The notes under the pieces: model-generated
The model's database searches: none
Told to the model about the DNA's origin: nothing
The model's input: the letters and a program-made list of their open reading frames with translations, nothing else
Virus record (IMG/VR): IMGVR_UViG_3300033125_000635
Span: 1-28,737 of that record
Origin: a virus
Taxonomy: Duplodnaviria; Caudoviricetes
Reading direction: 5' to 3' (one strand)
DNA: 28,737 nucleotides
Shown here: one piece after another, positions 1-28,737 of the stretch
How the letters are laid out: each line of letters begins with the position of its first letter
Numbering within the stretch: position 1 is the stretch's first letter
Position numbers and translations under genes: made by a program

Positions 1-7
1 CAGATAC

Positions 8-26
8 CGTAAAATAATATTAGATA
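8..26 (+). promoter_or_regulatory. Candidate late promoter motif upstream of portal
   Basis: CGTAAAATAATATTAGATA begins 40 nt before the portal ATG; 17/19 identical to the copy at 3833. Confidence 0.6.
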
Positions 27-47
27 ACATCAAGGAATTTAAAGACT

Positions 48-1379
48 ATGGGTTTTTTCGACCGTATATTTGGTAAAGCAGAAACTAAAGTGACAAGTAA
101 TCCAACTGCCTTATTGCCTCTTCAAACTACGATGCGCGATAGGGGATATCTTACTGGTATTGGTGGTCAAGATCTTTATGCTTACCTTTCCAGAAGATTA
201 CCTGGTAGTTTAAAAGATTGGACTGCTGTAACTCAAGACTTGATGTTGAATTCCATTGTGGCGATTAGCATTGATTATTATATCAGAGCATTTTCTCAGT
301 CTGTTCCTATGGTATTTCAATTAACTGACAAAGATGATGAGTATGAAAAAGTACCAGATCATCCTATGCTTGCTTTACTTGCTAATCCACAATTAGGTTT
401 AGCTCCAACAAGATTCTGGTCTAACTTAATTATTGACTACAAACTTTATGGGAACTGTTATATTAGAAAGATTAGAAGTTCTGCAAAAGGTGAAGTGATA
501 GGTCTTCAATACTTACCTGCACAATCGATGCAGCCGTTTGGAGATGGTACTACTGCTCTTACTAAATGGCGTTATGTTAATGATGGTATTCCTTATGATA
601 TCGCATTAGATGACATTATTCAAATTGCTTATGGTAGAGATCCATTAGATTATCGTATTGGTAGAAGTCCTTTAATGGCTTGTCTTAGAGAAATAGCTAC
701 AGACAACCAAGCTTCATCAACAGCTTATGGATTGATGAAGAATAGTGGTCTTCCGTCATTGCTTGTTAGTCCTGATGCTAATAATGATATTGTTGATGTA
801 AATGATGATGATCTCCGAACAATGAAGAAGAGATTAGAAGATTCATTTACTGGAGATAACAGCGGAAGTATTGCTGTTATGAGCTCTCCATTTAAGGTAG
901 AAAAAGTATCATTCAGTCCTAATGAAATGGCTCTTGATGTTATTAGACATACACCTGAAGAACGCATTACATCAGCTCTTGGGGTTAACTGTCTTGTCTT
1001 AAATCTTTCTGCTGGATTACAAAACAGTACATATAATAACCTTCAAGAAGCAGAACAATCAGCCTGGAATCAAGGTGTTATTCCTCTTCTTACTGTGTTT
1101 GCTGAAAGTATTACACAATCTTTACTTCCTGAATTTTCTGAGACTAAAGATGGTGATTTCTTTAAGTTTGATATCAGCAAAGTTATAGCTCTTAAAGAAG
1201 ATCAAGATTCATTAATTAAAAGAGCAGAGATACTTTTCAAAAGTGGTATTATTGATAGATCAACTGCTAAACGTATGATTGGCCTTGAAACTGATCCTAC
1301 TGATGAAATGATTTATCATCCAGAAGGTACTCCAACTGTTATTCCTACACAACAAGTAAATCCAATGGGTGATGCATAG
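48..1379 (+). CDS. Phage portal protein, HK97 family
   Basis: 443 aa; motifs YKLYGNCYI, GLQYLP, GRSPL, WNQGVIPLL; AAGGA SD; lies between terL (across the junction) and the protease. Confidence 0.93.
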   Translation: MGFFDRIFGKAETKVTSNPTALLPLQTTMRDRGYLTGIGGQDLYAYLSRRLPGSLKDWTAVTQDLMLNSIVAISIDYYIRAFSQSVPMVFQLTDKDDEYEKVPDHPMLALLANPQLGLAPTRFWSNLIIDYKLYGNCYIRKIRSSAKGEVIGLQYLPAQSMQPFGDGTTALTKWRYVNDGIPYDIALDDIIQIAYGRDPLDYRIGRSPLMACLREIATDNQASSTAYGLMKNSGLPSLLVSPDANNDIVDVNDDDLRTMKKRLEDSFTGDNSGSIAVMSSPFKVEKVSFSPNEMALDVIRHTPEERITSALGVNCLVLNLSAGLQNSTYNNLQEAEQSAWNQGVIPLLTVFAESITQSLLPEFSETKDGDFFKFDISKVIALKEDQDSLIKRAEILFKSGIIDRSTAKRMIGLETDPTDEMIYHPEGTPTVIPTQQVNPMGDA

Positions 1380-1385
1380 GATTAA

Positions 1386-1394
1386 TGATATAAT
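1386..1394 (+). promoter_or_regulatory. Extended -10 promoter (TGaTATAAT), probably leaderless, for the HNH gene
   Basis: TGnTATAAT ends 5 nt before ATG 1400; no SD. Confidence 0.55.
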
Positions 1395-1399
1395 CAAAT

Positions 1400-1885
1400 A
1401 TGAATTCTTTGATTGAACGTTTTGAAAAACATATAACAAAAACAGATAATTGCTGGTTATGGAAAGGAGCCAAAAAAGGACAAAATTATGGCTCTTTTTC
1501 AATAAATGGAAAAGATTATAGAGCTCACAGAATAGCATATAAACTTTATATCAATGATTATGATCAATGTTTAAATGTTTTACATTCTTGCGATAATACT
1601 CTTTGTGTAAATCCAGATCATTTATTTCTTGGAACACATCAAGAAAATATGAATGATAAAGTTAATAAAAATAGACAAGCTAAAATGCCTGGTGAATTAT
1701 GTCCAACACATAAATTAACTGAAGAAGAAGTTATTGAAATAATTAAAAATTTTGAAAATAAATACAGAGGTATGTTTTCAAAATTAGCAAAACAATACAA
1801 TGTATCTTCATCAACTATTGAATGTATTTACCATAAAAAAACTTGGACATATTTAGAACGTGAAAAGATAATCAAAAAAGATTAA
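1400..1885 (+). CDS. HNH homing endonuclease (HNH_3-like) with C-terminal HTH
   Basis: CWLWKG...YG.F...AHRIAY...VLHSCDNTLCVNPDHLFLGTHQEN; C-terminal LAKQYNVSSSTI. Confidence 0.92.
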   Translation: MNSLIERFEKHITKTDNCWLWKGAKKGQNYGSFSINGKDYRAHRIAYKLYINDYDQCLNVLHSCDNTLCVNPDHLFLGTHQENMNDKVNKNRQAKMPGELCPTHKLTEEEVIEIIKNFENKYRGMFSKLAKQYNVSSSTIECIYHKKTWTYLEREKIIKKD

Positions 1886-1890
1886 GTTTA

Positions 1891-1961
1891 GCTCCATTCG
1901 TATAGTGATAGTATGGGTCTCTTGTAAAGATTAGGTAGGCGTTTGATTCGTCTATGGAGCT
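1891..1961 (+). tRNA. tRNA-Thr(UGU), degenerate, possibly a pseudogene; CCA not encoded
   Basis: Acceptor stem GCTCCAT/ATGGAGC; anticodon arm GGTCT-CTTGTAA-AGATT; T arm AGGCG-TTTGATT-CGTCT; G1:C72 and C2:G71 Thr identity pairs. T-loop has TTT instead of TTC and the D-loop lacks GG. Confidence 0.75.
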
Positions 1962-1967
1962 TAGAGT

Positions 1968-1994
1968 AAAGAGGAGATTAATTTCTCCTTTTTT
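1968..1994 (+). terminator. Intrinsic terminator after tRNA
   Basis: AGGAGA-TTAATT-TCTCCT stem-loop followed by a T run. Confidence 0.8.
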
Positions 1995-1999
1995 ATTAT

Positions 2000-2027
2000 T
2001 TGACAATATAACTGATTGGTGTATAAT
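2000..2027 (+). promoter_or_regulatory. Consensus sigma70-type promoter
   Basis: TTGACA-16 nt-TATAAT, then AAGGA SD and ATG 2048. Confidence 0.85.
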
Positions 2028-2047
2028 AGTAATGTAAGGAAGAGATA

Positions 2048-2311
2048 ATGTTAGCTAAATATAGATTTAGGTATGAAGATTTTGAAGCTTTTTTTGTAAA
2101 TGAAAAAGGTAAATATCAACGTAAAGATGAAATGTTATGGCAATATAAAGATTTTATTATAGGTATATCAAGTAATGGTACTCACTTCTTAATGAATCAT
2201 TATAACAGTTCATTTGATAAAAGCGAGTATATTGAGACAGATATAAGTTATACTTTAGAACAGTTTGGCAGTGATTGGTATGGTTTTATTTTAGAAGAAA
2301 CTGAGAATTAA
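2048..2311 (+). CDS. Hypothetical protein
   Basis: 87-aa ORF with promoter and SD; first gene of a tightly packed operon. Confidence 0.7.
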   Translation: MLAKYRFRYEDFEAFFVNEKGKYQRKDEMLWQYKDFIIGISSNGTHFLMNHYNSSFDKSEYIETDISYTLEQFGSDWYGFILEETEN

Positions 2312-2312
2312 A

Positions 2313-2438
2313 ATGGAAATGTCAGATAGCTCTACACTACAGTCTTGGATAAATATTCTTTTGAATTTGTCTAATTTAGATTTTGATATTATTTGTGATG
2401 CAGTCGATGTAGTTAAGGATATGAAAGATGCTAAATAA
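2313..2438 (+). CDS. Small hypothetical protein (41 aa, absent from the ORF track)
   Basis: MEMSDSSTLQSWINILLNLSNLDFDIICDAVDVVKDMKDAK; starts 1 nt after the upstream stop and overlaps the next start, filling the gap exactly. Confidence 0.6.
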   Translation: MEMSDSSTLQSWINILLNLSNLDFDIICDAVDVVKDMKDAK

Positions 2439-2724
2439 GAAATATTATAGTAGGACAGACTTAAAGGTTTTGGGATTTCAAAACCTAAATTTCTATGCTA
2501 ATAGGGAATTAGGCAAAGTATTTCTTACTGCTGATTATTTTCACAATGTAGGAAAATCAACTTACAAGACTTCCTTTACAGTTGAAGCAGATAAAGAAAG
2601 AACATCAATAAGATCTATTGAATCATTGTGTCGTTGTATGGTAAAAAAATTAGATGATTTTAAAGATATGAAAGCTTCTGATCAAAAGAAATTTGTTGAA
2701 GAACACGGTGATAAAGTTGATTAA
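2428..2724 (+). CDS. Hypothetical protein
   Basis: 98-aa ORF with AAGGA upstream, inside the operon. Confidence 0.7.
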   Translation: MLNKKYYSRTDLKVLGFQNLNFYANRELGKVFLTADYFHNVGKSTYKTSFTVEADKERTSIRSIESLCRCMVKKLDDFKDMKASDQKKFVEEHGDKVD

Positions 2725-2962
2725 TAATATTGTTGATTATTGGCAGAATGGATATCATAAACTATATGATCTTTATAGTTCAGCTCTACGTCACGAAAAC
2801 CACTTGATGGATGAGAAAAAAGAGCTTGAGAATAAAATAAACCATCTAAACTCTCAAATAGAACTTTTAGTTTGTGAGAAGATGGAATTAGCTAACGAAA
2901 TCATCACACTAAAAAGACTTATTGATGAATCTCATTTAAATGCAACTATGGGTAATTATTAA
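2693..2962 (+). CDS. Hypothetical coiled-coil protein (start uncertain, possibly TTG 2717)
   Basis: Heptad-like segment EKKELENKINHLNSQIELL; TAATG coupling to the next gene. Confidence 0.65.
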   Translation: MLKNTVIKLINNIVDYWQNGYHKLYDLYSSALRHENHLMDEKKELENKINHLNSQIELLVCEKMELANEIITLKRLIDESHLNATMGNY

Positions 2963-3513
2963 TGACAGACAAGATAAAAGAAATAGTAGACGAGTTTTTC
3001 CAAGATCATTCTTCTTGGGGAACTTATAAATATAGGCTTAATAGCTCTTATTGGGTTAAGTTTCAATTTACATTGCGTACAGACTGCATTAGAGTTTATG
3101 TTGGTGTTGAACTACCTGGATATGAGTTTTGCAGATCAGAAGTTTACAAAATGAGTAATGGTCCTTTAAATGATGATGATGAAGGATTAGCAGCCTTGAT
3201 ACTAATGATATATAGGGAAATAGAAAAGATGAATAAAGATGGCGTTTCTATAGGTTATGATCTTTATAAATCAGTTCTTGCAGATAATGACAAACTAAGA
3301 GATTATATAAAAGAACTGAAGAAAACTTGTGAATCTTGGAAAGATAAATATAACCAAGAGAAGATAGATCACACTACTACTAAATGTAGAGCAGTATTTG
3401 CTAAAAAAATCTTATCTGGTGAAAGTGATGATAGGGTTACTGAGTTTACTAATGTTGAGAAGTTAAAAGAGTTTGGGAATGCTATTGAGCATTTTCATCA
3501 TTACGGAAAATAA
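2962..3513 (+). CDS. Hypothetical protein
   Basis: 183-aa ORF with TAATG coupling on both sides. Confidence 0.75.
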   Translation: MTDKIKEIVDEFFQDHSSWGTYKYRLNSSYWVKFQFTLRTDCIRVYVGVELPGYEFCRSEVYKMSNGPLNDDDEGLAALILMIYREIEKMNKDGVSIGYDLYKSVLADNDKLRDYIKELKKTCESWKDKYNQEKIDHTTTKCRAVFAKKILSGESDDRVTEFTNVEKLKEFGNAIEHFHHYGK

Positions 3514-3785
3514 TGCTCACTATTATTGATTCTTTTCTCTTAAACAAAGATGTAACGTCTTGGTATGAAACTATTTTAGATGAATACCAAGACTACTATA
3601 ATCCTGTGTTTGACATAAGAATCAAATTAGAGTATGTTAGTAATGATTTTTTAATTAGTGTTCATAGAGCTAATACTGTTATTGTTGCAGTTTATACATA
3701 TGAACTCTATAGTACTAAAACAGACCAGGAAATATTAGATCACTTATTAAAAATGGTATGGGAAATGATCAATGAAAAACCATAA
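3513..3785 (+). CDS. Hypothetical protein
   Basis: 90-aa ORF with TAATG coupling. Confidence 0.7.
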   Translation: MLTIIDSFLLNKDVTSWYETILDEYQDYYNPVFDIRIKLEYVSNDFLISVHRANTVIVAVYTYELYSTKTDQEILDHLLKMVWEMINEKP

Positions 3786-3832
3786 TTCCTATATAACTGT
3801 TTATGAATAATAAAAAATTATATCCTAAATAT

Positions 3833-3851
3833 CGTAAAATAATTTCAGATA
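3833..3851 (+). promoter_or_regulatory. Candidate late promoter motif upstream of protease-capsid operon
   Basis: CGTAAAATAATTTCAGATA begins 40 nt before ATG 3873, the same spacing as at the portal. Confidence 0.6.
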
Positions 3852-3872
3852 CACTTTATTAAGGATAAATTT

Positions 3873-5273
3873 ATGTTCAATCTTAAAGCAAAACCAGAAG
3901 ATTTAAAAATGGATAGTTACGTTGAGTGGAATGCCAGTGGTGGTAAAGCTCAAGGTAAAATTGTCGATATAAGAACAGATGGAGAAGTAAGTAGCTCTAT
4001 TTCTGGTTACACTTTAACAGGAACAGAAGATGATCCAGTTTATGTAATCAAATTAGTACAGAGAGATTCTGATGGTAATGATGTACTTACCGATCAAACA
4101 GTTATCCATAGAGCTGATGCATTAAGAGTTATTCCAGATCCTATCAAAAGTGTTAAAATATTTCAAGGCTCAGAGATTAAAGCAGTTGGTAAAGGAATGG
4201 TCCAAGGCTATCTTGTACGCTTTGGTAACTCTCAAGATACTGATTTGGAGCGTGATTATTTTACCAAGAGTACTGATTTTGGTATGGAATTCGCTGATGG
4301 GTCCCTTCATAAGTTAGGTTTATATTACAATCACGGTATGGATCCAGTAGTCAAAACTAAAAAGATTGGCTATGGATCTATCAAAATGACTGACTTTGGT
4401 CTTTGGTATGAAGCTCAGTTAGACCTTGCTGATGAATATGCAAAGATGATTTATGAACTTGCTAAAAAAGGTAAGTTAGGTTTTAGCTCTGGAGCTGCAA
4501 GTCATATGGTTGATAGAGAAAAAGTTGGCAAATCATATGAGATTAAAAGATGGAATTTAGCTGAGGCAAGTTTAACACCACAACCAGCGGAGAGTAGAAA
4601 TATGGCATCAGTAAAAAGATATTTTGATGAGCAAGGTAGATTTATTCCATACTCAAGAGAAGAATTAGCTCGTATGGATAAAAAAGAATACGATGCTTAT
4701 ATGGGTATGATGTTCGACAAAATGAACACTATGAAGAATGAAGGCTATGATGAAGAATACGACGATATTGATGATATGGTTGAGGGTTCCATAGCTGTTG
4801 GTTCTGATCCATCTATGATTGCTGAAACTGTATTTGAAGATTCTAATCTTGATGTATTTAAATATGGTCTCAAATGTTTATTAATGAAGCTAAAATATGC
4901 TATGGTAAGTGTTTTAGAATATGGAACTGTTGAAGATGCAGATGCTATTCTTAAGAAATTCCATATGTTAGCATTAGATTTATTTAATAAAATGAAAGTT
5001 GATGACATCTCCAGTGAAATGGTAGATGAATCCTTAATGATGATGGATGAAGCTATGAAAGATGTAAAGCTTTCATCCGTAAAAGAAGTGGAGAAAATCC
5101 TGCGTGATGTAGGAAATATTTCACGAAGTCAATCTAAACAATTGGCTAACTTGGTTTGGAATGTTCAGCGTGATGTTGAACCATCTCAAGACCCAGAAAC
5201 AAAAACAATTAGTGATAAAGCTGAATTGAGAAAAAGCTTACTCGAAAAAGCTAAATCATTTAAAAATATCTAA
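3873..5273 (+). CDS. HK97-type prohead protease with N-terminal Tudor-like (DUF2945-like) domain and long C-terminal extension
   Basis: VQGYLVRFG, YYNHG (catalytic His), LGFSSG (catalytic Ser), EASLTPQPAE; immediately precedes the capsid gene. Confidence 0.88.
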   Translation: MFNLKAKPEDLKMDSYVEWNASGGKAQGKIVDIRTDGEVSSSISGYTLTGTEDDPVYVIKLVQRDSDGNDVLTDQTVIHRADALRVIPDPIKSVKIFQGSEIKAVGKGMVQGYLVRFGNSQDTDLERDYFTKSTDFGMEFADGSLHKLGLYYNHGMDPVVKTKKIGYGSIKMTDFGLWYEAQLDLADEYAKMIYELAKKGKLGFSSGAASHMVDREKVGKSYEIKRWNLAEASLTPQPAESRNMASVKRYFDEQGRFIPYSREELARMDKKEYDAYMGMMFDKMNTMKNEGYDEEYDDIDDMVEGSIAVGSDPSMIAETVFEDSNLDVFKYGLKCLLMKLKYAMVSVLEYGTVEDADAILKKFHMLALDLFNKMKVDDISSEMVDESLMMMDEAMKDVKLSSVKEVEKILRDVGNISRSQSKQLANLVWNVQRDVEPSQDPETKTISDKAELRKSLLEKAKSFKNI

Positions 5274-5299
5274 AGTACACAGATATAGAGGTAAAAATT

Positions 5300-6610
5300 A
5301 TGAATCTTGAAGAAATCCAAGCCAAGATTAGCGACAATGCTATCAAGGCTACTGAAATCTTAGAGCAGGAAGATGGAAACATCGAAGTTGCTCAAAAAAT
5401 GTTAAATGAGAATGAGGAATTAGTTAAGAAAGCTGATATGCTTAAAGCTATTTCTGAAATTCCTACTACTGCTACAACTGCTGAGGTAAAAAAAGTGTCT
5501 GATATTATTCTTCCAGGATCTTCCTCCTATGAAAACGTGAAGTCTTTCTCTCCTGATACAAGAGCTGAGAAAGAAAAAATGGGTTATGCTTTTGGTATGA
5601 TGGCCAAAATGATTGGTCGCAATGACAAGAAAGCTCATAACTGGCTTGTTGAAAATGGTTTTTATACCAAAGGTCAGAATGAAACTACTGATGCAGACGG
5701 TGGATATTTAGTTCCACAGATTCTTGCTCGTGAAGTTATTTTCCTTCGTGACAAGTTTGGTGTTATGCGTCAAAATGCTCGTGTTATGGGTATGAGTTCT
5801 GATAACCTTAACGTTCCTAAGAACTCTGCTTCTACCACTGCTTACTGGCCAGCTGAAAACACCAACATTACTCCATCACAGATTACATTTAGTAATGTTC
5901 AAATTCTTGCTAAAAAGCTTGCAATTCTTACTCAAGTTTCATCAGAACTTAACGAAGACAGCATTGTTGACGTTGGATCTGCATTAGCAGAAGATATGTC
6001 ATACGTTATGGCATATAATGAGGACCTTGCAACCTTCCTTGGTGATGGTTCTGGTACTTATGGTGGTATTACTGGTGTATGGAATGCTATTGCAGCTGTA
6101 AACGGTGGAGCTAACGCTTCTTATATCTATACTGTTGGTAATGCAACAGCTAACTGGAACAACACCACTCTTGCTGACCTTCGTAAACTTACTGCATCTA
6201 TTCCAGAATATGCTGATAGACCAGGTGAATGTAAATTCTATATGAATAGAGCATTCTTCCAACAAGTTGTTTGTAATGACCTTGATGCTCTTACTGGTAA
6301 CGGATTCTTTGATCTTACCGCAGCTCCAGGACCAAATCCAACATTGTTTGGTTATCCTGTTGTTTACACTCAGGTTATGAGTAATGATCCAACTCCTGCA
6401 GCTGATACTCCGCTTGCATTCTTTGGTAACCTCAAAACTGGAGCTATTATGGGTTCCAGACGTGACCTTAGAATTCAAGTTTCTGATCAAGCTGGCTTTA
6501 TCAGTGACTCCTTGTACTTCCGTGCAACTGAGCGCTTTGGCTTCAAATACCACGATCTTCCAACAGCAACTGTTGGTGGTTCTGTTGCAGTACTTGTTGC
6601 TAACAACTAA
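5300..6610 (+). CDS. Major capsid protein, HK97 fold
   Basis: DGGYLVPQ, KKLAILTQVSSEL, TLFGYPVV, FRATERFG; helical N-terminal delta-like domain; GAGGT SD. Confidence 0.95.
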   Translation: MNLEEIQAKISDNAIKATEILEQEDGNIEVAQKMLNENEELVKKADMLKAISEIPTTATTAEVKKVSDIILPGSSSYENVKSFSPDTRAEKEKMGYAFGMMAKMIGRNDKKAHNWLVENGFYTKGQNETTDADGGYLVPQILAREVIFLRDKFGVMRQNARVMGMSSDNLNVPKNSASTTAYWPAENTNITPSQITFSNVQILAKKLAILTQVSSELNEDSIVDVGSALAEDMSYVMAYNEDLATFLGDGSGTYGGITGVWNAIAAVNGGANASYIYTVGNATANWNNTTLADLRKLTASIPEYADRPGECKFYMNRAFFQQVVCNDLDALTGNGFFDLTAAPGPNPTLFGYPVVYTQVMSNDPTPAADTPLAFFGNLKTGAIMGSRRDLRIQVSDQAGFISDSLYFRATERFGFKYHDLPTATVGGSVAVLVANN

Positions 6611-6626
6611 TCCTGGGGAGGATTAT

Positions 6627-6658
6627 AAAAAAGGAGGAGAGAAATCTCCTCCTTTTTT
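6627..6658 (+). terminator. Intrinsic terminator after the capsid gene (potentially bidirectional)
   Basis: AAAAAAGGAGGAGA-GAAA-TCTCCTCCTTTTTT; a second hairpin TAATCCT-GGGG-AGGATTA lies just upstream (6608-6625). Confidence 0.9.
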
Positions 6659-6674
6659 ACTTTAACTGTAATGT

Positions 6675-6691
6675 CGTAAAATATATATAGA
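6675..6691 (+). promoter_or_regulatory. Candidate late promoter motif for the neck/tail operon
   Basis: CGTAAAATATATATAGA, directly after the capsid terminator and 37 nt before ATG 6712. Confidence 0.55.
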
Positions 6692-6711
6692 ACTAAATTA
6701 AGGAATTAAAA

Positions 6712-7218
6712 ATGCCACTCTCGAGATTACAAGCAATCCAACAATTAAGTGATATGTGTCAGGCTACTTTATATCCTGAATTAAATAATAATCAATTAGG
6801 TAATCTTATTGATCAACATAAGAAGTTTAAGACTTGGACAGCATCAACACCTTATGTAGTAGGTGATATGATTGTTCCTACTATTCCTAATGGCAGAGTG
6901 TATCAATGTATCATAGCTGGAACATCAACTACAACTGAGCCAACATTTCCTTCTATTGGTTATGCTGTTGGTCAATGTTTTTATAACTATGTAGGTACGC
7001 CACCAAACTTTTATGGCTTAACATTTCAAGATAATGGTTTTATTACTCAAGAAGTATATGATGTTAGAGCTGCAGCTAAACAAGCTTGGTTATTAAAAGC
7101 TTCTATTGCTGCTAACCTTGCTAACACTTCTGATGGTCAAATGAGAATAGATTTGCATACTATTCAAGAGAACTGTTTACAAATGGCAGGTAAATTTAGG
7201 AGCTTCTACATACTATAA
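6712..7218 (+). CDS. Putative head-tail adaptor with an inserted CBM5/12-like module
   Basis: Position after the capsid gene; YDVRAAAKQAWLLKA adaptor-like helix; internal WTASTPYVVGD...NGRVYQCIIAGTS...EPTF. Confidence 0.65.
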   Translation: MPLSRLQAIQQLSDMCQATLYPELNNNQLGNLIDQHKKFKTWTASTPYVVGDMIVPTIPNGRVYQCIIAGTSTTTEPTFPSIGYAVGQCFYNYVGTPPNFYGLTFQDNGFITQEVYDVRAAAKQAWLLKASIAANLANTSDGQMRIDLHTIQENCLQMAGKFRSFYIL

Positions 7219-7595
7219 TGGGAGTACCACCATCACTTTTAAATACATTGCGACTTGTGAACGCTAATTATTTTTTAACAAATAGAGTAAATTTATTTCG
7301 TCAAGAAACATTTACTGATCTTTATGGTGGAACATACTCTGAAGAAGTATTAGTTGGAGAGTTTCCTGCAAGATTTGTTCATAAAACATTTGATGAAAAA
7401 CTAATTGGTGGAGGAATACAAGCAAGAGATGAATATCATTTCGTATTTGCTTTTGATTCACCAGTAGAATTTCAGGATAAAATAAGAATAATAGGAGATA
7501 ATCATCCTAACCGTTATTTTTTAGTTACAAGTGTTGATGATACAACTTCTGAAGGTATGTTTAATACTGCCAAATGTACCGAAAGTTATAATTAA
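7218..7595 (+). CDS. Putative head-closure (stopper) protein
   Basis: 125 aa, beta-rich, TDLYGG and DKIRI...YFLVTSVD pattern; synteny. Confidence 0.65.
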   Translation: MGVPPSLLNTLRLVNANYFLTNRVNLFRQETFTDLYGGTYSEEVLVGEFPARFVHKTFDEKLIGGGIQARDEYHFVFAFDSPVEFQDKIRIIGDNHPNRYFLVTSVDDTTSEGMFNTAKCTESYN

Positions 7596-7608
7596 AGAGA
7601 GATAAAAA

Positions 7609-8994
7609 ATGCCAGCATATCCATCAGCTCAAGCAAAATATGATATTTCAAATCCAGCATCTTATCCTGGTAGTGGTTCTACAATTTTTGATATTAGCGC
7701 TAATAGTTTTGATATATCATTAAATAATGCAACATATAACTCTGGATCTGGAGTTGTTCCAAGTATAGAATTTACTGGTAACAGCAATAGTTTTGGATAT
7801 TTTAATGGAGCAATAGCTAATATTGTTACATCATCTACAACTGCATTCTCATTTAATGTTTGGATAAAAGCATTTTATGATATTTCTTCTCCTGGATATG
7901 AATGCGCTTGGTCATATGGTAGGGATGGAGGCGGTATTCCATCATTGTGGTTAGATAGAAATGCTAATGATCCTACATATGATGGTGGTAGTTCTAATCC
8001 ACTTATTTCATCAGGTTTTGCAGCTCCAGATGAATGGACACTTTATAGCGTTGTAAATGATGGAACAATAGTTACTCTTTATATTAATGGCGCTTCTTAT
8101 GGTTCTGCATCTACTATTGGAAGAGGAGTAGGATCTCCTCCTAAATTTCTTATAGGCGCATTTGATACTGCTGATTTTATAAATGCATCTTATCCTTGTG
8201 ACTTTGAATTTAACCGTTTAGAGATTCATAATACTGCTTTAACTGGAGCTCAAGTATTAGAATATTACAATGCTACAAAAGGTAGATATCTCTTACCTGA
8301 TCCATTCTTATCATATGATTTTTCCGATCCAGCTTGTTATTCAGGATCAGGAACCACAGTATTTGATTTAACTGCTAATAACAATGATGGTACTATTGCT
8401 GGTCCAACATTTGTATCAGATGGAAGCAAATCATATTTTAACTTTAATGGTGGAACAAATTTAATAACTTCAGCAACTGTACCAACTACTACATTAACAA
8501 ACTTTACTTTAAATGTTTGGTGTTTTCCAGAAAATAGCTCTACTGAAAATGTAGTTTTATCTTTAGGCAATAATGCTCCAGGACAAATTCCATTTATTGA
8601 TTATAGTTTGTTTACTCCTGGTAGATTTTTAATTAGTAATGGATCTGGAGTTGCAACCGTAGAAGCAAGTATAGCTACTCCTATTAATGAATGGTATATG
8701 GTTACATTTACTAAAATAGGAACGCTTGTTGAAATATACATAGATGGTGTAAGCGCAGGAACAGCAAGTGGAACTATTAGTCTTGCAGATCCTTCTCCAC
8801 TTAGACTGGGTGGATACTCTCCTGGTGTTGCTCCTAACTTTGATGGAAGAATAGCTATATTTGAAATATTTGATTCGGGATTAAGTGGATCTCAAGTTGA
8901 TTTATTATATAACCAAGATGCAAATAGATTCCTTCCTCCTCCTGTTTCTAATGGTGTTGGTGGTAGACAATTCGCTCAAGGCTTTAACGGATAA
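7609..8994 (+). CDS. Virion-associated protein with two LamG/concanavalin-like domains
   Basis: Two ~225-aa repeats beginning YDISNPASYPGSGST and YDFSDPACYSGSGTT, each with W...V, LYING/IYIDG and L...QV motifs. Confidence 0.8.
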   Translation: MPAYPSAQAKYDISNPASYPGSGSTIFDISANSFDISLNNATYNSGSGVVPSIEFTGNSNSFGYFNGAIANIVTSSTTAFSFNVWIKAFYDISSPGYECAWSYGRDGGGIPSLWLDRNANDPTYDGGSSNPLISSGFAAPDEWTLYSVVNDGTIVTLYINGASYGSASTIGRGVGSPPKFLIGAFDTADFINASYPCDFEFNRLEIHNTALTGAQVLEYYNATKGRYLLPDPFLSYDFSDPACYSGSGTTVFDLTANNNDGTIAGPTFVSDGSKSYFNFNGGTNLITSATVPTTTLTNFTLNVWCFPENSSTENVVLSLGNNAPGQIPFIDYSLFTPGRFLISNGSGVATVEASIATPINEWYMVTFTKIGTLVEIYIDGVSAGTASGTISLADPSPLRLGGYSPGVAPNFDGRIAIFEIFDSGLSGSQVDLLYNQDANRFLPPPVSNGVGGRQFAQGFNG

Positions 8995-9024
8995 TATTAA
9001 AAGAATAGACCACGGAGATAAAAT

Positions 9025-11634
9025 ATGTTTTATGTATTACAAAACGAAAGTACAGCAGCCTTAAGAAGAGTACCTATTCTTTTAACTGATGCTGCTACTG
9101 GAACAACAGCTCAAACAGGAGTAGCAACTACCAATATATTTCCTTATGTAAATATAAATGGTGGAGCTTTTGCAAGTGGAGCAGGAACAGTAGGAGAAGC
9201 AGGATATGGTCAATATTACTATGAGATGGACTCAACTGAAATAGGAGTATTAGGCTTAGCTGGAGTACATATTACTGCTGTTGGTTGTAGAGATTATGAT
9301 GCTATAGCTCAAATAGCTGCATTTAATGTTTATTCTGCTGCTGCTGGAGCTACTGCTTTTGCTGTTGCTCAAGCTGTTTGGGATTATGATCCTGCATTAT
9401 ATAACCCTACTACTTCTGGTGAATATTTAGCTCAAACAAGAACAGAAGCTTATGCTGCAAGTAATAATACAAATGATATAAGTGGACAAGTATGGAATAC
9501 TGATGTTTCATCATATACATCTCCTTCTGCTGGATATGATTTAACACAAGCTGCAGCGGGTGGTGGAATTACTGCTGGCGATGTTTGGGATTATGTTGGT
9601 GGAAGAACAATCACTGGTGGTATAGCTGATACAGTAACTCTTGTTACATCTCCTGTTGATATTAGTTATCCTTCTATGGCAGGTTTAGCTAATACTATTT
9701 GGTCAACAGATATATCTGCATATGTTTCTCCTTCTGCTGGATATGATCTTACTCAAGCTGCATTAGGTGGTAGTGGTCTTACTGCAGGAGATGTATGGTC
9801 TTATGCAACCAGAACTATTACTGGTGGTATAGCTGATACTGTAACTAATGTAACTAATGGTGTTATTGTTACTACTAATAATGACAAAATTGGATATGCA
9901 TTATCTGGAACACAATCATTCAACCTTACTGGAAATATTACTGGAAACCTAAGTGGAAGTGTTGGAAGTGTTACTGCTGATGTAAACGTTTCAACAACTT
10001 CTATGACTGGTATTGCAGGTACTGTTTGGTCATATGTAACAAGAACATTAACATCTGGTGGTGGAATTACTGCTGGAGATGTTTCAAATGCAGTATGGAA
10101 TGCTCCTGTTGCTTCATACAGTACTAATGGAACCTTTGGTAAAAATGTTCTTAGAGCAGATCAAGCTAATAAAGTAGGAGATGTAACTCTCTATAGTTCT
10201 GGTGGTGTAAATGGTGTTGATGCAGACGTTCATAGAATTGCTAATGATACTGCTGCTGCTACTTCACTTAAGAACATATTGACAGGTGTTAGTGGAGAAA
10301 CAGTTACTGCTAATCTTACTGGAAACGTTACTGGAAACCTTAGTGGTAGTGTTGGTAGTGTAACAAGTCCTGTATCTGTTGCTACTACATCAATGACTGG
10401 TATTGCTGGTACTGTTTGGAATTATGTAACAAGAACATTAACATCAGGAGGTAGTGGACTTACAGCTGGAGATGTATGGGATTACGCAGGTGGTAGAACT
10501 ATTACTGGTGGTACTATTACTACAGTTTCTGATAAAACTGGTTATAGCTTATCTGGTACTCAATCTTTCAACCTTACTGGTAATATTACTGGTAACCTTT
10601 CTGGATCTGTTGGATCTGTGAGTGGAGCTGTAGGATCTGTAACTGGATCTGTTGGATCTGTAACAGGAAGTGTTGGAAGTGTAGTATCAGCTGTATCTCT
10701 TTCAACAGCAACACAAGCTTCTATTGCTAACAGTGTATGGCTTACAGATGTTACAAGTTATGCTGCTCCTTCTGCTGGTGAAGATCTTGCTACAGCTGCA
10801 GTAGGTGGTATATCTCCAGCTGATGTATGGACATATGCAACAAGAACTATTACTGGTGGTATTGCAGATACAGTAACAACTCTTACTAATAAATCTGGAT
10901 TTGCTATTACTGGTGGAACTATTGATGTTGTTAATGACAAAACTGGATATTCATTATCTGGTACTCAAACATTCAATGTAACTGGAAATATTACAGGCAA
11001 TGTAACAGGAAGTGTTGGTAGTGTATCAGGAGCTGTTGGATCAGTAACTGGAAATGTTGGTGGTAACGTAGTTGGAAGTGTTGCAAGTGTAACTAATCCA
11101 GTATCTATTGCTACTGCTTCTATGACAGGTATAGCTGGAACAGTATGGTCATATGGAACAAGAACTCTTACATCAGGAGCAGGTATATCTGCTGGAGATG
11201 TTTGGACATATGATATTAGTGGTATTACTACTTCTGGTTCTGCTGGTAATGCTCTTAATGATGCTGCTGTAAGTGGAAGTGTTGTAACTATTGTAAACGG
11301 TCCATATAGATTGAATTCAACAGCTGAAGGTACTGATGGACGTATTGATATTCTCCAAGGTAGCATACAAACTATTAATCTTAATCTCGTAAATGGATTT
11401 GATCAACCATTCAATGTTACTGGATATAGCTTAAGTGTTGACATTTATGATGTTTCCAGCGCTCTTGTTGAATCATATGTTCCAACTGTAAACTTTGCAA
11501 GTGGTGGAAATATCAGCTTTGATATTGATGGAACAGTAACTGATATTATTGGTACATATACTCTTGTAGTATCTCTTACTAATGGAGATGTTGTTCAAGT
11601 AGGTCCAATAACAATCTTGGTGAGACCTCTCTAA
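9025..11634 (+). CDS. Gly/Thr/Ser/Val-rich repeat protein, probable fibre, with C-terminal Ig-like domain
   Basis: 869 aa; 13 [VI]W-centred repeats, GSVGSV runs and GNITGNLSG repeats; GGAG SD. Confidence 0.65.
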   Translation: MFYVLQNESTAALRRVPILLTDAATGTTAQTGVATTNIFPYVNINGGAFASGAGTVGEAGYGQYYYEMDSTEIGVLGLAGVHITAVGCRDYDAIAQIAAFNVYSAAAGATAFAVAQAVWDYDPALYNPTTSGEYLAQTRTEAYAASNNTNDISGQVWNTDVSSYTSPSAGYDLTQAAAGGGITAGDVWDYVGGRTITGGIADTVTLVTSPVDISYPSMAGLANTIWSTDISAYVSPSAGYDLTQAALGGSGLTAGDVWSYATRTITGGIADTVTNVTNGVIVTTNNDKIGYALSGTQSFNLTGNITGNLSGSVGSVTADVNVSTTSMTGIAGTVWSYVTRTLTSGGGITAGDVSNAVWNAPVASYSTNGTFGKNVLRADQANKVGDVTLYSSGGVNGVDADVHRIANDTAAATSLKNILTGVSGETVTANLTGNVTGNLSGSVGSVTSPVSVATTSMTGIAGTVWNYVTRTLTSGGSGLTAGDVWDYAGGRTITGGTITTVSDKTGYSLSGTQSFNLTGNITGNLSGSVGSVSGAVGSVTGSVGSVTGSVGSVVSAVSLSTATQASIANSVWLTDVTSYAAPSAGEDLATAAVGGISPADVWTYATRTITGGIADTVTTLTNKSGFAITGGTIDVVNDKTGYSLSGTQTFNVTGNITGNVTGSVGSVSGAVGSVTGNVGGNVVGSVASVTNPVSIATASMTGIAGTVWSYGTRTLTSGAGISAGDVWTYDISGITTSGSAGNALNDAAVSGSVVTIVNGPYRLNSTAEGTDGRIDILQGSIQTINLNLVNGFDQPFNVTGYSLSVDIYDVSSALVESYVPTVNFASGGNISFDIDGTVTDIIGTYTLVVSLTNGDVVQVGPITILVRPL

Positions 11635-12020
11635 TGGTATCTGCAAAAGTTCAAATTAAGCTAAACAAAGCTGAACTAACAAAAATCATAAACCAGGCTG
11701 AAAATCTGGTTTATGATGGTTCAGTTTATATGGCAGCAGAAATGAAGAAGAGTATAGCATCAGGAGCAAAAAGTGGTAAGAAATATGGCAATCATACTTC
11801 CTCTGCTCCTGGTCAATCTCCTGCTAATTGGACTGGTAAATTAATAAGAAGTATTAAAGTACAAAAATCTAAAGGTAAAGCATTTGTTTATATTACTGCT
11901 AAATATGCTGAGTTTTTAGAGTTTGGTACATCTAAAATGAGACCGAGACCATTTATCATTCCTGCATTCTTAAAAACTAAAAAGATGATACAAGACAAGC
12001 TTAAAAGGATAGCAAAATAA
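11634..12020 (+). CDS. HK97 gp10-like neck/tail completion protein
   Basis: SAPGQSPANWTGKLIRSI and YAEFLEFGTSKMRPRPFIIPA signatures. Confidence 0.88.
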   Translation: MVSAKVQIKLNKAELTKIINQAENLVYDGSVYMAAEMKKSIASGAKSGKKYGNHTSSAPGQSPANWTGKLIRSIKVQKSKGKAFVYITAKYAEFLEFGTSKMRPRPFIIPAFLKTKKMIQDKLKRIAK

Positions 12021-12496
12021 TGTCATTTGAGCCACTTATAATTCAAAAATGGATCTATGACACTCTTGTTGTGGATAGTACATTACAAACACTTTTAGCT
12101 AATCCTACAGCTCCTAATTATCAACGTGGAATATATAGTGAAATTGCTCCTGAAAAGGATCCAGTTTCACAAATGATACCTCAGTATCCATATGTAGTAT
12201 TCGCTCGTAATGGTAGTGATATTACTGATGAATTTGCCTTATGTGGGAGTAGATATCAAACTATTCCTGTTTATCGCATTACTGTTTGGGATAATAGTAA
12301 TGGAACAATAAGTTATCAGAATCTTTATCCTATAATAAATCGTGTTGACGCTTTGTTATCTGGACAAACTGTTACTGTTTCTGGCATTACTTTTATAAGC
12401 CAGAGATTTGATACTGATCAGCCATACGAAATAGCAGGTGATGGCAGAGTCGATTACGGATTAACTCTATTGTATAGATTTAACACTATAATATAA
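12020..12496 (+). CDS. Putative tail terminator protein (DUF3168-like)
   Basis: IYDTL...L..LL, IYSEIAP, YPYVVF; lies before the tail tube gene. Confidence 0.7.
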   Translation: MSFEPLIIQKWIYDTLVVDSTLQTLLANPTAPNYQRGIYSEIAPEKDPVSQMIPQYPYVVFARNGSDITDEFALCGSRYQTIPVYRITVWDNSNGTISYQNLYPIINRVDALLSGQTVTVSGITFISQRFDTDQPYEIAGDGRVDYGLTLLYRFNTII

Positions 12497-12510
12497 AAGG
12501 AAATAAAATT

Positions 12511-12951
12511 ATGCCACAACCAGTTTTAGTTTCAGAAGCTCTTGTAGAAATCAGTTTTGGATCTGATTCTCAAGCAACAGGCGGAGCAGGAAGTATTCCT
12601 GCAGGTCCAACTGTAAATTATGAATGTCAAGCTAAATCAGTAAAAGCTACTGTTACAGCTCGTACTCAAGATCTTACCACACTTTGTTCAGAAACAGAAG
12701 CTACCTTTACTACAGGTCTTACAGGTACTCTCGATATTGAATTATATATTGATGAAGCTACTGGACCTATTTTTGCATATAAAACAGGCTTCTTATGCAA
12801 AGTTAAGATTACTCCAGGTGGTGGTGGTAGTACTCTTACTTACCAAGGTTTAGTTACTGATAGTTCAGTAACATATACACCAGGTGAAGTTGAAATGGAA
12901 TCAGCAACACTCAAGCTTGGAGCATTTGGATTTACCGCAGTTTACGTTTAA
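12511..12951 (+). CDS. Major tail (tube) protein
   Basis: 146 aa; DLTTL, YQGLVTDSSVT pattern; AAGGA SD; synteny. Confidence 0.75.
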   Translation: MPQPVLVSEALVEISFGSDSQATGGAGSIPAGPTVNYECQAKSVKATVTARTQDLTTLCSETEATFTTGLTGTLDIELYIDEATGPIFAYKTGFLCKVKITPGGGGSTLTYQGLVTDSSVTYTPGEVEMESATLKLGAFGFTAVYV

Positions 12952-12963
12952 TGAAGGAATAGT

Positions 12964-13344
12964 ATGATAAAAGCAATCTCAAAAGTTAAGAAAATAGAAT
13001 TACGTCCATCAGTAAAGATTGATATTTCAGCTTTTACTGGTGAGGAATGTTTTTTGGAATTTAGTGAGCCTACAGCTGCTGCATTATTTCCAGATTCAGA
13101 ACTTTTGAAAACATTAAAAATCAAGTTTCCTAAATATCCTGATGCAATGATTTATCAAGTAGCTTTACTTGCTAAATGTTATGTTATTCAAAAAGATGAT
13201 GGAGATAGTATAAATCTTTATCACGAATTTGGAAATCTTGCAAAAGATAATAAAGAATGTTTTTATCACGTATTAGCTGAATTCCTTAATGCTTATCCTA
13301 CCAGTAATATAGACGATAAGGTAATAGAAGCAAAAAACGACTAA
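12964..13344 (+). CDS. Tail assembly chaperone (lambda G-like)
   Basis: Lies between tail tube and tape measure; ends in slippery heptamer A AAA AAC (13332-13338). Confidence 0.8.
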   Translation: MIKAISKVKKIELRPSVKIDISAFTGEECFLEFSEPTAAALFPDSELLKTLKIKFPKYPDAMIYQVALLAKCYVIQKDDGDSINLYHEFGNLAKDNKECFYHVLAEFLNAYPTSNIDDKVIEAKND

Positions 13345-13523
13345 TCGGATGTTCTGCTCAAGTACTTTACTATTGTGTAATTTATTTAAATAGGCATCCG
13401 GCAGAATTAGATTTAACATTAGATCAAATAGCTGAAATTGCATATGTGGCAAGAGAAAAAGAAAAGGCTGATGCTGAAAATGCATCAGCTATTCTTAAAG
13501 CTTTATTTGGAGCAAGATTATGA
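13336..13523 (+). CDS. -1 frameshift extension of the tail chaperone (lambda GT-like)
   Basis: Open -1 frame RLIGCSAQVLYYCVIYLNRHPAELDLTLDQIAEIAYVAREKEKADAENASAILKALFGARL ending in an ATGA overlap with the tape measure gene; no start codon of its own. Confidence 0.8.
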
Positions 13524-15106
13524 CATTAGCAGAAGCCAACGTATTATTTAAATCAAGCGGAGCAGATAAAGTAAAATCTGACGTAGAAAAAGTTGGATCT
13601 GCTATGCAAAATACTGCTCAAAAGGCAGAAAACTTTTCTGATAGTTTAAAAAGAGTAGCTGAATTTGCAAGTGGAGATGTTTTAGGAGCTGCTATCAGAA
13701 GTATTACTGGTAGTTTATTCAATTTTGGTAAAGAATTATTTCAAGCTGGCATTGCTGCTGAAACAGCAGATGCAAGATTTACAGCATTTGGATTAAATGC
13801 AAAAAATACAAGAAAATTCCTTACCGATGTTGCTGAAACATCATCACTAACTTCTAATCAGCTTCAAACCTTAGCTTTAGGTTTACAACAATCAGGTTTT
13901 AATATTTATGCAGTAATTCCACGATTAGCAAAATGGTCAGATGCTATTGGTGGTGGAAGTGAAAAACTTCAAGGTATGTTGCGTCTTCTTAACTTATTAA
14001 GAAGTGGTGTTAAACCAGATCAAGATTTAATTCAATCTCTTGGATTTTCTGACATTTTAGTTAAATCAGGATTGAAATTTGACCAAGGAAAACTTGTTGG
14101 TAGCATTAGACCTGCTATTGAAGCTGTTTTAAAAGAAATCGACAGAATGACAGGAAAGATATCAGAAAAGATGGGTCAAACTTTCGAAGCAAAGTTAGCA
14201 TCTGTTTATGATGTTTTTGATAAAATGAAAGAAACAGTTGGATTACAACTGATAAATATGGCAAAACCTTGGTTAGATGCAATTAAAATAACATTATCAG
14301 CAGTAGTAAACTCTGGTGTTTTTAAAGATGCAGTTAACGAATTTTTCAAATTTGGTAATAATTTATCAAAAGGATTGGTAAGTGGTTTAACTAATCCTGA
14401 AGTACAAAAAAATATTGCTTCTTTTGTAGGTAACTTGTTAGGTTATTTTTCTAAAATTCCAGAATATTTCTCAATCATAGGACAAATTATTTCAAGAACA
14501 TTTATGTATCTTGCTAAAGAAATCCAACCACTTATAGAAGCTGCTAAACAACCTACTGGACAAAAAGTTATGAAAGTTCTTGGAGATTTATTTATTCCAA
14601 GATGGGTTCCAGATACAGCTACTGATAAAGGTTTGAATTTTAATGATTTAACTAATAAATTAGGAGATGTAACAACTTCAGCAAGATTAAAAGGAGCAGA
14701 ATATTCATCAAGAATAGCTGCTGCATTAGCTAATAATACTTCTGCTATTGTAAAACCTACTGGTCAAGGTTTGTTGCCTGGAGCTACAACTGGATCTGGC
14801 AGAGAAGAATCTTCTGATAAAAAAGAAAAAGATAAAAAACAAAAAAAAGATATTGAAAAACAAGTATCATTATTAGATCTTATTGTTCAAAACACATCAA
14901 AAGCTAATGAATTAACTCTTAGAAATATGACTTATGGTGGTGGTCAGTTAGCTGCTCAAGGTATTTCAGCTGTTCAAATGTCAGGTAATCGTAATGTATC
15001 AAGTCCACAAATCAATGCAAGTAATGATATTGTTCGTGGAGTTGAAAAAATAGTTCGTGGGTATAGCAATTCGAATAATTTGAATTTTAGTTTTAGGAGA
15101 TCTTAA
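13520..15106 (+). CDS. Tape measure protein (short)
   Basis: 528 aa, Ala/Gly/Lys-rich and helical, TFEAKLASVYDVF motif; follows the frameshifted chaperone. Confidence 0.85.
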   Translation: MTLAEANVLFKSSGADKVKSDVEKVGSAMQNTAQKAENFSDSLKRVAEFASGDVLGAAIRSITGSLFNFGKELFQAGIAAETADARFTAFGLNAKNTRKFLTDVAETSSLTSNQLQTLALGLQQSGFNIYAVIPRLAKWSDAIGGGSEKLQGMLRLLNLLRSGVKPDQDLIQSLGFSDILVKSGLKFDQGKLVGSIRPAIEAVLKEIDRMTGKISEKMGQTFEAKLASVYDVFDKMKETVGLQLINMAKPWLDAIKITLSAVVNSGVFKDAVNEFFKFGNNLSKGLVSGLTNPEVQKNIASFVGNLLGYFSKIPEYFSIIGQIISRTFMYLAKEIQPLIEAAKQPTGQKVMKVLGDLFIPRWVPDTATDKGLNFNDLTNKLGDVTTSARLKGAEYSSRIAAALANNTSAIVKPTGQGLLPGATTGSGREESSDKKEKDKKQKKDIEKQVSLLDLIVQNTSKANELTLRNMTYGGGQLAAQGISAVQMSGNRNVSSPQINASNDIVRGVEKIVRGYSNSNNLNFSFRRS

Positions 15107-18100
15107 TGCCAACAGGATTAGAAGAACTTGATCTTAAAGTTTATATAGATTATCCACAACAAAGACAAAATAGACGTGGTCCATTTGTATTTGCAACTGA
15201 TGGTACACAAGTTGATGCTGGAACTAAAGTAAACTGTATTATTGATCCTGTAACATTAAGTGTATTTGGTACTCCGCTACCAATGACTAATGAATGGAAA
15301 GCTAACTTTGCAAATAATTACGCAAGATATGCTAAAACTGATTTCACTTTTGTAAATGCAATTAAGTGGAGACAATACACTTATTATGGCAATGGTGATT
15401 ATTATATAATCTCCAACTCAGAACTCTCTGCTGATCAACAATCTCCTGTTGAATTAACTGGTGGTGTATCAAGAAATGAGCCACTATTCTTTTCATTCTC
15501 TAAATTACAAAAGAAAAATAGCGATACAAAAGCATTATTAACTTTATCTTGGGATAATAACGACAATAAAGATAAAAATACAAAGTTAGTATTTAATGCT
15601 GATGGCTCTTGTGATGTTTATCGTGGTTTTGTTCCTTTATCAGGAACTATTATTGCTCAAACAACAGGAACAGCTATAACTGGAATTGGTAGTAAATTCT
15701 TAACTCAATTCTTACCTGGTAATAAAGTTTATGATGTTTATGGAAGATTGCTTGGTACAGTTGCAACAGTTACTAATGATCTTTTAATGAGTTTATCAGC
15801 AAACTCTGCATTTGATTTTGTTGGTTCTTATAGCAAAGGTAATCCATTAAAGGTACAAAGTTATTCTCGTACTGAAAGCAATTATTCTCAAGGTAGACCA
15901 ATTTCTACAATTGCTAATCCTAATGACCAATACAATGATGTTTACATTATTCCTATGCGTGGAAGAGACTTATTAGTATTAACATCTTATGGACTTAATT
16001 TTTGCCATTCATTCTCTGATTTAAATGTTCCTGATCCACCTGCTAACGTAAATGTATATAACGATGATGGTCCAGTATTTACTTCAACTAATGTGAGTTC
16101 TGTTCCTATTATTCTTCCAGATGGTAAATTTACTATTACTATCAATCAAGGAAAGGTTGGATTTCAGTTAGCTAAATTATATTTTAGATCTAACTGGAGT
16201 ATTGAATCTCAAATTATAACTACTCCACAAGCTCCACCACCAACAAAATCCAATCTTACTGGTGGAATAACTGTTAGTCAAGGTTCAACAACAATAACTG
16301 GTACTGGTACATTATTTACATCAGAAGTAGCTGTTGGAGATAGAATTTCCTATACAATTGATACTGTTGGAAGTATTATATTAGGAACAGTTGCTACTGT
16401 TACTAACGATACATCTTTAGAATTATTTGATCCATCTCAATATAAAATTACTAATAATACTTATTTTGTTGAACGGAAGTTATCAGGTACTTTATCTTTT
16501 ACTCAAGGAAATACAGCTGTAACAGGTTCTGGAACTTTATTTTCTTCTGAATTAGCAAAAGATGATTATCTCTATGACAATAATAATAATTTTATTGGAA
16601 TAGTAGATACTATAGCGAGTAATACATCTTTAGCATTAGTTAGCGGTTCAAATATAACAGGTGTAAATCAAACTCCTATATGGAAAAATATTAATCTTTA
16701 TTTCACAAGATTTATAAATATACAAAGTGAATTTTATGGTCAAGTTCTAACTACATCAATTGATACTGTATCGTTGCAAGCTGAAGTAATAGATATTGCT
16801 GGCAATACTGATCCATATAATAACAAAAAAACACAATTCAAAATTAAAATATCTCAAACTTGTTCAGATCCATCATTAGTTGCTTCTACTGATTTTGGTA
16901 ATGCATTTTATTCTGTAGATCTAATTGCTTATTTGAAAAATGAATCAACTTCTAATTCAAGTGTAGATATTAAATCTGCATTAGAATCGTTTAGTTTATC
17001 AAGAAATGAAACTGGTGAATTGACACTAAATATGTCAGCAAGAAAACAACTATTAGAAGATTTAGGAGTTGTAAAACCTGAGATTATTTCTAATAGACCA
17101 ATTAAAGTAGATTTATTACCAAGATATCCAGCATTACTTACTGGACTAATAAGTTTCTATGGTACTGAAATAATTTATGGACAAGATACATTATTTACAA
17201 CTGAAGTAAATATTGGAGATACACTTTATCTTAATAATGGAACACCTATAGGTATTGTTAGTTACATTGTTGATGACACTGAGTTAGGTTTATTATCTAA
17301 CTTTATTGGTGGTACATCAGAATATAATGAATATACAGCCACACCATTATATGAAGCAATCACATTATTTGAGGGATATTTAGATTCTCCTGAAATTGAA
17401 TATATTTATGGTGAAAACTATGATAAATACAGTTTGCTTACATTCTCAGCAATAGATAAAAAACAACATTTAAATACTGCTTATTTAAGTATTGCTCCTA
17501 ACTTTGATAGCATTCCATTAGAAGATGCTATGATACAATCAATTAATTTAGCAGGATTAGCTGGAAATAATTACAATGTACCAACAATGTTTATTGATCC
17601 AACTATTACTACATATCAAGTTCCAGTTAACAGAAATAATAGCAATGGACAATATAATTTTGTTATTAATCTTGGAGATACTTCTGGTGGTTTTATTGAA
17701 AAACTAAGATCTGATTATGCTCAAAACTTTACATTTTTTAGTAAAGGACAATGGAATCCATTAGAACTTACTCAAGATGGTTGGTTATTTTCAACAGTAT
17801 TTAAACTAAAAGATTTGGATTATATTCTTGCTGAAGCTCCATTTGTATCACTATATCTAAATGAAACATCAGCTCAAGATGATGGTGGTATTCCAATTTA
17901 TGAATCTTACAAAAGAACAATTCGTAAGATGTCTAAAACTTATGAAACACCAGAAGCTAATAGAATTATCATTGTCGGTTTAGATAAATCAGATGGATCA
18001 AGAATAGAATATCTCAAAGATGATGAAGCATCTCAAAATCCAGAAACTTATCCTGTAAATAGACCTGATAACTGGTTAGGTGACATTTATCCATTTGTAA

Positions 18101-18960
18101 TGATTAATGATAAACTAAATTCATTTACAGATGTTCAGCAAGCTGGTAATCAGTTCTTCGCTAAACTTTCACCAGGTAGAGAATTGTTAGAGTTTGAATG
18201 TGATTTACTTACTTATTTCAATAGTACAAGTAGATTTACAAGCTCTGTTGCAACACCACTTACAGGTACTATTACCACAAATACATCAACAACTTTAGTT
18301 ACTGGAGTTGGTACTTTATTTACAACTGAATTAACAGTTGGTGAAACTATTTATAGTAATAGTGGAATTGTACTTGGAATAATTGCAACTATAAATACAG
18401 ACACAAGTTTAGATTTATTACAAAACGCAACTACTACTATAAATGACACTTATAACAACTTTACTTACTTCTTAAATCAATATGATTACATTGATATTGG
18501 AGATGTAATATATGTTAATGATTTAGAAAATAATACTGAAACTTATGAGATTATTGATTGGTCATTTGATGCAGTTAGAGAATATATAAATCCTGGTGTT
18601 ACTGACATTGCTGTAAGATCTGCTAAATATAGAGCTAAAAAAGTAACAATTCCAGCTAATAATCCACCTATTATTGCTTATGCTTTTAATAATATTCCAG
18701 CTGCAAATCAATGGATTATTACATCTGGATATGATTTAGTTTTAGCTATACAAGCATTTGTAGGACAATATGAGACAGGTGTATTTAGTATTAGTAATGA
18801 GCCATTAGGAATGGTTATAGATGCTAATACAGGTGTTATTACTTGGACACCTGGAGTATCTGATGAAAATGAAATTTATGATGATATAACAGTTTCAATA
18901 AGCAATGGTACTTCAACAACAACTTATAAATTTTCTATTAGAGTATATCCAACACTATAA
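15106..18960 (+). CDS. Large tail-tip/baseplate hub protein with five dispersed repeats and C-terminal Ig-like (He_PIG-like) domain
   Basis: 1284 aa, directly after tape measure; L[ST]G.I...G.GTLF..E...GD repeats; FSISNEPLGMVIDANTGVITWTP. Confidence 0.7.
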   Translation: MPTGLEELDLKVYIDYPQQRQNRRGPFVFATDGTQVDAGTKVNCIIDPVTLSVFGTPLPMTNEWKANFANNYARYAKTDFTFVNAIKWRQYTYYGNGDYYIISNSELSADQQSPVELTGGVSRNEPLFFSFSKLQKKNSDTKALLTLSWDNNDNKDKNTKLVFNADGSCDVYRGFVPLSGTIIAQTTGTAITGIGSKFLTQFLPGNKVYDVYGRLLGTVATVTNDLLMSLSANSAFDFVGSYSKGNPLKVQSYSRTESNYSQGRPISTIANPNDQYNDVYIIPMRGRDLLVLTSYGLNFCHSFSDLNVPDPPANVNVYNDDGPVFTSTNVSSVPIILPDGKFTITINQGKVGFQLAKLYFRSNWSIESQIITTPQAPPPTKSNLTGGITVSQGSTTITGTGTLFTSEVAVGDRISYTIDTVGSIILGTVATVTNDTSLELFDPSQYKITNNTYFVERKLSGTLSFTQGNTAVTGSGTLFSSELAKDDYLYDNNNNFIGIVDTIASNTSLALVSGSNITGVNQTPIWKNINLYFTRFINIQSEFYGQVLTTSIDTVSLQAEVIDIAGNTDPYNNKKTQFKIKISQTCSDPSLVASTDFGNAFYSVDLIAYLKNESTSNSSVDIKSALESFSLSRNETGELTLNMSARKQLLEDLGVVKPEIISNRPIKVDLLPRYPALLTGLISFYGTEIIYGQDTLFTTEVNIGDTLYLNNGTPIGIVSYIVDDTELGLLSNFIGGTSEYNEYTATPLYEAITLFEGYLDSPEIEYIYGENYDKYSLLTFSAIDKKQHLNTAYLSIAPNFDSIPLEDAMIQSINLAGLAGNNYNVPTMFIDPTITTYQVPVNRNNSNGQYNFVINLGDTSGGFIEKLRSDYAQNFTFFSKGQWNPLELTQDGWLFSTVFKLKDLDYILAEAPFVSLYLNETSAQDDGGIPIYESYKRTIRKMSKTYETPEANRIIIVGLDKSDGSRIEYLKDDEASQNPETYPVNRPDNWLGDIYPFVMINDKLNSFTDVQQAGNQFFAKLSPGRELLEFECDLLTYFNSTSRFTSSVATPLTGTITTNTSTTLVTGVGTLFTTELTVGETIYSNSGIVLGIIATINTDTSLDLLQNATTTINDTYNNFTYFLNQYDYIDIGDVIYVNDLENNTETYEIIDWSFDAVREYINPGVTDIAVRSAKYRAKKVTIPANNPPIIAYAFNNIPAANQWIITSGYDLVLAIQAFVGQYETGVFSISNEPLGMVIDANTGVITWTPGVSDENEIYDDITVSISNGTSTTTYKFSIRVYPTL

Positions 18961-21887
18961 TGCCAACTTATAAAGACTTAGATAGAACCAGTACTCAATC
19001 GTGTTTAATTGCATATGATGTCAAAGCTAAACTTACTGACCAATCATATGCAAGACCACCAGAATACTATGAGTTTGAAAGATACGCTGATTTCACGATT
19101 GGTGGTCATTTTGGCTGTTCTGCAAGTATTACCACTCAACTTGTTACTACTGGTTCTGCTCCTGTACCTTCTCCATATGGGTTACCTTGGAATTGGAGTA
19201 TTAATGCAATAGTTGTCGTAAATAATGGTCACGGAGTTTCCACAACACAGACAATAGTGTTAAAATCAGGAACAAATTACGGTCCATTCGATCCACTTTA
19301 CACACCTTTCGTAGTAGAAGATATATCAGTAGCTGGTACTTTTAACTTCACTGTTGGTTCTGAGATACTGTATGATATCACAGAATCACAACCTGGTGGA
19401 GCTTATTTACATCCACCTTACACTGTTTTAAATCAATACGAAAGATCATTAGTTGGAAGTACTGCAACTTGTACCGTTGTTTTAAATGGTCAAACAGTAA
19501 CAGCAACAGGAGCAGTATCATCAGCTCAAACAACCAACTATAATTTTGATGCGTATATTAAAGCTTGGAGCAGTGGTAGTTTAGCTGGTCAAGAAATTGC
19601 TACTATTAATGCTGCAACCTTAAACTCAATAGCAATTCCTAACAATGGATATATCTTTGCTCGTAACTCAAATCAGTTTGTAGAAGCAACAAATACTATC
19701 AAAGCTGTAACAACGGGAGCTGATGATGCTTTTGGAGATCCTATTGACACAAGAGCTGAACTAACATCATCTGCAACACTTGAAAGAAATATAAAAAATA
19801 AAGGTTGGGTAAATGCATATAACAATACCTATCCTAATTCTTTAAATGTAAATATCCTAAACTTTGATGGTGGAACAAGAACAGTTACTTTTACTGGAAC
19901 TTATGATGAAACTGAAACATTTAAAAAATACAGTTATAGTTCATCATTGCTACTTGTAAACACTCTTACTGACACTGTAAACTTTGATGATATTCCTGCT
20001 GGTAATTTTAAGAACACACTAACTTCAGCAAGCTTAATAGCTAATGGAGATTATCAATATAACACAAGAGTTCCATTTAGGGGATGGTCTTATGCTGGAG
20101 CTTCATTATATCACACTAAAGAGATAACACTATCTGGTAGTGGAAATACTTATAGTTTTAATGCTCCAAATCGTACCAATTTTAGTGGTTATAGATATCT
20201 TAGAATAAATGCTCAATCAGCTACTGCAAGTCCTGAATCAGCCACTTTATGGATATCTTATGGCAATGCTGGTACATATGTAATGTCAGCTCCTATGACA
20301 ATACCAGTAGTTGCAAGTAATCAAAATAAAGATCTTTGTTTTGCTTATGATTTACACGTTTCTCCAGCTGATGATATTGTTACGCAAGATAATCCATATC
20401 CAAGAGCTAATCCTAATAGCTCTTATGATTGGGGATCTCAGAAGCTTATCAACAAAGATTTATATGGCATTGGTCAAGTTGGTGAAGTAAGACTTGATGG
20501 TAATGTAACTGTTAATTCTTTCAAACTATACAGAGATGACAACACAGCAAAAGCAGATTTTATTGCTCCAATTTCTCAATCTGGCTTGGGATTTACTCAG
20601 GTATTCACAGGAACTGCAAGTACTACATACAATGGTAGAAGATTTTGGTCCCAAGATGTTCAAGGACGTAATGATGAGGAATACGATCTTCTTCAGGTAA
20701 TTGATGGTGGAACTACTTATGTACCTCAAACTATCGCTGGGTTTGTTGATAATATTAATAACTTAACTGGTTATCAAGGTGGAAGAGTACATCTTGGTTG
20801 GACTGCTAACTCTTCTACTCCTAATGATAGCTCAGCTAATCTTCGTGATGGATACTTAAATGAAGATGGATATATGAGCTGGCTTATGGGTTTTGGTATG
20901 GAATATGTAGCAGGAAACCAAAAGTTTGCTTTTGACCGTGATTTAAGCCAGGAAGCAAATGATTATGATATTTTTGCTCAAACTATTTTTGATGAGCTTA
21001 ATTGTGATTTTATACCTGACTATCCTGATCCATTTGGAATTGAAACACCGGGAGAAACAGCTTTAATTCTTTATGGATTTAATTGTCAAAGAGGACCAGT
21101 ACACGGTCTTGTTCAACTTCAACAATTAGGACAAACTGTTTTTGTTCAAGATGCTGGATTAGTTAATAGAGGATCGTCTGTAACTGATGTAAATGGTAGA
21201 TATCAAACAGCTACTCCTTTTATGCAAGCTCAGAATGTAAATGATGTATTTTGTGGAATAGCAACAACTACAACTACTGCAATAACAGCAAAAAGAAATA
21301 GAGTAGCTTTTTATTTTCCAGCTGCTCCAACATCATCAACTATAAAATCAGCAGACATTAGTGGATTATATCAACATCTTATTGGAACTGTTAATAGCAA
21401 TGTTGTTACTTTGATATTAACAGAAACATATGATTTTAGTGTTTTTGAATATCTTGCTACTAATATATCAGATGCAGCTAATGTTGCAGTAGCTTGGAAA
21501 CCACTCACTAATGAAAATCAAATAATGTTAGTTGTTGAAACAGTTGCTGGTGATATCAAACTATACATTAATAATAATTTAGGAACAGGAGATTGCGTTT
21601 TGTCTACTGTATTAGGAACTGGTGTAACGCCAGCAATAGCTATAAATAATCAAGGTAATCAACTAATTATTTGGAGAACAACAACTTCAAGTGGATCTAT
21701 AAGAAGAATTTTACTGGATACAAATGGAAATGTAATAGAAGCAGCATCAAATATTGTTGTTGGAAATGTTACTACTGATGGATTAGCTTGTTACTGGAAA
21801 GATGATCAAGCATATATTGTTTACAATGATGCAGTTTCTGGTATCACAGTAATAAAATCAGATGATTATGCTACTACATTTAATTAA
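18960..21887 (+). CDS. Minor tail or receptor-binding protein
   Basis: 975 aa, beta-rich; last gene before lysis; C-terminus propeller-like with an Asp-box-like KSDDYATTF. Confidence 0.55.
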   Translation: MPTYKDLDRTSTQSCLIAYDVKAKLTDQSYARPPEYYEFERYADFTIGGHFGCSASITTQLVTTGSAPVPSPYGLPWNWSINAIVVVNNGHGVSTTQTIVLKSGTNYGPFDPLYTPFVVEDISVAGTFNFTVGSEILYDITESQPGGAYLHPPYTVLNQYERSLVGSTATCTVVLNGQTVTATGAVSSAQTTNYNFDAYIKAWSSGSLAGQEIATINAATLNSIAIPNNGYIFARNSNQFVEATNTIKAVTTGADDAFGDPIDTRAELTSSATLERNIKNKGWVNAYNNTYPNSLNVNILNFDGGTRTVTFTGTYDETETFKKYSYSSSLLLVNTLTDTVNFDDIPAGNFKNTLTSASLIANGDYQYNTRVPFRGWSYAGASLYHTKEITLSGSGNTYSFNAPNRTNFSGYRYLRINAQSATASPESATLWISYGNAGTYVMSAPMTIPVVASNQNKDLCFAYDLHVSPADDIVTQDNPYPRANPNSSYDWGSQKLINKDLYGIGQVGEVRLDGNVTVNSFKLYRDDNTAKADFIAPISQSGLGFTQVFTGTASTTYNGRRFWSQDVQGRNDEEYDLLQVIDGGTTYVPQTIAGFVDNINNLTGYQGGRVHLGWTANSSTPNDSSANLRDGYLNEDGYMSWLMGFGMEYVAGNQKFAFDRDLSQEANDYDIFAQTIFDELNCDFIPDYPDPFGIETPGETALILYGFNCQRGPVHGLVQLQQLGQTVFVQDAGLVNRGSSVTDVNGRYQTATPFMQAQNVNDVFCGIATTTTTAITAKRNRVAFYFPAAPTSSTIKSADISGLYQHLIGTVNSNVVTLILTETYDFSVFEYLATNISDAANVAVAWKPLTNENQIMLVVETVAGDIKLYINNNLGTGDCVLSTVLGTGVTPAIAINNQGNQLIIWRTTTSSGSIRRILLDTNGNVIEAASNIVVGNVTTDGLACYWKDDQAYIVYNDAVSGITVIKSDDYATTFN

Positions 21888-21930
21888 ATAAATAAACCAC
21901 AAGAAATGGCAGAACTTGTGGTTTATTTAT
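21888..21930. terminator. 16-bp perfect inverted repeat, probable bidirectional terminator
   Basis: ATAAATAAACCACAAG-11 nt-CTTGTGGTTTATTTAT immediately after the tail operon stop. Confidence 0.8.
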
Positions 21931-22025
21931 GTGTGTAGTAAGGAGTTTTTTTGTAATGATTAGTTTACAAAATTATTATACCATAAATCTAAATGATAGT
22001 AATTCCTTATTTCTCAGGAGAAATT

Positions 22026-22544
22026 ATGCTAAAAGAAGTAGCTTTAAAAGCTGTTGATGATGCTCTCTTACTAAATGGATATGTAGAAAAATCAGACAAC
22101 TGGGATAAAAATATTCAAGAATATCTTAAGTGTGTCTTTATAGATTTTCCGGCGCCATATTGCGTTGCATTTGTTAAATTTAGAATTATTCAAGCTGCAA
22201 AATCTTTAGGATTTACACTATCAGAAGAGTTTATGAAACTAAATGGTTGGTGTCCATCTTGGGGTATTTATGCTAAAAAACATAATATATGGATACCTAT
22301 GTCAGAGTCAAGAGTTAATTCATCCATAATTAAAAAAGGATATATAGTTTTATTTTACTCTGATGCTAAAGAACGATTATATCACGCAGGTTTAGTAATA
22401 TCATCTACTAAAGAAGGCGTATGGACTATTGAAGCTAACACAGCTGATACTACTGGTGTTAATCCTGATGGAGATGGTATTTTTAAGAAATTTAGACGAT
22501 GGAATACTCTTGGTAAAAACGGTGGGTTTTTGAAGACTTACTAA
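22026..22544 (+). CDS. Endolysin, CHAP/NlpC-P60-like cysteine-histidine amidase/peptidase
   Basis: APYCVAFV (Cys), YHAGLV (His), TIEANT; AGGAG SD favours ATG 22026 over 21993. Confidence 0.8.
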   Translation: MLKEVALKAVDDALLLNGYVEKSDNWDKNIQEYLKCVFIDFPAPYCVAFVKFRIIQAAKSLGFTLSEEFMKLNGWCPSWGIYAKKHNIWIPMSESRVNSSIIKKGYIVLFYSDAKERLYHAGLVISSTKEGVWTIEANTADTTGVNPDGDGIFKKFRRWNTLGKNGGFLKTY

Positions 22545-22587
22545 TATAGAATAAATAATATAGCAATACTTTACTAAGGTGATTTTT

Positions 22588-22875
22588 ATGATTTTTCAAG
22601 ATTATCAAAACTTTGTCGCAGCGCTTGTTGGCAGTATTATTGGAGCTTCAAGAGACAATCATAAGAATGCAATATCATATAGTTTAAGTGTAGTAACAGG
22701 AACTGCAAGTTCTGTTTATCTAACACCTATTATTGCTTCAATGCTACAAATGACAGATCCAAAACAAATGTTAGGTTTATCATTCCTTGTTGGTACTTTA
22801 GGACTAAAAACAATAGAGTTTTTCAGTAAAAGAATTCAAACACAGTTGGAGAAAAAGCAGATTGATGATTTATAA
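22588..22875 (+). CDS. Holin (2-3 hydrophobic segments, charged C-terminus)
   Basis: Adjacent to the endolysin; FVAALVGSIIG, LSVVTGTASSVYLTPII, LGLSFLVGTLGL; SD AAGGTG favours ATG 22588. Confidence 0.8.
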   Translation: MIFQDYQNFVAALVGSIIGASRDNHKNAISYSLSVVTGTASSVYLTPIIASMLQMTDPKQMLGLSFLVGTLGLKTIEFFSKRIQTQLEKKQIDDL

Positions 22876-22907
22876 TGTTTGGACGATGGAACAACTTATA
22901 GAAGCGC

Positions 22908-22938
22908 AAAAAAAAGACCAGTCTAAATGACTGGTCTT
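22908..22938 (-). terminator. Intrinsic terminator between the convergent lysis and nuclease genes
   Basis: AAGACCAGTC-TAAAT-GACTGGTCTT; T run follows on the minus strand. Confidence 0.85.
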
Positions 22939-22965
22939 GTGACATAGATAAACAACATTATCGTA

Positions 22966-23514
22966 TTATACCGTACTATTTTTAAGATTAATCCTTGACG
23001 AGTCTGGTGTCCACTTACTTCCTAAACGATAAATAGTTTTACCAATCATAAAAGATAAAAACTTTATATAAGCATTTTCTGAAAATGCATAACTCTTGTG
23101 ATTCGTACCAGTAAATTCTTTTAGTTTATCTTGACAAACATTATTTATTGCGTGGATAACAAACCATTTTTCATCTTTTTCTTTATCGATGCTATAACAA
23201 ACTATAAAGAATGGTATGTCATTTCTAACACCATCGCTATCATATCTTTTGCAGAACGATCTTAAGCAACCAGATTGATTCTTATCTATAAAAGGTAAAT
23301 AGTAATATCCACCAGAGTATTGAATCTCTTTACACTCAAATAAACATCTGCAAACGTCATCGCCATCTTTATCAGTACCAGTAAAGATACCAAACATATT
23401 ACGCTCTAAAAGCTCTAACATATCAAAGTCTAACATAAGATGATTATGCGGTAATGAACGATGCCATTCACTGTACTTTTGATCTCTAATTCCTGTCTTT
23501 TCTAAACTTGCCAT
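22966..23514 (-). CDS. Hypothetical protein, possible PD-(D/E)XK-fold nuclease
   Basis: YSEWHR...LDFD...LFECKE...Q pattern; AAGGAGG SD and own promoter. Confidence 0.55.
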   Translation of the reverse strand: MASLEKTGIRDQKYSEWHRSLPHNHLMLDFDMLELLERNMFGIFTGTDKDGDDVCRCLFECKEIQYSGGYYYLPFIDKNQSGCLRSFCKRYDSDGVRNDIPFFIVCYSIDKEKDEKWFVIHAINNVCQDKLKEFTGTNHKSYAFSENAYIKFLSFMIGKTIYRLGSKWTPDSSRINLKNSTV

Positions 23515-23540
23515 TAAAAGCCTCCTTAGCTTACACTCTT

Positions 23541-23568
23541 ATTATACATCAGATAGTTATAATGTCAA
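23541..23568 (-). promoter_or_regulatory. Consensus sigma70-type promoter
   Basis: Minus strand TTGACA-16 nt-TATAAT, then TAAGGAGG SD. Confidence 0.85.
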
Positions 23569-23583
23569 GTAATCTTTTATGGA

Positions 23584-24069
23584 TTATTTAACGTGTTGCC
23601 ATTCTTTATTTCTATAAATTGCAGAAATTTGAGATTGAGATATATTATATTTCAAAGATAAATCTTTTTGAATTCCTTTGTAATAATTTTTTAATTCATT
23701 TTTAATTTGTTTGACTTGAAATTCATTTAATTTTGACATACCAGATTTTGATCCTTTAATATGTCTATTTTTATTTTTGCAATCTGCATTATTTTCTTGT
23801 ATAGTTCCTAAAAACAAATGATTTGGATTTACACAAGTAGGATTATCACATTTATGGCAAACAAATAAATTATTTTCAACTTCACCATTAAAATAAATAT
23901 AAGAAAATTTATGAGCAGTTGAACATTTTCCATCGAAATGAAAAATACCATAGCCAAATCTATGTTTTCCACCAACCCAAATCCAGCAATTTTCAGTCTT
24001 TTCTACTTTTGATAAAAATCTATCTATTGGTAAAATTTTTATTTTTCTTTCATAAACACCTGTTGGCAT
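23584..24069 (-). CDS. HNH homing endonuclease with C-terminal HTH
   Basis: CWIWVGG...VCHKCDNPTCVNPNHLFLGTIQEN; LSLKYNISQSQIS. Confidence 0.92.
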   Translation of the reverse strand: MPTGVYERKIKILPIDRFLSKVEKTENCWIWVGGKHRFGYGIFHFDGKCSTAHKFSYIYFNGEVENNLFVCHKCDNPTCVNPNHLFLGTIQENNADCKNKNRHIKGSKSGMSKLNEFQVKQIKNELKNYYKGIQKDLSLKYNISQSQISAIYRNKEWQHVK

Positions 24070-24070
24070 T

Positions 24071-24442
24071 CTAAACTCCTAAATAATCTCTAATACAATC
24101 TATGCAAGATTGAGCGTCATAAAATACTTCAAACTTCGTAGGATTGTTTGAGTGTTTGTTGATAAGGTCGCTAAACATTTTTTGCTCTAATGTTAATTTG
24201 CCTTTGCCTTTTTTGATTTCAATCCATAGAGAGCTGTATCCATTTTTGCTAATAGGTACGATTATATCATAAACACCTTTACGCATTCCAAGTTTTTTTA
24301 ACCACATAATAATCGCATAACCAGTACCAAAAAATGAGTTAGGTGTATGGAAGATAACCTTTAACTGTTCATAAGTTTCTTCATTACTACGAACCCAATC
24401 CATTACCTCTATTTGTATTTGACCTTCTAATGATTTTGCCAT
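24071..24442 (-). CDS. VRR-NUC domain nuclease (putative Holliday junction resolvase)
   Basis: FHTPN, LKKLGMRKGVYDI, LWIEIK, GKLTLEQ. Confidence 0.88.
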   Translation of the reverse strand: MAKSLEGQIQIEVMDWVRSNEETYEQLKVIFHTPNSFFGTGYAIIMWLKKLGMRKGVYDIIVPISKNGYSSLWIEIKKGKGKLTLEQKMFSDLINKHSNNPTKFEVFYDAQSCIDCIRDYLGV

Positions 24443-24447
24443 ATGTG

Positions 24448-24480
24448 ATTATACCATAGAAGGTTATCTTGTTGTATAAT
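24448..24480. promoter_or_regulatory. Divergent back-to-back -10 elements
   Basis: Leftward TGgTATAAT (hexamer 24448-24453) 5 nt before the VRR-NUC ATG; rightward TATAAT at 24475-24480. Confidence 0.65.
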
Positions 24481-24501
24481 AGGAATGGTTATGATGAGAA
24501 C

Positions 24502-24600
24502 TATACAAAGCTTATATGTAGTATATCTTTTAGGTATTCTTTGTGTATGTTTTCCTTATATAATAGATATACATTCTGTATGTAAGACGTATATAAACTT
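24502..24600 (+). repeat. Array of nine degenerate 11-bp units, each starting TAT
   Basis: tatacaaagct tatatgtagta tatcttttagg tattctttgtg tatgttttcct tatataataga tatacattctg tatgtaagacg tatataaactt. Confidence 0.85.
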
Positions 24601-24672
24601 TTGATTCTCTATCCTAAAATGGCTCTGTTAAAAGAAAAGAATTAAAAGAAAAAAGAAAAAGGATAAAAGTAA

Positions 24673-25317
24673 ATGATTAGAAATCCAAATATTATTCCAA
24701 AGCCTATTATGAAAGCAATGGAGAATTTTTCAAATGATAAGTTTATTAGCTATGTTTGTAAGAATCATATCAAGTTGTTTAGTGATGAAATTCTTGAAAC
24801 TGAAATTACAGACTTAAAAAAATACATAGATAGTTTATTTATCAATTTTGAAAATGATAACAAGAATATCTCAGCAGTGAGAGAGGAAAACTATTTTCCA
24901 GATTTAAGTAATGTGTTAGTTGTTATTGAAAAAGATTCTGATTTTATTCCGGCAATAAAAGAAGTATTATGGCAATTGAAAAATACACCATCAACATCTA
25001 AAAAAATACTAATGCATATTGCAAGAATAGATAGCAATGGGATTTATAAATTAATATCAGAACAAGACTATCCAGTTACAAATCAAGCTTTTAGTTTAGC
25101 AAGCTTCAATGGTTTATTAGATTGTTCAAAACAACCTATAAGAGATGGAAAATCAGCTTATCTATATAAAAATCCTACTGATAAAAGAAAAGGATTTTAT
25201 TACAAAGGAAATCTTTTATCATTAAAAGAATTAAGCGAAATCAATAATGTACCTATAGTAACAATTCAATCAAGACTTAAAAAAGGAATCAAGATTCATC
25301 TGGCTATTCAAAAATAA
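24673..25317 (+). CDS. Hypothetical protein with C-terminal HTH-like DNA-binding module
   Basis: YYKGNLLSLKELSEINNVPIVTIQSRLKKG resembles DNA-binding tails of phage endonucleases; AAGGA SD. Confidence 0.6.
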   Translation: MIRNPNIIPKPIMKAMENFSNDKFISYVCKNHIKLFSDEILETEITDLKKYIDSLFINFENDNKNISAVREENYFPDLSNVLVVIEKDSDFIPAIKEVLWQLKNTPSTSKKILMHIARIDSNGIYKLISEQDYPVTNQAFSLASFNGLLDCSKQPIRDGKSAYLYKNPTDKRKGFYYKGNLLSLKELSEINNVPIVTIQSRLKKGIKIHLAIQK

Positions 25318-25320
25318 GTC

Positions 25321-25349
25321 TTGACTAAAATAACAAAATAGGTTATAAT
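25321..25349 (+). promoter_or_regulatory. Sigma70-type promoter, probably leaderless, overlapping an ATAAC-N7-GTTAT palindrome
   Basis: TTGACT-17 nt-TATAAT-6 nt-ATG; no SD. Confidence 0.8.
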
Positions 25350-25355
25350 AAAAGT

Positions 25356-25589
25356 ATGGAAGATTTTGAAGATGATGAGATTGAAGGCTATACAGACTCT
25401 ATTATGCCATTCTTAAGAATTTATGTTTCTGCTGGTAGAGAAGATCACGACTTGTTAGAAATTGAAGAAGTGATTGAATTCTTAACTAGTGAAAAAAGAA
25501 GCATAAATGACACTATAAAAGAGCTTATGGATAAAGGTATGGCAAATGTATATGCCTGTTCTTTTAACAGAACTTTGAAGGTGTTTTAA
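25356..25589 (+). CDS. Small acidic hypothetical protein
   Basis: 77-aa ORF directly behind the promoter. Confidence 0.7.
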   Translation: MEDFEDDEIEGYTDSIMPFLRIYVSAGREDHDLLEIEEVIEFLTSEKRSINDTIKELMDKGMANVYACSFNRTLKVF

Positions 25590-25592
25590 GCC

Positions 25593-25799
25593 TTGAAAAA
25601 GAAAGACTTATTGATAACTGAGTTATCACAAACAGAGTTAGCAAGAAAGCTTGGAGTATCTCAACCTCTTGTATCTAAATGGTTCAGTGGAAAAGTAATA
25701 CCAAGGCCAGAAACTTTTAAAAGGATAGCTTCAGCAACAAATACACCAATCAAAGAGCTTATAGATTATATTTATGCCAAGAATAAAGACCTGGAATGA
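25593..25799 (+). CDS. Cro/XRE-family HTH regulator
   Basis: LSQTELARKLGVSQPLVSKWFSGKVIP; TTG start with AAGGTG upstream. Confidence 0.88.
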   Translation: MKKKDLLITELSQTELARKLGVSQPLVSKWFSGKVIPRPETFKRIASATNTPIKELIDYIYAKNKDLE

Positions 25800-26541
25800 T
25801 TACAAATATTACAAAGAAGATAATAGCGTAGTTAATGATCTTGAAATGTTTTTGCTATCCAAGCTACAAACTAAAGATAGAAGCAAAGCGTTAGAAGAGA
25901 TTATCAAACATAACATTTCTACTGCTCATCATTATGCTATTAAATATCGTTGGTGTAATATCTCATATGATGATCTTGTTCAATACGCAATAGCAGGAAT
26001 CATCTCAGCTGCTGATAACTTTAAACCTGATAAAAACACTAAATTTAGTACCTTTTGTACTCATTATATTATTGGTCGTATCAAAAGAGCTTTAGAGCAA
26101 CATAACAATACAATTAGAATACCTGCTCATATAAATCTTGCCTTATTAAGAGTTTCCACACTTGATCCATTTCAAAATATTACAGACGAAGAATTATCAC
26201 GATACACTACAGATAGATATAAACTACATCATTTACGCCAAGCTTTAGAAGTTAAAAAATACCAAATGATAGATCTTAATGATATTTATGATTTATCCGA
26301 AAAAAAACAAAACAAAACTGATATTAAACTTATGATAGAGCATATGATGCTCCTACTAAATGAAAAAGAAAAAACAGCATTGCAACTTAAATATGGCTTG
26401 AATAATAACAGAATACATACATTTGCTGAAATTGATAAGATTATAAATATTGACACTGAAAATCTACTATTAGGCGTATTTAGGAAATTAAGAAGTAAGT
26501 TTGATAGTTCTTTAATTTTGGAGTTGTTAAGGGATGAGTAA
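25774..26541 (+). CDS. Phage-encoded RNA polymerase sigma factor, sigma70/RpoD-like
   Basis: Region 2: DDLVQYAIAGIISAADNFKPDKNTKFSTFCTHYIIGRIKRA...TIRIP; region 4: LNEKEKTALQLKYGL...TFAEI. Confidence 0.88.
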   Translation: MPRIKTWNDYKYYKEDNSVVNDLEMFLLSKLQTKDRSKALEEIIKHNISTAHHYAIKYRWCNISYDDLVQYAIAGIISAADNFKPDKNTKFSTFCTHYIIGRIKRALEQHNNTIRIPAHINLALLRVSTLDPFQNITDEELSRYTTDRYKLHHLRQALEVKKYQMIDLNDIYDLSEKKQNKTDIKLMIEHMMLLLNEKEKTALQLKYGLNNNRIHTFAEIDKIINIDTENLLLGVFRKLRSKFDSSLILELLRDE

Positions 26542-26959
26542 AACAGAAGAAAAGAAACCAGAGATTATTTCTCTCCTAATTCAAGGTAAAACTTTAGGAG
26601 AAGTACAAAAAGCTACTGGTGTATCTAAAAGTCAAATCTGGAGAATTAAAGAACAGATAAAAGAAGGCAAGTATCAAGCTTCTTTAATGGAAGTTCAAGA
26701 AAATATAGGTGAATTAATTGCTGAAAGTCTTTTATTACATCTTAAAGGTATGAATAATATAGCGAGGATGGCTTGTGAGGAAAGATATATCGGACAACAG
26801 GACGCCAAAAGTATTGCAGAATTACATAGGACATTGGAATCTTGGTCCATTAGTATTCTCGAAGCCTCAAACAACTTACAACAATCCAAGCAATTGGAAG
26901 AACAGTATTCACAAGACAACCAATTCAGATACATTGAAATTGATTCCACCGATAAATGA
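26534..26959 (+). CDS. terS: Terminase small subunit (N-terminal HTH)
   Basis: GKTLGEVQKATGVSKSQIWRI HTH plus helical body; directly upstream of terL. Confidence 0.7.
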   Translation: MSKTEEKKPEIISLLIQGKTLGEVQKATGVSKSQIWRIKEQIKEGKYQASLMEVQENIGELIAESLLLHLKGMNNIARMACEERYIGQQDAKSIAELHRTLESWSISILEASNNLQQSKQLEEQYSQDNQFRYIEIDSTDK

Positions 26960-28259
26960 GTTTCATAAATATTTAATTCAAACATCTCCTAAAACTTGGA
27001 ACTTACATTCTCCGCATATTCTGTTACTTTGCAAATATTTACAAGATGTTGCTGATGGAAAAATTAAAAGATTAGCAATATCACAGCCACCAAGAAGTGG
27101 AAAGAGTGAAACCTTATGTAGATTTGCTGCTTTTATGCTTGAAAAAAGGTCAAATAGTAATGTTCTTTGCTGTGGATATAATCAGAGCATAGGAAGAAGA
27201 TTTAGTCGTAAAACAAGAACTATTTTAGACCAAAGAATTGGTTTATCAAAAAACCATCAAAGTATAGATGAATGGAGTATTGATAATGGATCTGTTTATT
27301 ATGTCGGTTCAGTAAACTCACCAAAAACTGGCATCGGTTTCCAACTTGTTATTTGTGATGACTTAATTAAGAACAGGGAAGAAGCATCATCTCCTGTTAT
27401 TACTGAAAAATTGCGTGACTTTTATAAAGAAGATCTCTATTCAAGGCTCGAACCCTCCGGATCTATGATACTTGTAGGAACCAGATGGAGTGAGAATGAT
27501 CCTATTGCTTATGCTATTTCGTTAGATGATAGTTTTGTAGTAATCAATGTAGCTGCAATTTGTGATGATGAAGAGAATGATCCTTTAAATCGTAAACTTG
27601 GTGAGAGTATATTTCCAGAAAGATATTCCACTGAAGATTATTTAGCTATTAAAGATGTTATGGGTGAATTTGCATTTAGTAGTTTATATCAAGGCAAACC
27701 AGTTCCTAAAGATGGTGGATTATTTAATGTTAAATCTCTCAATTATATTAATGAAATTCCAAAGATTATTAGAAAAGTACGTTCTTGGGATGTTGCAGCT
27801 TCTGATGGAAAAAATGACTACTCTGCTTCTTCTCTATTAGGAATTGATAGTGATGGCAACTATTATATTTTAGATGTTTGGCGTGGTCAATTAGGAACAA
27901 AAGAAAGAGATATAAAAATACTTGACACTGCAAAAATAGATGGACCAGAAGTAAAAATAATACTACCTGAGGACCCTGGAGCAGGTGGAAAAAGTATGAC
28001 TGTTTACTGGTCTAAAATGTTAGCTGGTTTTAATGTAAAGTTTGAAAGACCATTAGGGAATAAAACATCAAGAGCAGAACCATTAGCAGTTCAAATAAAT
28101 AATGGTAATTTTTATATATTGAGAAGTGATTGGAATCGTGATATGATTAGAGAAATGGAGATGTTTCCTTTCTCTAAAAATGATGATCAAATTGATAGCC
28201 TTTCATCAGGATTCAATGATTTAGTTTTGAAAAATGTAAGAAAGTTTTATGCGGTGTAA
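26775..28259 (+). CDS. terL: Terminase large subunit (start uncertain)
   Basis: Walker A QPPRSGKS, Walker B VICDD, nuclease motifs RSWDVA and DDQIDS. Confidence 0.95.
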   Translation: MRKDISDNRTPKVLQNYIGHWNLGPLVFSKPQTTYNNPSNWKNSIHKTTNSDTLKLIPPINEFHKYLIQTSPKTWNLHSPHILLLCKYLQDVADGKIKRLAISQPPRSGKSETLCRFAAFMLEKRSNSNVLCCGYNQSIGRRFSRKTRTILDQRIGLSKNHQSIDEWSIDNGSVYYVGSVNSPKTGIGFQLVICDDLIKNREEASSPVITEKLRDFYKEDLYSRLEPSGSMILVGTRWSENDPIAYAISLDDSFVVINVAAICDDEENDPLNRKLGESIFPERYSTEDYLAIKDVMGEFAFSSLYQGKPVPKDGGLFNVKSLNYINEIPKIIRKVRSWDVAASDGKNDYSASSLLGIDSDGNYYILDVWRGQLGTKERDIKILDTAKIDGPEVKIILPEDPGAGGKSMTVYWSKMLAGFNVKFERPLGNKTSRAEPLAVQINNGNFYILRSDWNRDMIREMEMFPFSKNDDQIDSLSSGFNDLVLKNVRKFYAV

Positions 28260-28260
28260 T

Positions 28261-28737
28261 ATGGCAAATTATAAAGGTAGAATTCCAGTTGATCCTGAAA
28301 TTAGATTTTTTAATAAAGTGAAAAAAACAGATACTTGCTGGATTTGGCAAGGAGCTAAACATTCATATAAAGGATATGGATCTTTCAGTAATGGTAAAAA
28401 AATAGTCAAAACACATAGGTTTGCATATGAGCATTTTGTAGATTCTATACCTGAAGGATTTTGTGTTTTGCATAAGTGTGATAATCCATCTTGTGTACGA
28501 CCTGATCATTTATTTCTTGGAACAAATCAAGATAATGTTGATGATAAATTATCAAAAAATAGACATCCTCGTGGTTCTCAATGTGTAAATAATAAATTAT
28601 CTGATGATGAAGTTATTGAAATCAAAAAAGCTCAATTACATTATTATTGGGGTCAAAATACCGATCTTGCTCATTTTTATAAAGTAAGTAATAGAACAAT
28701 CTCTGATATCAAAATTGGCAAAAGATGGTCTCATATA
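28261..28737 (+). CDS. HNH homing endonuclease (absent from the ORF track; ends at nt 12 if circular)
   Basis: MANYKGRIPVDPEIRFFNKVKKTDTCWIWQG...VLHKCDNPSCVRPDHLFLGTNQDN...KRWSHI; 159 codons with no stop before the window end. Confidence 0.9.
   Translation, partial: MANYKGRIPVDPEIRFFNKVKKTDTCWIWQGAKHSYKGYGSFSNGKKIVKTHRFAYEHFVDSIPEGFCVLHKCDNPSCVRPDHLFLGTNQDNVDDKLSKNRHPRGSQCVNNKLSDDEVIEIKKAQLHYYWGQNTDLAHFYKVSNRTISDIKIGKRWSHI

Follow-up and report, generated by a model that had tools for sequence, protein, structure and literature searches.

Low-affinity DnaA sites in E. coli oriC follow one another at 2-bp spacing, and the parC site of plasmid R1 has 11-bp ParR repeats. Direct repeats beside a purine tract are, as a general kind of arrangement, already well known. 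The lambda origin is described as a set of iterons beside a 40-bp A+T region with nearly all purines on one strand, and plasmid iterons are described as lying in helical phase (PMC5043065). Such phasing is reported to matter in iteron plasmids (PMC5043065; PMC10797057). The SPP1 protein G38P is described as binding oriL, inside its own gene, and a second site, oriR (PMC5737612), and the iterons of PLE are placed in a non-coding region (PMC7145576).

The window analyzed here is a stretch of 28,737 nucleotides from a virus (Duplodnaviria, Caudoviricetes; IMG/VR record IMGVR_UViG_3300033125_000635, positions 1-28,737). It carries a non-coding array of TAT trinucleotides between a nuclease gene and the gene for a 214-aa protein with a predicted winged-helix (WH) domain. 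We tentatively read the array as the iteron half of a lambda/SPP1-type origin that lies outside any frame and is read by the adjacent 214-aa protein, a reading whose chances we put a little short of even. By analogy, the array likely works like an origin of this type; it is not classed as a member because it does not lie within an initiator gene and because neither a known initiator nor a loader turned up. The locus resembles the lambda origin in gene O, SPP1 oriL/oriR, and Lin1244_N (PF14297)/DnaD-like origins in having phased direct repeats, a purine-skewed A-rich tract, and a promoter upstream, and it shares TAT/ATA cores at 11 bp with the PVJ1 replication gene and with two other loci (L049 and L028, below). 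Unlike the lambda/SPP1 type, the array is non-coding, lies upstream of rather than inside the candidate initiator gene, and holds three invariant bases; the protein belongs to no known initiator family, its WH domain is central, and no phage helicase or loader occurs among the 22 ORFs scanned. That such origins can be detached is shown by SPP1 oriR and PLE and by the candidate L028. Iteron plasmids (P1, F, RK2, and R6K) offer a second comparison, with an array upstream of the gene and, as in two relatives of this phage (L001 and L002), a pitch of about 21 bp with two half-units. Unlike those plasmids, whose Rep proteins have two WH domains, the phage protein has one WH domain plus a small HTH and no Rep_3 match, no canonical DnaA box lies beside the array, and the two-half structure is lost in the window.

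The source record is classed as linear and 94% complete. The end and start of the window join as they do in L002, so by its sequence the window is a complete phage circle. Sequencing runs that contain the phage are labelled riverine or freshwater; their run shares, below 0.2, are uninformative on habitat, and none of the runs listed is an RNA run. A PHROGs scan covered 22 window ORFs, with the tail-region ORFs outside it, and assigned terminase, portal, protease, capsid, tape measure, and lysis functions, together with three HNH nucleases, a resolvase-like nuclease, an XRE protein, and a sigma factor. Polymerase, primase, helicase, loader, and integrase genes were not found among these 22 ORFs. 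A portal search of GTDB and a WH alignment run on metagenomes and GTDB gave no host, and blastn of the array region against GenBank phages gave no match. The literature searched, mostly outside subscription papers, gave no description of the phage group or the array.

Nine TAT at an exact 11-bp period, with an offset tenth, had been described in a sequence-only reading of the window, and the positions were confirmed. TAT occurs at 24502, 24513, 24524, 24535, 24546, 24557, 24568, 24579, and 24590; the tenth copy, at 24490, lies 12 bp ahead of the first in-phase copy, and the phase is broken at 24601 (TTG). No trimer has a longer phased run at any period from 4 to 40 anywhere in the window, and the runner-up (7 at period 6) lies within a coding repeat. 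The same reading had named shuffled sequence as a control, and no control run was of equal length: runs stayed at 6 or below in all 20,000 shuffled versions of the 230-bp intergenic region and in all 150 genomes drawn from an order-4 Markov model (any trimer, periods 4-40), and of 8,000 order-2 Markov strings modelled on the array none came to 9 and one came to 8. Chance and low complexity were ruled out by these controls as the source of the array. As had also been anticipated, the array was not reported by a repeat-finding program. Beyond TAT the unit is loose: the second base after TAT is C or T in 9/9 units and the following three are A or T in 25/27, and the 8 bases other than TAT have a mean identity of 0.35. 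No second copy of the unit was found elsewhere in the window's control regions.

Array variants in contigs from other samples carry nine listed substitutions across 24501-24562 and no indel. Five of the nine fall on the base immediately before TAT and none in TAT (P 0.049, where X14 and X18 carry identical changes and one more X14 difference is unlisted). A second X14 record, a low-depth contig, matches 24502-24547 with eight differences, has a different left flank, and represents a further array variant. Two other bases for the array were considered and rejected. A coding role fails because a frame of 37 codons, running from 24491 across the array, is interrupted in each of the two relatives that have the array, and minus-strand open frames share neither start nor phase among relatives; frames across the array differ between pitch 11 and pitch 21. 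RNA structure on the + strand gave z -2.6 in the window, which is not matched in the two relatives (+0.2 in both; mononucleotide shuffles).

Searches of IMG/VR with the portal and the sigma factor brought up relatives. Four of them (L001, L002, L003, and L184) cover the slot, which is bounded by the leftward genes on one side and by the conserved 77-aa gene on the other; L182 and L185 are without slot coverage and outside the counts given below, and L181, which begins right of the slot, was used only together with L184. L001 and L002 have the gene order of the window (VRR-NUC gene, array, and a 241-aa homologue of the WH protein) and nearly identical flanks. Their arrays consist of ten units with a TGTAGA core and gaps that alternate between 10 and 11 bp, and autocorrelation at lag 21 is high (z 6.9 in L001 and 6.2 in L002). 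Aligned by unit, the window array and the L001/L002 arrays are homologous in register: TA stands at unit positions 3-4 in 28/29 units, and A at position 4 in 29/29. Conservation of period and TAT phase among relatives had been put forward as a check, and it held in part; position and helical pitch are kept, but the exact 11-bp period and TAT are not (pitch 10.5, TAG).

At least three interchangeable contents occur in the slot, one of them without a recognisable gene. The L003 contig begins inside the slot, its first 35 bases left-flank-like by eye, and has a 128-aa ORF, an AAA_25 helicase (E 4e-19), and a hairpin-rich spacer, with the array absent. The module (L003:52-1842) comprises the 128-aa ORF, a 333-aa AAA_25 helicase without a primase domain, and a 383-bp spacer that includes a (TA)n run; judging by the N-terminal extensions of P0036 and P0049, other phages may have an L003-type spacer too. 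The slot of L184 is a 301-bp AT-rich spacer from which the array, WH gene, and VRR-NUC gene are all absent; TTTAAA-rich palindromes occur in its spacer region (L184:1822-3236), and an uncharacterised 141-aa ORF lies nearby. L184 and G001 are contigs 99.8% identical over 4.1 kb that give nearly the whole genome, with a gap of about 400 bp inside a tail gene, and no helicase or other replication gene was recognisable in them. The phage family can thus apparently replicate without the cassette, since L184/G001 lacks the array, the WH gene, and a recognisable helicase, and this gene-free content raises the question of how that phage replicates.

The array and the WH gene are both present in 3/3 genomes and both absent in 2/2, on a basis of only two array types and five slots. 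The WH proteins of L001 and L002 are 67% identical to each other and 33-38% identical to that of the window, from which they are separated by clade. Identity follows the split in array type for the WH protein and VRR-NUC, and not for TerS, XRE, sigma, or the 77-aa protein. Because WH and VRR-NUC identity follows array type, the array, WH gene, and VRR-NUC gene appear to move as a cassette; because VRR-NUC tracks array type too, the co-variation of array and WH protein may be plain linkage. As single queries against IMG/VR, the WH protein and VRR-NUC returned nothing. All 52 matches to the right-flank motif in metagenomes were unrelated, as was the third match in a search with the left-flank motif.

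Table 1. Features of the slot and its surroundings in the window.
Feature	Coordinates	Strand	Remarks
VRR-NUC / Holliday-junction-resolvase-like gene	24071..24442	-	Left member of the cassette; also next to the L001 and L002 arrays; missing from L184
Left flank	24443..24494	.	Conserved; back-to-back -10 hexamers; near-identical in window, L001, and L002
Phased array	24500..24598	+	Nine units, 11-bp pitch, invariant TAT; homologous register TGTAKATAR
Right block	24613..24635	+	23 bp invariant in all three array-bearing phages; unique in genome; contains TAAAAT
Purine-rich tract	24630..24669	+	37/40 A/G; candidate unwinding element
214-aa WH protein	24673..25317	+	Small helical domain at the N-terminus (1-64), winged helix predicted at about 86-170, basic HTH at the C-terminus (171-213)
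77-aa acidic protein	25356..25589	+	Present in all relatives, array or not; 56 homologues

The surroundings of the array are laid out as in Table 1. In the left flank, a leftward TATAAT (24453-24448) lies 5 nt ahead of the VRR-NUC start and a rightward TATAAT occupies 24475-24480; we infer that these hexamers act as promoters, and a two-hexamer promoter scan did not list them. The TAAAAT of the right block is a possible -10 hexamer. An A-rich tract and an HTH-bearing ORF had been noted after the array, and both are as described. The purine tract is the highest purine 40-mer of the genome on either strand and begins 37 bp past the last TAT, and the chance that the best phased run and the best purine 40-mer lie 37 bp apart is about 0.003. 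In relatives the same tract is 35/40 purine (L001) and 30/40 (L002). The window tract is at the 96th percentile for low duplex stability, melts no more easily than the array itself, and also provides the WH gene with its 5' leader and ribosome-binding region. No weight is given to the local GC-skew minimum at 24427, which falls at a gene-strand switch.

The VRR-NUC gene matches a PHROG resolvase (E 7e-9) and Pfam VRR_NUC (E 0.003, below cut-off). The 214-aa protein belongs to an uncharacterised family with 13 near homologues and 14 representatives at E 1e-30 or better; about 25 homologues (P0003-P0013 and P0076-P0093) are full-length. No curated family was found when 26 family members were compared with Pfam and PHROGs, including Phage_rep_O, Lin1244_N, DnaB_2, RepA_N, and Rep_3; comparison with PDB sequences gave nothing, and there was no Atlas annotation. 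The structure model has pLDDT 84, and Foldseek gave no match to it at E 0.001 or better. The WH domain matched PadR, MarR, TubR, and Cdc6/ORC about equally (Z 6.7-7.7), with none outstanding; TubR (Z 7.2, rmsd 2.4, 73 aligned) was tied with many, and most fold matches were transcription regulators, though failure of a fold search to single out an initiator family does not exclude one. The C-terminal HTH has a weak PHROG match and is of a type repeated in multi-HTH proteins and many phage proteins. DnaB_2/DnaD-C ancestry of the N-domain was rejected (hhalign probability 0.7%). The 214-aa protein is a candidate array-binding initiator. The 77-aa protein gave a model of pLDDT 45 with its fold not resolved, and its Atlas lead is 'MarR family' (0.92). 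In P0095, a single sequence that could be an artefact, a WH domain of the 214-aa type is joined to the 77-aa protein, a possible partner of the WH protein.

If the array is an origin, one copy of the WH protein would bind per turn, all copies on one helix face, and cooperativity would make up for a weak site of 3-5 bases. The protein-array complex would bend supercoiled DNA and open the purine tract, at which host helicase and replisome would be loaded; the host is invoked because the phage showed neither a helicase nor a loader. Transcripts starting at the putative left-flank promoter and running through the array would express the WH gene and also subject it to autoregulation, as at lambda PR. 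A change in the WH protein would go along with a change in repeat word and pitch. Several lines of evidence support the origin reading. The array is non-random and conserved as DNA, with no frame conserved across it; the phased run and the best purine 40-mer lie only 37 bp apart; and annotated initiator genes show the same order of repeats, then purine tract. The complete genome has no recognised replication gene among the ORFs scanned, L003 has an AAA_25 helicase and no array in the slot, and the array and WH gene co-occur, with WH identity tracking array type. Against it stand the lack of a known initiator family for the WH protein and its mostly regulator-like fold matches, the existence of L184/G001 without the cassette, and the purine tract, which is also the WH-gene leader, falls to 30/40 in L002, and melts no more easily than the array. 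A survey of similar arrays also counts in part against it.

Arrays of this kind were surveyed by scanning 12/64 IMG/VR parts for TAT x8 at 11 bp, which gave 120 loci. Plain tandem repeats made up 129/162 strand matches, and four loci were as degenerate as the window. The 138 ORFs that adjoin these loci include one Lin1244_N initiator (L049), one primosomal-protein-like ORF (L028), and one ParA (L060). Because only 2/120 loci adjoin initiator-like genes, TAT x8 at 11 bp is not diagnostic by itself. L049 has ATA x18 at 11 bp within the Lin1244_N initiator, then a pure purine run, with a DnaC-like loader next. In L028 the 11-bp array lies outside the frame, just past the stop of the primosomal-protein-like ORF, and is a candidate for another detached origin. 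This locus, from an unrelated phage (L028:1069-1602), shows an 11-bp ACATAT array and A-rich repeats after the short ORF. A cryptic degenerate TAT array occurs immediately upstream of the parA gene at L060:3001-3102, and further degenerate 11-bp ATAT/TAT arrays are present at L081:2990-3090 (portal-side spacer of a P2-like phage) and L091:301-380 (a short contig). Fourteen annotated initiator genes were also compared (12 from two tblastn searches, lambda O, and PVJ1, which was found with the tract of L001). The best purine 40-mer is mid-gene in 10/14, and a 10-12-bp 4-mer chain just upstream of the purine tract beats all local control windows in 5/14; the chain test failed in 9/14, lambda O among them, which weighs against the origin reading. 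The PVJ1 replication gene, chosen for its tract similarity, has GTAT at 11 bp followed by a pure purine run. Purine runs like that of L001, (GATAAGA)n, occur in Bacillales plasmids (L207:133-200 and L208:1501-1560), upstream of an HTH gene and a TraM-domain gene.

The array may instead be bound without any role in replication initiation, as an operator or a centromere-like platform on which the WH protein forms a filament that sets VRR-NUC/WH expression or serves as an StbA-like tether. We consider this distinctly less probable than the origin reading but the most credible of the other explanations. Both would have a common binder, and they are not mutually exclusive. The array lies between the rightward -10 and the possible second -10 of the invariant right block, the purine tract is at the same time a leader, L184 does without the cassette, and WH fold matches include PadR/MarR regulators and TubR. 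In R388, the stbDRs are described as 9-bp units set 2 bp apart, which gives a cycle of 11 bp; they precede their own gene and need no NTPase (10.1101/2022.04.29.490116). The locus is like StbA on stbDR/stbS in having 9+2-bp direct repeats in the promoter region of a small DNA-binding protein's gene, and ParR-parC and TubR-tubC, with direct repeats of about 11 bp in the promoter region of the binder's gene, group with this type. Unlike R388 StbA, it has a phage context, a far more degenerate unit, a purine tract, and a helicase as alternative occupant of the slot, and family scans detected no StbA homology. This reading leaves the L003 helicase in the same slot and the missing replication genes unexplained. 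The L060 array just upstream of a ParA gene is a parallel, but no ParA/ParM/TubZ motor NTPase occurs among the 22 ORFs scanned, no second unit copy lies in the control regions, and nothing indicates a plasmid state. TerS, which carries an HTH, had been suggested as a binder, and the array could then be a pac signal; alternatively, it could be a decayed minisatellite without function, as erosion of a tandem repeat of 21 bp could leave a sparse pattern and the absence of substitutions in TAT reaches only P 0.049 with the X14/X18 changes shared. Both are very unlikely. TerS identity is 74% between the window and L001, which have different arrays, and 42% between L001 and L002, which have the same array, and relatives with terS but without the array exist; TerS is disfavoured as binder, and the XRE protein appears disfavoured on the same ground, as its identity does not track array type. 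Decay would not preserve 27/27 TAT bases and exact pitch while the other bases drop to 35% identity. An origin read by another factor, either the universal 77-aa protein or an initiator from a helper phage or prophage, is the least probable reading. In favour of the 77-aa protein are its presence in all relatives, a homologue that its source calls 'DNA replication protein DnaD', and one fusion to the WH domain. Against it, L003 and L184 have the protein but not the array, it is acidic, its identity does not follow array type, and neither Pfam nor PDB sequences gave a DnaD match.

Host DnaA was the other binder that had been suggested, and E. coli oriC is described as having anchor boxes R1/R4 (PMC5716108). 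The array would then be an oriC mimic: host DnaA-ATP would polymerise on same-orientation variant boxes of the minus strand (TTATCTACA-like) and open the left flank, with the WH protein accessory. We regard this as improbable. The relatives' minus-strand units are box-like (TTATCTACA and CTATCTACA), with 1-2 mismatches to TTWTNCACA in 7/10 units of L001 and 5/10 of L002, and the best box-like units are at the right end in all three arrays, as are the units of the window that best match TGTAKATAR. Mean minus-strand mismatches are 2.5, 2.9, and 4.0 (highest in the window), with the units in the same orientation about one turn apart; the window mean compares with 5.0 for other TAT-containing 9-mers (P 0.006). 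The 9+2 geometry of the window and a genome without a known initiator also fit, as does the likeness to oriC low-affinity arrays in same-orientation box-like 9-mers. The left flank reads TAA-TAG-GAA-T(A/G)G, which is DnaA-trio-like by eye, overlaps a -10 hexamer, and is at the 72nd-90th percentile for low stability. Unlike oriC, however, the array has a wrong core position in every unit (A instead of the expected G, C6 of TTATNCACA, in 29/29), no consensus anchor box, and a word that differs between sister phages, whereas a host protein would not. The free position of the box is fixed as T in the window while its specified positions vary, and no perfect box like R1/R4 lies in the region, the sole one being at 15150, in a tail gene. 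Boxes with at most one mismatch are missing from the window's control region, and the relatives' best units have one. Being repeats of one unit, the array boxes count as roughly a single independent draw, and two or fewer mismatches occur in 1.4% of the 9-mers of the genome. The register first proposed for DnaA (+ strand, one base before TAT) did not survive: the scores given for ctatacaaa (7/9) and atatacatt (6/9) are arithmetically right, but mismatches are 2-5 in the window and 5-6 in L001, and the register is not conserved. TTATCTACA occurs in a primer table of T. tengcongensis oriC work (PMC1888806), from which nothing is concluded. In a further version, also improbable and if anything more so, the phage would have no initiator of its own, the WH protein would be an adaptor for host DnaA-ATP in out-competing the chromosome, and the cassette would be exchangeable with a helicase module or a gene-free origin. 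No paper on host DnaA with a phage was found in the literature searched.

The earlier proposal of a helically phased platform and candidate origin is supported by the conserved position and pitch and the origin-like layout, and of the binders proposed the 214-aa protein appears favoured by its presence and absence together with the array and by divergence that tracks array type. Many small uncultured phages are without recognisable replication genes. If the origin reading is true, an origin and a new initiator family would be named for one such phage group, and an iteron array could shrink to three invariant bases held by helical phase and invisible to repeat finders. The phages would also offer a natural protein-DNA variant pair, TAT at 11 bp and TGTAGA at 10.5 bp, in which swaps could test specificity and pitch.

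Other features of these genomes were observed. Three related HNH endonucleases (1400-1885, 23584-24069, and 28249-28737) differ in placement among relatives. The portal of L001 has 552 aa, and L001 also has a DNA methyltransferase-like ORF that is missing from the window. A 182-aa ORF (22966-23514, minus strand) has 79-84% identity across relatives and no family match, and is PD-(D/E)xK nuclease-like by eye; a strong consensus promoter (23568-23541) and a terminator (22938-22914) lie near it. A TATAAT hexamer stands 5-7 nt before several gene starts (24442 and 25356 in the window, and L184:3237), which suggests leaderless mRNAs, and starts of this type may be a clue to the host group.
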